Shown here: in pieces, positions 1 to 64,000 of the stretch
How the letters are laid out: each line of letters begins with the position of its first letter
Position numbering within the stretch: position 1 is the stretch's first letter
DNA from: an uncultured bacterium
GTDB lineage: Bacteria; Krumholzibacteriota; Krumholzibacteriia; Krumholzibacteriales; Krumholzibacteriaceae
Direction of reading: 5' to 3'
Assembly (NCBI GenBank): GCA_963813815.1
Contig: CAWFAD010000010.1
Coordinates: forward strand, 148,654-212,653
DNA length: 64,000 nt
Position numbers and translations under genes: made by a program
The notes under the pieces: model-generated
Seen by the model: only the letters and a program-made list of their open reading frames with translations
What the model was told of the DNA's origin: nothing
Databases searched by the model: none

Positions 1-3000
1 GCCGCGGCCGTTTGCCCGCCCGCCGGAGCGCAGGAGGGCGTCCCCGCCGCGGGCGACAGCGCGATCTACCGCGTCGACGCGGCGCGGCTTCGCTGGACGA
101 CGGAGGACGCAGAGCGCGTCATCTACCTCGAGGGGGGCGTGCGCCTCGAGCACCAGACGACGACCATCACGGGATCCTGGGGAAAACACTACCCCTCCCG
201 GCGGTACCTCATGCTGCACGACAGCGTTCGCGTCGTCGACGGCACGACGGTGATGACGGCCGATGAGGGGGAGTATTTCGGCGGGACGAACACCGTCGTC
301 CTGCGGGGGCGGGTCCGCGTGCGGGACACCGGCTGGCAGGCCCGCTGCGACCGGGTGACGTACGATCGCACGACCCGGGTCGCCGTCATGACCGGCAACC
401 TGAGCCTCGCCGACAGCACGCGAACCCTCTACGCCGACACGATCGTATACGACCGTTTCCGCGAAACGGCCGACGCGCGGGGCGGCGTGGTGCTCGCCGA
501 CGACGTCGAGGACTATTCGATCGCCGGAGCCCACGCACGGTACGATCGCGCCCGCCGGAAGGCCGTGGTCGACGTCGATCCAGTGCTCACCTTCGATCTG
601 CGCGCGGAGGAAAAGGGGATCGTTACGAGCCGCCTCATGCGCTTCGACATCGACCGCAAACTCGGCATCGCCGAGGGAGACGTCAATCTGGCGAAGGGGG
701 AGACCCGGGCGAGCTGCGACAGCGCGGCCATCTACGACGAGGAGGGGAGGATCGAGCTCTACGGAAAGCCCCTGGCGACGAGCGACAGGTCCTCGATGAG
801 CGGGACGCGGATGATTCTGTGGTACGACGACGCCGCCGTGCAGCGCATCGTCCTCCCCGAGGACGGACGGATAGCCGAATCCCCGCCCGAGGGTTCGCCG
901 TGGCGGGACGATTCGTGGATCGAGGGCGATTCGATCGCCGTCTATCTTTCGGACGAGCGCGTCGATTCGGTGCGGATCGAGCGCAGCGCCCGTGCGATGT
1001 ACTATCCCGCCGAGGAGACCGAGCGCAAGGTGTCCAACAACTACGCGGCGGGAAGCAGGATGTACTTCGCGTTCCGCGAAGGCGAGCTCTCGTATCTGCG
1101 CATCGACGGAAAGGCGACGGGACTCTATCAGTTTCTGAATCTCGGCGGGACAGAGACGATCGACAGCCTCTCCGCCGCGATCGACACGGCGCTCGTCTTC
1201 CGGAGCTTCGAGAAGTCGAGCGAGCGCGTTCGGTACAGCGCCGACACGATCGAGTACTACGCCGGGCGGGAGAATATCGTCATGCACGGAAAGGCCATGC
1301 TCAAGTATCAGGACTCGAGCCTCGAGGCGCGGCGCATCGACTACGATTCGCGCCTCAACATCATCGAGGCCACCGGCGCCCCCGTGCTCACGGAGGCCGA
1401 CCAGCGGATGTACGGGGAGGACATGGGGTACGACATGGACACCCAGGCGGGCGTGGTCGTCGAGGGCTCGACGAAGTACGACCAGGGGTACTACGTCGGA
1501 TCGAACATCTTCAAGGTCGGGAGCGACGTGCTCAAGGTCTATCACTCGACCTACACGACGTGCGACCTCAAGGAGCCGCACTACTCGCTGCGCTCCGACA
1601 AGATGAAGGTCTACGTGAACGACAAGATCGTGTCGGGGCCGATCACGCTCCGCATCGGCGAGCTCCCGGTCTTCTACCTCCCCTTCATGGTCAACTCGCT
1701 GCGCCGCGACCGCTCCTCGGGGCTCCTCCGTCCCAATTTCGACATCGGCATCGACAGCAGGGACGGTCGTTTCATCCGGGGGCTCGGCTACTACTGGGCG
1801 ACGAACGACTACACCGATTTCACCCTCGTCGGCGATTTCAACGAGAACCGGAACATCCGGTTCAACGTCGCGAACCGCTACAAGCTCCGGTACGTCCTCG
1901 ACGGCGACGTTCGCCTCGACTTCGTCCGGCAGTTCGATCCGAGCGGCACCGAATGGAGGATCGAATCGGACCATTCCCAGCAATTCTCGCGGACGGCGAG
2001 CTTTCGCAGCAATCTCGAGTTCGTCTCGAGCGACGAGGCGCAGGAGGCGATCAACAGCTCCGAGGACACGCGGCGGTTCATCGACCGCAAGATCTATTCG
2101 ACGGCGAGCTACCGCCAATCGTGGGGGGGGACGAGCCTGAGCCTCTCGGCGAGCCGGGACCAGAAGCTGAACGTGCAGAGCCCCACGACGCCGTCCATCG
2201 CGATGACCCTGCCGAGCCTCTCCATCGCCCTTCCGCGGACCTCGCTCTGGTTCGGCGACAAGCACTCCTCGTCCGAACGATCCTTCTGGGAGAGCGCCCT
2301 CGGCGGGATCGCGTTCACCCCGTCGCTTTCGGGAAACCACAGCCGGAGCGAGAGCGAGGTGCAGAAGCGCTCGGTCGTCACGGCGAGCTCGGGCGCCGGC
2401 TTCAGCCGCCAGCAGAGCGTCGGATTCCTCGACGTCAACCCGTCGATGAGCCTGCGCTGGAACTACCAGAAGGAGATCGAGAACACGGTCGACACCGCGG
2501 GGACGGGCATCGTGTTCGTCCCGGCGCGCGCCGAGTATCGCAACGAGGTGTCGATGAGCCTCTCGACGGGTCTCGGGACGAAGATCTACGGAACCTTTCA
2601 CCCGCGCATCGGCTCGCTGGCCGGCATCCGCCACACCCTGAACCCCGTCGTCTCGTGGCAGTACGTCCCGAAGCTCAGCGAGCGGCAACGGAGCTCGCAG
2701 AGCGTCTCGTGGGAGCTCCGCAACTCGATCGATCTGAAGCTCGTGAAGGGCGAACGGGAGACGAAGCAGAACGGCGTGTTCACCTGGTATCTCAACGGGT
2801 ACTACCGTCCGGAGAAGGCGATCGCCGACGCCTTTTCCGACATCTCGAGCTCGATGCGGCTGCAGGCCGGAAGCTTCATATCGTTCAACCTCAACCAGAC
2901 CTGGTCCATGGAGTACCGGGAGATCGTCGCCACGACCTTCAGCACCGGATTCGATCTGCGCGGAGCGTTCGCCTATCCGGCGACGTGGAAGGAGCCCGAG

Positions 3001-3474
3001 CGCGAGCGCATCGCCGCCGCCCTCGACGAACCCTCCGATGCCCCCGTTCCGGGCGGGGCCGCCGCGCCGGGCCTGACTCCGGCGTCGGCGGGGAGCTGGT
3101 CGCTTCGGCTCAATTACAACTTGAGCCAGAACGTCGGGCGCCGGCTGCTCTCCGACGGCTCCATCGCGGCGACCCGGCAAACGGACAGCAACCTCGATCT
3201 CGGCGGCGCGCTCTCGCTCACGAAGAACTGGCGGATCACCTACTACGCGTACTACAACGTCGAGGCCCGCGATTTCACCGAGTACCGCTACGCGATCGAG
3301 CGCGATCTCCACTGCTGGCGCGCGAGCTTCAACCATCGGCGCTTCGGAGACGATTGGAGCTACTATTTCCAGATCGCGATCAAGGCGCATCCCGACATCA
3401 TGTACGAGCAGGGCACCCGCGGAATCCAGTCGTTCGGAGGCTCCGGCGGCGGATTTCCCATGAGCGGGTACTGA
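1..3474 (+). CDS. lptD: LPS-assembly protein LptD with an extended N-terminal OstA/LptA-like beta-jellyroll region (5' end outside the window)
   Basis: Frame is open from base 1. Repeated 'ADTI(V/E)Y..G.V.L' jellyroll-like segments, then the LptD-typical YTTCDLKEPHYSL / LPVFYLPF / RSSGLLRP, and a C-terminal barrel ending ERDLHCW..F. Confidence 0.85.
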   Translation, partial: AAAVCPPAGAQEGVPAAGDSAIYRVDAARLRWTTEDAERVIYLEGGVRLEHQTTTITGSWGKHYPSRRYLMLHDSVRVVDGTTVMTADEGEYFGGTNTVVLRGRVRVRDTGWQARCDRVTYDRTTRVAVMTGNLSLADSTRTLYADTIVYDRFRETADARGGVVLADDVEDYSIAGAHARYDRARRKAVVDVDPVLTFDLRAEEKGIVTSRLMRFDIDRKLGIAEGDVNLAKGETRASCDSAAIYDEEGRIELYGKPLATSDRSSMSGTRMILWYDDAAVQRIVLPEDGRIAESPPEGSPWRDDSWIEGDSIAVYLSDERVDSVRIERSARAMYYPAEETERKVSNNYAAGSRMYFAFREGELSYLRIDGKATGLYQFLNLGGTETIDSLSAAIDTALVFRSFEKSSERVRYSADTIEYYAGRENIVMHGKAMLKYQDSSLEARRIDYDSRLNIIEATGAPVLTEADQRMYGEDMGYDMDTQAGVVVEGSTKYDQGYYVGSNIFKVGSDVLKVYHSTYTTCDLKEPHYSLRSDKMKVYVNDKIVSGPITLRIGELPVFYLPFMVNSLRRDRSSGLLRPNFDIGIDSRDGRFIRGLGYYWATNDYTDFTLVGDFNENRNIRFNVANRYKLRYVLDGDVRLDFVRQFDPSGTEWRIESDHSQQFSRTASFRSNLEFVSSDEAQEAINSSEDTRRFIDRKIYSTASYRQSWGGTSLSLSASRDQKLNVQSPTTPSIAMTLPSLSIALPRTSLWFGDKHSSSERSFWESALGGIAFTPSLSGNHSRSESEVQKRSVVTASSGAGFSRQQSVGFLDVNPSMSLRWNYQKEIENTVDTAGTGIVFVPARAEYRNEVSMSLSTGLGTKIYGTFHPRIGSLAGIRHTLNPVVSWQYVPKLSERQRSSQSVSWELRNSIDLKLVKGERETKQNGVFTWYLNGYYRPEKAIADAFSDISSSMRLQAGSFISFNLNQTWSMEYREIVATTFSTGFDLRGAFAYPATWKEPERERIAAALDEPSDAPVPGGAAAPGLTPASAGSWSLRLNYNLSQNVGRRLLSDGSIAATRQTDSNLDLGGALSLTKNWRITYYAYYNVEARDFTEYRYAIERDLHCWRASFNHRRFGDDWSYYFQIAIKAHPDIMYEQGTRGIQSFGGSGGGFPMSGY

Positions 3475-3547
3475 AACCGGGCGGAGGCGCGAGACGGGCG
3501 TCCCCTGAAAAATCTTGTATCCTCGCGGATAAATCGAGATAAAATTG

Positions 3548-3576
3548 TTGACAACAGGGCGAACGGACGGTAGGGT
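3548..3576 (+). promoter_or_regulatory. sigma70-type promoter of the HU gene
   Basis: TTGACA (3548-3553), 17-bp spacer, TAGGGT (3571-3576); SD AAGGAGGT precedes ATG 3613. Confidence 0.65.
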
Positions 3577-3612
3577 GGCGCCAAATCCACGTTCAAGCAA
3601 AGGAGGTGAATC

Positions 3613-3906
3613 ATGAACAAGACCGATCTCATCGAAAAGGTCGCCAAGAAGACCGGGTTGACACTGAAGGATTCGCGCGCCGTCGTCGAAACGATTTTCA
3701 GCACTTCTCCGAAGGAAGGCGTCATCGCCGCCGAGCTCGACGCCGGCAGGAAGGTTCAGATCACCGGTTTCGGGACCTTCATGACGCGCAGAAGGAAGAA
3801 ACGCATGGGACGCAACCCGCAGACGGGCGAAGCGATCACGATTCCTGCGGCGAAGTTCCCCGCGTTCGCGGCCGGCAAGTCGCTCAAGGCTCGCGTCGCG
3901 AAGTAA
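3613..3906 (+). CDS. hup: HU family DNA-binding protein
   Basis: [11 protein letters not shown]...VQITGFGTF...[24 protein letters not shown]; strong SD. Confidence 0.95.
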
Positions 3907-3921
3907 CCGAGTTTTCGCAGG

Positions 3922-3959
3922 GGGGCAAAGGGAGTTCGCTCTTTTTGCCCCGTTTTTTT
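3922..3959 (+). terminator. Rho-independent terminator after HU
   Basis: GGGGCAAAGGGAG-TTCG-CTCTTTTTGCCCC hairpin followed by a T7 tract. Confidence 0.9.
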
Positions 3960-4007
3960 GCAGGCACGAGGGCGGCGCCGGACGGCGGCGCCGCGGTCGG
4001 GACGCAT

Positions 4008-5384
4008 ATGCGCTTCATGGTTCTCCTCCTCGGGGCGGGCGCCCTCGCCGCCTCGTTCGCCGGCTGCGACGAGGAGCGGCCGGTCACCGTGCTTTTCACG
4101 GGGGACGACCGGGGATTCGTCGTCCCCGCGGGTTGAGGGGAGACCGCCTCCGGCGGCGTGGCCCGGCGGGCCGCGAAAATCAACGAGCTCCGTCTCCGCG
4201 ACGCGGAGCTTCTGCTGCTCTCGGCCGGCGATTTCAGCGCCGAGCCCGGTATCGTCGAAATGTACCGCTCCCGTTTTCTCTCGCGCACGATGGTCGCTCT
4301 CGGCTACGACGCAGTGGCCGTCGGGGAGCGCGAGCTCAACCACGGCATCCGGACGCTCAAGGCGGAGGCGGAGGAGGGGCTGCCGCTCATCTGCGCGAAT
4401 CTCTTCGAGGGCGGGGAGCGCGTCTTTCCTCCGTATATCGTGAAAAAGGCGCACGGAAAGAGGATCGGCATTCTCGCGCTGCTCGGAGCTCCTCCGCGGG
4501 AAACGCGAGGGCTCGAGATCCGCGATCCGGCGTCCGAGGGGCGCGAGGTCATCGAGGAACTGCGGGGCCGGACGGACTGCATCATCCTCCTCGCGCACAT
4601 GGGGCGCGAGGAGCTCGCCCATGTGTTGCCGGCGCTCGAGGGGGTCGACATCGTCATCCGCGCTCACGCGGCGGGGATCGAGCAGGAAGCGGGCGACTGC
4701 GCCGATACGACGGGCGGCCACTTCGAGAACGCGGCGAAGCCGATCCTCTTCGCGGGGGATCGCGGCCGGAAAATCGGGCTCGCGGCCGTCGCCGCCGCGG
4801 GCGGAGATCGCCCCGCGCTCGTCGAGCGGCGGCTCTTCGATCTCGACTCGTCGGTTCCGGACGACTCCTCGACGGCGGAGCGGCTGCGCTCGTTCCTCGA
4901 CGGGGAAGGAGAGCGGCGGCGCGAGCTCTCCCTCTCGAGGGCGCTTTCTCGCGAGGAGGGGACGGGGCGCGTTCTCGAACGCTACCTCGGCGTGGACGTT
5001 TGCGCGCGCTGCCACGGGGAGCTCATGCCGCGATTCACGCTGAGCCGCCACTCCCGCGCGATGGGGACGCTCCGCGCGCGCGGGGAGGAAACGAACCCCG
5101 TTTGCCTTCCGTGCCATACTACCGGATACGGACGCCCGACCGGGTACAGCCCCGAAACAGAAACGAAGGGCGCGCCGTATCTTCAGGGGGTGCAATGCGA
5201 GGCCTGTCACGGTCCGGGAACGATGCACGAGCGCACCGGCGCCTACGCGGAGGCCGGCCGGAAATCCTGCCGCGCCTGCCACACGTCGAAGTGGAGCCCC
5301 GAGTTCGACTACGAGGCGTCATGGCGGCGGGCCGCGCATTGCGGGAAACTCGCGGACAGCGCGTCCGCCGCGGGAGCGCCATGA
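4008..5384 (+). CDS. Putative selenocysteine-containing lipoprotein: degenerate UshA/5'-nucleotidase-like domain plus tetraheme cytochrome c (c554-like); in-frame UGA at 4134-4136
   Basis: Signal peptide with lipobox FAGC. The frame continues across TGA (VVPAG-U-GETASGGVARRA) into ORF 4158..5384. Motif remnants SAGDF, GERE, LLAHMG; four CxxCH motifs (CARCH, CLPCH, CEACH, CRACH); selD is in the same window. Confidence 0.8.
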
Positions 5385-6124
5385 GAACGATCGCCAGCGC
5401 CGCAATCGCCCTCTCCCTCGCCGTCGCGGCCGTCCCCGCCGCCGCCGTGGATTTTCTCGTCCCCGGCGTCTCGCTCGGGTCCGTTTCGCTCGAGCCCGGC
5501 GCGCGGGTGCGCTACCTCGTCGTGACGCAATCGTTCGGATCGTCCGATAGCTCGCAGGTCGAGCTCGCCGTTCTCTCGCACGGCCGCGGCGAGGTTCGTC
5601 TCGAGGTGTCGACCGCGCCCTATCCGCCCAGCCGAGACGAGACGTTCACCGTGAGACTGCGGCTCGCGGAGAGCGTCACGTCGATCGAGTCGGCCGAGGA
5701 GTTCCGCGGGTGTCTCCGCGAGATCCGGATCCGCGAGGGGGACGAGGGTTTTCGCGCGCCCACGGATGACGAGCTCGACGAGCTCGCGATCGAGGATCTC
5801 TTCGTCCAAAGCTCCGCCGGCGCCGAGCGCCGGGCGCTCGAGAGCGGGAAGGTGGCCGTGCCGGCGGGATCCTTCACCTGCTCGGGGATCGAGACCTCGA
5901 GACGGAGCGCGCGCACGGTCACGCTCGGCGGCGTGCGGGCCGAGCGCACCGAGGAGGAGGTGACCCGGATCTACCTCTCCCGGGACGTGCCGCTCTGGGG
6001 GCTCGTGAAGAGCCGAATGGAAAAGCGGAGCATGATGCGGCGCGAGGGCGCCCCGGCCGCGGCGCCGCGGATCACGATCACCGAATCGACGCTGCTCTCG
6101 TTCGAGAGGCCGCGCGCGAGATGA
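5381..6124 (+). CDS. Hypothetical secreted beta-rich protein, translationally coupled to the upstream selenoprotein
   Basis: ATGA overlap at 5381-5384; signal peptide MRTIASAAIALSLAVAAVPAAA; 'VAVPAGSF.C' and 'VPLWGLVK' segments. Confidence 0.7.
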   Translation: MRTIASAAIALSLAVAAVPAAAVDFLVPGVSLGSVSLEPGARVRYLVVTQSFGSSDSSQVELAVLSHGRGEVRLEVSTAPYPPSRDETFTVRLRLAESVTSIESAEEFRGCLREIRIREGDEGFRAPTDDELDELAIEDLFVQSSAGAERRALESGKVAVPAGSFTCSGIETSRRSARTVTLGGVRAERTEEEVTRIYLSRDVPLWGLVKSRMEKRSMMRREGAPAAAPRITITESTLLSFERPRAR

Positions 6125-6240
6125 CGCTCTTCCCCGCCCGCGCGCCGGCGGCCGGCTCCCGCGTTCGAGACGATTCCCATTGATGCTTCCCTTGCGAAAA
6201 ACTATTTTTATGCTAGAATGTAATCTCAAGGGGGGAATCT

Positions 6241-8595
6241 GTGCATCTTCGCTCGAGCGTGACGCTGTGTATCGCATGCGCGATCGTCGTTCTGGGAATC
6301 GAACCGGTGCGGGGGGAGATCCCGTCCCGTCCCGGGACCGTTTCGTGCGCCGTCATCGTTCATGACCGCTCCCCGGACTCCTTCGAGCGCGCCGTCGCCG
6401 CCGCGGAGGCGGCCGGCGCCCGCGCCATGCAGATGCTGCCTCCCGAAACCTTTTTCGCGCGCTTTCCCGCCCGCCCCTCCCGGTCGCTCTTTCAGGGGCT
6501 TCCGGTCGAGCTCGTCTTCTCATCGGGCGACGTTCGCGGCAAGGGGCTCGGTCCCGTCGCCGAAAAGGCGCTCGGGCGTCTTTTCGACGGCATCGGCGCG
6601 GCGGCGGCCGGGGCGGCCCCCGCGGCGGGGGAGCCCGTCGAGGACGTCCTGCTCCGCGTTCCTCCCGAGATCATCCGCGCGGCGACTCCCGCGGGGCCTC
6701 GCCTCGCCTCGCCGGGCGAGATATTCGATCGAGGACCGACGCAGAATAGCGAGTTTCTCATCGGAACCGTGCTCGTGAACATCGTTTTTCCGGAAAGCGA
6801 CGGCGGCACGGAGAACTGGACCCAGGACGAGATTTCGGGCGCCGTGGCCGACCTGATGCTCGGCATCCAGCAGTATCTCGATCGCGCGGGCTGGATGACG
6901 ACGCCGCTGCGCTTCATTTACAACTACAGGGATTACGTCGGGGTCCCCGTGTCCATCGAGCCGATCGAGAGCAACATGGACACGGATTACATCTGGATTT
7001 CCGAGGCGATGGCCGCGCTCGGCTACAGCGCCGACGCCTATTTCGGCCCGAGCGCGCTCAACAACGCGACGCGCTCCGCGTTCGACGCCGACTGGGTCTT
7101 TACGGCGTTCGTCGCCGACATGAGCGCGCATTACGATCCCGATCCCGATCGTCCCGATCCCGGCTGCTGGGGCGGGGCGGGATACGTCGCCTACGCGTAC
7201 CTCGGCGGCCCGTACCTCGTCATACCGTATCCGGCCTGCCGCTACGGGTACGGCCTCGGTTTCGGCCGCGTGTTCATTCACGAGATGAGCCACATTTTCT
7301 GGGCGCTCGACGAGTACGTGAGCGGCGATTATTACACGCTCTGCACCGAATGCTCGGGGTACCTCAACGTGCCGACGCTCAACACGCTCTTCCGGCCCGA
7401 TATGTGCGGCTCCACCCCCGTCGAGTGCATCATGCAGACGGCGAGCCCTCCGTTCGAGTCGCCGCTCCCCATCTGCGAGACGACTCAGGGGCAGGTCGGG
7501 CTCTACGAGAAAGAGCTCGGCGCCATCACGGTGCCCGCCATCTACAGCCTCGCGCCCGAAATCGAGTTCGTCGTCCTGCCGGGGCTCGAGACCGACACGG
7601 TGCTGCCCGACGGAGAGTATCTGTTCGGGGCCCACGTGACGAATCCGGCCGTTCCGAACCTGAACTCCCAGCAGCCCTCCATCTACCGGATCGATTACGC
7701 GGCGGAGCTCGCGAGCGGAGAGATCTCGATCAACGAGATGCCGTACGAGCCGATCCGGCCCTCGACCGGGGCCTGGGACAGCTCGCGCGAGGACATCGGA
7801 TTGATCATGGACGGAAGCGTGTTCGAGCCGGGCCTCAACTCGATCCAGCTGCGCGTGCGCAACATCGCCACGCTCGAAACGATCGCGGAAACGCAGGTGT
7901 TCGCGATCGGCATCAAGTATTTCTTCGTCGCGGCGGAGGCCGACAGCTCCGTCGTCGAGATCTCCTGGGTCACGCCGGGGGAGGTCTTCGGCGCGGCGTT
8001 TTCGGTGCTGCGCTCCGACGATACGATCGGCGAGACGGACGCCGTCGTGTCGGTCGTGACCGAGCCGGTGACGGCGGCTCCCGACCGCCGGGCCTACGCC
8101 TTCACGGACACCCTCGTTCGCCCGGGGCATCGCTACCGGTACCGGATCGTCGCGTCGTTCGAAATAGATTTTCGCGGCGAGCATCTCGCGTATGAATTTC
8201 CGTCGGCCGAAATGAGCGCCACGGCGCTCATACCGATAGCGCCGGGAGCGTTCGTGTCGAGCCTGCTGCCGAATCCGACGAGAGGGCCGGTGTCCTTCAC
8301 CGTCGAGGTGCCGATGAGCTATCAACGGGTCGACGACAGCCGGGCGCCGGCGCCGAACGCGGCGCGGCTCTCTCCCGCGTTGATTCCGGTCACGACGTTC
8401 GTCGACATCACGGTGTACAACGTTCTCGGGCAGCGGCTCCGCACGATCTTCTCGGGCAGTCTCTTCGGCGGCTACATGTCTCTCGTCTGGGACGGCGCCG
8501 GCGATTCGGGCGCCCTCGTTCCGCCGGGGGTCTACTTTCTCTCCGTGACGGCGGGAGGGGCGAGGGACGTGCGAAAGGTCGTCATCGTCCGCTGA
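6241..8595 (+). CDS. Secreted zinc metalloprotease-like protein with C-terminal FlgD-Ig/T9SS-type sorting domain
   Basis: Signal peptide; HEMSHIFWALDEY zinc motif and ECIM Met-turn; C-terminus PNPTRG..VYNVLGQRLRTI..WDG..G..V.PGVYF..KVVIVR; upstream TTGCGA..TGcTAGAAT. Confidence 0.75.
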   Translation: MHLRSSVTLCIACAIVVLGIEPVRGEIPSRPGTVSCAVIVHDRSPDSFERAVAAAEAAGARAMQMLPPETFFARFPARPSRSLFQGLPVELVFSSGDVRGKGLGPVAEKALGRLFDGIGAAAAGAAPAAGEPVEDVLLRVPPEIIRAATPAGPRLASPGEIFDRGPTQNSEFLIGTVLVNIVFPESDGGTENWTQDEISGAVADLMLGIQQYLDRAGWMTTPLRFIYNYRDYVGVPVSIEPIESNMDTDYIWISEAMAALGYSADAYFGPSALNNATRSAFDADWVFTAFVADMSAHYDPDPDRPDPGCWGGAGYVAYAYLGGPYLVIPYPACRYGYGLGFGRVFIHEMSHIFWALDEYVSGDYYTLCTECSGYLNVPTLNTLFRPDMCGSTPVECIMQTASPPFESPLPICETTQGQVGLYEKELGAITVPAIYSLAPEIEFVVLPGLETDTVLPDGEYLFGAHVTNPAVPNLNSQQPSIYRIDYAAELASGEISINEMPYEPIRPSTGAWDSSREDIGLIMDGSVFEPGLNSIQLRVRNIATLETIAETQVFAIGIKYFFVAAEADSSVVEISWVTPGEVFGAAFSVLRSDDTIGETDAVVSVVTEPVTAAPDRRAYAFTDTLVRPGHRYRYRIVASFEIDFRGEHLAYEFPSAEMSATALIPIAPGAFVSSLLPNPTRGPVSFTVEVPMSYQRVDDSRAPAPNAARLSPALIPVTTFVDITVYNVLGQRLRTIFSGSLFGGYMSLVWDGAGDSGALVPPGVYFLSVTAGGARDVRKVVIVR

Positions 8596-8629
8596 TCGCG
8601 AGTCCGCGCCGCGGCGGACGGAAATCCTG

Positions 8630-8658
8630 TTGACATCCTACACGCCTGGTGGTATAAG
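8630..8658 (+). promoter_or_regulatory. sigma70 promoter with extended -10
   Basis: TTGACA (8630-8635), 17 bp, TGgTATAAG (-10 at 8653-8658). Confidence 0.75.
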
Positions 8659-8659
8659 G

Positions 8660-8707
8660 CCACCATATCTGGTATGATGGAGGTCCACCGAATACCGTAT
8701 GCTGTAT
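8660..8707 (+). promoter_or_regulatory. Candidate tandem NrdR-box-like operator
   Basis: CCACCATATCTGGTAT (8660-8675) shares ATATCTGGTATG with the box upstream of the RNR gene; a weaker second site ATACCGTATGCTGTAT lies 32 bp downstream (8692-8707). Confidence 0.5.
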
Positions 8708-8745
8708 ACCGCGAAGCAGTCTATCCGCTGAAAGGGAGGGAGGAA

Positions 8746-8934
8746 ATGACGAGAGTGGAAAAGGAGGATACACTACTTCAGAAGGATAAAAATTACGTGA
8801 AATTTCACCGGCTTCTCGCCAAGGCCGAGGCCGAGGGCAGATTAGACGGCAAGCACGTTTGCCCGGTGTGCGGGATGAGATTTCTCGCGCCGAAAGAGGC
8901 GGACGATTGCTGCCGCATCGTATCGTCGCAGTAA
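8746..8934 (+). CDS. Small (62 aa) zinc-finger-like protein (CPVC...CC)
   Basis: Strong SD GGGAGGGAGG before ATG 8746; HVCPVCGMRF-x7-DCC resembles a C2H2-type finger with Cys ligands. Confidence 0.7.
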   Translation: MTRVEKEDTLLQKDKNYVKFHRLLAKAEAEGRLDGKHVCPVCGMRFLAPKEADDCCRIVSSQ

Positions 8935-8976
8935 TCATCCGGGGGAACGTGAGGGTTCGATGGAAGGGGATCTTTC

Positions 8977-9414
8977 GTGACGCAGCGAAAAGTGAAAAGC
9001 AAAAAGGAACGCGCGCGAACCATCTCGCAGTACTGCTCGGTCTGCAAGAAGGCGTTCGACATGCCGGTCGTGGAGGAAGCGGACAATCAGGAAGTCATCT
9101 GGCTCAAATGTCCGGGGTGCAACGGTTACCTTCCGCATATGCTCAACCAGGACGAGATCGGCGATGAGGACGAGGGAGACGCCGAAAAGACCGCGCACGC
9201 GTCGGAGGACGTCGCGATCGAAGATCTCTACACCGAGAACGCCCGCGAGTACAGCGAGGCCGGCCGGTACGAGGTCGGCGAGGTGATCTACCATCGATCC
9301 TGGAACGATTACGGCAAGGTGGTCGCCAAGGAGACGCTCCCGGGGAACCGCAGCACGATTGTCGTGCATTTCGTGAACCAGGGAAAGATCAAGCTGCTGG
9401 AAGGAGTGGCATAG
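8977..9414 (+). CDS. Zinc-ribbon plus Tudor/SH3-like (PcrA/UvrD C-terminal-like) hypothetical protein
   Basis: CSVC...CPGC, an acidic linker, then YEVGEVIYHRSWNDYGKVV...IVVHF..QGKIKLL. Confidence 0.7.
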   Translation: MTQRKVKSKKERARTISQYCSVCKKAFDMPVVEEADNQEVIWLKCPGCNGYLPHMLNQDEIGDEDEGDAEKTAHASEDVAIEDLYTENAREYSEAGRYEVGEVIYHRSWNDYGKVVAKETLPGNRSTIVVHFVNQGKIKLLEGVA

Positions 9415-9426
9415 AAGGGCCGCGAA

Positions 9427-10242
9427 GTGCGTACCGGAACGTCCCCGCTGCTTCCCGTCGTTTTCATTCTGCTCGCCGTCTCTTCCGCCGCGCCGAGGGC
9501 GGCCGGCCTGTTCGATGATCCCCGTTTGCTCTTTCCGCCAGTCGACACCGCGCGAACGGTCCTCTCGGTCGGCCACGCCGAGATCGATCTCGAAGACGGC
9601 GGGGCCTCGCTCGTATCGATCGAGGCGCTTCTCAGGACCGGCGCGAGAACGCGGATCGCGCTCGCGACGAGCTTCCCCGCGGTCCGCTCGGCGGGGGACG
9701 TCGCCTTCGGCGTCGGCGACCTCGTCGTTGCGGCGGCCGTCAGGCTCGCCGGCGACACGCTCGAGTCATCGGGCCTCTATCTCGACGCATCCTGCCGCGC
9801 GCCGACGGGATCGCGCTCGCTCGCCCCGTTTTCCCATGCCTCGCTCGACGGATCGCTCGGCTGCGAGGTCCGCGGGAGGCTCTCGATTTTCGCGGCCCGC
9901 GCCCTCGCCCGCTACACGCTTGCCGGGGAGCGGCCGGTGGAAGGGGATCTCCGTCACGACCACCATGCCACGCTCGCGGGGGAGCTCGCCTTGGAGATCC
10001 CGCGCGTCGGATCGGCGAGCGCCGGAGCGGCCTGGGTCAGGTACGCGGACGGCGCCGACCGCAGCTCGCTCTGCCTGTCGCTCTCGGCCCGCCTCTCGGA
10101 GGCGATCGCGGTCCGGATCGCCGTCGCTGCGGAAAGCGGGAGCGATGGAACGGCGGCGTACGAGCGCATGGCGGGGATCGCCCTTTCGTACCGGTTTTCC
10201 CCCCGGCCCGCGTCCCATTCCGCGGCACCGCAGTCTCCGTAA
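9427..10242 (+). CDS. Hypothetical outer-membrane beta-barrel-like protein
   Basis: Signal peptide; alternating amphipathic strands; FGVGDL and APTGS segments; near-terminal LSYRF. Confidence 0.5.
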   Translation: MRTGTSPLLPVVFILLAVSSAAPRAAGLFDDPRLLFPPVDTARTVLSVGHAEIDLEDGGASLVSIEALLRTGARTRIALATSFPAVRSAGDVAFGVGDLVVAAAVRLAGDTLESSGLYLDASCRAPTGSRSLAPFSHASLDGSLGCEVRGRLSIFAARALARYTLAGERPVEGDLRHDHHATLAGELALEIPRVGSASAGAAWVRYADGADRSSLCLSLSARLSEAIAVRIAVAAESGSDGTAAYERMAGIALSYRFSPRPASHSAAPQSP

Positions 10243-10395
10243 TTGCAGAGTGCAATTTCGACCCCTCTTCATTGTTCCTCATGATGACCGGTTCGTATGC
10301 GGACGGCTTCGTCGTTCCCTCGCTCGAAAGGCATGCGCCTTGCGTTCGCATGGCTCGGGAAGACAACCGTGGCAGAACATCTGAAAGGAACGGAA

Positions 10396-12213
10396 ATGAA
10401 GGACGATATCGCGGCTGCGGCGACCGGGCGGGACGCCGGCCGCCGTCCGGGCCCAGCCCCGGGCGCATTCATCATAGACGACGATCCTCTCATGGCGGAT
10501 CTCCTCTCGCGGCGGCTCGACCGCCGCGGAATCGCGGCCCGCGTGTTCGACGACGGCGAGCGTCTTCTGGCCGAGCTGGCCGAGCGTCCGCCGGCCGTGC
10601 TCTTTTCCGATCTCCGGATGCCGGGCATGGGGGGAGCGCAGGTCATCTCGCGCGCCCGGGACGCCGCCTTCACGGGACTCGTCGTTCTCGTCACGGCGTC
10701 GCGCGATCAAGCCGCGATCGCCGAGGCCCTCCGCGGCGGCGCCGACATCGTGCTCGCCAAACCGCCGCGCGAGTACGATCTCGATTGGCTCGCCGTCAAG
10801 GCGCGCCTCGGAAACCCGCAGCCCGACCCCGTTCGCGCGCTCGTCGCGGCGCTCGAGCACGTCGATCAGGGAGCGATCCTCCTCGACGAGGAGTGCGTGC
10901 CGCTCGGCGTGAACGGCCGGGCGCGACGAATGCTCGGAGTCGACGACGCCGGCGAGGCCGTCAAGACTCTCGATCGACTGGGAATCCTCTCCCGGATCAT
11001 GGACGGCCGCCACGGGGACATCGTGTTTGTGGAATCGCCCGAATCGGCTCTCGGGGGCCGGTATCCGCTCGGGGTGGAGGTGCGCGAGATAGGCGACGGC
11101 GGTTCGCGGCGACTCCGGATCGTGCTGCTGCACGACTTTACCGAGCGCCGCAGGCTCGACGATCTGCAGGCGCAGTTCGCCGCGTACCTTTCGCATCGCA
11201 TGCGCACCCCCCTCACCTCCGTCCGGAACGCCGTGTCGATTCTCTGCGGCGCCGAGGCGCCGCTCGACTCTGCGGAGCGGGAACGTTTTCTCGATATCGG
11301 ATGCCGGAACATCGAGCGGCTCGTGAGCTCGCTCGAAGATCTGCAGAAGGCCTTTATGGCCGAATCGGGCGAATCGAGCGGCTGCCGCGCCCTCGTGCAT
11401 CTCGACCGCGACGTGGACGCCGTTCTCGCCGAGGCCGAGAGGTCCGGCGTCATATCGGGCTACCGGCTGCACGCCCCGGAAACGACGGCGGTCCTTTCCC
11501 GCGCGCGGCTCGGAGAGTTCCTGCGAACCGCCTCGGCGGCGATGGCGGGGCGCCTCGACAGCTCGCCGCAGGTCGAGTGCGTCATCGCGGTTCACGGCGA
11601 CTGCGGCGAGCTCGCCGGCCGCGAGCCGGAGATATCGATCGTTCTCACGTCGCGCGCGCGCGGCGCCGCGTCCGTGTATTCGCTCGAGCAGTATATCGAA
11701 ACGCGGGGCGGCGAGGCGAAGATCGCCCTCGAGCGCCTCGCCCGCTCGCTCGGCGGGACGATCTCGTTCCCGGGCCGCGAAATGATCCGCATCGGCATTC
11801 CGGCCGAGCCCCGGTTCGACCGCGATCTCGATCTCGTTCAGCCGCTCCACATCATGCTCGAGCGCGCGCGCCTTTCGAGCGCCGAGTTCAACCTCGTCTC
11901 GATCAGGGCGACGAACGCCCGCGAGGGCGACCGTCCGCTCTCCCGCATGATCGCCGATTCGCTGCAGGGCCTCTTCGCTGGAGAGGAAACGATCGTCGCG
12001 CAGGGAGAATCGGCGCTGTCCTTCACCCTCTTCACTTCCGGCGTTTCGCGCCCGCGAATCGGCGAGAAGCTCGAGGAGCTTCGCGCACGGATCGTGCGCT
12101 CGTGCCGCGAGCGGGGCGAAGAGATGTTTCCCGCGTTGCGATGGGTCGTCGCGTATCACTGCGACGCGGTAGCCGGGGAATGTCCGTTCGTCGAATCGCT
12201 GCTTCCGCTCTGA
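10396..12213 (+). CDS. Hybrid receiver-PAS-HisKA protein with a degenerate ATPase domain and an extra C-terminal alpha/beta domain
   Basis: REC motifs IIDDD / FSDLRMPGMGG / VTAS / AKP; PAS-like VNGRARRMLG..LLHDFTERRR; H-box SHRMRTPLTSV; no recognisable N/G1/G2 boxes. Confidence 0.75.
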   Translation: MKDDIAAAATGRDAGRRPGPAPGAFIIDDDPLMADLLSRRLDRRGIAARVFDDGERLLAELAERPPAVLFSDLRMPGMGGAQVISRARDAAFTGLVVLVTASRDQAAIAEALRGGADIVLAKPPREYDLDWLAVKARLGNPQPDPVRALVAALEHVDQGAILLDEECVPLGVNGRARRMLGVDDAGEAVKTLDRLGILSRIMDGRHGDIVFVESPESALGGRYPLGVEVREIGDGGSRRLRIVLLHDFTERRRLDDLQAQFAAYLSHRMRTPLTSVRNAVSILCGAEAPLDSAERERFLDIGCRNIERLVSSLEDLQKAFMAESGESSGCRALVHLDRDVDAVLAEAERSGVISGYRLHAPETTAVLSRARLGEFLRTASAAMAGRLDSSPQVECVIAVHGDCGELAGREPEISIVLTSRARGAASVYSLEQYIETRGGEAKIALERLARSLGGTISFPGREMIRIGIPAEPRFDRDLDLVQPLHIMLERARLSSAEFNLVSIRATNAREGDRPLSRMIADSLQGLFAGEETIVAQGESALSFTLFTSGVSRPRIGEKLEELRARIVRSCRERGEEMFPALRWVVAYHCDAVAGECPFVESLLPL

Positions 12214-13497
12214 TCAGCGCCGCGCTCCGGCGGTCTCGCGCTCCGGAGGCTTTCCCCCCGGCAAGGGTTCCGTCTCGTCGTGCGGTTTCATCGAGAGCAG
12301 TAGCGTGCTGAGCGGTTCGGTGATCGTGCGGCGGGTGGTGGGTAGACGGTTGTGGAAGTGGAAGCTCCCCGAGCGGATCTCCATGAGCCGGTGAAACGCC
12401 TTTTTCCCCGAGAGGTTTCCGCAGCGCGCGTTCGCGATCTCCCCCGAGGCGAAATAGATCTCGCCCGCCGCGCCGTCGCCGGCGACGGCGAGGAGCCCCG
12501 TGCGCCGGTTGGCGCAGAGAAGGGCGACGAGATCGATCATGGGCACGAGGCTGATCGATCCCTGGAGCGGATAGCTCCGCGAGGCGGCGCGCTGCCTGAG
12601 GCAGAAGAGAACGACGCCGGCCGCGGCGGCCGCGAGCGCCGGCAGGAGAAACCAGAGGAAAAGGCCCCTGCGGGCGGCCGCGGGGCGCGCCGGCTCCTCC
12701 GCCCGGGCGAGGGTTCTCTCCGGAGCGGGGGACGGCGGCGCGGCGGGGACGGCGGCGGGGACGGCGGCGCTGATCGAATCGCGGAGCGGCTCGCCGGCGC
12801 CGGGGGACGGTTCGGGAAGGGCCGGCGGTGGGGGAGCGGTCTCCCGCTCGTCGAGCTCCCGGAGCTTCTCGAGCGCCCACGAATGCTGCGGATCTTCGGC
12901 GAGAATCGACCGTAGCGCCTCCCTCTCCGTGTCGCTCCCGTCCGGTTGCGTCTCGGCGAGGACGCGCTCGGCGTTCTTGACGAGGCGATCGACGCGCTTC
13001 GCGCGGAGACGTTTTTCCATCTCGGCGCGGAGAGGACCGATCGCCGGGTTCGTGGAATCGATCGAGCGGGCCCGATCGAGGTGCCTGCCGGCGGATTCGA
13101 AATCGCCCTCGACGAGGCGCGCGCGCGCTTCCGAGAGGATGGATGAGGCGACCTTGGAGTCGAGGGCCGCGAGTCTCTCGCGGGCCCACGACGCGCCGGG
13201 ATCCATAATGAGCCCGCGCGCGAGATACTCGCGGGCGCGATCGAGATTTCCGCGCGATTCGTGAATCTGGGCGAGCTGCCATACCGCCGAGACGAATGAC
13301 GGGTCGCGCGCGAGCGACTGGGCGAGGAGGGCCTCGGCCGCGCCGTCGTCTCCCCTCGCGAGGGCCTTCTGAGCGTCTATGAAGAGCGTTTCGGCGCTTC
13401 GTTCCTCCGCCCGGAGGCTCGAATGCGGCGACGCGAGCGCCATCGAGCACAGCGAGCATAGAACGAGTGCGGCCGCAAAGCGTCCACGATGCCTCAT
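12214..13497 (-). CDS. TPR-repeat membrane protein with C-terminal DUF4388 (PatA-N-like) domain
   Basis: Signal peptide, TPR helices, Pro-rich linker, TM helix, then LQGSISLVPMIDLVALL..RRTGLL..GEIYFASGEI..A..G.KAF..L....GSF.F. Confidence 0.75.
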   Translation of the reverse strand: MRHRGRFAAALVLCSLCSMALASPHSSLRAEERSAETLFIDAQKALARGDDGAAEALLAQSLARDPSFVSAVWQLAQIHESRGNLDRAREYLARGLIMDPGASWARERLAALDSKVASSILSEARARLVEGDFESAGRHLDRARSIDSTNPAIGPLRAEMEKRLRAKRVDRLVKNAERVLAETQPDGSDTEREALRSILAEDPQHSWALEKLRELDERETAPPPPALPEPSPGAGEPLRDSISAAVPAAVPAAPPSPAPERTLARAEEPARPAAARRGLFLWFLLPALAAAAAGVVLFCLRQRAASRSYPLQGSISLVPMIDLVALLCANRRTGLLAVAGDGAAGEIYFASGEIANARCGNLSGKKAFHRLMEIRSGSFHFHNRLPTTRRTITEPLSTLLLSMKPHDETEPLPGGKPPERETAGARR

Positions 13498-13664
13498 GGC
13501 GCACCTCCCCGATGGGCCGTTCGCAAATAGCGTTCCAGAAAGGCGTCCCGGGAGTCGATATCCCTCTTTTCGGGGCGATACCGGCCATTTCCAAGTAGGT
13601 GGTTGATTTGAGGGCCTTTCTTTTGGTAGAATGCCGGGCGTTCAGCTCGAAAACGGGGGTGTCG

Positions 13665-15641
13665 ATGGAGCCTTTCCGCGAAGTCTTCTGGAATATACAG
13701 AACCACCTTCTCTTCTATCTACTCGCGGCGCTCGCGACCGCCGTTTGCCTGTGGGGCATCTACCGCCGATACCGCCTCTGGTCGGCGGGCTGGCCCGAGA
13801 AGCGAGGGGGCGCGTTCGACTGGAAGCCGGTGATTTCGCGCGTGTTCGCGAACGCCTCGATCTTTAGAGGCGATCCGATCGGTGGCGCCACCCACATTCT
13901 CATCATGTGGGGTTTCCTTCTTCTCTTCGCGGGCACCGCGATGTCCACGATCGATCATTGGCTCGTTTCCTACCTCGCGGGGGATCTCTATCTCGCCTAT
14001 GCGCTGGCGCTCGACGCCGCGGGCATCGCCCTCATGGCGGGGGTCGCGCTCGCCTATCTGAGGCGGTACGTCATCAAGCGCGGCAAGATGGTCACCTTCG
14101 TCCAGGACCACGTCGTGCTCGTTCTGCTCTTCGTCATCTGCCTCACGGGTTTTATCGTGGAGGGGCTTCGGCTGAGGGCCGATCCGCCACCGTGGCGGGA
14201 GCCCTCCCCCGTCGGGCAGTGGATCGCCTCCCTCTCGGCCCTCGACCGGCCGGGGGCGCTCGTCGCCCACCGGATATGGTGGTGGGTGCACTCGATCGCG
14301 AGCCTTTCGCTCATCGCGTGGTTTCCGTTCTCGAAGTTCGTTCACGTCCTCGCCGCGCCCGTGAACCTCCTCTACGAGGGAGCGGGCTCGAGCGCCTATC
14401 TCTCCCTCGAAGAGCGCGAAGCGCTGGGGAGCGATTTCAGCGCGCGGCAGCGCGTCATGATGGATGCGTGCACGCGGTGCAACCGCTGCGCCGTCGTCTG
14501 TCCGAGCAACAACGCCGGCGAGCCGCTCTCGCCGCGCGCGGCGGTCGATGAGGCGGGCTCGTTCGTGCGCCGCTCCGGCGGCTTCGGGCTGCTTCCGGGA
14601 CGAAGGCCCGCGGAGGCGCCGAAGCGGGGAGAGGCGATCGCGGGGGAGGCGGCGTGGCTCTGCACGACGTGCGGTCACTGCCGCAGCGAGTGTCCGTCCG
14701 CCGTGAGCCCGATGGACATCATCCGGGAGGTCCGCGCCGCCCGCGTCGAGAGCGGGGAGAACGTTCCCGACAACCTCCAGGAGATGCTCGAGTCGGTCTA
14801 CAAGTTCAAGAATCCCTGGCAAGGGGCGAAGGGGAAGCGCATGGATTGGGCCGCCGGGCTCGACGTGCCCGTTCTTCAGGACGGCGTCGGCGAGAAGCGC
14901 TGCTTCTACGTCGGCTGCACCCTCGCGTACGATTCGAGGCTTCAGGAGGTGCCGCGGTCCGCGGTCGCGATTTTCGCCGCGGCCGCTTACCGCTACGGCG
15001 TGCTCGGCAAGGAGGAGGTCTGCTGCAGCGAGTTCGTTCGCGGCGTCGGCGAGGACGGCCTTTTCTCCGAGCTCGCGGAGCAGAATCTCGATGCCTTCGA
15101 GCGGCACGGCATCGAGGAGATCGTGACGCCGTGCCCGCACGGCATGCACGCATTTTCGAACGAATACCGGCGGATGAGCGGCACCGCCGCCGCGCGCCGG
15201 GTGTATCATATATCGCAGGTTCTCGAGGAGCTCGTCCGCGGAGGCGCGCTCAGGCTCGAGGACCGCGGCGAGCGCGTCGTGACGTTTCACGATCCCTGCT
15301 TCCTCGGACGCCGCGGCGGCGTCTACGACGCTCCGCGGAACGTTCTGCGGGCGATACCCGGCGTTCGTCTCGTCGAGATGAAGCGCTCGAGGGAGCGGAG
15401 CCTCTGCTGCGGCGGAGGAGGAGGGCGCATGTGGGTCGAAGCGACCGAGGGCGGGAAAATGGGCGAGGTGCGCGCCCGCGAGGCGGTGGCGACGGGCGCC
15501 CGAATCATCGTCACGGCGTGCCCCTTCTGCTTCTCGAACCTCGATGACGCCGTGAAGACGGCCGGGTACGAGGGCGCGGTGGTCGTGAAGGATATCACCG
15601 AGCTCGTCGCCGAATGCCTTCCGGGGCGCGGAGGCGCATGA
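13665..15641 (+). CDS. FadF/HdrD-like membrane Fe-S oxidoreductase (putative ETF:quinone oxidoreductase)
   Basis: NarI-like TM region with His ligands; CTRCNRC..CP and CTTCGHC..CP clusters; CCG-domain motifs FHDPC.LGR, CCGGGGG, TACPFC; adjacent to etfBA. Confidence 0.85.
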   Translation: MEPFREVFWNIQNHLLFYLLAALATAVCLWGIYRRYRLWSAGWPEKRGGAFDWKPVISRVFANASIFRGDPIGGATHILIMWGFLLLFAGTAMSTIDHWLVSYLAGDLYLAYALALDAAGIALMAGVALAYLRRYVIKRGKMVTFVQDHVVLVLLFVICLTGFIVEGLRLRADPPPWREPSPVGQWIASLSALDRPGALVAHRIWWWVHSIASLSLIAWFPFSKFVHVLAAPVNLLYEGAGSSAYLSLEEREALGSDFSARQRVMMDACTRCNRCAVVCPSNNAGEPLSPRAAVDEAGSFVRRSGGFGLLPGRRPAEAPKRGEAIAGEAAWLCTTCGHCRSECPSAVSPMDIIREVRAARVESGENVPDNLQEMLESVYKFKNPWQGAKGKRMDWAAGLDVPVLQDGVGEKRCFYVGCTLAYDSRLQEVPRSAVAIFAAAAYRYGVLGKEEVCCSEFVRGVGEDGLFSELAEQNLDAFERHGIEEIVTPCPHGMHAFSNEYRRMSGTAAARRVYHISQVLEELVRGGALRLEDRGERVVTFHDPCFLGRRGGVYDAPRNVLRAIPGVRLVEMKRSRERSLCCGGGGGRMWVEATEGGKMGEVRAREAVATGARIIVTACPFCFSNLDDAVKTAGYEGAVVVKDITELVAECLPGRGGA

Positions 15642-15712
15642 CGGTGGAATGACGGCTCGGGCGGGCGGCGCGGCCCGCCCTCGAGCGGGTGGAACGAGAA
15701 AGGAGCCGGTGG

Positions 15713-16504
15713 ATGGAGATTCTCGTGTGCGTGAAACGGGTACCCGATACCGCCGACGCGGAGGTCGTGCTCCGGCCCGACGGTAAAGGCATTCGCGAGG
15801 AGGATCTCGCCTTCGGCATCAACGAGTGGGACAACTACGCCGTCGAGGAGGCGATCCGGCTCAAGGAAGCGCACGGTGGCTCCGTCACGATCGCCACGGT
15901 CGGATCGCCGGAGAGCGAGGACGTGCTTCGCCGGTGCCTCGCGATGGGCGCGGACGAGGCGGTCATGATCGACGAGGCGCCTCTCGCCGGCGCCGATCCC
16001 TACGGCGTCGCCCGGGCTCTCGCCGCTCTCGCGAGACGCAAGCCGTACGACCTCGTGCTCGCCGGGGCGCAGGCGGCGGACGACGGGTACGGGATGACGG
16101 GCCCCGTGCTCGCCGGGTACCTCGGGTGGCCTCACGCGACGCTCGTCACCTCCGTCTCCCTCGAAGGGGGGAAGGCCGTTGTGGCGCGCGAGCTCGAAGG
16201 GGGGCTCGAGGAGGTTCTCGCCGTCGAGCTCCCGGCTGTTCTCACGATCCAGACCGGCATCAACGAGCCGCGATACGTCTCGATCATGGGCATCCGAAAG
16301 GTGCGGAGCAAGGAGATACCGGTCGTCGGCCCCGGCGAGATCGGGATCGGCGCCGGAGAGGTCGGCGCGAACGCGAATCTCCTGCGTTCGCTCGGGCTCT
16401 CCGTTCCTCCGGCCGGCAAAGAGGCGATCATGCTGAAGGGAGCTCCGGCGGAAGTGGCGCAGAAGATACTGGAGATCATCAAGGAGCGAGGGGGGGTGGC
16501 GTAG
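15713..16504 (+). CDS. etfB: Electron transfer flavoprotein beta subunit
   Basis: MEILVCVKRVPDT, INEWDNYAVEEA, LAMGADEA, INEPRY. Confidence 0.95.
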   Translation: MEILVCVKRVPDTADAEVVLRPDGKGIREEDLAFGINEWDNYAVEEAIRLKEAHGGSVTIATVGSPESEDVLRRCLAMGADEAVMIDEAPLAGADPYGVARALAALARRKPYDLVLAGAQAADDGYGMTGPVLAGYLGWPHATLVTSVSLEGGKAVVARELEGGLEEVLAVELPAVLTIQTGINEPRYVSIMGIRKVRSKEIPVVGPGEIGIGAGEVGANANLLRSLGLSVPPAGKEAIMLKGAPAEVAQKILEIIKERGGVA

Positions 16505-17473
16505 ATGGCAAAGGCGTTCGTTCTCGTCGAGCACCGGCAGGGATCGATCCGCGAGGCGACGTTCGAGTGCGTCACGCTCGCCCGGGAGCTCCAGGCGTCG
16601 TCCGGCATCGAGCCGGCGGCCGTCGTCATCGGGAGCGGCGCGGCGGGTTTGGCCGCCGCGCTCGCGGCCTATCTCCCCGAGACGATTCTCATCGAGGATC
16701 CGGCGCTCGAGCATTTCCGCTACGAATCGTACGCGGCCGTGCTCCGCGACCTCATCGAGAAGGAGGCGCCGCTCGTCGTCGTCGCGCCGCACTCGGCGTT
16801 CGGCATGGAGCTCATGCCGCGCCTCTCGGCGGAGCTCGGCAGGCCCTGCGCCACCGACTGCGTCGAGATCCGGATGGACGGAGGCGCGCTCTCGGTCCTG
16901 CGGAGCATACACAACGGCAAGATCCGCGAGCGCCTCTCGTTCGCCCCGGCGGGCGGATATTTCGCGACCCTTCGCTCGGGGAGCTACCCCGCGGCGGCCC
17001 CGGGGCCCGCGGGCGCCGTCCGCCCGCGTCCGTGTCCCGCGCTCCCCGGCGCGTGGCGCACCGAGCACCGCGGTTACCGCGAGGCCGCTTCCGGAACGGT
17101 CGACATAACGCAAGCGCAGCTGCTCGTGTCGATCGGCCGGGGAATCAAGGACGCGGAGAACATTCCGAAGGCGCAGGCGCTCGCCGACAAGCTCGGCGGC
17201 GTGCTCGCCTGCTCGCGCCCCGTCGTCGACAAGAAATGGCTCGGCAAGGAGCGCCAGGTGGGGACGTCGGGGCGCACGGTGAAGCCCAAGGTGTATCTCG
17301 CGCTCGGCATCAGCGGCGCCTTTCAGCACCTCGCCGGCGTCAAGGCCCCGGGGGTCTTCATCGCGGTGAACCGCGATCCCAAGGCGCCCGTGTTCCGCGC
17401 GGCGGATTACGGAGTCGTCGAGGATATGTTCAAGGTCATCGACGCTCTCGCCGAGAAGCTCGGCGCGAAATAA
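16505..17473 (+). CDS. etfA: Electron transfer flavoprotein alpha subunit
   Basis: VSIGRG, CSRPVVD, QVGTSGRTVKP, GISGAFQHLAG. Confidence 0.95.
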   Translation: MAKAFVLVEHRQGSIREATFECVTLARELQASSGIEPAAVVIGSGAAGLAAALAAYLPETILIEDPALEHFRYESYAAVLRDLIEKEAPLVVVAPHSAFGMELMPRLSAELGRPCATDCVEIRMDGGALSVLRSIHNGKIRERLSFAPAGGYFATLRSGSYPAAAPGPAGAVRPRPCPALPGAWRTEHRGYREAASGTVDITQAQLLVSIGRGIKDAENIPKAQALADKLGGVLACSRPVVDKKWLGKERQVGTSGRTVKPKVYLALGISGAFQHLAGVKAPGVFIAVNRDPKAPVFRAADYGVVEDMFKVIDALAEKLGAK

Positions 17474-17486
17474 GCGGGAGGGAATC

Positions 17487-18638
17487 ATGGATTTCGAGCT
17501 GACCAAGGAGCAAAAGGACATCAAGCAGGCGGCGCGCGAGTTCGCCGAGGGGGAGTTCGACAAGGATATGGCGGCCGAGCTCGACCGCCAGCACGCCTAT
17601 CCGCGCGCGATCTGGAAGAAAGCGTGCGAGCTCGGCTTCGTCGGCATCCATTTCCCCGAGGAGTACGGCGGACAGGGGCTCGGCGTTCTCGAGAATGCGC
17701 TCGTCGTCGAGGAGTTCTGCCGGCGTGATTCCGGGATCGGCACGGCGCTCGCCCTGTGCGATTTCGCGTCGGAGATCCTCATGAGGCACGGGACGAAGGA
17801 GCAGAAGGAGCGTCTGCTTCCCGCGATCGCCTCCGGGCGGGTCATATCGGCGGGATGCTTCACCGAGCCGAATCACGGCAGCGACATCACGACGATGGAA
17901 ACGACCGCCGTTCGCGACGGCGACTCCTGGGTGCTGAACGGCACCAAGACCTTCATCACGAACGGCTGCATCGCCGACATATTCATCACGCTCTGCCAGA
18001 CCGATCCCGGCGCGCAGCCGGGCTACCGGGGACAGTCGCTCATACTCGTCGAGAAGGGGGCCGCCGGTCTCGACGCGGCCGAGGTCGGCGACAAGATGGG
18101 AATCCGCATGACCTCGACTGCGGAGGTTTCCTACGCGTCGGTGCGCGTTCCGGCCGCGAACCTCGTCGGCGACGAGAAGAAGGGGTTCTACCACGTGCTC
18201 GAGTTTTTCGACGAGAGCCGGGCCGAAATAGCGGCGACGGCGGTCGGGATCGCGCAGGGGGCGTTCGACCGGGCGCTCGAGTACGCGAAGCAGCGCGAGC
18301 AGTTCGGCCAGCGCCTCGCCGATTTTCAGGTGACGCAGCACAAGCTCGCCGACATGGCCACGATGATCGAGGCGGCGAGGCTCCTCACGCACCGCGCGGC
18401 GTGGAGCTTCGATCAGGGGCGCATCGACCCGAAGCTCACCTCCATGGCCAAGCTGTTCGCGGGACGCACCGCGGTCGCGGTCACCGACGAGGCGGTGCAG
18501 ATCCTCGGCGGGTACGGATACATACTCGAGAACGAGGTGGAGCGTTACTACCGGGACGCCAAGATCACCGAGATCTACGAGGGAACGAAGGAGATCCAAA
18601 AAAACACCATCGCCGGAACGTTCATCAAGAAGAAATGA
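17487..18638 (+). CDS. Acyl-CoA dehydrogenase
   Basis: FTEPNHGSD, LNGTKTFITNG, REQFG, GGYGY, ERYYRDAKITEIYEGT.EIQ. Confidence 0.95.
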   Translation: MDFELTKEQKDIKQAAREFAEGEFDKDMAAELDRQHAYPRAIWKKACELGFVGIHFPEEYGGQGLGVLENALVVEEFCRRDSGIGTALALCDFASEILMRHGTKEQKERLLPAIASGRVISAGCFTEPNHGSDITTMETTAVRDGDSWVLNGTKTFITNGCIADIFITLCQTDPGAQPGYRGQSLILVEKGAAGLDAAEVGDKMGIRMTSTAEVSYASVRVPAANLVGDEKKGFYHVLEFFDESRAEIAATAVGIAQGAFDRALEYAKQREQFGQRLADFQVTQHKLADMATMIEAARLLTHRAAWSFDQGRIDPKLTSMAKLFAGRTAVAVTDEAVQILGGYGYILENEVERYYRDAKITEIYEGTKEIQKNTIAGTFIKKK

Positions 18639-18642
18639 GGAA

Positions 18643-19224
18643 ATGAAAATGAACCACCCCCGCATCGATCGTCGGCTCCGCCGAGCGGCCCTCGCCGTCG
18701 CTCTCGCCGTCCTCGCCCTCGCGGCTTGCTCGCCCGGAGATAAGAAGAACGATGGCGCCGATCGCTCGAACCAGTCGTCGCCGGGAACGACGATCAGCAC
18801 GTACCAGATGATGGGCGACCTGCCCCTCGTCGCCCTCGACGGAACCGAGCGCCGGCTCTCGAGCTACCGCGGGGACCTCGTCGTGCTGTACGTCTTCGCG
18901 ACGTGGCACAAGGAGAGCATCTCGCTCATCGACGAGTTCAACACGCTGCACGACAAGATCAAGGGAAACCGCATGACGGTTCTCGGAATCGTGATCGACC
19001 GGGACGGCGCCTCCGCGGTCAAGCAGCTCACGGCGCGCCAGCCGGTGACGTTCCCCGTCTTTACGAACGGCGCCGCGATCATAAGGGATCTCGGCGGCAT
19101 GAGGACCCTGCCCACGGCCTACGTGCTCCTGCGGGACGGGCACATCTATCACAAGGCGGTCGGGTACCGCGCGGCGAGCAAGGTCGAGGATCAGCTGCGG
19201 CGAGTCGTCGCCCAACGGCTCTAG
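18643..19224 (+). CDS. TlpA/ResA-like thioredoxin-fold lipoprotein lacking the CxxC motif
   Basis: Lipobox LAAC; LSSYRGDLVVLYVFATW-HKES; cis-Pro loop TLPTAYVL.RDG.I. Confidence 0.75.
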   Translation: MKMNHPRIDRRLRRAALAVALAVLALAACSPGDKKNDGADRSNQSSPGTTISTYQMMGDLPLVALDGTERRLSSYRGDLVVLYVFATWHKESISLIDEFNTLHDKIKGNRMTVLGIVIDRDGASAVKQLTARQPVTFPVFTNGAAIIRDLGGMRTLPTAYVLLRDGHIYHKAVGYRAASKVEDQLRRVVAQRL

Positions 19225-19232
19225 GAAACGAC

Positions 19233-20555
19233 ATGCCCGTGAAGCTGTCTCAAGAAGAGCTGCTCATCATCAACCTCCTTCTGCGGATCGCGGTCATGGC
19301 CGGCATCGCGAGTCTCGTGCTCGGGTTCCGGTTCGCCGCCGATCTCCTCATGCGGGGTTCGGTATCCGTGGCGGCGCGGGTGCGGCTCGGGGCGGTGTTC
19401 GCCGCGGTGTTCATCGTCGGGATCCTCGTTCGCAAGCTCACCAATCAGGGGGCGATGGATCTGTCGCTCGAGGGAGCGCTCTTCGCCGGTTTTCTCGGGG
19501 GCGTCTGGGTCGGGACGGGGGTCGGCGCCGCGATCGGAGCGGTCTGTTACCTCATCGGCGAGCCGGCGGCCCTGCCGTTCTATACCGCGGCGGGGCTCTC
19601 GAGCGGGCTCCTCGTATCGACGCTCGGACGGAGCGGCGAGATCTGGAACTACTCGCTCAACCCCCTCTCGATCGTCTACAGCTTCATCGAACGCCTCTGG
19701 CGCCGGAGCCTCGACCGCAACTTCATTCCTTTCGCGCTGCTGCTCGCCTTTACGGCCGCCCGCTACCGTCTCCTCGAGCGGATGCGCGGGCGCGATCTGC
19801 TCTACGGCTTTCTGCCGCAGAACGGCTTCACGCTCGTTCTCGAGGTCGTCGCCATCATCTACACGCTCGGCATCGCGCTGAAGCTCGCGAGCAACACGCG
19901 GCTCGAGCTCCAGCTGCGCGAGGAGGAGCGCCAGCTCATGCACGCGCGGCTTGTCACGCTGCGCAGCCAGATCAATCCTCATTTTCTGTTCAACACGCTC
20001 AACTCGATTTCGGCCCTCATCCGCACCGACGCCGAAAAGGCGCGGGAGATGACCCGGCGCCTCGCCGCGATCTTCCGCAAAGCGCTCGACGACTCGAACG
20101 ACCTGCACGCTCTCCGGGACGAGCTCGCTTTCATCGACGACTACCTTTCGATCGAGCGCGTGCGTTTCGGCGACGAAAGACTCCGCGTGATCAAGGAGAT
20201 CGACCCCGCCGCGCTCGATGCGCCGGTGCCGGTCATGATCCTGCAGCCGCTCGTCGAGAACGCCGTCAAGCACGGGATTTCGCGGCGGCAGGACGGCGGC
20301 GTCATCCGCATCGCCGCCCGTCCGGGGGCGAAGGGCGTCGAGATCGAGATCGAGAACGACGGCCCGCCCGTCGTCGATTGCGCGCTCGAGACGCTGCTCG
20401 CCCGGGGGCTCGGCCTGCGGAACGTGGTCGAGCGTCTGAACCTCCTCACCTGCGGCGAGGGGCGCTTCGCCATTTCGCCGCGCGCGGGCGGGGGCGCCGT
20501 GGTGCGGCTCTCCATTCTCCCGCCGCCCGGAAGGAGCGTGGCACCGTGCCGATGA
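19233..20555 (+). CDS. LytS/YehU-family membrane sensor histidine kinase
   Basis: Multiple TM helices; LRSQINPHFLFNTLNSI; LQPLVENAVKHG; GLGLRNV.ERL. Confidence 0.92.
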   Translation: MPVKLSQEELLIINLLLRIAVMAGIASLVLGFRFAADLLMRGSVSVAARVRLGAVFAAVFIVGILVRKLTNQGAMDLSLEGALFAGFLGGVWVGTGVGAAIGAVCYLIGEPAALPFYTAAGLSSGLLVSTLGRSGEIWNYSLNPLSIVYSFIERLWRRSLDRNFIPFALLLAFTAARYRLLERMRGRDLLYGFLPQNGFTLVLEVVAIIYTLGIALKLASNTRLELQLREEERQLMHARLVTLRSQINPHFLFNTLNSISALIRTDAEKAREMTRRLAAIFRKALDDSNDLHALRDELAFIDDYLSIERVRFGDERLRVIKEIDPAALDAPVPVMILQPLVENAVKHGISRRQDGGVIRIAARPGAKGVEIEIENDGPPVVDCALETLLARGLGLRNVVERLNLLTCGEGRFAISPRAGGGAVVRLSILPPPGRSVAPCR

Positions 20556-21319
20556 AAACGTTGATTGTCGACGACGAGCAACTCGCCCGGGACGAGATGC
20601 GCTTTCTCCTCGCCGGCGAGAAGGACGTCGAGATCGTCGGGGAGGCGGCCGGCGGCCGCGAGGCGATCGCCCTCGTGCGCGAAAAACGTCCCGAGCTCGT
20701 CTTTCTCGACATCCAGATGCCGGAGGTGGACGGTTTTCGGGTGGTCAAGGCGCTCATCGACGACGGGGATCCTCCGCTCGTCGTATTCGCGACGGCCTAC
20801 GACCAGTATGCAATCAGGGCGTTCGAGGTGAACGCGCTCGATTACCTGCTCAAGCCGATCGACCGCCAGCGCCTCGCTTCCGCGCTCGAAAGAGCGCGGA
20901 GGGCGATGCCGCGGCGCGAGGAGTTCGCGAAGCGGCTCCGCAACCTCACGGGGAGCATTCGCATCGGCACGACCTTTCTGCCGCGCCTCGTCGTTACGAG
21001 CGGCGGCGAGCCTTCCCTCGTCGAGGTCGAGAACGTCGCCATGCTGCATCGCGAGGGGCCGCGCGTCACGGCCTTCACGGCGGACGGAAAATACCCGACG
21101 AGCTACCGGGATCTCGACGAAATCGAGGTGCAGGTCGATCCGGCCATCTTCGTGCGGCTCGGATCGGATTACCTCGTCAACATTCGTCGCATCGCGGACG
21201 TCGTTCCATGGACGGGCGGCAATTTCATGATGGCCCTCGACGACGCGGACCGCACCGAGGTTCGTCTCAATCGCTCGCAGGCGAAGCTGCTCAGAAGCAA
21301 GGCCGACCGGCTCTTCTGA
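20552..21319 (+). CDS. LytTR-family response regulator
   Basis: IVDDEQLAR, FLDIQMP, FATAYDQYA..AFEVNALDYLLKP; C-terminal LytTR-like domain; ATGA overlap with the kinase. Confidence 0.92.
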   Translation: MKTLIVDDEQLARDEMRFLLAGEKDVEIVGEAAGGREAIALVREKRPELVFLDIQMPEVDGFRVVKALIDDGDPPLVVFATAYDQYAIRAFEVNALDYLLKPIDRQRLASALERARRAMPRREEFAKRLRNLTGSIRIGTTFLPRLVVTSGGEPSLVEVENVAMLHREGPRVTAFTADGKYPTSYRDLDEIEVQVDPAIFVRLGSDYLVNIRRIADVVPWTGGNFMMALDDADRTEVRLNRSQAKLLRSKADRLF

Positions 21320-21335
21320 CGGCGAGGAGGACGGG

Positions 21336-22715
21336 ATGGTTCGCGAATACGATATTCTCGTGCTCGGCGGGGGGCCGGCGGGGTATCCCGCGGCGATCCG
21401 CGCGGCGCAGCTCGGCGCGCGCGTCTGCCTCGTCGAGCGCGGACCGCTCGGCGGCACCTGCCTCAACTGGGGTTGCATCCCGACGAAGGCTCTCCAGGCC
21501 TCGGCCCACCTCGTCGAGGGCGCGCGCTCGGCCCGGGAGGCGGGGATCGCGCGCGGAGGGATCACGATCGACGCGCCGGGGCTTTTCGCGAACAAGACGC
21601 GCGTCGTCGGGGAGCTCGTCTCGGGGATCGAGAAGCTGCTCCGGGCGAGGCGGATCGACGTGCTTCGCGGCGAGGGGCGCGTCACGCGGGAGCTCGAGGT
21701 CGACGTCGAGGGCGCGGGCCGGGCGAAGGCGCCGCGGATCGTCATCGCGACGGGTTCGTCGGAGGCGGCGCTCCCGCCGGTCCCCTTCGACGGAAAGCGC
21801 ATCCTCTCGAGCAAGGATATCCTCGATCTGGGACGAGTTCCGGAGAGCCTCCTCGTCGTCGGAGGCGGGGTCATCGGTTGCGAGTTCGCGACGATCTTCA
21901 ACGCCTTCGGCTCGAAGGTCACGATCGTCGAGATGCTGCCGGGGCTCGTCGCGACCGAGGACGCCCAGATCGCCCGGACGCTGCAGATGCTGCTTCGGAA
22001 AAAGGGGATCGATCTCCATCTCGGCGTGCGGGTCGTCTCCGCGCGGACGACGGACACGGGAGTCGTCTCCACGCTCGAGAACGGGACGGAGATCGCTTCC
22101 GAGGTCGTGCTCGTATCGGTCGGCAGGAGGCCGAGCTGGGTCGGATCCGGCGTCGAGGCGCTCGGCATCGACGCGGACGAGCGCACCGGAATCAAAGTCA
22201 ACGCGCGTATGGAGACGTCGCGCCCCGGCGTGTACGCCGCGGGCGACGTCACCGGCGGCTATCTCCTCGCCCACGTCGCCACGCGCGAGGGGATCGTCGC
22301 GGCCGAGAACTCGCTCGGGCACGCCCGGGAGATCCGGTACGACGCCGTTCCCTCGACGATCTACACGCTTCCCGAGATATCGCACGTCGGCCTCACGGAG
22401 GAAGAGGCGAAGAGGCGCGGCGAGAAGATCGCGACGGGCCGGTTCCCCTTCGCCGCGAGCGGCAAGGCGAAGGGTCTCGGCGAGGAGGATGGTTTCGTCA
22501 AGTGGGTCGCCCGGGAGGAGGACCGGCGGCTGCTCGGCGTGCATATCATCGGCCCCTCGGCGACGGAGCTCGTCGCGAGCGCGATCGTGGCGCTCGACGC
22601 GGGCCTCACCGCCGAACGGTTCGCGGAATCGATCTTTCCGCATCCGACCCTGTCGGAGACGCTCGCCGGCGCGGCGGAGGCAATGAACGGCCGCGCCATC
22701 GATCTCCTGAAATGA
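21336..22715 (+). CDS. lpdA: Dihydrolipoyl dehydrogenase
   Basis: GGGPAGY, GGTCLNWGCIPTK redox disulfide, GGGVIGCE, HPTLSE. Confidence 0.93.
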   Translation: MVREYDILVLGGGPAGYPAAIRAAQLGARVCLVERGPLGGTCLNWGCIPTKALQASAHLVEGARSAREAGIARGGITIDAPGLFANKTRVVGELVSGIEKLLRARRIDVLRGEGRVTRELEVDVEGAGRAKAPRIVIATGSSEAALPPVPFDGKRILSSKDILDLGRVPESLLVVGGGVIGCEFATIFNAFGSKVTIVEMLPGLVATEDAQIARTLQMLLRKKGIDLHLGVRVVSARTTDTGVVSTLENGTEIASEVVLVSVGRRPSWVGSGVEALGIDADERTGIKVNARMETSRPGVYAAGDVTGGYLLAHVATREGIVAAENSLGHAREIRYDAVPSTIYTLPEISHVGLTEEEAKRRGEKIATGRFPFAASGKAKGLGEEDGFVKWVAREEDRRLLGVHIIGPSATELVASAIVALDAGLTAERFAESIFPHPTLSETLAGAAEAMNGRAIDLLK

Positions 22716-22744
22716 TTCTGTCGGCCCTCGATGGAGGTTTCACC

Positions 22745-25405
22745 ATGAAGCGAACGAGCACGCCGTTGCCCCTCCGCAGGCCGTTTCTCCGGAGCCGCGC
22801 GCGGCCTCCGGCGTCGGCCGCGCTGGCGCTCGCGATCCTGTGTCTCTCGGCGTCCGCCGTCCCTCCGGGATCGACGAACGCCGCCGAGGCGGCCTCGCGC
22901 GGCGGCGGCCCCGAGATCATCCACCTCGGAGGCGGGAGCGCGGATGCCGTGTGCGTCGCCGTCGCCGTGCCCGTCGGCTCGGCCGACGAGCCGCCGGGGA
23001 TGCGCGGCGCGTGCCATCTCGTCGAGCACCTCGTGTTCGACGGCTCGGAGCGTTTTTCGCGCGAGGAGATGAGCCGGTGGGTCGACGACACCGGCTCGTT
23101 TCTCAACGCCTTCACCCGCAAGGAGACGACGGTTTATTTTCTCGTCACCGCTCCGGCCCGCCTCGAGGAGGGGATCGAGATTCTCTCGCAGATGCTGCTT
23201 CACTCGGTGTTTCCGGCCGCCGAGATCGAGAAGGAACGCTCGGTGATTCTCGAGGAGCTGCGGCGCGAGGCGGACGACCCGCGCTCCTCGCGGGAGCGCG
23301 GCGTCGAGCGCGCACTCTACCGGGGGTCGGCGCTTGCGGAGCCGATCAGCGGCTATCCGTCCTCCATCGAGGCGATGAACGCCGCCGACGTCGAGGCGTT
23401 TTACCGGCGCCGCTACGATCCCGCCGCGATGCGGATCGTGCTCATGGGCGGATACGATCTCGAGCGGGCAACGGGGCTCGTGAGAGACTATTTCGGCGGG
23501 CCGCCCCGCCGTTCGTCCGGCTCGCCGATCGCCTCCGCCGCCGGGAGCGGCCGAGGTCCCGGCGGCGAGCCCGCCGTTCCGCGCTGGGGAAACGAGATCG
23601 TCGCGAGGAATCTTCCCGGGGAGGCTGCGGGGTTCGATATGATCGTGAGGCTCCCGGCCGTTCCGGAGAGCGATTTCCCCGCGGCGCTCGTCGTCTCGCG
23701 GCTGCTCGAGAGCGAGGATTCCCCGCTCGCGCGCGCCCTCGCCGCCCGGTCGCTTCCCGCTCCCGAGACGGGCCTCGAGATCGCCGGCGGTTTCTCCGCG
23801 CTCAGAATTCACGTCGCCTGTCCCGACAGCCTCGCCGGAGCCTGCGGGGAGGTGCCCGCCCTCGTCCGCGCTCTCGCGGATTGGAGGCCGGATCCGGCGT
23901 CGGTCGAAAAGGCGAAAACGTCGTTTCTCTCCTCCGAGGCGCTCGACCGGGAGATGTTTCATTTCTACGTCATGGCGCGCGGGGAGGCGATCGCGCTTCA
24001 CGGCGAGCGCTACCTCGAGCAGGTTTCGGACGGGGTGGCGCGGGTGGGCGCGAAGGATTGCGCCCGCGTTCTCGAGAAATGCTTTCGCGAGCCGAGGTGG
24101 AACGCCTGTCTCGTCAACGCCCCCGAGAGGAGCGGCCCGCCTCGCGGGGCCGCGGCGGAGGCGGGCGCGGTCGAAACGCTTCCCGGAGGAGGCGTGGCGG
24201 CCGCGTCGAGGCGGCCCGGCTCTTCCGCGGCGGCGGTGCACCTCGCCTTTCGCGGGCGGGCGTGCGCGGTGGACGGACGGGCGCCCGGGCTCGTCGAGCT
24301 TCTCATGACCGTTCTCGAAATGTCCCCCGCCGGGAAGGCGCTCGTGCGGGATCTCGAGGCGCTCGGCGCCCGAGTGGCTTTCGGCGACAATCCCTACGTG
24401 CCGCAGGACGATTACCTCCTGAGCCCCGCGTTCGCGTTCATCAGGCTCGAGGCGCCGGCGGCCCGTATCGCCGAAGCGGCCCGTCTTCTCGGGAGGTTCC
24501 TTACAGCGGACGCCGTCTCGGACGAAGCCCTTGCCGAGGCGCGCGCAGCGCTCATGGGGGAGCTCGGGATGCGGAGCGGCTCCCCCTTCTACATGATGCG
24601 GGGATCCATGATGAAGGCGCTCTTCGCGGATCATCCCTTCGCGTCGCCGGTGTTCCCGCCCCCTCCCTCCATGGCGGGAGCGACCGCGGACGATCTGCGA
24701 TCGCTGCGCGCGCGATTCTTCGCCCAGGGGAACGTCGTGGCGACGATCGTTTCCCCGCACGGCGGAGAGGAGGCGCGCTCGATCCTCGAGGGGCTCGTGG
24801 AGGGTTTGCCGCCCGGCCCTGCCATTGAGTGCCCCGCGCTTCCCGACGCGGCCGCGCCGGGCCTCGTCGAGAAAAAAACCCGCAAGGAAGGCGCCTATCT
24901 CGCCGCCTGCTGGCTCGTCCGGAGCGCCTCGCCGGCGGAGACGGCCGCCGCGATGGTGGCGGGGGAGATTCTCGGGCGGAGGATGCAGCTGGTGCTCCGC
25001 GAGAAGCTCGGTCTCGCCTACTCGATCGACTGCGGCGTGTCGCCGCTTCCGGGAGGCGCCGTGATTATGGCCTATCTCGGCACCGGAGCGGGACGCCTCG
25101 ACGAGGCGAGGGCGGCGCTCGAGGGAGAGATCCGGGGGCTCGCGGCCCGGTCTCCCGGAGACGAGGAGATCGCGATCGCGAGGAACCGCCTGCTCGGGCG
25201 GCGCTCGAGGAGCGAGCTTTCGAGCGTCAACGGCGCGTACGCGCTCGGCCTCGATATCGTGCTCGGGGACGCCGCCGAGCCTGCGGCGCTCGCCTCCGCG
25301 ATCGCGGCAACGCCCCGTGGATCAGTCGTCGCCGTCATCAAACGCTCGTTCGTCTGGGAGCGGGCGGTCGAGATCCGCCTCGTTCCCGAGAAGCAGTCGC
25401 CTTAG
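22745..25405 (+). CDS. M16 (pitrilysin/insulinase-like) zinc protease, secreted
   Basis: SD GGAGG; signal-like N-terminus; inverted zinc motif HLVEH, NAFT..E.T.Y, E.E..VI.EE; second half with LREKLGLAY. Confidence 0.85.
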   Translation: MKRTSTPLPLRRPFLRSRARPPASAALALAILCLSASAVPPGSTNAAEAASRGGGPEIIHLGGGSADAVCVAVAVPVGSADEPPGMRGACHLVEHLVFDGSERFSREEMSRWVDDTGSFLNAFTRKETTVYFLVTAPARLEEGIEILSQMLLHSVFPAAEIEKERSVILEELRREADDPRSSRERGVERALYRGSALAEPISGYPSSIEAMNAADVEAFYRRRYDPAAMRIVLMGGYDLERATGLVRDYFGGPPRRSSGSPIASAAGSGRGPGGEPAVPRWGNEIVARNLPGEAAGFDMIVRLPAVPESDFPAALVVSRLLESEDSPLARALAARSLPAPETGLEIAGGFSALRIHVACPDSLAGACGEVPALVRALADWRPDPASVEKAKTSFLSSEALDREMFHFYVMARGEAIALHGERYLEQVSDGVARVGAKDCARVLEKCFREPRWNACLVNAPERSGPPRGAAAEAGAVETLPGGGVAAASRRPGSSAAAVHLAFRGRACAVDGRAPGLVELLMTVLEMSPAGKALVRDLEALGARVAFGDNPYVPQDDYLLSPAFAFIRLEAPAARIAEAARLLGRFLTADAVSDEALAEARAALMGELGMRSGSPFYMMRGSMMKALFADHPFASPVFPPPPSMAGATADDLRSLRARFFAQGNVVATIVSPHGGEEARSILEGLVEGLPPGPAIECPALPDAAAPGLVEKKTRKEGAYLAACWLVRSASPAETAAAMVAGEILGRRMQLVLREKLGLAYSIDCGVSPLPGGAVIMAYLGTGAGRLDEARAALEGEIRGLAARSPGDEEIAIARNRLLGRRSRSELSSVNGAYALGLDIVLGDAAEPAALASAIAATPRGSVVAVIKRSFVWERAVEIRLVPEKQSP

Positions 25406-25528
25406 CGCTCCGCCGCTTCGGGCGCGTTTCACTGCGCTTCGCGGCCCTGAATACTGTTGACGCGGCGGGACAGGACGGGCTATGAATGGCGCAAGGATAA
25501 GCGGAAAGAGGACGCATGGGGGGGGAGA

Positions 25529-25702
25529 ATGGCATACGAAATAACCGGTGATTGCATCTCCTGCGGGGCCTGCCAGGCGGAGTGCCCCGTCGAGGTGATC
25601 ACGCAGTCGGCGGACACGTACGTCATCGACGCCGACCTGTGCACCGACTGCGGCGTCTGCGAGACCGTCTGCCCGGTGGGCGCCGTGCGGAAGGTCGGGT
25701 AG
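25529..25702 (+). CDS. 2x[4Fe-4S] ferredoxin
   Basis: CISCGACQAECP and CTDCGVCETVCP. Confidence 0.95.
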   Translation: MAYEITGDCISCGACQAECPVEVITQSADTYVIDADLCTDCGVCETVCPVGAVRKVG

Positions 25703-25745
25703 CGCGCGGCCGCCTCGGACGGCCGCGGGAGAAAGAGAGCGCGTC

Positions 25746-26798
25746 GTGGAGGAGAAGCTTCGGCTGACCGCCATGGCTTCCTGCGCGGGTTGAGCGGCCA
25801 AGCTCAGCCCAACGGAGTTGTGGCCGGTTCTCGAACGTCTTCCCCCGCAGAGTCATCCCGCCGTCATCGTCGGCACGAATCAGGCGGATGACAGCGCGGT
25901 CGTGCGCCTCTCGGACGACATCGCGCTCGTTCTCACGCTCGATTTTTTCCCCGCCATCGTGGACGATCCGTACACCTTCGGCCAGATCGCGGCCGCGAAC
26001 GCTCTGAGCGATGTGTACGCCATGGGCGGGAAACCCATCACGGCGCTCAATATCGTGTCGTTCCCCGAAGGAAAGCTGCCGCTCGACGTGCTCGCCGAGA
26101 TGCTCCGCGGCGGCGCCGACAAGGTGAACGAAGCGGGGGCGGTCATCGTCGGCGGGCATACGATCCGCGGGAGCGAGGTCGTGTACGGCCTCTCCGCGGT
26201 CGGGCTCGTCCATCCGGAGAGAATCCTGAAGAAGCAAGGGATCGAGAACGGGGATCTTCTCGTTCTCACGAAGCCGCTCGGGACGGGCATCTACTCGACG
26301 GCCCTCAAGAACGGCGCGCTCGGGGCCGCTCGCGAGAAGCTCTTTTACGCCGCCATGTCGACCCTGAACCGCGCCGCGGCGGAAGGCCTGCACGATTTCG
26401 GCGCGCATGCCTGCACCGACATCACGGGCTTCGGTTTTCTCGGCCACGCGCTCGAGATGGCCCGCGCCTCGAACGTGAGCCTGCGGTTCGACGCGGCCGC
26501 GCTGCCGCTGCTGCCGGACGTCGTGGATCTCGTGGGACGGGGGTTCCTCACGGGGGGCGGCATGTCGAACCGGGAGTACGTAAAAGAGGAGCTCGCCGTC
26601 GAGGGAAAGCTGTCGGGCGAGCTCGAGATGATCCTCGTCGACCCTCAGACATCGGGCGGGCTTCTCGTCGCGCTCGCGCCCGATTCCGCCCGGCGCTACC
26701 TCGACGCCCTCGCGAAGCGGGGAGTGAGGGACGCGGCCGTCGTCGGCGAGGCGACCGCCCCCGAGGACAAGCGTCTCGTCGTCATGGCGCCCCGGTGA
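25746..26798 (+). CDS. selD: Selenide,water dikinase (selenophosphate synthetase), Sec-containing; in-frame UGA at 25791-25793
   Basis: GTG start gives EEKLRLTAMASCAG-U-AAKLSP in frame with ORF 25818..26798; DDSAV, TLDFF, AAANALSDVYAMGG, GGHT, TDITGFG..GH, DPQTSGGLL. Confidence 0.95.
25807..25824 (+). promoter_or_regulatory. Candidate bacterial SECIS hairpin of selD
   Basis: GCCCAAC-GGA-GTTG(T)GGC stem with a G-led loop 20 nt downstream of the UGA (paired by eye). Confidence 0.55.
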
Positions 26799-26807
26799 TC
26801 CGTTCGC

Positions 26808-27380
26808 TCATCCGCCTTCTCGCGTGGCGCGCCGATCCGCTTCCTCCAGGCTCATGAGACAGCCGCAGTAGCTCTGGCGGGAGAGCCCGAGCTCGCGTGA
26901 GAGCTCGACGCTCTTCTTGAATCCGTCCCGTTTCTTGAAATCCTCCGCGAGAAAAGTTATGCCGTACGCGCGGGCCGCCTCCTCGCCGATCTCACTGATG
27001 CGCTCGAACACTTTGTGCGGGCTCACCGAGAGCGTGCTCGTAAAGAGCGGAATACCGAGCTCGGCCGCTTTGCGGGCCGACACGTCGAACCGGTGCCCGT
27101 AGCACCTCCAGCAGCGCTCGCTCCGCTCGGGCAGGGTCCGGTACGGCGAGATCTCCTTCCACCAGCGGAGCGTCCGGTAATCCCCCTCGATCAGCCGGAC
27201 GCCGGCCCTCGCCGCGACGCGCCGCATCTCGTCGAGCCTCAGTCGATACTCGGATTCGGGATGGATGTTCGGATTGTAGAAGTAGGCCGTGACGTCGTAT
27301 TCCGGTTCGAGGCGCGCGAGCACGTGGCTCGAGCACGAGGCGCAGCACGTGTGAACGAGGATCGATTGCCGGTGGGCCAT
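26808..27380 (-). CDS. queH: Epoxyqueuosine reductase QueH
   Basis: HTCCASCS, FYNPNIHP..EY..R, RC..CY..R, STLSVSPHK, RQSYCGC. Confidence 0.92.
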   Translation of the reverse strand: MAHRQSILVHTCCASCSSHVLARLEPEYDVTAYFYNPNIHPESEYRLRLDEMRRVAARAGVRLIEGDYRTLRWWKEISPYRTLPERSERCWRCYGHRFDVSARKAAELGIPLFTSTLSVSPHKVFERISEIGEEAARAYGITFLAEDFKKRDGFKKSVELSRELGLSRQSYCGCLMSLEEADRRATREGG

Positions 27381-27383
27381 GGT

Positions 27384-28715
27384 TCAGCGGGAGGCGCCCC
27401 GCGCGGCGGGCGCGTCCCCTTGGGATCGCTCGGCGCCGTCCGGGGGCGCGGAGCCGGAAGCGAGAACGCCCGTATCCCCGGCCGTTTCGATGCTCGAGAG
27501 GCGCGAGAGATTCCGGTCGCGCAGATCGATGAACGACGCCATGCGCTCCACGGATACCGGCGCGGCGGGAGGAAGCGAGATCGTTCTCGGGTTCACGAAC
27601 CTAACTCCCTTCATCACGCGGTAATCGAGGTGGGGCCCGGTCGCGTATCCGGTCGATCCGACGTGGCCGATGATCTGTCCCTGATTCACGTGGACGCCCG
27701 CGTGGATCCCCTTCCCGAAGCGCGAGAGATGAAGGTAGTACGTTATATAGCCGTTCGGGTGCTTGATCTTGACGTAGTTGCCGTTTCCGCCCTTGCGCTC
27801 CGCCGCTATGACGGTGCCGTTGCCGGTCGCCATGACGGGAGTGCCGGCCGGAGCCGCGTAGTCGATGCCGTAGTGCGGCGCGTAGTGATGGAGAACGGGA
27901 TGAAAACGGCGGCGGCTGAAGCTCGAGCTGATGCGGGTGTAGGAGAGGGGAGCCCGCAGGAGCTGCTTGCGGAGGGATTTGCCGTTCTCGTCGAAGTAAT
28001 CGGCCCCCTGGCCGTCATTGTCGAACATAAAGGCGTAGTGGCTCTTGCCCCTCGCGTAGAACTCGGCGCCGACGATGCGTCCGAGCTTCTTCAGCCCGTC
28101 GCGGCGGGTCTTCTCCTCGTAGATCATCCGGAAGTAGTCGCCGCGGCGCATGTCGTTGTGAAAGTCGATGTCCCACGCGAAGAGATCGACGAGCTTGTGG
28201 CCGAGCTCGGGAGATATCCCCCTCGAGTCGAGGCACCCGAAGAGGCTCGTCGTGATGGTTCCGCCGGCGGCGCGAAGCCGCACGTCGTACTCGTATTCCT
28301 TCTTCTCGGCCGATATGGCGCCGTCCCTGAAGCTGATGTCGATGTAGGCCTCGTCCCCGCGCTCAGAGAACCGCATGCTCTCGACGCTGCCGTCCTTGGC
28401 TGCGAACACTTCGTAGCGCTGCCCCGGATATATTCTCCTGAAATCGTAGACGTTACGAACGGCCTTCTCGATGAGCTTTATCGAGGGGGCGTCGAAGCCG
28501 AACTCGATCATGAGATCGTAGAAAGACATGTTCGCGGTGACGACGCCCTCGCGGGCGGGGAGGGGTCCGCCCTGGGCGGCCGGGGTCCCTTCGCCCGGGG
28601 CATCCTGCGCGGCGGGGTAGGCCAAACGCAAGAAATCGGGCTTCGCCGCGACGAGGAATAGGAGAATGATCGATCCGGCGAGGAGCACGATTGATTTTAA
28701 TTTATCATTTTGCAT
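27384..28715 (-). CDS. M23 family peptidoglycan DD-endopeptidase (MepM-like)
   Basis: N-terminal TM anchor; FAWDIDF; H.GIDYAAP.GTPV, Y.HLS, TGPHLDY. Confidence 0.9.
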   Translation of the reverse strand: MQNDKLKSIVLLAGSIILLFLVAAKPDFLRLAYPAAQDAPGEGTPAAQGGPLPAREGVVTANMSFYDLMIEFGFDAPSIKLIEKAVRNVYDFRRIYPGQRYEVFAAKDGSVESMRFSERGDEAYIDISFRDGAISAEKKEYEYDVRLRAAGGTITTSLFGCLDSRGISPELGHKLVDLFAWDIDFHNDMRRGDYFRMIYEEKTRRDGLKKLGRIVGAEFYARGKSHYAFMFDNDGQGADYFDENGKSLRKQLLRAPLSYTRISSSFSRRRFHPVLHHYAPHYGIDYAAPAGTPVMATGNGTVIAAERKGGNGNYVKIKHPNGYITYYLHLSRFGKGIHAGVHVNQGQIIGHVGSTGYATGPHLDYRVMKGVRFVNPRTISLPPAAPVSVERMASFIDLRDRNLSRLSSIETAGDTGVLASGSAPPDGAERSQGDAPAARGASR

Positions 28716-28911
28716 AGTCTTACCAGAATTTGCCGTAAAATAGCCCATGCCCCGGAGCAGCGTCAAGAAAAACCATTCCCCGGCGGCAATATTTTTTTGC
28801 AAGAAGCAGGCCGAAGCGCGCGGTTTCATGCTATTCTCCCGGCGTGCGCCGGGAGGCGGCGCGCCGAGGATGCGGCGGACGCGGAGACGGGACGCCGCGG
28901 ATTGGCGAGGC

Positions 28912-29742
28912 ATGTCCGGACGGAGCCCCGATATCAAGCGTGAGCTCGACGAGCTGAGAAGGAGAGCCGAGGGGGCGTTCGCCGCTCCGAGGATCCCCGT
29001 CGTCCCGGCCGCCGCGGTCCGTCTCGCGGAGGCGGTGCGCGGCGAGGAAACGGAGTCCGGTGAAGGAGCATTCTACCGCGTGCTCGCCGACGCGTCGGCC
29101 GTCTGGCCGGACGCGGCCGGCTTTCACCGCGAGTATCTCGAAGCGCTCGGGGCGCCGCTTTTCCGCTCGAGCGCGCCCTTCGTGGGGCTCCGGACCCTCA
29201 AGGAAACCGATCCCGGGAGAATCCTCTACCTCGACATCGAGACGACGGGCCTCGGCGCGGCGGCGCCGCTCTTTCTCGTCGGTCTCATGTACTCGAAGGG
29301 GGATCGTCTCGTCGTGGATCAGCTCTTCGCGCGCGATTACTCGGAGGAGAGCGCCGTGCTCGCTCATCTCGCCGGCGTCGCGCGCGGGTTCGAGGCGCTG
29401 GTGACCTATAACGGAATCTCCTTCGACGTGCCGTACATCCGCGACCGCTCGACGATACACCGGCTCGCGTTCGCGCCGCCCGGGGTCCACGTCGATCTCC
29501 TCCTCGTCGCCCGGTGCGTCGTCGGGAAGCGCACGCCGAACCACCGGCTCCAGACGCTCGAGACGCACCTCTGCAAGCGCAGGCGCGTGGGGGATATCAG
29601 CGGGGCCGAGATCCCGGGGGCCTACCACGAGTTCGTGCGAACGGGGAACGCCAGGGATATCGCGAACATCATGCATCACAACCGGCTCGATCTCGTGACG
29701 ATGCTTCAGCTCGTCACGATCTTCCTCTCGAGCGAATCCTGA
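28912..29742 (+). CDS. YprB/MrfB-like RNase H-fold exonuclease
   Basis: YLDIETTGL, LVTYNG.SFDVPY, HVDLL, HNRLDL; directly upstream of a DUF1998 helicase. Confidence 0.85.
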   Translation: MSGRSPDIKRELDELRRRAEGAFAAPRIPVVPAAAVRLAEAVRGEETESGEGAFYRVLADASAVWPDAAGFHREYLEALGAPLFRSSAPFVGLRTLKETDPGRILYLDIETTGLGAAAPLFLVGLMYSKGDRLVVDQLFARDYSEESAVLAHLAGVARGFEALVTYNGISFDVPYIRDRSTIHRLAFAPPGVHVDLLLVARCVVGKRTPNHRLQTLETHLCKRRRVGDISGAEIPGAYHEFVRTGNARDIANIMHHNRLDLVTMLQLVTIFLSSES

Positions 29743-29754
29743 AAGGGAGCGGCC

Positions 29755-32202
29755 TTGGAAGTAGCGAAATTCCTCAAGAAGGTCGAGGTCGAGGATTTCT
29801 ACCGGGGGCAGATCGTTCACCGGCACCCGATACCGGCGCGGCGCGCGCGCTTCGGCGAGCTCACGCCGCCGCTCCCGCCGGAGCTCGCGAAGCTCCTCAA
29901 GGAGACGGGAGTCGAGCGGCTCTACGCGCATCAGGCCGAGGCGGTGCGGCTGCTCCGCGGCGGGAACGACGCCGTCATCGTCACCTCGACCGCGAGCGGC
30001 AAGACGCTCTGCTACAACATCCCCGTTCTCGCGAGCCTCCTCGAGGATCCCGACGCGCGCGCCCTCTACCTCTATCCGACGAAGGCGCTCGCGCAGGACC
30101 AGCTCCGCGTGCTCCAGCGCTACATGGGGCCGAAGGGGATCGCGTTTCAGGCCGGGACCTACGACGGAGACACGCCCGCCTCGACGAGGAGGAAGCTTCG
30201 GGACGAGGCGCGCGTGCTCCTCACCAATCCCGACATGCTCCACTCGGGAATCCTTCCGAACCACGCCAAGTGGGCGAATTTTCTCTCGCGCCTGCGCTAC
30301 GTCGTCGTCGACGAGATCCACAGCTACCGCGGCGTCTTCGGGTCGCACGTCGCGAGCGTCATGCGGCGGCTCGACCGCGTCGCGGCCCACTACGGGGCCT
30401 CCCCCGTGTACGCGGCCTCCTCTGCCACGATCGCCAACCCCGGAGAGCACGCCGAGAAGCTCCTCGGCCGCCCCGTGCAAATTGTCGCGGACGACGGCTC
30501 GCCGAGAGGCCGCAAGCAGTTCCTCTTCTGGAACCCCCCGACGATCGACGCCGGAGAGATGGAGCGGCGCAGCTCCAACATCGAGGCCGCCGAGCTCGTC
30601 GCGAAGCTCGTCCTCGACGACGTGCAGACGATCGCCTTCGTGCGGGCGCGCGTCGTGAGCGAGGTCATCACGCGCTACGCGCGCGAGATGCTCGGCAAAC
30701 ATCGCGCGTCGATGAAGGATTCGGTGCATCCGTACCGGGGCGGGTATCTCCCCGAGGAGCGCCGCGAGATCGAGCGGCGGCTGTTCGGCGGCGAGCTCAA
30801 AGCGGTCATCAGCACGAACGCCCTCGAGCTCGGAATCGACGTCGGGGCGCTCCACGCCTCGATCATCGTCGGCTACCCGGGGAGCATCGCCTCGACGTGG
30901 CAGCAGGCGGGACGCGCGGGGAGGGGCCGGGAAGAGGCGCTCACGATTTTCATTCCGTACAACACGCCGCTCGACCAGTACCTCGCGAGCCACCCCGAGT
31001 ACTTCTTCGGCAAATCGCCGGAGAACGCGATCATCGATCCCGGGAACCCGCACATTCTCATGGCGCAGCTCCGCTCGGCCGTCTTCGAGCTGCCGCTCAC
31101 GGCACAGGAGGTCGAGGCGGCGGGGGAGTACGCCCCGGCGATCCTCGAGCTGCTCGAGGACTGCCGCGAGGTGAGCTTCGTGAGGGGGAAGTACTACTGG
31201 ACGGGCAAGGGGTACCCGAGCGCGGACGTGAACCTCCGCAACATCTCGCCCAACATCTACACCATCGTGAACGAGAAGGCGGGAAACGCCGTCATCGGGA
31301 CGATCGACGAGTCGAGCGCGTTCCAGCAGGTGCACCCGCAGGCGATCTATCTCCACGAGGCGGAGACCTACTTCGTGAACTCGCTCGACGTCGATAAGAA
31401 GATCGCCTTCGTGGAGCCGACGAACATCGACTACTACACGCAGTCGATCACCGAGACGCAGGTCAAGGTCGACCGCGAGGAGAAGGCGCGGGACTGGCGG
31501 CTCGCGCGAGTCGCCTTCGGCGACGTCTCGGTGACCTCCCTCACCTTCATGTTCAGGAAAATCAAGTTCGGAAGCCGGGATTCGATCGGGTACGGAAAGT
31601 GCGACCTCCCCGCGCAGGTGCTCGAGACGGCGGGGCTCTGGATCGTGCCCCCTCCCGAGACCTTCGCCGAGGTGCGCCGGCACGGGCGGGCGCCCGGCGA
31701 GGGCCTTCTCGGCGTCTCGAACGTGCTCCGCGAGGTCCTGCCGCTCTTCGTCATGTGCGATCCCCTCGACGTGGGGACGACCGTCAACTCGCGCTCGACC
31801 GACACTCCCGCCGTGTACGTGTACGACAAATATCCGGGCGGGCTCGGATTCTCGCTGCGGGCGTACGATCTCATGGAGGAGATCATGCGCGCCGCGCTCG
31901 AGCTCATTGCCTCCTGCACCTGCTCGCGCGGCTGCCCCTCGTGCGTCGGCTCTCCCATTCCGCCCTTCTCGCAGCTCGATCCCGAGGAGGGCGGGAAGGG
32001 GATGATCCCCGACAAGGAGGCCGCTATCGTCATTCTCCACCATCTCCTCGAGCTCGATCCGTACACGCCCGGCCCCGCCCGCGGGGGCGACGGCGCGCCG
32101 GCCGCCGAGCGGCCGCGCGGGAAGGCGCTGCCGGTCGAGCTTCAGGGAAAGCTCCGCGCGGAGCTCGGCAAGAGGCGTCAATCGACGAAACTGCAACGGT
32201 AG
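29755..32202 (+). CDS. DEAD/DEAH-box helicase with DUF1998 (YprA/MrfA/Hrq1-like)
   Basis: TASGKT, YPTKALAQDQ, DEIH, SATIANP, ALELGIDVG, QQAGRAGR; C-terminal MCD...CTCSRGCPSC cluster. Confidence 0.92.
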   Translation: MEVAKFLKKVEVEDFYRGQIVHRHPIPARRARFGELTPPLPPELAKLLKETGVERLYAHQAEAVRLLRGGNDAVIVTSTASGKTLCYNIPVLASLLEDPDARALYLYPTKALAQDQLRVLQRYMGPKGIAFQAGTYDGDTPASTRRKLRDEARVLLTNPDMLHSGILPNHAKWANFLSRLRYVVVDEIHSYRGVFGSHVASVMRRLDRVAAHYGASPVYAASSATIANPGEHAEKLLGRPVQIVADDGSPRGRKQFLFWNPPTIDAGEMERRSSNIEAAELVAKLVLDDVQTIAFVRARVVSEVITRYAREMLGKHRASMKDSVHPYRGGYLPEERREIERRLFGGELKAVISTNALELGIDVGALHASIIVGYPGSIASTWQQAGRAGRGREEALTIFIPYNTPLDQYLASHPEYFFGKSPENAIIDPGNPHILMAQLRSAVFELPLTAQEVEAAGEYAPAILELLEDCREVSFVRGKYYWTGKGYPSADVNLRNISPNIYTIVNEKAGNAVIGTIDESSAFQQVHPQAIYLHEAETYFVNSLDVDKKIAFVEPTNIDYYTQSITETQVKVDREEKARDWRLARVAFGDVSVTSLTFMFRKIKFGSRDSIGYGKCDLPAQVLETAGLWIVPPPETFAEVRRHGRAPGEGLLGVSNVLREVLPLFVMCDPLDVGTTVNSRSTDTPAVYVYDKYPGGLGFSLRAYDLMEEIMRAALELIASCTCSRGCPSCVGSPIPPFSQLDPEEGGKGMIPDKEAAIVILHHLLELDPYTPGPARGGDGAPAAERPRGKALPVELQGKLRAELGKRRQSTKLQR

Positions 32203-32213
32203 AGGAGGTTCGC

Positions 32214-33626
32214 CTGAAAAAAAAGGCGTTCGAAAAGGTGCTCGTGGCGAACAGGGGCGAGATCGCCGTTCGCGTGATCGACACGTGCCGGAAGCTCGGC
32301 ATCCGGACGGTCGCGATTTACAGCGACGCCGACCGAGGCGCGATGCACGCGCGCGTGGCGGACGAGGCGCACTACGTCGGGGAAGCTCCCGCCGCGAAGA
32401 GCTATCTCCGCGGGGATCGCATCATCGAGATCGCGCTCGAGACGGGGGCCGCGGCGATCCATCCCGGCTACGGCTTTCTCTCGGAGAACGCGGCTTTCGC
32501 CGCCGAGGTCGAGCGGAGCGGCGTCGTCTTCATCGGCCCGCCGTCAGGCGCCATGAAGCAGCTCGGGGACAAGATCAAAGCGCGGGCGCTCGCGGTGAAG
32601 CTCGGGGTGCCCGTGCTGCCGGGGGCGAAGCGGGCCGTGAAAAACCCCGAGGACGCCCTCGCCGTCGCGCGAAAGATCGGATTTCCGGTTCTCATCAAGG
32701 CCTCGGCCGGTGGCGGAGGGAGGGGGATGCGTCTCGCGCACGGCGAGGAGGAATTCGCCGGCGCCGTTACGGCCGCCATGAGCGAGTCCGAGGCGTCCTT
32801 CGGGAGCTCGGAGGTTTTCTTCGAGCGGTTCGTCGAGAACGCGAAGCACATCGAGATACAGATTCTCGCCGACGGTCGGGGAAAGTGCGTCCATTTCGGC
32901 GAGCGGGAGTGCTCCGTCCAGCGCCGGCATCAGAAGATCATCGAGGAGACCCCGTCCACGGCCGTGACCCCGGAGATGCGCGAGGCGATGGCGGCGGCCG
33001 CCATGAAGCTCGCGCTCGAGGCCGGGTACGCGAACGCCGGCACGGTCGAGTTCATCCTCGACGAGGACCGCTCGTTCTATTTTCTCGAGATGAACACCCG
33101 CCTGCAGGTCGAGCATCCGATCACGGAGCTCTGCAACGGCGTCGATCTCGTGGCGCTCCAGATCGAGATCGCGGCGGGAAAGCCGCTCCGCCTCGCGCAG
33201 AAGGACATCGCGCCTCGCGGGACGGCGATCGAGTGCCGGATCTGCGCGGAGGACTCGCTCAAGGACCATCTCCCCTCGTGGGGAACGGTGCACGGCCTCA
33301 AGTGGCCGGCCATCGAGGGGCTTCGCATCGACACGGCGCTGTTCGAGGGGTGCGAGATCACGCCCCACTACGATTCGCTCGTCGCGAAAATCAGCGTGCA
33401 CGCCGCGGACCGCGTCGAGGCGATCCGCCACATGCGCTGCGCCCTCAACAACACGGAGATCCGGGGGATCGGCACCAATATTCCTCTCTGCGAGCACGTC
33501 CTCTCCCGGCCGGAGTTTCTCTCGGGAGAGTACTACACGAATCTCCTCCGGCGCGCCCCCTTCGGCCTCGACCCGAGGCGTCCCGGCGGCGTCGCTCCGG
33601 AGGACTGGATCGACATGTACATCTGA
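32214..33626 (+). CDS. accC: Biotin carboxylase subunit (probable CTG start)
   Basis: KVLVANRGEIA, HPGYGFLSEN, GGGGRGM, ERECSVQRRHQK, EMNTRLQVEH; SD GAGGAGG precedes CTG 32214. Confidence 0.9.
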   Translation: MKKKAFEKVLVANRGEIAVRVIDTCRKLGIRTVAIYSDADRGAMHARVADEAHYVGEAPAAKSYLRGDRIIEIALETGAAAIHPGYGFLSENAAFAAEVERSGVVFIGPPSGAMKQLGDKIKARALAVKLGVPVLPGAKRAVKNPEDALAVARKIGFPVLIKASAGGGGRGMRLAHGEEEFAGAVTAAMSESEASFGSSEVFFERFVENAKHIEIQILADGRGKCVHFGERECSVQRRHQKIIEETPSTAVTPEMREAMAAAAMKLALEAGYANAGTVEFILDEDRSFYFLEMNTRLQVEHPITELCNGVDLVALQIEIAAGKPLRLAQKDIAPRGTAIECRICAEDSLKDHLPSWGTVHGLKWPAIEGLRIDTALFEGCEITPHYDSLVAKISVHAADRVEAIRHMRCALNNTEIRGIGTNIPLCEHVLSRPEFLSGEYYTNLLRRAPFGLDPRRPGGVAPEDWIDMYI

Positions 33627-33762
33627 CGCCGAGCGCCGGATGAAAGGTTGACGGCGTCGAATTGTCCGTGGTATATTTCCGCAAATTTGAGCTTTATCTG
33701 ATTCATCACGCGCAAAGCAGACCCGCTGGGAGTCTGCGTGCTCTTTCAACCGGGAGGGTTCG

Positions 33763-34167
33763 ATGAGGGCGCTTCAGAGGTACCGGATTCACCTCGGGAC
33801 GGCGGCGTGGATACTCCACCGTCTCTCCGGGCTCGGCCTCATTCTCTACCTGCTTACCCACATTTGGGTGATCCATCACCTCGTGAAGGGGCAGACGGAG
33901 TTTGACGGCATCATGCACTTCTTCAACAACCCGCTCTTCAAGTTTCTCGAAATCGGGCTCGTCGGGGTGATCCTCTATCATCTCTGGAACGGGCTCCGCA
34001 TCACGCTCTTCGACTTCGGGCTCCTGATCGAAAAGCAGAAGCAGGTCTTCGGCGCGGCCGTCGTCCTCTGGCTCGCGAGCTGGGCGGTCGTCGCCTACGC
34101 GATGCTGACCCGCGTGGGCGGGCTGCTCGCCGCGGTCGTCCGGGCGGGAGGGGGTGGGCTCTCATGA
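33763..34167 (+). CDS. sdhC: Succinate dehydrogenase cytochrome b subunit
   Basis: WILHRLSG, YH..NGLR, three TM helices; first gene of the sdh operon. Confidence 0.9.
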   Translation: MRALQRYRIHLGTAAWILHRLSGLGLILYLLTHIWVIHHLVKGQTEFDGIMHFFNNPLFKFLEIGLVGVILYHLWNGLRITLFDFGLLIEKQKQVFGAAVVLWLASWAVVAYAMLTRVGGLLAAVVRAGGGGLS

Positions 34168-34530
34168 GCAATCGCGCGAACGTCCGCTCGGGCGGCGCCA
34201 TGATGTGGCTCTTCCAGCGCGTGACGGGGGTCTACCTCGCCGTCGTGCTCTTCGCGCACGTGTGGCTCCTCCACTACCTGCTCGACGATGAGATCGGTTT
34301 CGCCGCCGTCGCGGATCGCGTGGCGACGCCTCTCTGGAAGACGATCGACATCTCCTTCCTCGTCGTCGCGCTCTTTCACGGGCTCTACGGCCTGTGGATC
34401 GTGCTCGACGACTACATCCAGCTCGGGGTGGCTCCGCATCCTCATCTACAGCGCGATCTCGATCGTGGCGCTCATCGCGCTCACGCTCGGCATTCTCACC
34501 ATCCTTCCGTTCCAGGCCGGAGGTTTTTGA
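34164..34530 (+). CDS. sdhD: Succinate dehydrogenase membrane anchor subunit; one-base frameshift near 34421 (probable sequencing error)
   Basis: WLFQRVTG...FHGLYGLW..LDDYI in one frame; the last TM helix (SGWLRILIYSAISIVALIALTLG) is in another; removing one G restores DDYIHSGWLR. Confidence 0.85.
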
Positions 34531-34533
34531 GAT

Positions 34534-36318
34534 ATGACACCGATCGATCCCGAAACCGTTCACGACGTCGAAGGGGTGCCGGTGCATAACGTGCATCGCC
34601 ACGACGTTGTCGTCGTGGGGGCGGGGCTCGCCGCCATGCGCGCCGCGGTCGAGGCCGCGGGGGATTACGACGTGGCGGTTCTCAGCAAGGTCTTCCCGAC
34701 GCGCTCCCACAGCGGCGCCGCGCAGGGCGGCATCGCGGCCTCGCTCGCGAACGAGGAAGAGGACCACTGGGAGTGGCACATGTTCGACACCGTCAAGGGG
34801 AGCGACTATCTCGGCGATCAGGACGCGATCGAGATCCTCGTCAAGGAGGCGCCGATCGTCGTCCGGGAGTTCGAGCACATGGGGGCGCCCTTCTCGCGCA
34901 CCCCGGACGGACGTATCGCCCAGCGCCTCTTCGGCGGCCACACGAAGGACTTCGGCAAGGGCGGGCCGGTGCTTCGCGCCTGCTACGCCGCCGACCGCAC
35001 GGGGCACGCGCTGCTCCACACCCTCTACGAGAACTGCGTGAAAAAGGGCGTTCGCTTCTATCCCGAGTTCTACGTCCTCGGGCTCATCGTCCGCGACGAC
35101 GTCTGCCGCGGGGTCGTCGCGTGGGACGTCGTGAACGGCGGCGTGCACGTCTTCCACGCGAAAGCGGTCATGTTCGGCACGGGAGGACACGCGCGGATAT
35201 TCCGGATCGCCTCGATCTCGCTCTCGAGCACGGGCGACGGGCCCGCGATGGCGCTTCGGGCCGGCATCCCCCTCGAGGACATGGAGTTTCTCCAGTTTCA
35301 TCCGACGGGGCTCTACATCCACGGCATTCTCGTGAGCGAGGCCGCGAGAGGCGAGGGCGGCTACCTCATAAACGACGCCGGGGAACGTTTCATGAAAAAA
35401 TACGCCCCGGACAAGATGGAGCTCGCCCCGCGGGACGTCGTCTCGCGCGCGATGCAGCGCGAAATCGACGAAGGCCGCGGCATCGGCGGCAAGGACTTCA
35501 TCCATCTCGACCTTCGCCATCTCGGCAAGGAAAAGATCATGACGCTCTTGCCGCAGATCCACGAGCTCGCCTGGAAGTTCATGCACGTCGATTGCGTCGC
35601 CGATCCGATCCCGATCCAGCCGACGGCGCACTACTCGATGGGCGGCATTCCCACCGACAACGATTGCCACGTGCTCGCCGACGGCAAATCGAAAAAGGTC
35701 GCCGGCTTCTACGCCGCGGGAGAGTGCGCCTGCGTGAGCGTGCACGGGGCGAACCGCCTCGGCACGAACTCGCTGCTCGAGGCCTCGCTCTTCGGCCGCC
35801 GGGCGGGCAAGTCGGTCGTGAGGTTCCTCCGCGCGGAGCCCGCTTTTCCCGAGCTTCCCGCCGATGCGGCGAAGGAGGCGATCGAGGAGATCGACGGCAT
35901 CCTCTCGGCGACCGGCACCGAGAGGACCGGGGCCATCAGGGCGGAGATGCAGGCGCAGATGACGACGAACTGCGCCGTCTTCCGCAACGGCTGCAACCTC
36001 GAGGCGCTCGTCGCCGAGGTAAAGAAGCTCCGCGAGCGCTACGGCCGGATTCGCATCGAGGACAAGGGAAAGACGTTCAACATGGATCTCATCGACGCCC
36101 TCGAGCTCGGACGCATGCTGGATGTGACCGAGGTCATGGTGGCGAGCGCCCTCAACCGCACCGAGTCTCGCGGCGGACACTCGCGCACCGATTTCCCGAA
36201 GCGTGACGACGCGAACTGGCTCAAGCACACGCTCGCGCGCCGGAAGGGCGGAGCGATCACCTTCGACTATCGTCCGGTCGCCATTACGCGATTCCAGCCG
36301 AAGGAAAGAAAATACTGA
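34534..36318 (+). CDS. sdhA: Succinate dehydrogenase flavoprotein
   Basis: [15 protein letters not shown] (covalent FAD His), [29 protein letters not shown]. Confidence 0.96.
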
Positions 36319-36371
36319 TCACTCCGGAGCGGAGCCGACGGGAGGCTCCGCACGGCAAGGAGGCCTCTCGT

Positions 36372-37106
36372 ATGGCACAGCAGGAACTGGAACGGAAGCT
36401 CGTCACCTTCCGCGTAAGGCGATACAACCCTGAGGGCGGCGAGCGGAAGCGCTACACGCAGGAGTACAAGCTCGAGGTCATGAAGGGACAGTCGGTGCTC
36501 GACTGCCTGAACGAGATCCGCTGGAAGCAGGACGGCTCGCTCACCTTCCGCCGCTCGTGCAAGAGCGGCATCTGCGGCTCGTGCGCCATGACCGTGAACG
36601 GCGTGAACCGCCTCGCCTGCGAGACGCAGGTGATGGCGCTCGGCTCCTCCACGATCACGATCGAGCCGCTCCGGGGATTCACGGTCATCAAGGACCTCGC
36701 CGTCGACATCGATCCGATGGTGGAGAAGATCCACGCCGTAAAGCCCTATCTCATCACGAAGACTCCGCCTCCCTCGGACGCCGAGCGGCTCCAGAGCCCC
36801 GAGGACCGGGCGAAGCTCGACGGCCTCTACGAGTGCATCCTCTGCGGCTCGTGCACGTCCTCGTGCCCCTCGTTCTGGGCGGACGAGAGCTACCTCGGAC
36901 CGCACGCGTTTCTCAAGGCGTACCGGTTCATCGCCGACAGCCGCGACGAGGCGCCCGGGGAGCACTTCGACGCGCTCGACGACAAGCACGGCCTTTGGCG
37001 TTGCCACACGATCTTCAACTGCGTCGAGGCCTGTCCGAAGAGCCTCAACCCGACGAAGGCGATCGAAGCGTTGCGGAGAGAGCTCGTGAAGGAGAAAATC
37101 GGCTGA
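36372..37106 (+). CDS. sdhB: Succinate dehydrogenase iron-sulfur subunit
   Basis: RSCKSGICGSC, CILCGSCTSSCP, CHTIFNCVEACP. Confidence 0.96.
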   Translation: MAQQELERKLVTFRVRRYNPEGGERKRYTQEYKLEVMKGQSVLDCLNEIRWKQDGSLTFRRSCKSGICGSCAMTVNGVNRLACETQVMALGSSTITIEPLRGFTVIKDLAVDIDPMVEKIHAVKPYLITKTPPPSDAERLQSPEDRAKLDGLYECILCGSCTSSCPSFWADESYLGPHAFLKAYRFIADSRDEAPGEHFDALDDKHGLWRCHTIFNCVEACPKSLNPTKAIEALRRELVKEKIG

Positions 37107-37176
37107 GTTGCCGCCGCGGCGAGGCCGATCGCGGCCGCGGAAATTACGGTCACGTACGGATGCGGGAGGTACGTCG

Positions 37177-38187
37177 ATGACGCGCATGTCCCGGCGCAAT
37201 TTTCTGAAAATCACGGCCGGTCTCGGAGCGGCGGGGAGTCTGCTGCCGCTTCGCGGCCTCTTCGCGCGCTCTCCTTTCGCCGGTCTCCCGGCGGCTCCCG
37301 CCGCCGGCCCCGGCCGCAAGCCGCTCGTCATCTCGACGTGGAGCCACGGCCTGCCGGCGAACGAGGCGGCGTGGAAGATACTCTCTTCCGGCGGCTCGTC
37401 GCTCGACGCCGTCGAGGCGGGCGTCCGCGTGCCCGAGGGCGATCCGTCGGTCACGAGCGTCGGCTACGGGGGGCTTCCCGACGAGGAATGCAGGGTGACG
37501 CTCGACGCGTCCATCATGGGGCCGGACTACCGAGCCGGAGCGGTCGCGTTCGTGCAGGATTACCGCCATCCGATCTCGATCGCGCGCGCCGTCATGGAGT
37601 CGACCGATCACGTCTTCATCGTGGGTGCCGGCGCCGAGGAGTTCGCGCGCAAGCACGGCTTCGCCCGCGAGGAGCTCCTCACGGAAACGGCCCGCGAGGC
37701 GTGGATCAACTGGAAGCGCAAGCTCGGCGACACGGACGACTGGTTTCCGGCCGACCTCGATCACGACACGATCGGCATGGTCGCCATCGACGCCGCGGGC
37801 GGCCTCGCCGGAGCGTGCACGACCTCGGGGCTCGCTTTCAAGGTGCACGGACGCGTGGGCGATTCGCCGGTCATCGGCGCCGGGATGTACGTCGACAACG
37901 ACATCGGCGCCGCGGCGGCGACGGGCAAGGGGGAAGAGGTGCTCAAGACCTGCGGCAGCTTCCTCGTCGTCGAGTTCATGCGCCAGGGGCTCTCGCCGCG
38001 GGAGGCCTGCAAGAGGGCGCTCGAGCGCATCATCAAGAAGCACGCGGCCAAACCCGCCTTTCAGGTCGCGTTCGTCGCGCTCTCGAAAGAGGGAGAGACG
38101 GGGGCGCTCTCGCTCCAGAAGGGATTTCAGTACGCGGTCGCGGCGGGGGGGACGAACGAGCTCATCGACGCGGAGTATCTCCTGTAG
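37177..38187 (+). CDS. Tat-exported N4-(beta-N-acetylglucosaminyl)-L-asparaginase (Ntn hydrolase)
   Basis: SRRNFLK twin-arginine signal; SVGYGGLPD, HDTIGM autoprocessing site, GRVGDSP.IGAG. Confidence 0.9.
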   Translation: MTRMSRRNFLKITAGLGAAGSLLPLRGLFARSPFAGLPAAPAAGPGRKPLVISTWSHGLPANEAAWKILSSGGSSLDAVEAGVRVPEGDPSVTSVGYGGLPDEECRVTLDASIMGPDYRAGAVAFVQDYRHPISIARAVMESTDHVFIVGAGAEEFARKHGFAREELLTETAREAWINWKRKLGDTDDWFPADLDHDTIGMVAIDAAGGLAGACTTSGLAFKVHGRVGDSPVIGAGMYVDNDIGAAAATGKGEEVLKTCGSFLVVEFMRQGLSPREACKRALERIIKKHAAKPAFQVAFVALSKEGETGALSLQKGFQYAVAAGGTNELIDAEYLL

Positions 38188-38225
38188 CCGGCGGAAAACG
38201 CCGATGGAAAACGCGGAGGATTGAC

Positions 38226-39002
38226 GTGACGGAAACGTTCGCTCGCAGATTCACGGGGACCGCGGCGCTGCTGGCGCTCGCGGCGCTCGGCGCCCTTCTC
38301 GGGGCGTCCTGCTCGCAGACGCCGCGGGACCCCGAACGGATCGTGCGCAAGCTCGTGCACGCGCACGGGGGCCGGGGGAAGATAGAGCGTCTCCAGACGT
38401 TCACGGGCAAGGGCTTCATCAAGGATCTCTCGGACACGGTGGTCGTCAAAAGCAACGCCTTCGACGTCTACCGTTCGAGGGAGCGGTACAAGCATCTCAT
38501 TCTGCGCACGGCCGGCGGAAGGCTCGGCGACGTCATCGCGCTGTGCCGCAACGCCGAGGGCACGTGGACGTGGCGCACCCGGGGCGGGCTCATGCGCGTC
38601 TCGCCCATGGAGCTCGAGCTCATTCGCTACCGGTTTCCCATGGTGCTTTCCTGGGTTCAGGAGAAGGGGCGCTCGCCGGAGCTTCTGGCCGGCGAAGCGA
38701 GCGATCGCGATCTCCGCGTTCGATATCGCGTCGACGACGTGGAGCTCACCCTCGCCGTCGACCGCAAGACGTGGCTTCTCGACGGCGTGGAAATACGGAC
38801 GTCGGCCGACACGACATTTCTCTTCGCGGAGCGGTACGACGCCTACATGGATCTCGACGGAATCCCGTTTCCCCAGCGGAACACGGCGACGTACCGGGAC
38901 ATGCCCCTCTACGAGTACGTGCTCTCGAACGTGGAGCTGCGGAGCGATCTGCCCGATTCGCTCTTCACGCTCACGGGGGCGGACACCGTGAGGGTCCGCT
39001 AG
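38226..39002 (+). CDS. Hypothetical lipoprotein (beta-rich, possibly LolA-like fold)
   Basis: SD GGAGG plus GTG; lipobox LGASC; AHGG, DG.PFP and 'LPDSLFT' segments. Confidence 0.6.
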   Translation: MTETFARRFTGTAALLALAALGALLGASCSQTPRDPERIVRKLVHAHGGRGKIERLQTFTGKGFIKDLSDTVVVKSNAFDVYRSRERYKHLILRTAGGRLGDVIALCRNAEGTWTWRTRGGLMRVSPMELELIRYRFPMVLSWVQEKGRSPELLAGEASDRDLRVRYRVDDVELTLAVDRKTWLLDGVEIRTSADTTFLFAERYDAYMDLDGIPFPQRNTATYRDMPLYEYVLSNVELRSDLPDSLFTLTGADTVRVR

Positions 39003-39535
39003 AGCAGCTCGCGCACCTTGAAGAGGGAGTCGAAGGGGTATCCCGCCGCGGCGAGGGCCTCAGTCGCGCCCTCCTCGCGATCGACCAGCGTAACGACCCG
39101 CGCGATCGCGCCGCCCGCCTCCTCGATCGCCTTTGCCGCGCGGAGCAGCGAGCCGCCCGTGGTCGCGACGTCCTCGAGGAGAACGACCCTGATCCCGCTC
39201 GAACAGCTTCCCTCGACGAGGTTCTTCGTCCCGTGGTCTTTCGCTTCCTTGCGGATGAGAAGGCCGAGCTTCTCCTCGCCACGCTCAGCGCTCAGAGCGA
39301 GCAGCGCTCCGATGATGGGATCGGCCCCGATCGTCGGTCCGGCGAACGCGTCGTATCGCGCTCCGTCGAGGCGCTCGAGGAGCAGCTTCGCGCTGAGGTA
39401 GAGGCCGCGCGAGTGGAGGGTCGTGAGCTTGCCGTTGATGTAGTAGGTGCTCTTCCGGCCCGAGGCGAGGGTGAAATCCCCCTTCAGGATCGAACGTTCT
39501 TTGAAAATGTCCCTGAGCTCGTCGCGTTCGGTCAT
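38999..39535 (-). CDS. pyrE: Orotate phosphoribosyltransferase
   Basis: GDFTLASGRKS.YY, IRKEAKDHG, VVLLEDVATTGGS PRPP motif. Confidence 0.95.
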   Translation of the reverse strand: MTERDELRDIFKERSILKGDFTLASGRKSTYYINGKLTTLHSRGLYLSAKLLLERLDGARYDAFAGPTIGADPIIGALLALSAERGEEKLGLLIRKEAKDHGTKNLVEGSCSSGIRVVLLEDVATTGGSLLRAAKAIEEAGGAIARVVTLVDREEGATEALAAAGYPFDSLFKVRELL

Positions 39536-39573
39536 GGAGACTCCTTTGCGTTGTTCCGGCGGGTCCCCCGGGC

Positions 39574-40206
39574 TCAGACGCTGAACAGCAGAACGCCGAG
39601 GGCGACCTGCATGAAGTGCGCGCTCGTCTTTCCCGTGAAAAAGTAGATCGGCTCGAATTGGTCGTCGCCGACGAAAACGTAGTGGTACTTCACGCTCACA
39701 TCGAGCGAGATTCCCCGCGAGATCCGAAATAGGAGCCCCCCGCCGCCGTAGAGCCCGAACCGGTTCTCCGTTATCGTCCCCTCGTAGAATCCGGCCGGGA
39801 TGCCCGCCGTGATCGAGTAGAGTCCGAGCCCGGCCTCGCCCGAGGCGGTGAACCGGCCGCCGATTGGGCGGGTGGCGCAGATGAAGCCGGTCATGGAGAA
39901 AATGCTGAGCCGCACCTCGCGGTTGAGCCCCGTGTAGGCGATGTTGGCGAGGGTGTCCCTCGACGCGCCGAAGTTGTGAGACGAGAGGGCGAGACCGAGG
40001 CCCCACCGCGGGCCGAGGCCCTCGATGAAGTACAGCTCGAGCTCGCTGCCGCCGCCGAACTCGTCGCGGAGCGAAGGCGAACCGACGACCCCCCCGACCC
40101 GCACGCCGAGGAGCTCGCTCCCCTCGATCCCTTCCGCGCCGAAGGCCTTATCCGGAGCGAAAGCGCAGGCGAGGACGAAAGCGAGCGCCAGAGCCGATTT
40201 TTTCAT
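39574..40206 (-). CDS. Outer-membrane beta-barrel protein (OmpA/OmpW-like, about 8 strands)
   Basis: Signal peptide; GLGLY, GLYGGGGL, DVSVKYHYVF strands. Confidence 0.7.
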   Translation of the reverse strand: MKKSALALAFVLACAFAPDKAFGAEGIEGSELLGVRVGGVVGSPSLRDEFGGGSELELYFIEGLGPRWGLGLALSSHNFGASRDTLANIAYTGLNREVRLSIFSMTGFICATRPIGGRFTASGEAGLGLYSITAGIPAGFYEGTITENRFGLYGGGGLLFRISRGISLDVSVKYHYVFVGDDQFEPIYFFTGKTSAHFMQVALGVLLFSV

Positions 40207-40276
40207 GCGGCTACCATAGCACAGGCGTCCGTCGCGCCGGTAGGGAAAATGCGTGATATGACGGCGGGCCCGCGGA

Positions 40277-42244
40277 CTATCTCAGCAAGACGAGTTTCTT
40301 GGTGAGCGATCTCTTTCCCGCCGTGAGCCGATAGAAGTAGATCCCCGCTGCGGCGGGCTCTCCCCGCGCATCCCTGCCGTCCCACGGCACAGCATGAACG
40401 CCCTCTTCCTCGATGCCGTCGAGGAGGCACGCGATCTCCCTCCCCGCGCAGTCGTAGACGGCGAGCCTCACGCGAGAGCGCTCCGGAAGCTCGAATCGGA
40501 TTGTCGTCCCCGGGTTGAACGGATTCGGATAGTTCTGCGCGAGGGATAGCGCGAGAGGCGGGAGCGAGACGGGCTCGCTCTCGAAGAGAACGCTTCGCTC
40601 TCCCGCCCGCTCGACGTCGACCCGGTACCGATAGGCGACCCCCCTCAGGCAGGTCTCGTCGAAGAAGGCGAAGGACAGGCCGTCTCTTTGCAGCCCCGCC
40701 GCGGGCAGCTCCTCGTACCCGCCACCCTCGGGGGCGCGCAGCACGATGAAGGCCGCGTCGTCATCGATCTCCGACAGCCGCCATTCGACGACGATGCGCG
40801 AGCTTTCCGCTCGGGCGCAGAAGCTCTGGAGAAGAGTCGCCACGGTCTCGCCGTTCGCCGTGACCCGCATGGCGTAGACCGCGCCGATCGTGTCCTGCCG
40901 CAGATCGCGCCACGTGAGGATCGCCCCGCCTTCCCCGTTCGAGGTCATCTGGGGATAGTATTGCCCGTCGGGCGCGTCGCACACCACAACCGCCGTCTCC
41001 GTCCACAGCAGGATGCCGTCGGGATCGACCCTCTGGGCGAAAATGTCATAGTAGGTAGGGGTTCCCCATCCCCAGCACCAGCAGATAATGGCTCCCCCGG
41101 CTCCGTCCTGGACCAACTCGGGATGGGTATAAGAAGCAAATCCAATCGGTGGGTTGAGATGGATGGGGACGCCGTTCGCCACCCAGAGCAGGTCTCCGGT
41201 TCCACTCATGCGCTGCGCATAGATATCGCTGCAGCTGTCCCGCTGATCGCACCATGCTATGAAGGCGCCTCCGGCGCCGTCGAGTATCATTCCGATATCA
41301 GTCTGATCGAGCGCGGCTATGCAGATCGGCACGTCCCCGCGCGACAAGATGGCGCCTGTCGAATCAATTCGCTGAGCGAATATGTTCCGATAGCCGTCAT
41401 TCCCGCTGTTCCAGGCAATGAAGGCCCCTCCGCAGTTATCCTCAATGCAGACCACTTCCCACTTCGTGACGCTGGTGCCCGAGACGCGCACCCCGTCCGT
41501 CGCCCACAGCTTGTTTCCGCTCCCATCGATGCGCTGGGCATAAACGAAGGAATACACGAGGCTGTAGCGGTTATCCTCCCAGGCGATGATGACGCCCCCG
41601 GCTCCATCCGTGGTCGCTCGAGGCTTATTCTGCCACCACACGGTGGGGCATACGGGGATGCCGTTCACCGCCCACAGGGCCTTGCCGTCGCCATCGAGCT
41701 TTTGGCAATAGATCTGCCCCACGCCGCTTCGATCATCCCGCCAAGCGATGATGAAGTTGCCATGGCCGTCTGGAACGGTGACGGGCATATATTGCCCGTA
41801 TCTCTCCGTAACGACCGGCACGCCGTCCGGCGTCCACTGCACCTCGCCGGCGGCGTTGACCCGCTGCGCATATATGTGAAAAGTGCCGCTCCGCTCATCG
41901 CGCCAAGATATGATGGCCCCGCCTTCGCCGTCCGCGACTATTTGCGGGTCCATTTGCCGCCCGGGAGCTGTGCAGATAGGGACTCCATTGGAGGACCATA
42001 GGAGATTTCCATCTCGATCAATGCGCTGGCAGAATATATCCATGTAAGTGCTTCCCACTGGATATTCATCCCATGTGATAAATGCCCCGCCGGCTCCGTC
42101 GCTCGCAATGTAGGCGTACCACTGGTCTCCCAGCGAGGGGCACACCGGCACGCCGTCCTCGATCCAATCCGCTCGCAGAGCCGGAGAGGCAATAAGCGAG
42201 ACCAGCATGACAATCAGGGCAACACGGCATTTTAGCGATGCCAT
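40277..42244 (-). CDS. Secreted repeat (probable beta-propeller) protein with C-terminal FlgD-Ig/T9SS-type domain
   Basis: Signal peptide; eight ~60-aa repeats; LAQNYPNPFNP.T.I.F..VYD..GR..WDGRD..G..A.GIYFYRL..KKLVLLR. Confidence 0.85.
   Translation of the reverse strand: MASLKCRVALIVMLVSLIASPALRADWIEDGVPVCPSLGDQWYAYIASDGAGGAFITWDEYPVGSTYMDIFCQRIDRDGNLLWSSNGVPICTAPGRQMDPQIVADGEGGAIISWRDERSGTFHIYAQRVNAAGEVQWTPDGVPVVTERYGQYMPVTVPDGHGNFIIAWRDDRSGVGQIYCQKLDGDGKALWAVNGIPVCPTVWWQNKPRATTDGAGGVIIAWEDNRYSLVYSFVYAQRIDGSGNKLWATDGVRVSGTSVTKWEVVCIEDNCGGAFIAWNSGNDGYRNIFAQRIDSTGAILSRGDVPICIAALDQTDIGMILDGAGGAFIAWCDQRDSCSDIYAQRMSGTGDLLWVANGVPIHLNPPIGFASYTHPELVQDGAGGAIICWCWGWGTPTYYDIFAQRVDPDGILLWTETAVVVCDAPDGQYYPQMTSNGEGGAILTWRDLRQDTIGAVYAMRVTANGETVATLLQSFCARAESSRIVVEWRLSEIDDDAAFIVLRAPEGGGYEELPAAGLQRDGLSFAFFDETCLRGVAYRYRVDVERAGERSVLFESEPVSLPPLALSLAQNYPNPFNPGTTIRFELPERSRVRLAVYDCAGREIACLLDGIEEEGVHAVPWDGRDARGEPAAAGIYFYRLTAGKRSLTKKLVLLR
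40860..42160 (-). repeat. Eight degenerate protein-level tandem repeats (DGxGGAhIxWxDxR...IYAQRxxxxGxxLWxxxGVPxC)
   Basis: Units begin DGAGGAFITW, DGEGGAIISW, DGHGNFIIAW, DGAGGVIIAW, DNCGGAFIAW, DGAGGAFIAW, DGAGGAIICW, NGEGGAILTW; bounds approximate. Confidence 0.85.
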
Positions 42245-42424
42245 GGGGCTTGGTACTCCGCAGATTCGAGCCTTCGTGTTCATGGGTGAAACAGTATGAC
42301 CGCTCCTATAAGCATAGCCCATTTTGGAGTTGTTTTGTGCGAATTTGCGACCTCCTCGGCAAAACCTGGAATCTCGCTGAAACGGTCAACCGAGATCGTG
42401 ATTTGGCACAGGAGGAATGGGTCC

Positions 42425-42453
42425 TTGACGCCGCGGCAGGGGCGGCGTAAAAT
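42425..42453 (+). promoter_or_regulatory. sigma70-type promoter
   Basis: TTGACG, 17 bp, TAAAAT upstream of ATG 42506. Confidence 0.6.
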
Positions 42454-42505
42454 GCGTACGTATAATCAATCTACATTTTGGGAATCCGGCGCGAAGGTTT
42501 ACGGC

Positions 42506-43432
42506 ATGCGACTCTTTATGCTTGCCGTCATGTTTTCGCTTCTCTATGCGTCCGACGCGTACTCCCGAACATGGTACGTTCGAACAGACGGAACCGGGGA
42601 TGCCCCGACGATTCAGGCCGCTCTCGACAGCGCGCAGGCCGGCGACACGGTCCTCGTGGGATCCGGGACACACGAAGTTGAATACATGCTTCTTTGCAGC
42701 AGCAATAATGATCTGACGATACTGGGGGAAGAGCCGGAGGGATCGGCGACAATAAGCGGGATAACAGATCAGAGCCTGTTTATGGTTGAATGCTCCTCAG
42801 ACATTTTAATAAGGGGAATGACGTTTTCGAATTGTCCCCTTATTTTGAATGGGAGTGGTCCCACAATTATAGCGCACAACATTTTTTACAATAATTCTTC
42901 TATCATAGTAGAGGCAAGCGGTTCGAGTGAAATATTCAACAATCTCATTTATTCCTGCGGAGCCGGAATAAGCTGCGGCGACTATGCAATGGACATTAAG
43001 ATACACCACAATGTCATCGCCTTCAACGTTGGCACCTCGGGCCCAGGTGATGGAACAGGCATTTTGCTCGACGCCGGAAGCTATTGGATTAGCAACAACA
43101 TTATTGTCAATAATCGGCAGGGCATACGGAGCATTTCAACGACCGTGCATCTCGACTGCAACAATGTGTGGGGGAATGCGGAATTCAACTACAGCCTGCT
43201 GTTTTTCCCGGATCCGACGGGAACGAACGGCAATATTTCTCTGGACCCGCAGTTTTGCGGTGTGAGCCCGGATATCTCGGGCAATTTCTATCTGCAATCC
43301 GATTCGCCCTGCGCCCCCGGGAACCATCCGGACGGCTTCGGCTGCGGTCTCATCGGCAGGTACCCGGTCGGTTGCGAGACCGTATCCACGGAGCGAACGA
43401 GTTGGGGCGAAATAAAGGCAATGTTCAAGTAA
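42506..43432 (+). CDS. Secreted right-handed parallel beta-helix (pectin lyase-like) protein with C-terminal SWGxIK motif
   Basis: Signal peptide; TIQAALDSA..GDTVLV..G; Asn-rich I.NNII..N repeats; GNIS.DPQFC..LQSDSPC; ends VSTERTSWGEIKAMFK. Confidence 0.85.
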   Translation: MRLFMLAVMFSLLYASDAYSRTWYVRTDGTGDAPTIQAALDSAQAGDTVLVGSGTHEVEYMLLCSSNNDLTILGEEPEGSATISGITDQSLFMVECSSDILIRGMTFSNCPLILNGSGPTIIAHNIFYNNSSIIVEASGSSEIFNNLIYSCGAGISCGDYAMDIKIHHNVIAFNVGTSGPGDGTGILLDAGSYWISNNIIVNNRQGIRSISTTVHLDCNNVWGNAEFNYSLLFFPDPTGTNGNISLDPQFCGVSPDISGNFYLQSDSPCAPGNHPDGFGCGLIGRYPVGCETVSTERTSWGEIKAMFK

Positions 43433-43461
43433 ATGGATGGAAGGTCAAGGACCTCGCCAGT

Positions 43462-44691
43462 TCAGCGGAGCAGCACGAGCTTTCTCGAGAACACTTCCTT
43501 GCCGACGGCGAGCCTGCAGTAATACACCCCGGAGGGCAAGCTGGCGCGGCTCGCGGCCATGGGGTTCCACCGGAAAATGTGATGTCCGGCCTCGCGCGCG
43601 CCGAGTTCGTACCGGTCGACGAGGCGTCCGGCCGCGTCGTAGAAGGAGATCGTCGCGGGCTTTCCCGCGCCGGCGGCGCTCACGGTGTAGGGAATCACCG
43701 TCGAGGGGTTGAACGGGTTCGGATAGTTCTGTCCGAGGAAGGCGGCGGCCGCGGCTCCCTCGACGAAGATCGGCCCGTAGCGCGATGGGTCGTCGTCGGC
43801 GATCTCGACGAGGTAGTAGTAGAGATTCCGGGTGGGGTCGTCGCAGGGATCGAGGAACTCGTACGTTCCGCTCGCGGAGACGGGCGCGAGGTTGCGTTTC
43901 ACGGCCGCGAGAAACTCGGGCTCGTACCCGCGATACACGTCGAACGAGACGGACCCGGAGCAATCCATCGTGCACCAGCTGATCGCCACGCCCCCCTCGA
44001 CGCGCCGGCACTCGGCGGAGGAGATGAGAACGCCGACGAGCGGCGTGAGAGAGATCGGGATGTTCTTCGTTTCGTCCGGCTCGAGGTGGATATCCGTGAT
44101 GACGGTATCGCGGTATCCGGGAGCGTGGGCCGACAGAATGTAGACCGACGAGCAGAGGTTGTCGAACCAGTATGAGGCGCCGCTCCACGAGGAGAAGGTG
44201 CCGATGACGTTGTACAGGGAATCGAAGAGAATCACGGTCGTGCCGTCCGGGACGCCGCTCGATCCGTCGGCGGTCACGGTGCCCGTGATGATTCCCGTCG
44301 GCTGCTCTATCCGGTAAGTATAATCCGAGTCGTTGAAGTAGAAGTAGTGATAGCCGCTATCGGGAAGCATCGCCACGATGCTCGGGGGGTTCCACGCGAG
44401 ATCGGCGACTCCCCACACGCCGCTCCATCCCCAGTGAAGGGGCAGATACGAGCCGTTCATGGTGAATTTGAAGAAAACGGTATCAGGGCTTCCCGGCTGG
44501 TCGACGAAAACGAGTTTTCGCCAGAGGTGCTCATCGAGGAGCTGCATGTTGTTCACGGGATCGTCCGGCTCGCAGGTGATGCCGTCGAAATTGCCCACGA
44601 GCTGTACGGAAACGGGCTCCTGTGAACGGGAAGGGCCAGCGAACGGCAGCAAGAGGATACCTGCGAGAATCGCTGCGCCGATACGCGTCAT
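43462..44691 (-). CDS. Secreted multi-domain protein (CBM-like plus carboxypeptidase-regulatory-like) with C-terminal FlgD-Ig/T9SS-type domain
   Basis: Signal peptide; LVGNF..FFKF..W segment; GIITGTV..Y.LSAHAPGY; LGQNYPNPFNPST...SGVYYCRL..RKLVLLR. Confidence 0.8.
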   Translation of the reverse strand: MTRIGAAILAGILLLPFAGPSRSQEPVSVQLVGNFDGITCEPDDPVNNMQLLDEHLWRKLVFVDQPGSPDTVFFKFTMNGSYLPLHWGWSGVWGVADLAWNPPSIVAMLPDSGYHYFYFNDSDYTYRIEQPTGIITGTVTADGSSGVPDGTTVILFDSLYNVIGTFSSWSGASYWFDNLCSSVYILSAHAPGYRDTVITDIHLEPDETKNIPISLTPLVGVLISSAECRRVEGGVAISWCTMDCSGSVSFDVYRGYEPEFLAAVKRNLAPVSASGTYEFLDPCDDPTRNLYYYLVEIADDDPSRYGPIFVEGAAAAAFLGQNYPNPFNPSTVIPYTVSAAGAGKPATISFYDAAGRLVDRYELGAREAGHHIFRWNPMAASRASLPSGVYYCRLAVGKEVFSRKLVLLR

Positions 44692-44950
44692 ACCAACTGC
44701 TCCATCCCTTTCGGTGTCCGGCTTCGATGTTTCGGCTCGCTCGACGCGTAATTGCGTATTTACTACCTAATTATAGCTCGTCGCGGCCGCCGAGTCAAAT
44801 CCGTGCCGGTTCCGGATGCCCATTCAACGGCTTGCACCGACTCATTTTACTGCAAGTACCGTACCACGGCCGGGCCAAAGGCATGCTTTTTGCGGATGCC
44901 CCCGGGGCATGCTGCGGCTTTGAGACGACTGCCGGGGTGAGCAGACGGCC

Positions 44951-45496
44951 ATGGGTATCAGAATCTCTGCAATCTATAATAGAGGCAAAGAGTTCATCGC
45001 CGTGGATCAGGCCGTGAAGGCCCACAGCGAGACCTTCGAGTCGGAGGAGCTCTTTCGCAGGGCCGAGGCGCTCGTGCAGAAGCGCAACTACGAGAAAGCG
45101 GAAAGCCTTCTCGTCGAGGCTCTCAAGATCGTTCCCGAGAACGCCCAGTACCTGTCGTACTACGGCCTGTGCGTCGCCATGCTCGGCGGCCGCGAAAAGG
45201 GGGACACGATCTGCACCAAGGCGTTCAGGCTCGATCCCACCAGCCCGGTCATCTGCGTGAATCTCGGCCGGGTCAAGCTCGAGCTCGGCCTCCGGAAGGA
45301 CGCTCACGAGCTCTTTTCGCGCGGATATGACCTCGACTACTCCCAGTCGGCCGCGGCGCTCGAGCTTTCGGGCATGGGCGTGCGCCGGCCGCCCGTCATC
45401 CCCTTTCTCCCGCGCCGCCACCAGCTCAACATCTTTCTCGGAAGGCTGCGCCATAGGATCCTCGGTTTCAAACAGCCCGGCTGGAAAAAGCTCTAG
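44951..45496 (+). CDS. TPR-repeat protein (start uncertain)
   Basis: TPR-like helices; C-terminal MGVRRPPVIPFLPR.H.LN..LG. Confidence 0.75.
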   Translation: MGIRISAIYNRGKEFIAVDQAVKAHSETFESEELFRRAEALVQKRNYEKAESLLVEALKIVPENAQYLSYYGLCVAMLGGREKGDTICTKAFRLDPTSPVICVNLGRVKLELGLRKDAHELFSRGYDLDYSQSAAALELSGMGVRRPPVIPFLPRRHQLNIFLGRLRHRILGFKQPGWKKL

Positions 45497-45530
45497 AACG
45501 GTCATCCCGACAAGCTCTACAATGGTTGGC

Positions 45531-46700
45531 ATGCGAACGTGTCGGAACGTTTCCGTCGCTCCGTGTCTTCTCGCCCTCGCGCTTCTCGGCTCCTCCTGCG
45601 GTGGGGGACGGCTCGAGGACGCGGTGGGGGAATGGAGCGAGGGGCGCGCGCTGCAAGACCGGCGTCTCGTCGCGTTTCTCGAGCGGAGCGATTTTCATGG
45701 GGCGCTCGCGCTCGCGGACAGCGTGATCGAAACGGGAGAGCGGAGCTCGCGCATCCTCACGCAGCGCGCCCGCGCCCTCGGCGGGCTCGGCAGGAACGCC
45801 GAGGCCGTGGCCGATTTCGAGGAGGCCGTCCTCGGCGATTACGAGAGCTGCGAGAGCCATCTCGAGTTCGCGATCTACCTCATGCGCGCGGGAAAGACGG
45901 GGCGCGCGCATACCGAGTTCATGGAGGCGAAGACGTTCTGCGACGAGCGGCACTTGCCGGTCATCTACCGGAATCTCGCGGTGGCGGGGATCAAGCTCGA
46001 CCGGCTCGCCGATGCGGGGCGATACGTGGCCGACGGGCTCGCGGTCGCGCCGGGAGATTCGTATCTCCTCGGCCTCAAGGGGATGCTCGTCGCCCGGGAG
46101 AATCCGCTCGAAGCGGAAAGCCTTTTCGCGAGGGCGCTCGGGGCGGGCGAGGTCTCGGACGAGATACTCGTCCCGTACGCCCTCCTCCTCCTGAACGGAG
46201 GGAACGCGCCGAAGGCGGTCTCCGTCCTCGAAAAGGCCGCCTCGGCCGCTCCCGACAGTCGCGAGATCCGGGAGTATCTCGCCGAGGCGCTCGACCGGTC
46301 CGGGCGGCCGCGCGAGGCGGAGCCGATCCTGCGCGGGCTCCTTGCCGAGCGGGACGAGCCCGAGGCGCGGAGCGCGCTCGCGAGGGCCCTGTTTCACGCC
46401 GGAGAGCTCGCCGCCGCGCTCGAGATATACCGGGGGCTCGATGAGACGCCCGAGACCATGGACCGCATCGCCATGTGCCTCCACGGTCTCGGCCGCCTCG
46501 ACGAGGCGCTTCCGTGGGCGAGGCGGGCGATCGCCGCGAGGCCGGATTGGCCGCAGGGCATGATCAATCTCGCGGTCATACTGGCGGCGAGGGGGGAGAT
46601 CGAGGAGGCGGTGGGGCTCCTCGAACGCGCGGTCTCGCTCGATCCGTCGAACGAAGCCGCGGCCTCGAATCTGGAGCGGCTTCGGGCGGCGCGGCGGTGA
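45531..46700 (+). CDS. TPR-repeat lipoprotein
   Basis: Lipobox LGSSC followed by many TPR units. Confidence 0.8.
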   Translation: MRTCRNVSVAPCLLALALLGSSCGGGRLEDAVGEWSEGRALQDRRLVAFLERSDFHGALALADSVIETGERSSRILTQRARALGGLGRNAEAVADFEEAVLGDYESCESHLEFAIYLMRAGKTGRAHTEFMEAKTFCDERHLPVIYRNLAVAGIKLDRLADAGRYVADGLAVAPGDSYLLGLKGMLVARENPLEAESLFARALGAGEVSDEILVPYALLLLNGGNAPKAVSVLEKAASAAPDSREIREYLAEALDRSGRPREAEPILRGLLAERDEPEARSALARALFHAGELAAALEIYRGLDETPETMDRIAMCLHGLGRLDEALPWARRAIAARPDWPQGMINLAVILAARGEIEEAVGLLERAVSLDPSNEAAASNLERLRAARR

Positions 46701-46820
46701 GACGCGAAAAAAGGTGCTGACGCGCCCTCCATTTTTCTATAGAATATCGCCGGGTGAGGAAACAAACCTCCAATGGAATCGTAATAACGATTGAAGATTC
46801 CAAGACCGGAGGTAGATGAA

Positions 46821-47252
46821 ATGTACTGCAAATACTGCGGCAAAGAGATCGGCGACAGCGTCGAATTCTGCACCTACTGCGGCAAGCGGATCGTCGAGGC
46901 TCCGGGAAGCGATCGGGGCATCTACCGGCACGAGTTCCTGAGGCTTCGCGCTCCGCGGGAGGCCAAGAACCCGAAAGCCGCCGCCGCTCTCGGATTTTTT
47001 CTCAGCTGGATCTTTTTCGGCCCCGTCGGCTACATCTACCTCGGGCAGTGGAACTGGTTCTGGCTCACCTTCATCATCCAGATCTTCGCGTACCCGCTGA
47101 CCGCCTTTTTCGCGTATCCGCTGCTTCCCATCGTGTTCGGCATCCATCAGTACCAGATGGCCCGGGACCTGAACGAGCTCGTCGTCCCGCGGACGGAAGA
47201 GTCGGCGAACGCTCCCGGCGAGAGCCGGTACGATTCCATCGAACGTCCCTAG
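46821..47252 (+). CDS. Zinc-ribbon membrane protein (TM2-like)
   Basis: MYCKYCGKEI...FCTYCG; KNPKAAAAL..G.GYIYLGQ; TM helices; SD GGAGG. Confidence 0.8.
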   Translation: MYCKYCGKEIGDSVEFCTYCGKRIVEAPGSDRGIYRHEFLRLRAPREAKNPKAAAALGFFLSWIFFGPVGYIYLGQWNWFWLTFIIQIFAYPLTAFFAYPLLPIVFGIHQYQMARDLNELVVPRTEESANAPGESRYDSIERP

Positions 47253-47282
47253 ATCCGGCGCCCGGCCCGGAAAAGGATCCTC

Positions 47283-48230
47283 GTGGACCGAAACCTCGCG
47301 CTCGAGCTCGTGAGAGTGACCGAGGCCGCCGCCCTCGCTTCCGCGCGTTTTTTCGGCAAAGGGGATCCGCTGAGCGCCGATCGGGCGGCCGTGGAGGCGA
47401 TGGAGCTCGCCTTCGCCGGAGTCAAAATCACCGGACATATCGTGATCGGCGAGGAGCGCCTCGGGGAGCAATCGAGGCTCTGCGCCGGCGACCGGGTCGG
47501 AGCGGGGGGCGACGTCGAGCTCGATCTGGCGATGGATCCGGTCGATTGCATCGAGGCGCTCGCGAACGGCCAGGCGAACTCGATTTCGGCGATCGCCATG
47601 GCCACGAGCGGGTCGTTTCTCGCGCCTCCCGCGCCCTTTATCCGCATGATCGCGACGGGAGGGGAGGCGGCGGACGGCGTCGATCTCGGCGCGTCGGTCT
47701 TCGCCAACCTCGTGCGCATAGCGGAGGCGAAACGGGTCTACGTGGAGGATCTCACCGTCTCGATCATCGACCGGGAGGCTCACCGGCCCCTCGTCGAGGA
47801 GGTGCGGGCCGCGGGCGCCCGCATCGAGCTTCTCCGGGACGGCGAGCTCGCCGGCGCTCTTTCGGCCGCTCTTCCCGGCACCGGCATCGACGTGTCGATC
47901 GGCACCGGCGAGGCCAAACGGGGGATCATCGCGGCGGCGGCGCTCGCCTGCATCGGAGCGGGTTTTCAGGCGCAGTTCATTCCCGCGCCGGACGCCGACC
48001 CCGGGACGCTCGCGGAGGAGCACGCGAAGATATATCGCGCGCGGGACATCGTCGGGGGCGGAAGCGTGATGTTCGCCGCGACCGGTGTGTCGAACAGCGA
48101 TTTTCTCGAGGGCGTCATGTTCCGGCCCGGCGGCGCCGTCACGCACAGCGTCGTGTTCCGGAGCAAGTCGGGCACGATCCGGTTCCTCAAGACCGAGCAT
48201 TTCTTCGAAAAGGCCCCCGATTACACCTGA
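47283..48230 (+). CDS. GlpX-like (class II fructose-1,6-bisphosphatase fold) protein with altered catalytic motifs
   Basis: MDRNLALELVRVTEAAAL, AD.AAV.AM, VIGE, FAATGV, THSVV.RSKSGTIRF; DPVDCI in place of DP(L/I)(E/D)GT. Confidence 0.8.
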   Translation: MDRNLALELVRVTEAAALASARFFGKGDPLSADRAAVEAMELAFAGVKITGHIVIGEERLGEQSRLCAGDRVGAGGDVELDLAMDPVDCIEALANGQANSISAIAMATSGSFLAPPAPFIRMIATGGEAADGVDLGASVFANLVRIAEAKRVYVEDLTVSIIDREAHRPLVEEVRAAGARIELLRDGELAGALSAALPGTGIDVSIGTGEAKRGIIAAAALACIGAGFQAQFIPAPDADPGTLAEEHAKIYRARDIVGGGSVMFAATGVSNSDFLEGVMFRPGGAVTHSVVFRSKSGTIRFLKTEHFFEKAPDYT

Positions 48231-48247
48231 TCCCGCAGGAGCGCCCC

Positions 48248-49576
48248 ATGCCCGATCTGTTCGAGAGCAACGTCGCGCCGCCGCTCGCCGAGCGGATGCG
48301 TCCGCGCACGATCGAGGAGTTCGTCGGACAGGGGGATCTCGTCGGCGAGGGGAGGATACTCCGCCGCATCCTCGAGCGCGGAAAGCTCGACTCCTCGCTC
48401 ATCTTCTGGGGTCCGCCCGGCTGCGGCAAGACGACGCTCGCGCACCTCATATCGCAGGCGGTGGACGCGCATTTCGAGTTCTTCTCCGCCGTCACCGCCG
48501 GCATTCAGGACGTGAAGCGCGTCGCCGCCGAGGCCGCGAACCGCTCGCGGCTGCGGGGGCGACGCACGATTCTCTTCGTGGACGAGATACACCGCTTCAA
48601 CAAGGCGCAGCAGGACGCCTTTCTTCCGTTCATCGAGAACGGCACGATAGCCCTCATCGGCGCGACCACGGAGAACCCGAGCTTCGAGGTGATAGCGCCG
48701 CTTCTTTCGCGCTGCCGTGTTTTCATTCTGAAGCCGCTCGGCGAGGAGGAGATCGCTTCGGTGATACGCCGCGCGCTCTCCGACGCCTCGGCCGGGCTCG
48801 GCGCGAGGAGGATCGCCGTGGCGGACGACGACGTCCGGTATCTCGCGCATCTGTCCTCGGGCGACGCCCGGACCGCGCTCAACATTCTCGAGCTCGCCGT
48901 CGAGTCGACCGCGGAGTCGGGCGGCGCCGTCGGCCTCTCTCGCTCCTCTCTCGAGGAGGCCGCGCAGAAGAAGGCGATTCTCTACGACAAGAAGGGAGAG
49001 GAGCACTACAACATCATCTCGGCGCTGCACAAGAGCCTTCGCGGGGGCGACGCGGACGCGGCGCTCTACTGGCTCGCCCGCATGCTCGAGGCCGGGGAAG
49101 ACCCGCTCTTCGTGGCGCGCCGGCTCGTCAGGTTCGCGTCGGAGGACATCGGAAACGCCGACCCGCAGGCGCTCTCCGTCGCGCTCGCCGCGATGCAGGC
49201 CTTTCATTTCATCGGGCTTCCCGAGGGGAAGCTCGCTCTGGCCCAGTGCGCCGTCTACCTCGCCCTCGCCCCGAAGAGCAACGCGCTCTACACGGCATAT
49301 GACGCCGCGGCGCGCGACGTCGCAGAGCATGGGGCGCTTCCCGTGCCCCTCGATATCAGGAACCCCGTGACGCGCTTCATGAAGAACGTCGGGTACGGAA
49401 GGGACTACCGCTATCCGCATGAGGACCCGGACGCCGTCGTCGGTCAGGAGTATTTTCCGCATGAGCTCGCGGGGCGCCGCTACTACGTTCCCGTCGAGCG
49501 CGGCTTCGAACGGGAGATGAAAAAGCGCCTCGAGTACTGGCGATCCCTCCGCGAGAAGAAAAAGGACGACGGCTGA
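48248..49576 (+). CDS. rarA: Replication-associated recombination protein A (MgsA)
   Basis: PLAERMRP, GPPGCGKTT, DEIHRFNKAQQD, ATTENPSF, ISALHKSLRG, ASEDIG.ADP. Confidence 0.96.
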   Translation: MPDLFESNVAPPLAERMRPRTIEEFVGQGDLVGEGRILRRILERGKLDSSLIFWGPPGCGKTTLAHLISQAVDAHFEFFSAVTAGIQDVKRVAAEAANRSRLRGRRTILFVDEIHRFNKAQQDAFLPFIENGTIALIGATTENPSFEVIAPLLSRCRVFILKPLGEEEIASVIRRALSDASAGLGARRIAVADDDVRYLAHLSSGDARTALNILELAVESTAESGGAVGLSRSSLEEAAQKKAILYDKKGEEHYNIISALHKSLRGGDADAALYWLARMLEAGEDPLFVARRLVRFASEDIGNADPQALSVALAAMQAFHFIGLPEGKLALAQCAVYLALAPKSNALYTAYDAAARDVAEHGALPVPLDIRNPVTRFMKNVGYGRDYRYPHEDPDAVVGQEYFPHELAGRRYYVPVERGFEREMKKRLEYWRSLREKKKDDG

Positions 49577-49706
49577 GACCCCGGAGAGCTCTATACCGGC
49601 GAGGCGAATGGTCGCCCCGGTCCCTCACTGCATCGCCCACCATTCTCCTTCAAACGCCTTAACTAATGGCCGGATAACGCATTGCGCTCATTCCGCATGA
49701 GTTCGC

Positions 49707-49735
49707 TTGACGAAATTGTTGCGATATGTCATAAT
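49707..49735 (+). promoter_or_regulatory. sigma70-type promoter
   Basis: TTGACG, 17 bp, TGtCATAAT in an AT-rich intergenic stretch. Confidence 0.6.
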
Positions 49736-49798
49736 TATCAGCAAGTTAAGAAATTTAACGACGAGCTTTTTGTGCTGCATGTGGAGGTTAACGGTAAC

Positions 49799-50782
49799 AT
49801 GAAAAAGGCCGCTATAGCTTTTATTGCGTTTTCAGCGCTCATGACGGGACTCAGCGCTTCTCTCGGCGCGCAGTGCCAGCCCGTTCTGGCCCTCGCGTCG
49901 AGCGCCTCGGGATCGGCGTACTACGTGAGGATGGCCGTTCATTTCGGCGAGGTGTACTCGGTTCCGAACGACATCATATGCTCACGGAGCCTGATAGAGG
50001 GCGAGAACGTCGTCAGCGTCCCCGTCTGGATCTATAACCTTCATCAGGGGATCGACTACGTCGAGTTCTCGGTCGCGTCGAACGAGAGCCTCGGCGTCTT
50101 TATCCCCGACAACTCCTTCGCGATCGTCTCGAGCGTCTCGTCGCGCACGGAGGAAGGATACCGGATCGACCTCATCATGGAAACGCCCACCGCCGTCTGC
50201 GGAAGCGCCAGGCTCGGTTACGCCGAAGTCCATCGCGTCAACGGATGCGATCCGGTGTGGATCGATCTCGGGCCGAACGCGATCACGGGCCGGATGATCG
50301 CCCGCGACGCGAGCGGCGAGCTGCACTACGTCTTTTCGCCCCAGCACGGGGGATACCTCGGCCAGGAATATCTCTACGCCTGCCAGGAGCCGATCTGCGA
50401 GGAGCCGAACATGACGGCCACCTGCTTCGAGGTCGTACCCGACGTCAATTGCCGGGTCAGACTTCGCTGGAACGCCGGCAGCGGCAATTGCTCGATGATC
50501 CGGTGGAGCACGAACCGCTACCCGACGAGCATCGCGGACGGGGAGCTCGCCGTTGAGATCCCCACGAGCCAGGGGCAGATCTACGACGTCTCCGTTTATC
50601 ACGAGGAGCTTTCGGCGACGACGCCGCTCTACTACACAGTGTTTTCGATCACGCGCGATCCCTCCGGTCTCATCGTCCGCGATTCCTTCGTCGAGTGCGT
50701 CGCTCTCGGCTATACGTACATGAGGTGTCCGGTCGCGACCGAGGAAACGAGCTGGGGAACGATCAAGAGCCTCTACCGGTAG
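49799..50782 (+). CDS. Secreted Cys-rich hypothetical protein (FnIII-like C-terminal part) with C-terminal SWGxIK motif
   Basis: Signal peptide MKKAAIAFIAFSAL; V.L.W..YPTSIADG..YY.VFS; ends VATEETSWGTIKSLYR. Confidence 0.8.
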   Translation: MKKAAIAFIAFSALMTGLSASLGAQCQPVLALASSASGSAYYVRMAVHFGEVYSVPNDIICSRSLIEGENVVSVPVWIYNLHQGIDYVEFSVASNESLGVFIPDNSFAIVSSVSSRTEEGYRIDLIMETPTAVCGSARLGYAEVHRVNGCDPVWIDLGPNAITGRMIARDASGELHYVFSPQHGGYLGQEYLYACQEPICEEPNMTATCFEVVPDVNCRVRLRWNAGSGNCSMIRWSTNRYPTSIADGELAVEIPTSQGQIYDVSVYHEELSATTPLYYTVFSITRDPSGLIVRDSFVECVALGYTYMRCPVATEETSWGTIKSLYR

Positions 50783-50805
50783 GGGCGGTTCCGGTTCGAT
50801 CCCGT

Positions 50806-51490
50806 CTATTCCATCGCGGCGAGCAGGGCGTCGAGCTCCGCGAGTCCGTCGAGCGCGAGGTCCGCGCCCGCGATGCCGAGCTTCCTCGTAATCCCCGTTT
50901 CGATGAGCACGACGCGCATGCCCGCGTCGCGCGCGCTCCGCACGCCCTTTTCCGCGTCCTCGACGGCGAGACAGCGGCCGGGCTCGATGCCGAGCTCCGC
51001 CGCCGCGGCGAGGTAGGTGTCGGGATGCGGCTTCCAGCGCTCGATGTTGTCCTTGCCGACCACGGCGTCGAAGTGCCGGTCGAGCCCGCACGCGACGAGA
51101 ATCGCCCGAATATCCGCCTCGTACGATCCCGACGCGATCGCGAGCGCGAGGCGCCGACGGCGCAGCCGCTCGATGACGGAGGCCGCTTCGGGGAAGGGCC
51201 GTGATGATCCCGGATCTGCAGAATCCCGCGTAGATGGGATCTTTCTCCGCTCGAATCGCGGACGGATCGAGGTCGAGCCGGTGGCGGCGGATCTCGCCCT
51301 CCGCCCCGCCGCCGCGCGAGGTCCACTCGAGCCAGTATTCGTCGCGGTCTATCACGTGGCCCCGGTTCGCGAACACCCGCGCGTAGGCCTCGTAGTGGTA
51401 CGGCTCCGAGTCGACGATAACGTTGTCGAAGTCGAAGATGACGGCCTCAGAGCCGTCGAGGAGACGTTTGAGGGTTTCGATGCCGCTCAA
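50806..51490 (-). CDS. HAD-superfamily phosphatase (beta-PGM-like); one-base frameshift near 51200 (probable sequencing error)
   Basis: IFDFDNVIVDSE in one frame; AIASGS, KPHPDTYL, AVEDAEKG in another; removing one base restores IITPFPEAA. Confidence 0.85.
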
Positions 51491-52362
51491 GGTGCGCCTC
51501 CCGCGCGCGCGCCGTTCCAGGACCTTCCCAGAACGTCCGTCGTGAGCCTCACGGGAACGAGGTAGCGGAAGAGCCGGTACATGAGGAAGCACTCGAGCGC
51601 GAAGGGAGGAAACCCGAGGAACCCGAGGACCGGCATCTCGAAGAGCTTCACTCCCGGGAGGTAGGGAACGTGGTAGTGCCACTTCGTCGCCGCCCGGAAG
51701 TTCCAGGCCTCCCAGAGCAATCCGCACACGGCGCCCGAGACGAGGAGCGCGACGAGAAGCGAGTAGTCTCCCCGCCGCATCTGGCCGCCGAACGAGCCGA
51801 TGCCGCGCCGGTCGTTCATCCCCTCGAACCAGAGAAGCACGCTCACCCAGGGGAGCGGAGCGAGCCAGGGGGACGGGAACACGAGCACGACGGCGAAGAG
51901 CGCGAGCCCCGCGAAGAAAAAGGCCGTCTCGACGGCCGGCGGAATGTCGAGGGGACGCCGCCTCCGCAAACCGTCTCCCATGAAAGATTCGACGAGCTCG
52001 GCCGTGACGAAGATCGCCGGCGTGATCGTGGCGTACGACCAGGCGTACCCGAGGGCCCGCGCGACCGCGCTCTCGGGGAGATTCACGTACGACCAGTTTC
52101 CGAGGAGCAGATTCACGCCCTCGAAAACGTACCAGCTCGCGACGGAGATGGGGAGAAGGAGCAGAAACTCGAGCCGCCGCGCCGTGAGGGGCGAGGCGCC
52201 GGTGCGCGAGGCGAGGGCGGCGTCGACCATGAGGATGTAGCCCGTCCATGCGAGAGGAGTGAAGAAGCTTCCGACCCACGCGTTCCCCGCGCCGAGAAGC
52301 GCCTCGGAAGCGATCACGATTCCGAGCCCCGCGATCGCGTGGAGTGGGAGACGGTGTTTCAT
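51487..52362 (-). CDS. Multi-pass integral membrane hypothetical protein
   Basis: Many TM helices; FE..N..L.NW.Y, G.LWE.WNF.A..KW.Y..P, LFEMP.LG.LGFPPF.LEC. Confidence 0.75.
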   Translation of the reverse strand: MKHRLPLHAIAGLGIVIASEALLGAGNAWVGSFFTPLAWTGYILMVDAALASRTGASPLTARRLEFLLLLPISVASWYVFEGVNLLLGNWSYVNLPESAVARALGYAWSYATITPAIFVTAELVESFMGDGLRRRRPLDIPPAVETAFFFAGLALFAVVLVFPSPWLAPLPWVSVLLWFEGMNDRRGIGSFGGQMRRGDYSLLVALLVSGAVCGLLWEAWNFRAATKWHYHVPYLPGVKLFEMPVLGFLGFPPFALECFLMYRLFRYLVPVRLTTDVLGRSWNGARAGGAP

Positions 52363-52602
52363 GGCCGGTGCTCCTGTCTGCGGTGAACTCCGCGCGTTCT
52401 CCGCGCCGGGCGCATTCGAATCGCGGCGCGCCGGCGAGCCGAAAGCGCGCCCGACACTCTAGCACGGCGCGACCCCGGGGACAAGGGCTCGATCGAGACC
52501 GCCGTCCGCCGGGCGGCGGGGCGCGGCGAGGGGGCTCCGGCGGGGCGCGACGCGGCGAAAAAAACGCTTGGGGGGGCGAACCGCTCGTTTTATCTTATCG
52601 CG

Positions 52603-53382
52603 ATGGTGAAGGAACGATTTACGAGATACTCCTTCGGCGCGGCGAGCGACCGCGGGTCTGTCCGCGAGCGTAACGAGGATTACTTCGGCATCTACGCTCC
52701 GCAGACCGCGGAGCTCGAGGATTCGCTCGGCATACTGGCCGTCGTATCGGACGGCATGGGCGGCCATCTCTCGGGCGCCGAGGCGAGCAGGAAGGCGGTC
52801 GAAACGCTCGGCGAGGCGTACTTCGCCGGCGGCTCCGGCGCCGGGCAGCTCGTCCCCGCGCCGGCGAACAGGCTCCGGTGGGCCTTTCTCGAGGCGAACC
52901 GCCGGGTCTACGAGACGATCGGCGAGGGCCACAACGGCATGGCGGGCACGACGTGCACGGCGGCCGTGATGCTCCCCGAGAGCGTTATCATCGCCCACGC
53001 GGGCGACTCGCGGGCGTACCTCCTGCGCGCGGGGAGGATCACGCAGCTCACCGAGGATCACAGCATCGTCGGCGAGATGGTGCGCAAGGGCGTTCTCTCG
53101 CGGGAAGAGGCGGCGCGGCACCCGCACCGCAACATCATCACGCGGGCGATGGGTCTGAGGGAGAATCTCGACGTCGATCTCGACTCTCCGGTCGCGCTCG
53201 AAAGCGGCGACCGGGTCCTCATCTGCAGCGACGGGCTCTTTTCGATGCTCGTAGAGAGCGAAATAGCGGAGATCGCCTCGAAGGGCAGCCCGGAGAAGGC
53301 CTGTCAGAAGCTCGTGAAGCGCGCGAAGGAAGAGGGAGGGAGCGACAACATCACCGTGCTCATCGCCGAGAAGACCGGCTGA
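52603..53382 (+). CDS. PP2C-family Ser/Thr protein phosphatase (Stp1/PrpC-like)
   Basis: GSVRERNED, VSDGMGGH, GTT, HAGDSRAY, CSDGL, GGSDNIT. Confidence 0.95.
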   Translation: MVKERFTRYSFGAASDRGSVRERNEDYFGIYAPQTAELEDSLGILAVVSDGMGGHLSGAEASRKAVETLGEAYFAGGSGAGQLVPAPANRLRWAFLEANRRVYETIGEGHNGMAGTTCTAAVMLPESVIIAHAGDSRAYLLRAGRITQLTEDHSIVGEMVRKGVLSREEAARHPHRNIITRAMGLRENLDVDLDSPVALESGDRVLICSDGLFSMLVESEIAEIASKGSPEKACQKLVKRAKEEGGSDNITVLIAEKTG

Positions 53383-53447
53383 GACGCTCCGCGTCCCCGC
53401 GTCCGCGCCCGAATCCGCCGACCCCTCCACGGATCGCAATCCCCGGA

Positions 53448-54101
53448 TCAGAACACCAGATTGAACGCTCCCCCGATGAGCGTGCGCTCGTCGAACGAGA
53501 TCTCGGCGAGCAGCTGACTGTCCTTCGATACGGCGATTTTGACGCCCGCGCGGACGATGCCGTCCGCCTTCGTCTTCTCGTCCTCGACGGGGCACACGGC
53601 GCCGGGAGGATCGCAGATGATCTCGATCTTTTGCTCGTACCTCCTCGCCGCGACGACGAACGAGAGGTACGGCTCGATCGCCCGGCCGGAGGAGCCCGCG
53701 AACGCGCCGCTCGCGAGAACGCCGAGCGCGAGCTCGAATCGGGATCTCTCGTCCGAGTCGAGCAGGCCGCCCGAGAGATCGAGCGCGAGGGCGAGGGGAA
53801 CGTCCTCGCGGCTCTCGAGCAGGGCCAGCTTGACGTCGACTCCGCCTCCGATGGAGCTTCGCCCTTCGAGGCGGTCGAGGCCGAGCTCGAAGCCGACGTC
53901 GCTCGACCGCGAGAGGCGAAAGCGAAGGACCGCGCCGGTGCGGAACGCGTCGTTTCCGGCGAGCATGAAGATGGCGCCCTCGCCGTCGGAAGAGGGGGCC
54001 GCGGTCGTGAGCTGCGCGAGCGACTGTCCCCGCGCGCCGGAAGCGCCAAGCGCGATGGCCGCCGAGAGAATGAGGACGTTTTTCAGTCGAATTGGCCGCA
54101 T
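53448..54101 (-). CDS. Hypothetical outer-membrane beta-barrel protein
   Basis: Signal peptide; alternating strands; C-terminal Phe (GGAFNLVF). Confidence 0.65.
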   Translation of the reverse strand: MRPIRLKNVLILSAAIALGASGARGQSLAQLTTAAPSSDGEGAIFMLAGNDAFRTGAVLRFRLSRSSDVGFELGLDRLEGRSSIGGGVDVKLALLESREDVPLALALDLSGGLLDSDERSRFELALGVLASGAFAGSSGRAIEPYLSFVVAARRYEQKIEIICDPPGAVCPVEDEKTKADGIVRAGVKIAVSKDSQLLAEISFDERTLIGGAFNLVF

Positions 54102-54249
54102 GAAACCAACTATACTAGAAGTGGAGGCCGAGGGAGTCAATTGTTTCCGTTCCCCGTTGCGTTTTTATTGCGCATCTCGTTGTAAATAAAATAGATATAG
54201 CGCTGATAACCCGCCGAAAACGGAGCTGGGAATTTTCTGGAAAATCATA

Positions 54250-54302
54250 TTGACACCCTATATCTGGTATGCAATATTGTGGCTCGCCCCAATAGCTAGT
54301 AG
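54250..54302 (+). promoter_or_regulatory. Promoter -35 overlapped by tandem NrdR boxes
   Basis: TTGACA 54250-54255; ACCCTATATCTGGTAT (54255-54270) and CCCCAATAGCTAGTAG (54287-54302), 32 bp apart, resembling acaCwAtATaTwGtgt, upstream of an RNR gene. Confidence 0.8.
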
Positions 54303-54367
54303 CGGAAAAAACGGAACGGGGCGATTCTTCTGACAGGATCTAAATTATTAAAGGAACGGGGGTTGGG

Positions 54368-55486
54368 ATGAGCACGCCTCGGATAAAGCCGCAGCTTTCA
54401 GAAAACACTCTGCGAGTGCTTGAAAAGCGATATCTGCGCAAGGATATCGACGGGAACGTCACCGAATCCCCCGAGGAGCTGTTCCAGCGGGTCGCATCCA
54501 ACGTTTCGTCCGCCGAGCGGCTGTACGGCAAGGCGGAGAAATGCCGGCTCTGGAACGACGAGTACTACGACATGATGGCCTCCCTCGATTTTCTGCCGAA
54601 CTCTCCGACTCTCATGAACGCGGGCGCGGAGCTGCAGCAGCTCTCCGCCTGCTTCGTGCTGCCGATCGACGACTCGATGGAGAGCATCTTCGAGACGATC
54701 AAGCACACGGCGCTCATCCACAAGAGCGGGGGCGGCACGGGATTCTCCTTCTCGCGCATCCGGCCCCGCAACGACGTCGTCAAAACGACCAAGGGAATCT
54801 CGAGCGGCCCCATTTCCTTCATGACGGTGTTCGACGCGGCGACCGAGACGGTCAAGCAGGGAGGCACGCGCCGCGGCGCCAACATGGCGATCCTGCGCGT
54901 CGACCATCCCGATATCCTCGATTTCATCTCGGCGAAACGCGAGAACAACCGGCTCAACAACTTCAACATCTCGGTCGGCGTCACCGAGGAGTTCATGAAG
55001 GCGGTCAGGGAGAACGGCGATTACGCCCTCACCAACCCGCACGGCGGCGAGATCGTCGACCGCATCAGCGCGCGCAAGGTGTACGAGATGATCATCGAGT
55101 TCGCGTGGAAGAACGGCGAACCGGGGATCGTTTTCCTCGACCGGATCAACCGCTTCAATCCGACGCCGAACGTCGGCGAGATCGAGAGCACGAATCCCTG
55201 CGGCGAACAGCCGCTGCTGCCCTACGAGTCGTGCAACCTCGGCTCGATCAACCTTTCGCACATGATCGACCGGTCGGGTCCCAAACCCGCGATCGATTTC
55301 AAGAAGCTCGGCGCCATCGTTCAGAAAGCGATCCGCTTCCTCGACGACGTCATCGACATGAACCGGTATCCGCTCGAGAAGATCCGCGAGATGACGCTGA
55401 AGAACCGGAAAATCGGGCTCGGCGTCATGGGATTCGCCGACATGCTCATCTCCCTCGAGATCCCGTACAACTCGACCGAGGCGCTG
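54368..55486 (+). CDS. nrdJ: Class II (B12-dependent) ribonucleotide reductase, 5' part only; cut at the apparent chimeric junction
   Basis: [55 protein letters not shown]; homology ends at PYNSTEAL. Confidence 0.88.
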
Positions 55487-55490
55487 CGCT
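55481..55490. other. Probable chimeric junction between two genomes or reads
   Basis: Abrupt end of nrdJ; shift in codon style; indel density jumps downstream. Confidence 0.8.
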
Positions 55491-55575
55491 GGAGCGGCTC
55501 GCGGGGTAGGCGATCGTGTAGAGGACTCTCACGGTCGCCCTTGCCCGGGCGCCGTCGGGCCGGATCGTGGATCGC

Positions 55576-56743
55576 ATGGCCCTCGTCACCACCATCCGCT
55601 CGCTCCTGGTCTCCGCCGTGGTCCTGCTCGTGCCGGCCACCGCCGCCGTGGCCGCCCCGGCCGACGACGCCGCCGGCCCCGACGCCGGCGCCCTGATCAT
55701 CGGCGGCGCACCCGTGGGCGATGGCTCATGGCCCTCGATCGCCGCGCTCGTCCCGGCCGGCGGCGCGCCGAGCTCAGCACCTTCTGCGGCGGCACGCTGA
55801 TCGCCCCGACGGTGGTCCTGACCGCCGCGCACTGCGTCCTCGAGGCCTCCGGCTCCTCGAAGCCCGCCGGCGCGGTCGAGGCGCTCCTCGGCACGGAGGA
55901 CCTGACGGCTGCCCGCCGAGCGCATCGCGGTCGCCGAGATCCGCGTCCACCCCGGCTACCGCGTGGAGGGCGACGCCCCCGACGCGGCACTGCTGGTGCT
56001 GGCCCGCCCCTCCGCCGCGCCGGTCGCCGCCTACGCCGCGGCCGCGGCCCAGGACCGCGACGCCGAGCGAGCGGGCGCCATCGCGGGCTGGGGCGAGGAG
56101 GGCGACGGCACCGCCGTCTACCCGACGCGCCTGATCGCGCCCGCGTCACGATCTTCAGCGCGGCCCGTTGCCGGGAGATGCTCGGCTCCGCGTTCCACGT
56201 CGGCGGCGCGCTCTGCGCCGGCCGCCCCGAGGGCGGGGCCGACACCTGCGCGGGCGACAGCGGCGGCCCCCTCCGCGACGACGCCGGCCTCGTCGTCGGC
56301 ATCACCAGCTGGGGCGTCGGCTGCGGCCGTCCCGGCCTGCCGGGCGTCTACACGCGCGTCGCCTCGGTCTCCGGGTGGATCGCGAAGGCCATGGCGGCAC
56401 CGGCCGGCTCGGCGCAGGCCGCCGCGCCGGCCCGCGCCCCCGGGTCCGCGCGCTCGCGGCCCACGGCCGCCGGGGCGCGACCGCCCGCCTGCGCTACCGG
56501 CTCGCCGGCCGCGGCGAGAGCACCCGCGAGGCCATCTCGATCCGCGTGGGCCGCCGGGTGATCGCCCGCATCCGCACCGACGCCGGCCCCGCCCACGCCG
56601 ACGTGGAGTATTCGGTCTCCTGGCGCATCCCGCGCCGGCTGGCGGCCTCCTCCCGCCTGAGCTTCTGCGTGGCGACCCGGGTCGTGGCCGGCCCCGGCGG
56701 CGGCGCCCCCTCGTGTGCGCCGCTTCGGCTCATCCGGGGCTGA
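55576..56743 (+). CDS. Secreted trypsin-like (S1) serine protease, multiple frameshifts
   Basis: [50 protein letters not shown] spread over several frames. Confidence 0.85.
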
Positions 56744-57066
56744 TCGCCCCTCGGCGGGTGCGCGATGTGAGCCTCGCCGCAGTCGTCCGCTCGGCCCGTC
56801 GCGGCTCGGGGCGCGGCCCGGGGCGCCGCCAGGCGACGGAGGCGGCGTTTTCCGCATCTGAGCGGTTTTCGCGAGTTCCGGACGGATCGGGCGCGCGGGG
56901 GCGGGCACGGGCCCGTCGGGCCCGCGGGCGGTGCCCGGCACGCTCCCGGGCGGGGCGACTTTCACAGAGAACCGCGCTACGACGGGGATTTCGTCCGTAC
57001 GACGCTGCTAGGTTGGCCGCGCGGGGAGGCCTGCTCCCGCATACATCGAGCCAGGGGGTCTGCAGT

Positions 57067-57363
57067 GTGAACAAGACCGAGTTCGTCGCCAAGGTCGCCG
57101 CCAAGGCCGAGATGAGCGGTGCCGAGGCCGGGCGCGCGGTCGCACGCCGTGCTCGATGTCATCCAGGACGCCCTCAAGAACGGCGAGGATGTCGCGTTCG
57201 CCGGCTTCGGCAAGTTCTCCGTCTCGCGCCGCGCCGCCCGGACCGGCGTCAACCCGCAGGATCCGTCGAAGAAGGTCGAGATCCCGGCGCGCACCGTTCC
57301 GCGCTTCACCCCGGGGGCCGTCCTCAAGGAGGCCGTCGCCGCGGGCAACAAGGGCAGAAGTAG
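57067..57363 (+). CDS. hup: HU family DNA-binding protein (frameshift near 57140)
   Basis: VNKTEFVAKVA in one frame; FAGFGKF..RAARTGVNPQ..IPA..VPRF.PG..LK in another. Confidence 0.88.
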   Translation: MNKTEFVAKVAAKAEMSGAEAGRAVARRARCHPGRPQERRGCRVRRLRQVLRLAPRRPDRRQPAGSVEEGRDPGAHRSALHPGGRPQGGRRRGQQGQK

Positions 57364-57451
57364 CACACCGAGGCAGGCTCACGGAGCGCGCGGCCCGTCG
57401 TCCGGCGGGCCGCGCGCGCCGTCACCTGATGGGCGCCCGCCGGAGGTCGCC

Positions 57452-58688
57452 GTGAGCGTCCGTGACAGGTCGGCCGCGCCGGCAGCGCCGCGCGCGCCGC
57501 CCACCCCGGCCTCGCGCCGGCCACGCGCCGGCCGTCGCCGACGCGCTCGAGCGGGATGGCCCGGGCTACTCGGCGACTCGATCCGAGTCGTGCTCGCCGC
57601 GAACGCGGTCGACGTCGCCGCCGCCGAGGGTGTCGCTCGCGCCCGGCGCTGGTGGACCGGCTCCGGCTCGACGCGGAGCGGCTCGGCCGGATGAGCGACC
57701 AGATCGCCGCGCTCGCCGCGCTCGCCGGACATCGAGGAACCGGCGGGCTCGCGCGCGCTCCCCGACGGCCTCGTGATGCGCGAGCGCCGGCGCCCGGTCG
57801 GGCGTGATCGGCGCCAACTACGAGGCGCGGCCCAACGTGACGGTCGACGTCGCCTCGCAGCTGGTCAAGTCGCGCAACGCGGGCGTGCTGCGCACGGGCG
57901 CGGCCGCGCTCCGCTCGGCGATCGCGCTCCGCGACGAGGTCATCGCGCCCGCGCTGGCCGACGGCGGGCCTCGACCCGGCGCGATCCAGCTGGTGCGCTC
58001 GCGCCGACCGCGAGGCGGCGCGCGCGCTGGTGTCGCTGCCGCGCCTGATCCCGCTGGTGATCCTGCGCGGAAGCGGCGAGACGACGTCGTCGCTCGCGCC
58101 GCGAGGCGGCCGCGCACGGCGTCCGCACGCTCGCCCACGCCGAGGGCGGCGGGGTGCTCTACATCGACCGCGCCGCCGACCGGGCGCGGGCGCTGGCGCT
58201 GGTGGAGGGCAGCCTCGACCGGCTCGGGCGTCTGCAACCGCCTCAACCTGCTGCTGATCGACGAGGCGGCCTGGGACGAGCGTGCTGCCCGCGGTCGCTG
58301 CCGGTGCTCGAGCGGCTCGGCATCCGCGCCAGCCTGCCGCCCCACCCGCACCCGCTCGGCCACGAGTGGGCGCTCGACGACGGCAAGGAGGCCACGGTGA
58401 CGATCGCGCCGTCGGCCGGGCCGCGCGCGGCCGCGCAGACTCGCCAACGCCGAGACCTCGGGCCTGGCGGCGGCGATCGTCACCGAGGACGCCGGGGCCG
58501 CCGAGACGTTCCTCGCCGCCTACGCCGGCACCGGGGCGTTCTGGAACGCCACCACCCGCCTGCTCGACGGCTTCGCGCTCCTCGGCGCGCCCGAGACCGG
58601 GATCAACGTCGATCACGTGCCCGGGCCCCGCGGCCCGGTGACCTTCCGCGACCTCCATCTGCGCCAGTACGTCGTCGGCCCTCGATGA
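57452..58688 (+). CDS. proA: Gamma-glutamyl phosphate reductase-like protein, multiple frameshifts
   Basis: VLAANAVD, DRLRLD..RL, IGANYEARPNVTVD..SQLVKS.NA, VCNRLNLLL, WNATTRLLDGF..G.PETGI, RGPV fragments. Confidence 0.8.
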
Positions 58689-58863
58689 CATTCGCCGCGA
58701 CGCCCGCCGGAGCCGGGCCGCTTGCTATTGTCTCCCGACCCGCCCGGACGGCGGCGACCATTCTACATGACACGACACCCTCCCCACCACCGAGCCCCGA
58801 CGCGCACCGATGCGCGTGCTCTCGCATGGCGGGGGATCCGTCTGAGGCCCGTCACGGTGCTGT

Positions 58864-59563
58864 TTGCCCCCTAGGCGCGGACCAGACACCCGCCCGCCGG
58901 CCGGCCCCTCGACTCGGATCAACGAGGCGATCCGCGCCGACACCGTGCGGCTCATCGACGCCGAGGGCGAGAACAGGGGCGTCGTCCCCCTCGCCCAGGC
59001 GCAGGAGATCGCGAACACCGCCGGCCTCGACCTCGTCGAGGTGGCCGCCGACGCGCGCCCGCCCGTCTGCCGGATCATGGATTACGGCAAGTGGCGCTAC
59101 GAGCAGGAGCAGAAGGCCAAGCAGGCACGCCGGCACCAGAGCACGATCACCATCAAGGAGATCAAGTTCCGGCCGAAGATCGACCCGCACGACTACGCGA
59201 CCAAGAAGGGTCACGTCGAGCGGTTCCTGCGCGCACCGGGACAAGGTCAAGATCACGATCATGTTCCGCGGCCGCGAGCTCCTGCACCCCGAGCGCGGCG
59301 AGGCGATCCTCCTGCGGCTCGCCGACGAGCTGAAGGACATCGCCATGATCGAGAGCCGCCCGAACCTGGACGGCCGCAACATGGTGATGATGATCGCGCC
59401 GCTGAAGAACCCCGTCGCCGCGGCCGAGAGCGCGCCGACGCCGACGCGCCGGCAGGGCCGGCGACGCCGGCGCCCCGCGCCGGCGCCCGAGGCCGCCGCG
59501 CCGGCCCCGGAGCCGGCGGCGCCGGAGGCCGAGCCCGCAGAGGCCGAGGCCAGCACCTCCTGA
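58864..59563 (+). CDS. infC: Translation initiation factor IF-3 (frameshift near 59232; start uncertain)
   Basis: [20 protein letters not shown]...[46 protein letters not shown]. Confidence 0.92.
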
Positions 59564-59644
59564 TCCGGGCCGCGGCGCCTCGTAGCGGCGGGTGCGAGTC
59601 GTCTATCGTGTCGGCCGGCCCGACGCTCCCGAGGAAGACGGCGC

Positions 59645-64000
<4,356 letters not shown>

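Follow-up and report, generated by a model that had tools for sequence, protein, structure and literature searches.

A predicted UshA-like tetraheme selenoprotein of Krumholzibacteriales without the CxU cysteine and with an invariant cysteine in a clade-specific loop

A lipoprotein-like gene of an uncultured bacterium in the order Krumholzibacteriales raises two questions: whether the UGA codon that interrupts it is read as selenocysteine, and how a selenoprotein of this kind might act if the cysteine that usually stands two residues before selenocysteine is absent. The gene lies in a window of 64,000 nucleotides, by which is meant the whole stretch of DNA that was analysed. Open reading frame calling under genetic code 11 splits the gene in two, a first piece upstream and a frame of 408 aa that begins at GTG 4158. 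When the UGA is read as selenocysteine, positions 4008-5384 of the plus strand form a single 458-residue frame with one internal TGA, in the context PAG-U-GETASGGVARRA; the signal peptide part and the 408-aa frame are thus in the same frame, as the initial annotation had claimed. The features that bear on decoding are as follows.

4008..5384, plus strand: whole gene, 458 aa if the UGA at 4134-4136 is selenocysteine, with a true TGA stop at its end; supported by orthologs
4134..4136, plus strand: in-frame UGA, predicted Sec43; TGA in 50/50 orthologs, and homologs with TGC/TGT cysteine in the same column
4157..4175, plus strand: bacterial SECIS-type hairpin with a GGC apical loop at 4165-4167, 28 nt after the UGA; supported by conservation
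25761..26687, plus strand: selD (span of the HMM match), with its own in-frame UGA at 25791 (SCAGU)

A scan of 52 genomes of the same order found a match at E 1e-60 in 49 of them. The codon at the UGA column could be read in 50 genomes (44, including one partial locus below the E 1e-60 threshold, plus a further six) and is TGA in every one; the two genomes without a codon read are 82% and 73% complete. Relatives from other orders and phyla, which have the same four hemes, carry either CGU or a cysteine-encoded CGC (20 and 5 rows in one set, 43 and 18 in a second, although some loci may recur across the sets). The second set comprises 80 loci, among them five xGU loci and 14 without a readable motif. 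The alignment of homologs, originally proposed as a check, therefore places cysteine (TGC or TGT) in the UGA column. The genome, which is 90.8% complete and has a GC content of 66%, carries selA, selB, selC (tRNA-Sec) and selD, so the look-up of the first three that had been called for found them all; selA is present in 61/61 genomes tested. The Sec-type selD that had been recognised in the window does have an in-frame TGA, at which the code-11 caller splits it.

The hairpin downstream of the UGA (CGTGGCCC-GGC-GGGCCGCG) folds as had been described, with 8 bp, a 3-nt GGC loop and a free energy of -15.5 kcal/mol. In this GC-rich DNA, its stability is not greater than that of shuffled sequences (z -0.12) and was dropped as evidence for a SECIS element. 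The support for the hairpin comes from comparison across genes, not from its own stability. A GGn loop on a stem of 5 bp, 28 nt past the codon, is found in 41/43 distinct xGU genes, 51/59 CGU genes and 1/17 genes with a cysteine codon; the hairpin is thus kept in 92/102 selenocysteine genes and lost in cysteine genes, in a count that leaves out seven rows (six Cys, one Sec) not located by motif. The CGU genes show compensatory changes, pair 2 occurring as C-G, T-A, A-T and G-C. In the clade formed by the genes of the order, the codon for Arg53 is CGG in 43/44 genes, compared with 404/1560 other arginine codons, and that for Ala52 is GCC in 44/44; these genes are kin, and the counts are not independent. 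The hairpin also agrees with the bacterial SECIS consensus as given in the available part of PMC13188914 (a loop of 3-9 nt with G first, a stem of 4-16 bp, a distance of 16-37 nt after the UGA, and an MFE <= -7.5). In one ortholog (L020), Arg54 has become glycine by a change in the SECIS loop, at its free third base, and the stem is kept.

Conservation of the codon, its alignment with cysteine, the conserved hairpin and the presence of the selenocysteine genes all bear out the initial annotation: the UGA is very likely decoded as selenocysteine, and SelB would read it through. That the TGA is instead a true stop (in a split gene, a pseudogene or a faulty sequence), or a tryptophan or glycine codon under another code, is most improbable. 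A true stop would fit the database entries, which, among the 120 matches listed, hold only the truncated product, as well as a GGGGAG located 5' of GTG 4158 and the unexceptional stability of the hairpin. It does not fit a TGA that all orthologs keep in a column aligned to cysteine, nor an upstream part that carries strand 1 of the fold and Asp33 and evolves as protein does: the 17 codons 5' of the TGA vary mainly at the third position (463/731, against 210 and 129). A base-call error, which the initial annotation had named among the findings that would overturn the proposal, is countered by the same orthologs and by a contig of an independent sequencing run (X2), which covers 4086-4181 with 0 differences. 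TGA is the commonest stop of this genome (244/492 long ORFs) and the sole tRNA-Trp is CCA; another genetic code is therefore ruled out.

Several other leads were set aside. A second recoding site, suggested by '1 TGA, 1 TAG' in class-level matches, consisted merely of terminal stops. Matches in sequencing runs were confined to contigs of small share, and the two RNA-labelled runs are not evidence of expression. A metagenome scan with the truncated protein as query turned up one fragment in its 199 candidates and gave no useful information. Two orthologs, L062 (G015) and L067 (G013), have a frame break in their 3' half, possibly an assembly error. The genome also encodes a second UshA-like selenoprotein (L004:1348-2391, minus strand, G000:C10), a PCGU protein with no hemes, which shares the GCCC-GGn-GGGC hairpin, again 28 nt after its UGA, and has an extra cysteine six residues past selenocysteine. 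A third paralog (L001:1423-2313, plus strand, G000:C7) is a cysteine-only lipoprotein (SCGC) that has neither hemes nor the hairpin.

The best family match of the complete protein is NCBIfam NF041198, UshA_like_PCGU (E 8e-62), at 209.5 bits against a cut-off of 275. The match covers model positions 19-237, the Ush-like part, and 343-519, the heme domain. Because the model includes the heme domain, the fusion of an Ush-like and a tetraheme part is already catalogued, and the novelty initially attributed to it is not upheld. Three other members of the clade score 199-233 bits, also below the cut-off, which was passed by 4/10 CGU, 0/3 xGU and 0/4 CGC proteins tested; three syntenic CGU orthologs in sister orders pass it, at 291, 283 and 283 bits. 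The gene is placed after lptD and hu in 49/49 xGU loci, and CGU loci are flanked by hu in 35/63 cases and by lptD in 37/63. These shared flanks identify the xGU genes as orthologs of the CGU genes. The gene reads PAGU where the family has its PCGU/CxU motif, and scores below the cut-off, yet it is orthologous to family members and very probably descends from the family. NF049981, UshA-like (seleno)protein family 2, gives 38 bits against a cut-off of 140.

In selenoproteome surveys, the family is entered as COG0737 'UshA-like, CxU', without a function in the available portions of those papers (PMC13188914, PMC2398784), and it is abundant, with 76 sequences in the GOS table of PMC2398784. A literature search, chiefly of open-access papers, returned no paper on the variant or on the function of the family; supplementary tables may contain such sequences. 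UshA is absent from a preprint on the SAO system (10.1101/2022.07.06.499078). Some family members are fused to DsbA or thioredoxin domains (P0123, P0127, P0130 and P0168, some of these domains scoring below the Pfam cut-off), and three of these carry two Ush-like CxC domains. Others (P0140, P0178, P0190, P0211 and P0264) are fused to DUF1573 Ig-like domains.

The protein itself can be divided into the following parts.

4008..4067, plus strand: signal peptide with lipobox-like FAGC; Cys20 (4065-4067) is the lipidation site predicted from sequence, present in 36/40 of the clade
4083..4943, plus strand: UshA/5'-nucleotidase-like metallophosphoesterase domain and linker helix, residues 26-312; PDB profile, Foldseek and model
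4104..4667, plus strand: retained metal-ligand positions D33 (4104), D75 (4230), E107 (4326), H197 (4596) and H220 (4665)
4980..5339, plus strand: cytochrome c554-like tetraheme domain, four CxxCH and conserved His 348, 407 and 444; PF13435 and 1BVB alignment

The predicted lipoprotein-type N-terminus, the UshA-like fold and the c554-like tetraheme domain that had been recognised initially are all supported. The N-terminus is hydrophobic up to the lipobox-like FAGC, which is LAGC, LSGC or AAGC in orthologs, and the protein is predicted to be exported, lipidated and anchored to the membrane in the periplasm. A profile of residues 26-312 matches 5'-nucleotidases in the PDB at E 1e-39 to 1e-23, and Foldseek matches 5'-nucleotidases at E 5e-22. 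An AlphaFold2 single-chain model has a pLDDT of 82 and a pTM of 0.68, with the nucleotidase domain mostly at 85-98, and places a long linker helix (287-312) ahead of the heme domain.

Residues D33, D75, E107, H197 and H220 align to nucleotidase metal ligands, as listed for UshA in the accessible part of PMC2843633; E107 corresponds to an asparagine in UshA. The UshA dimetal set is thus incomplete: four ligands are kept, the asparagine has become glutamate, and the histidine of DxH and the GHxQ position are lost. The catalytic histidine of GNH, whose role in nucleotidases is described in the part of PMC7922932 consulted, is lost as well (DxH has become DDR, and GNH has become GER), and its position is variable. 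The initial description of the metallophosphoesterase motifs as eroded therefore holds for about half of the metal site: the five remaining positions are kept together in 38/40 clade members, compared with 5/20 and 16/43 CGU relatives and 13/98 CxC representatives, counts that for the distant rows depend on a rough alignment of fragments. To judge from these residues, one metal site has probably been retained. No 5_nucleotid_C domain, the C-terminal substrate domain, was found in the protein with Pfam, the score against the UshA family is 53 bits against a cut-off of 600, and SoxB is among the weak HMM matches. Since the catalytic histidine and the C-terminal substrate domain are absent, this is not a normal nucleotidase, and ordinary nucleotidase chemistry has probably been lost.

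The four CxxCH motifs reported for the C-terminal part stand at residues 332, 366, 397 and 421, and the domain matches PF13435 at 54 bits against a cut-off of 20.8. Three extra histidines are conserved for the four hemes, in 120, 120 and 117 of the 120 homologs listed; one heme may therefore be open and five-coordinate. The genome has a cytochrome c assembly gene. Its only other multi-CxxCH frames are a 5-heme protein with weak likeness to ExtKL (L167:2183-3523), an 8-heme protein with weak likeness to DmsE (L168:2113-3480) and a MauG/MbnH-like diheme protein (L169:1504-2700).

Two positions that set the clade apart, and the gene downstream, are as follows.

4128..4130, plus strand: Ala41 (GCG), the position of the family's CGU cysteine; never Cys in the order (A33, F6, S4, Y3, G3, V1)
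4668..4742, plus strand: loop that follows H220 and has an insertion of about 9 residues in this clade only, which holds the invariant Cys231 (4698-4700) in D-C-x-D
5381..6124, plus strand: gene downstream, 247 aa, with an ATGA overlap; its start resembles a signal peptide, it matches no Pfam family, and its product may be a partner

The AGU motif had been noted in this one protein. It is not a one-off: the residue two positions before selenocysteine is A, F, S, Y, G or V, and cysteine occurs there in 0/50 orthologs. The 40 members in the alignment group together as a single clade (SH-aLRT 99 in a quick tree, from which four broken or partial rows were excluded). Cys41 is the only position that is invariant in 19/19 rows of the heme-bearing outgroup and lacking in each of the 40 clade rows, while Cys231 is one of three positions found in 40/40 clade rows and 0/19 heme-bearing outgroup rows. 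Cys231 is present in 49/49 genome orthologs that cover it and in 120/120 database homologs listed, which overlap the genomes and have their start cut at the TGA; it occurs in 0/25 and 0/61 outgroup rows. Some cysteine lies in the Cys231 stretch of 5/98 CxC representatives, in four cases where the next strand begins. The loop after His220 has 26 residues in the clade and 16-17 in outgroups, and model confidence is low around the insertion, with a mean pLDDT of 61 for residues 221-230 and 74 for 231-240. The earlier statement that no adjacent resolving cysteine exists stands; the lack of any partner does not follow from it, because the clade has the invariant Cys231.

Two thiols are the norm in the family, with CxC in 98/106 representatives that cover the motif. 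In P0261, which lacks the -2 cysteine, a shifted CxxC is found instead (AEC-PS-C); P0226 has a lone cysteine (VGC) and no visible substitute. Motifs without any cysteine are rare (PGA and YGY in P0186 and P0239), and the motif of L117 is PCAU. Cys129 is also invariant in the clade (40/40) and occurs without Cys231 in outgroups, in 7/20 CGU rows and 19/98 CxC representatives.

The downstream gene adjoins 43/49 xGU loci and 6/63 CGU loci. Its look-alikes in the atlas are hypothetical clusters (0.96-0.97), and there is a weak DUF3108-like/CT021 lead with recognition below threshold. A terminator-like hairpin after hu (3922-3951) and promoter-like sites past the downstream gene (6192-6229) suggest that the two genes may form a unit; the number of such terminator-like hairpins is not above the chance count (1 vs 2.3). 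The neighbours lptD and hu are uninformative on the substrate.

The reading that is put forward here, with a probability of about 0.4, is that of an exported oxidoreductase in which Sec43 is reactive, Cys231 is its relocated partner, a metal positions an anionic substrate and the hemes relay electrons. Sec43 would be the reactive residue, and its redox partner, now that Cys41 is lost, would be Cys231. The remaining ligands would hold one metal and place the anionic substrate, which might contain sulfur or selenium, beside Sec43. A selenenylsulfide between Sec43 and Cys231 would then form and be recycled by the heme domain, whose c554-like hemes would move the electrons. A redox role as such is fairly likely, and is favoured by the DsbA and thioredoxin fusions among family members. 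The specific pairing of Sec43 with Cys231 is a tentative proposal, favoured because the loss of Cys41 and the gain of Cys231 are reciprocal and because of the two-thiol norm and the shifted CxxC of P0261. Three observations speak against it. Loss and gain fall on one branch and therefore constitute a single evolutionary event, on a branch where 11 further positions also became near-fixed, which makes 12 near-fixed changes; Cys129 is likewise invariant in the clade; and P0226 manages with a single cysteine and no visible substitute.

The invariance of Cys129 also bears on a different arrangement, in which Sec43 works by itself and an outside thiol, a heme or a partner protein such as the product of the downstream gene recycles it, while Cys231 has a structural role, for instance through a disulfide with Cys129. 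Cys129 could indeed be the partner of Cys231, and this reading would also fit the absence of cysteine close to selenocysteine in sequence, the lone cysteine of P0226 and the position of the downstream gene beside most xGU loci. It is nevertheless unlikely, as Cys129 exists without Cys231 in the outgroups already mentioned, its strand would lie on the far side of the sheet according to the fold topology, and the downstream gene also accompanies some CGU loci. The better-kept metal site raises another possibility, equally doubtful: Sec43, perhaps with Cys231, might be a metal ligand that replaces the DxH histidine and the GHxQ/H ligand in a domain remodelled as a metalloenzyme or as a module that binds metal, such as a hydrolase that resembles SoxB and cleaves S-S or S-O bonds, rather than in a selenenylsulfide oxidoreductase. 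The selenocysteine loop follows directly on the first metal motif, the five ligand positions are kept far more often in the clade than among relatives, and SoxB is among the weak matches. However, the Sec/Cys loop stays unchanged even in relatives from which most metal ligands have gone and is thus metal-independent in the family, the catalytic histidine is absent from a position that varies, and the hemes would be left unexplained. That the protein is a 5'-nucleotidase or phosphoesterase of the ordinary kind, to which selenocysteine and the heme tail are incidental, has the fold and the best structural matches in its favour, but is very improbable for a protein without the catalytic histidine, the DxH histidine and the 5_nucleotid_C domain that falls so far short of the UshA cut-off.

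What distinguishes the clade from its CGU relatives is the order-wide loss of the CGU cysteine, the invariant Cys231 in a clade-specific insertion and the better-kept metal ligands. Motif-based catalogues would miss the clade, in which the CxU motif is broken, the family score lies below the cut-off and the database entries are truncated, mostly under the names hypothetical protein or multiheme cytochrome. It is conceivable, although somewhat unlikely, that a CxU selenoprotein has shifted its resolving cysteine by 190 residues into a new loop and kept its metal site, which would give a periplasmic Sec-Cys-metal catalytic centre that a swinging tetraheme domain of the c554 type would serve. If true, this would be an undescribed type of enzyme, and the logic of its active site would account as well for the UshA-like selenoprotein family, which is uncharacterised. 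Should Cys231 be the replacement partner, the second thiol of the family would be shown to be a redox partner; should it not be, a useful correction of annotation is left.

Compared with known systems, the closest likeness is to NF041198, which has the same two-domain layout, selenocysteine column and hairpin position; the present gene differs in lacking the -2 cysteine, in the insertion that holds the invariant Cys231 and in its better-kept metal ligands. NF049981 shares a selenocysteine-bearing UshA-like domain, but its 262-position model covers no heme domain. Escherichia coli UshA and CD73 have the N-terminal fold, the linker helix and the Asp, Asp, His and His ligands in common with the protein; here the asparagine ligand is glutamate, there is no counterpart of the DxH histidine, of the catalytic His117 or of the Gln254-type ligand, and a cytochrome replaces the C-terminal substrate domain. 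The C-terminal domain of UshA rotates, according to the available parts of PMC2843633 and PMC7922932, and the heme domain occupies the place of this rotating, substrate-binding domain. With Nitrosomonas cytochrome c554 (1BVB) and hemes 1-4 of OcwA (6I5B), the heme domain shares four CxxCH motifs and three conserved further histidines; in the c554 alignment, motifs 2 and 3 and His407 correspond to c554 residues 60-64, 88-92 and His102. The domain differs from these cytochromes in being shorter (about 120 aa) and fused to the nucleotidase-like part, and no HAO context was found for it.

Follow-up and report, generated by a model that had tools for sequence, protein, structure and literature searches.

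A 16-residue C-terminal tail as a likely undescribed address label of small exported proteins in Krumholzibacteriota

The window considered here is a stretch of 64,000 nucleotides from a contig of an uncultured member of the Krumholzibacteriota. It contains two likely genes (42506-43432 and 49799-50782) whose products end in a common short tail, as well as two genes with a different C-terminal domain that serve as contrast. The relevant features are as follows:

40277..42322, minus strand: untagged secreted protein of 681 aa ending in a T9SS type A / FlgD-Ig CTD, contrast gene (TIGR04183 33.1 bits, cut-off 23)
42506..43432, plus strand: secreted right-handed beta-helix protein of 308 aa, tagged (Sec-type signal peptide; NosD/DUF1565 matches)
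43382..43432, plus strand: C-terminal WGxIK tag VSTERTSWGEIKAMFK and stop codon, end of the beta-helix protein
43462..44691, minus strand: untagged secreted protein of 409 aa ending in a T9SS type A / FlgD-Ig CTD, contrast gene (TIGR04183 30.6 bits, cut-off 23)
49799..50782, plus strand: secreted Cys-rich protein of 327 aa, tagged (signal peptide; no family match)
50732..50782, plus strand: C-terminal WGxIK tag VATEETSWGTIKSLYR and stop codon, end of the Cys-rich protein

Both tails lie where an earlier note on this DNA had placed them. The note regarded the two carriers as unrelated, and a BLASTP comparison of their sequences without the tag indeed detects no resemblance, the best E value being 22, which speaks against full-length homology. 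The N-terminal signal peptides claimed for both proteins were recovered as script-called signal-like starts. The beta-helix protein has a tagged paralogue, 80% identical, on contig C6.

A six-frame search of the assembly (2.53 Mb) gives 23 matches to the motif [ST]WGx[ILVMF]K, of which 22 lie at most six residues from a stop codon, a placement beyond chance. Together with a C-terminal position in 145 of 149 motif-bearing library matches, this shows that the motif is not found internally or on cytoplasmic proteins as often as at secreted C-termini. A PSSM seeded on the 22 near-stop matches recovers 24 ORFs at 29-62 bits, the next match reaching only 8.8. These ORFs represent about 10 families. 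A signal-peptide-like start was called by script in 22/24 tagged ORFs compared with 225/803 control genes, start-picking being identical in both sets; the other two show such a start by eye (one start mis-picked, one gene frameshifted). The tagged cargo of this genome is small: by crude gene calls it measures 135-327 aa, whereas CTD proteins have a median length of nearly 770 aa. The Cys residue reported just upstream of the tag is common (17/24), yet it is no part of the tag.

No curated model matches the tag. Pfam, NCBIfam and the PDB hold no matching entry, the tag profile run against PDB sequences yielded 0 matches, an ESM Atlas search with the tag region gave no usable match, and a fold search with the LTD-tag model returned nothing at E<=0.001. 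Searches of the open-access literature turned up no account of the tag or of the gene trio discussed below. The tail is likely an undescribed address label of small exported proteins, and it is very probably a real envelope-targeting tag of some kind. The suggestion of the earlier note that it is a candidate protein-sorting signal is thus supported by its C-terminal place, the signal peptides and the unrelated carriers.

The tag is 16 residues long, with the consensus W/F-G-x-I/V-K-x-L-Y/F. In 329 tags the Lys is invariant, the W/F-G near-invariant and the spacing fixed, features that the selecting pattern partly imposes. A short helix of ~9 residues on a loose linker is predicted, and in two predicted models the tag is separate from the folded domain. 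Of the proposed short amphipathic helix, the helical part agrees with prediction, whereas the hydrophobic moment is modest (mean 0.33). The proposed lack of a TM helix is confirmed by a best 19-residue hydropathy of 0.97 within the last 25 residues. The tails of MinD and PBP5 are amphipathic membrane-tethering helices, and a helical, basic and aromatic tag with no transmembrane stretch could tether proteins straight to the membrane without any protein reader. This is very unlikely: the helix has only ~9 residues and a modest moment, the invariant Lys and the W/F-G spacing indicate stereospecific recognition, and the synteny described below would be left unexplained.

The tag is present in 131/131 Krumholzibacteriota genomes (the phylum being named from match names), 74/81 Eisenbacteria genomes and 9/9 genomes of a third phylum. 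Three genomes outside these phyla have one pattern match each and no PorU-like paralogue (0/3), and consequently these matches probably reflect chance or stray contigs. Krumholzibacteriota also appears to be the true phylum of the records that bear the labels Fibrobacteraceae or Latescibacteria; therefore, no cultured carrier was found among the tag-bearing records. In Eisenbacteria the LTD-tag gene has ABC genes next to it that seem to encode a generic importer of sugars or nucleosides; in this genome they do not adjoin the LTD-tag gene.

The tag occupies the place that the type A CTD of the T9SS takes in homologues. A homologue of the beta-helix protein (P0100) runs through the same junction into a type A CTD instead of the tag, and 0/65 longer homologues have the tag, most of them having either a dockerin or a type A CTD at their end. 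In this genome the cohesin-like domain bears the tag in 8 intact genes and in 1 frameshifted gene, bears a type A CTD in 1 gene, and is part of an untagged lipoprotein in 2 cases. Tag and type A CTD thus alternate on the same domain. The tag shares the N-terminal Sec signal and the extreme C-terminal place with T9SS cargo, but tagged proteins do not match TIGR04183/PF18962 (a 70-80-residue Ig-like domain), and the tag is, as had been claimed, far shorter (about 16 versus about 75 residues).

SprA was found in 131/131 genomes searched within the phylum and in 5/5 further genomes. Its co-occurrence with the tag is uninformative, because the 39 type A CTD matches already account for SprA. PorU, considered together with PorV in this genome only, reaches 543 bits against a cut-off of 420, and a PorV-family gene lies beside it. 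There are seven PorV-family barrels, and 120/131 genomes have exactly one copy of an orphan barrel of the PorV2-like type. GldM has no match in this genome, and the control genomes likewise lack a match.

Profiling the tag against proteases points to a second PorU-like C25 peptidase, present in 121/131, 75/81 and 9/9 genomes of Krumholzibacteriota, Eisenbacteria and the third phylum, respectively, and mostly single-copy. This co-occurrence was judged in the three tag-bearing phyla and the 3 outside genomes, a set that contains no T9SS-bearing tag-less lineage and in which related genomes are not independent samples. The protein is 24% identical to PorU, scores 163 bits with NF033707 (under the 420-bit cut-off) and has a C25 domain, a His/Cys dyad and its own CTD. 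In the alignment, the catalytic His is found in 57/62 rows and the Cys in 56/62, other rows being gaps. A quick tree, which does not settle whether the tag-linked peptidases of the different phyla form a single clade, places the linked peptidase apart from PorU proper; an ESM Atlas search returned C25/PorU clusters only, with little taxonomy.

Synteny connects this paralogue with the tag. Same-strand tagged genes lie upstream of it in 51/60 loci, hand-picked for long contigs, the nearest usually at <350 bp, and two further loci have variant tags. Among 20 SprA control loci there was no true tag and one chance non-tag match. In Eisenbacteria, all loci inspected (20/20) have tagged genes within 20 kb of the paralogue, and in the third phylum 5/9 genomes have them directly upstream. 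The conserved gene order is dockerin-like gene, tagged genes (1-7, cohesin-fold) and peptidase. Three loci of family f5 lack synteny despite tags in those genomes, and most tagged genes, including both in the window, are far from the peptidase. The paralogue is the best candidate tag reader, and the chance that it processes the tag is put at about half. The earlier note had inferred an uncharacterised machinery. A dedicated reader is still proposed, but the machinery is probably more familiar than this implied, given SprA in 131/131 genomes and a PorU-like peptidase syntenic with tagged genes.

The syntenic tagged family has a cohesin jelly-roll fold (model pLDDT 91.7). Comparison with 2vo8 gave a VIA Z of 12.8 and an rmsd of 2.2 over 119 aligned residues, and the 15 Foldseek rows listed at E<=0.001 were all cohesins or cohesin complexes. 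The neighbouring gene product is dockerin-like by motif only, with no Pfam dockerin match. Since 127/131 clustered syntenic tagged proteins form one cohesin-like superfamily, to which one Eisenbacteria tagged cluster is remotely related (hhalign 74%, E 2.7e-5), synteny may tie the peptidase to this family rather than to the tag.

The prevalence of one family among the syntenic proteins would suit a minimal T9SS signal read by ordinary PorV/PorU, the trio being a cohesin-dockerin-peptidase complex with an incidentally tagged cohesin. The exchange of tag and type A CTD and the presence of PorU-PorV and SprA point the same way. PMC10202324 describes PorU as a Cys/His sortase-like enzyme and reports that the last 22 residues of the type A CTD suffice for secretion and that conserved Lys residues matter. 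This account is nevertheless unlikely. The predicted helix differs from the beta-strand end of type A CTDs, no CTD model matches, and among the clusters upstream of the paralogue there is one from Eisenbacteria for which no kinship with the cohesin family could be detected. Similarity of linkers is equally unsupported: the N-terminal half of the tag is no closer than shuffles are to the linkers that this genome's type A CTDs have (p=0.41). The PorU-type [TEDN][GAS] pair stands at the expected place in 26/329 tags only, and on both counts the N-terminal half is unsupported as a PorU cleavage linker.

The scarcity of this cleavage pair also bears on whether the tag is cleaved at all. The W-G-x-I-K-x-L-Y helix could be a docking peptide that is not cleaved and binds a surface receptor or scaffold non-covalently, with the orphan PorV2-like barrel (favoured by its single-copy presence), the dockerin-like protein or the C25 protein as a platform being candidate partners. 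The tag was said to be flush with the stop codon, and this describes most copies; however, tandem (four in P0190, two each in P0266 and P0312), N-terminal (directly after the signal peptide in P0275) and internal copies (behind each duplicated domain in P0232, P0255 and P0276) also exist, often on lipoproteins. Such arrangements suit a binding motif, as does the detachment of the tag from its domain in the two models. They are rare, however (about 7 among the best 150 matches), and the syntenic C25 protein keeps its catalytic dyad. A docking role is a possibility to be taken seriously, but not the probable one.

One tagged gene of this genome has an exosortase gene at a distance of 1.5 kb, and E..[ST]W of the tag loosely resembles PEPxxWA. 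The tag could on these grounds be a PEP-CTERM remnant processed by exosortase. This explanation is extremely improbable and largely refuted by the profile: exosortase occurs in 58/131 genomes, and in family f6 in 1/54 genomes against tags in 54/54. In addition, the exosortase has its own adjacent PEP-CTERM substrate and the tag lacks a transmembrane helix. Because of its limited distribution (58/131 versus 131/131 for the tag), exosortase was rejected as a general tag reader.

The preferred explanation, given about an even chance, is that the tail is a miniature, membrane-free sorting signal and that a type IX-like pathway has a second PorU-like (C25) transpeptidase dedicated to it, which recognises the tail, cuts it off and puts a surface anchor in its place. 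Tagged proteins, whose signal peptides are seen in the sequence, would be exported by Sec, and the tag would be presented as a short helix on a loose linker, as predicted. Passage through the outer membrane may proceed via SprA, and a member of the PorV family, for instance the orphan PorV2-like barrel, may hand the proteins on, as co-occurrence suggests. The PorU paralogue, encoded behind the dockerin-like gene and 1-7 tagged cohesin-fold genes, would then cleave and transpeptidate. Small Cys-rich domains would thereby be displayed on the surface, and cohesins among them would dock dockerin-bearing partners. It is unlikely, on the other hand, that a second independent outer-surface sortase pathway exists in which the paralogue uses the tag to link small cohesin-fold subunits covalently with one another and with further tagged domains, so that a scaffold or fibre arises, the invariant Lys being a possible acyl acceptor. 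That structure would be the diderm equivalent of anchoring scaffoldins or of pili assembled by sortase.

If the preferred explanation is right, the tag represents a new class of bacterial sorting signal, 16 residues long, that includes no membrane anchor or folded domain, is served by a sortase-like enzyme of its own and occurs almost universally in three uncultured phyla. Outside Bacteroidota, type IX-like machinery would then run two parallel addressing systems. A surface location could be assigned to thousands of hypothetical proteins, and the tag would be a very short candidate for display purposes. Since both enzyme and substrate are named, the proposal could be examined in vitro without a cultured host.

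Among known systems, the tripartite signals outlined in bioRxiv 10.1101/2023.06.07.544157 (LPXTG/sortase, PEP-CTERM/exosortase, MYXO-CTERM, WGxxGxxG-CTERM) likewise have a short motif that recurs many times within a genome on exported proteins of unrelated families, with a putative processing enzyme adjoining some substrates. In contrast, the tag has no transmembrane helix or Arg cluster, and exosortase does not co-occur with it. The layout of motif, transmembrane helix and basic cluster seen in LPXTG, PEP-CTERM, GlyGly and MYXO signals is absent from the tag, and no NCBIfam model matches it.

The T9SS type A CTD (TIGR04183/PF18962, here FlgD-Ig-like, with SprA, PorV and the PorU sortase) is also an extreme C-terminal signal on Sec-exported cargo. 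It is interchangeable with the tag on the same domains, occurs in the same genomes, has a conserved Lys near the end, and in both cases a C25 Cys/His enzyme is implicated. However, the CTD is an Ig sandwich and the tag a helix with neither a profile match nor a shared linker motif, linked to the second PorU paralogue and carried by smaller cargo.

ScaE-type scaffoldins are anchored by sortase, and sortase-assembled pilus operons are a known system for comparison. The ScaE-type anchoring scaffoldin of Ruminococcus flavefaciens (PDB 2zf9) resembles the syntenic tagged proteins in combining a single cohesin-fold domain with a C-terminal signal, and both systems recall the present loci in their dockerin-like neighbour and adjacent transpeptidase-like gene. 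Here, by contrast, the cell is diderm, the enzyme is of the C25 type rather than a class A/C sortase, and the signal is another one.

The two C-terminal tails in the window, at 43382-43432 and 50732-50782, were read from the sequence where the earlier note had placed them, each flush with its stop codon. They belong to two proteins that are, as the note had claimed, unrelated apart from the tag (best E=22 in sequence comparison):

42506-43432, likely gene: beta-helix protein, 308 aa, by family match
49799-50782, likely gene: protein of no family, 327 aa, no family match

The window is part of contig C10 in a 2.53 Mb assembly (G000) of 90.8% completeness. Homologues that carry a name come mostly from Candidatus Krumholzibacteriota, the probable phylum of this genome. 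The beta-helix gene lies, together with its neighbours that bear a CTD, in a low-GC patch (52-61%, window 41000-45000), suggesting their recent acquisition. The GC content, near 65% before, reaches 71-80% between 55600 and 64000; the ORF for ribonucleotide reductase (54368-55696) continues into unrelated sequence, and further genes (protease, HU, rpmI) look foreign. This part is probably a chimeric contig end. Another is possible at 7800-15700 of contig C6, where the ORFs are broken up and foreign-looking for this genome.

In a six-frame scan of the whole assembly, [ST]WGx[ILVMF]K matched 23 times, 22 of them at most 6 residues from a stop. A PSSM built from these 22 returned 24 ORFs at 29-62 bits (next-best 8.8), which form 11 BLAST groups, one of which is a frameshifted piece from the largest family. 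Signal-peptide-like starts, noted before on both window proteins, occur in 22/24 tagged ORFs vs 225/803 control genes under the same heuristic. Tagged proteins measure 135-327 aa, the frameshift fragment and one mis-started ORF excluded, and contain 3.2% Cys vs 1.1%; the type A (type IX secretion, T9SS) CTD proteins of this genome have a median near 770 aa by crude gene calls. No transmembrane stretch was found in the tagged tails. In two AlphaFold models the tag is a short low-confidence helix behind a loose linker. That it acts as a membrane helix is a very improbable reading.

The strict DNA pattern places the tag in 131/131 Krumholzibacteriota genomes (1-68 copies; the reversed pattern gives zero in 128 of them) and in 74/81 Eisenbacteria, and the tag also occurs in 9/9 genomes of a third phylum; because the genomes are kin, these counts overstate independence. 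Six of the seven pattern-blank Eisenbacteria carry variant tags, and the seventh has one profile match, not inspected. A GTDB scan gave about 2600 stretches, an estimate extrapolated from 3/64 parts. The top 150 of the 417 library matches include 149 with the motif and 145 with its Trp 9-15 residues from the protein end; of the remaining four, two bear a variant copy at the terminus as well. A set of 329 tags gives the consensus [VTI][PAGS][TV]Exx[ST][WF]Gx[IV]KxL[YF]R, which the pattern used to select them partly dictates. A tagged lamin-tail-domain protein (contig C12, 8400-9044, L017) was found in 124/131 genomes, almost always as a single copy, and is tagged in 8/20 tag-poor Eisenbacteria; it has an invariant acidic RDWxGD loop and is likely a core envelope component.

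The tag exchanges with other anchors. The 120 beta-helix homologues comprise 114 with the tag pattern at the end, four with variants, one that is partial, and P0100, which has a type A CTD after the same junction; the set is biased toward tagged proteins because the query held the tag. Longer homologues carry the tag in 0/65 cases, and most have a type A CTD or a dockerin at the end. One domain of this genome is found in three settings: joined to the tag, joined to a type A CTD, and on untagged lipoproteins. Tandem, N-terminal and internal copies on lipoproteins suit a non-covalent docking peptide, a rather unlikely reading that is nonetheless the strongest of the alternatives. In one lipoprotein family (P0190, P0266, P0275, P0312) the number of tags ranges from one to four in some genomes; two lipoproteins of this genome, similar by eye (contig C16, 121604-122642), have none.

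Several candidate readers were considered. Exosortase was rejected: it occurs in only 58/131 genomes and 1/54 of family f6, and has its own PEP-CTERM neighbour, which makes processing of the tag by it barely credible. SprA is present in 131/131 phylum genomes, and PorU scores above its cut-off in this genome, adjoining a PorV-family gene; both are uninformative on the tag, since 39 type A CTD matches already explain them. A minimal CTD for ordinary PorV/PorU is an unlikely reading. A test for a PorU-type linker in the tags was negative. Six of seven PorV-family barrels adjoin CTD-bearing genes; the orphan, PorV2-like and single-copy in 120/131 genomes, lies beside glgC-like and sigma54-regulator genes (contig C5, 17260-18309, L224). 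A GldM search of this genome, lacking a positive control, gave no match. On contig C13 (6-15776, L022), a porU-porV-M6 protease-CTD cluster is followed by two small proteins of no known kind, an NHL-repeat protein, a 1132-aa protein (weak SprA match) and an Omp85-type protein, which may be further type IX-like parts.

The preferred candidate is a second PorU-like C25 peptidase, whose gene on contig C9 immediately follows two tagged ones. Within the tag-bearing phyla, to which these counts are confined, it occurs in 121/131 Krumholzibacteriota, 75/81 Eisenbacteria and 9/9 third-phylum genomes. Its dyad is kept (His 57/62, Cys 56/62 aligned rows, the others being gaps), and a quick tree sets it apart from PorU proper, a single clade across phyla not being established. 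Following export, such a dedicated sortase would cleave the tag and anchor the protein, a reading about evenly balanced between right and wrong. The negative linker test and the tag arrangements that suit docking count against it. What is shown comprises the tag's position, range and swaps, the gene order, the dyad and a predicted fold; the export route, the cleavage and the anchor are inferred.

Gene order was surveyed at 60 loci, hand-picked for long contigs and family spread; they represent 59 of the 121 peptidase-bearing genomes. Same-strand tagged genes lie upstream of the peptidase in 51/60, the nearest usually <350 bp away; 20 SprA control loci gave a single chance match, non-tag. The other nine comprise two variant tags, one locus without upstream sequence, one second copy, three of family f5 and two unexplained. 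In Eisenbacteria, 20/20 loci (from 75; no matched control within the phylum) have a tag on the same strand, 3.6-18.3 kb upstream of where the catalytic region matches, often with other genes between. In the third phylum, 5/9 genomes have a tag some 2.15 kb upstream of the match, which corresponds to the gene start, 150 candidates being scored in some cases. Beside the peptidase in this genome, a tagged cohesin-like gene (contig C9, 18776-19300, L012) is frameshifted, through either sequencing error or pseudogene formation.

In most loci the tagged genes follow a dockerin-like gene, of which this genome has a single copy. With a profile seeded from 29 sequences of the 60 loci themselves, the gene is present in 50/60 loci, 0/20 controls and 7/20 Eisenbacteria loci; its protein received no Pfam dockerin call. 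The syntenic tagged family is predicted to fold as a cohesin, and reaches Z 8-9 against Gram-positive pilin domains. Since 127/131 clustered syntenic tagged proteins form one cohesin-fold superfamily, and one of two large Eisenbacteria neighbour clusters is its remote relative, the peptidase may be tied to this family and not to the tag; 0/42 Eisenbacteria neighbours match the cohesin-family profile. At L380-L399, in several Eisenbacteria, genes named by reading as phosphodiesterase-like, glycosyltransferase, epimerase, aminotransferase and small flippase-like lie between tags and peptidase, a possible hint of a glycan or lipid acceptor.

The tag is real and is undescribed within the literature searched (mostly open-access papers), where no description of it, or of the trio of dockerin-like, tagged cohesin-fold and peptidase genes, was found. 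Points of comparison are the MinD/PBP5 tails, PEPxxWA, sortase pili and ScaE anchoring. PMC10202324, bioRxiv 10.1101/2023.06.07.544157 and PMC11285876 were also used for comparison. The tag appears to work as a T9SS CTD does, and as sortase signals do, yet it is a member of neither group.
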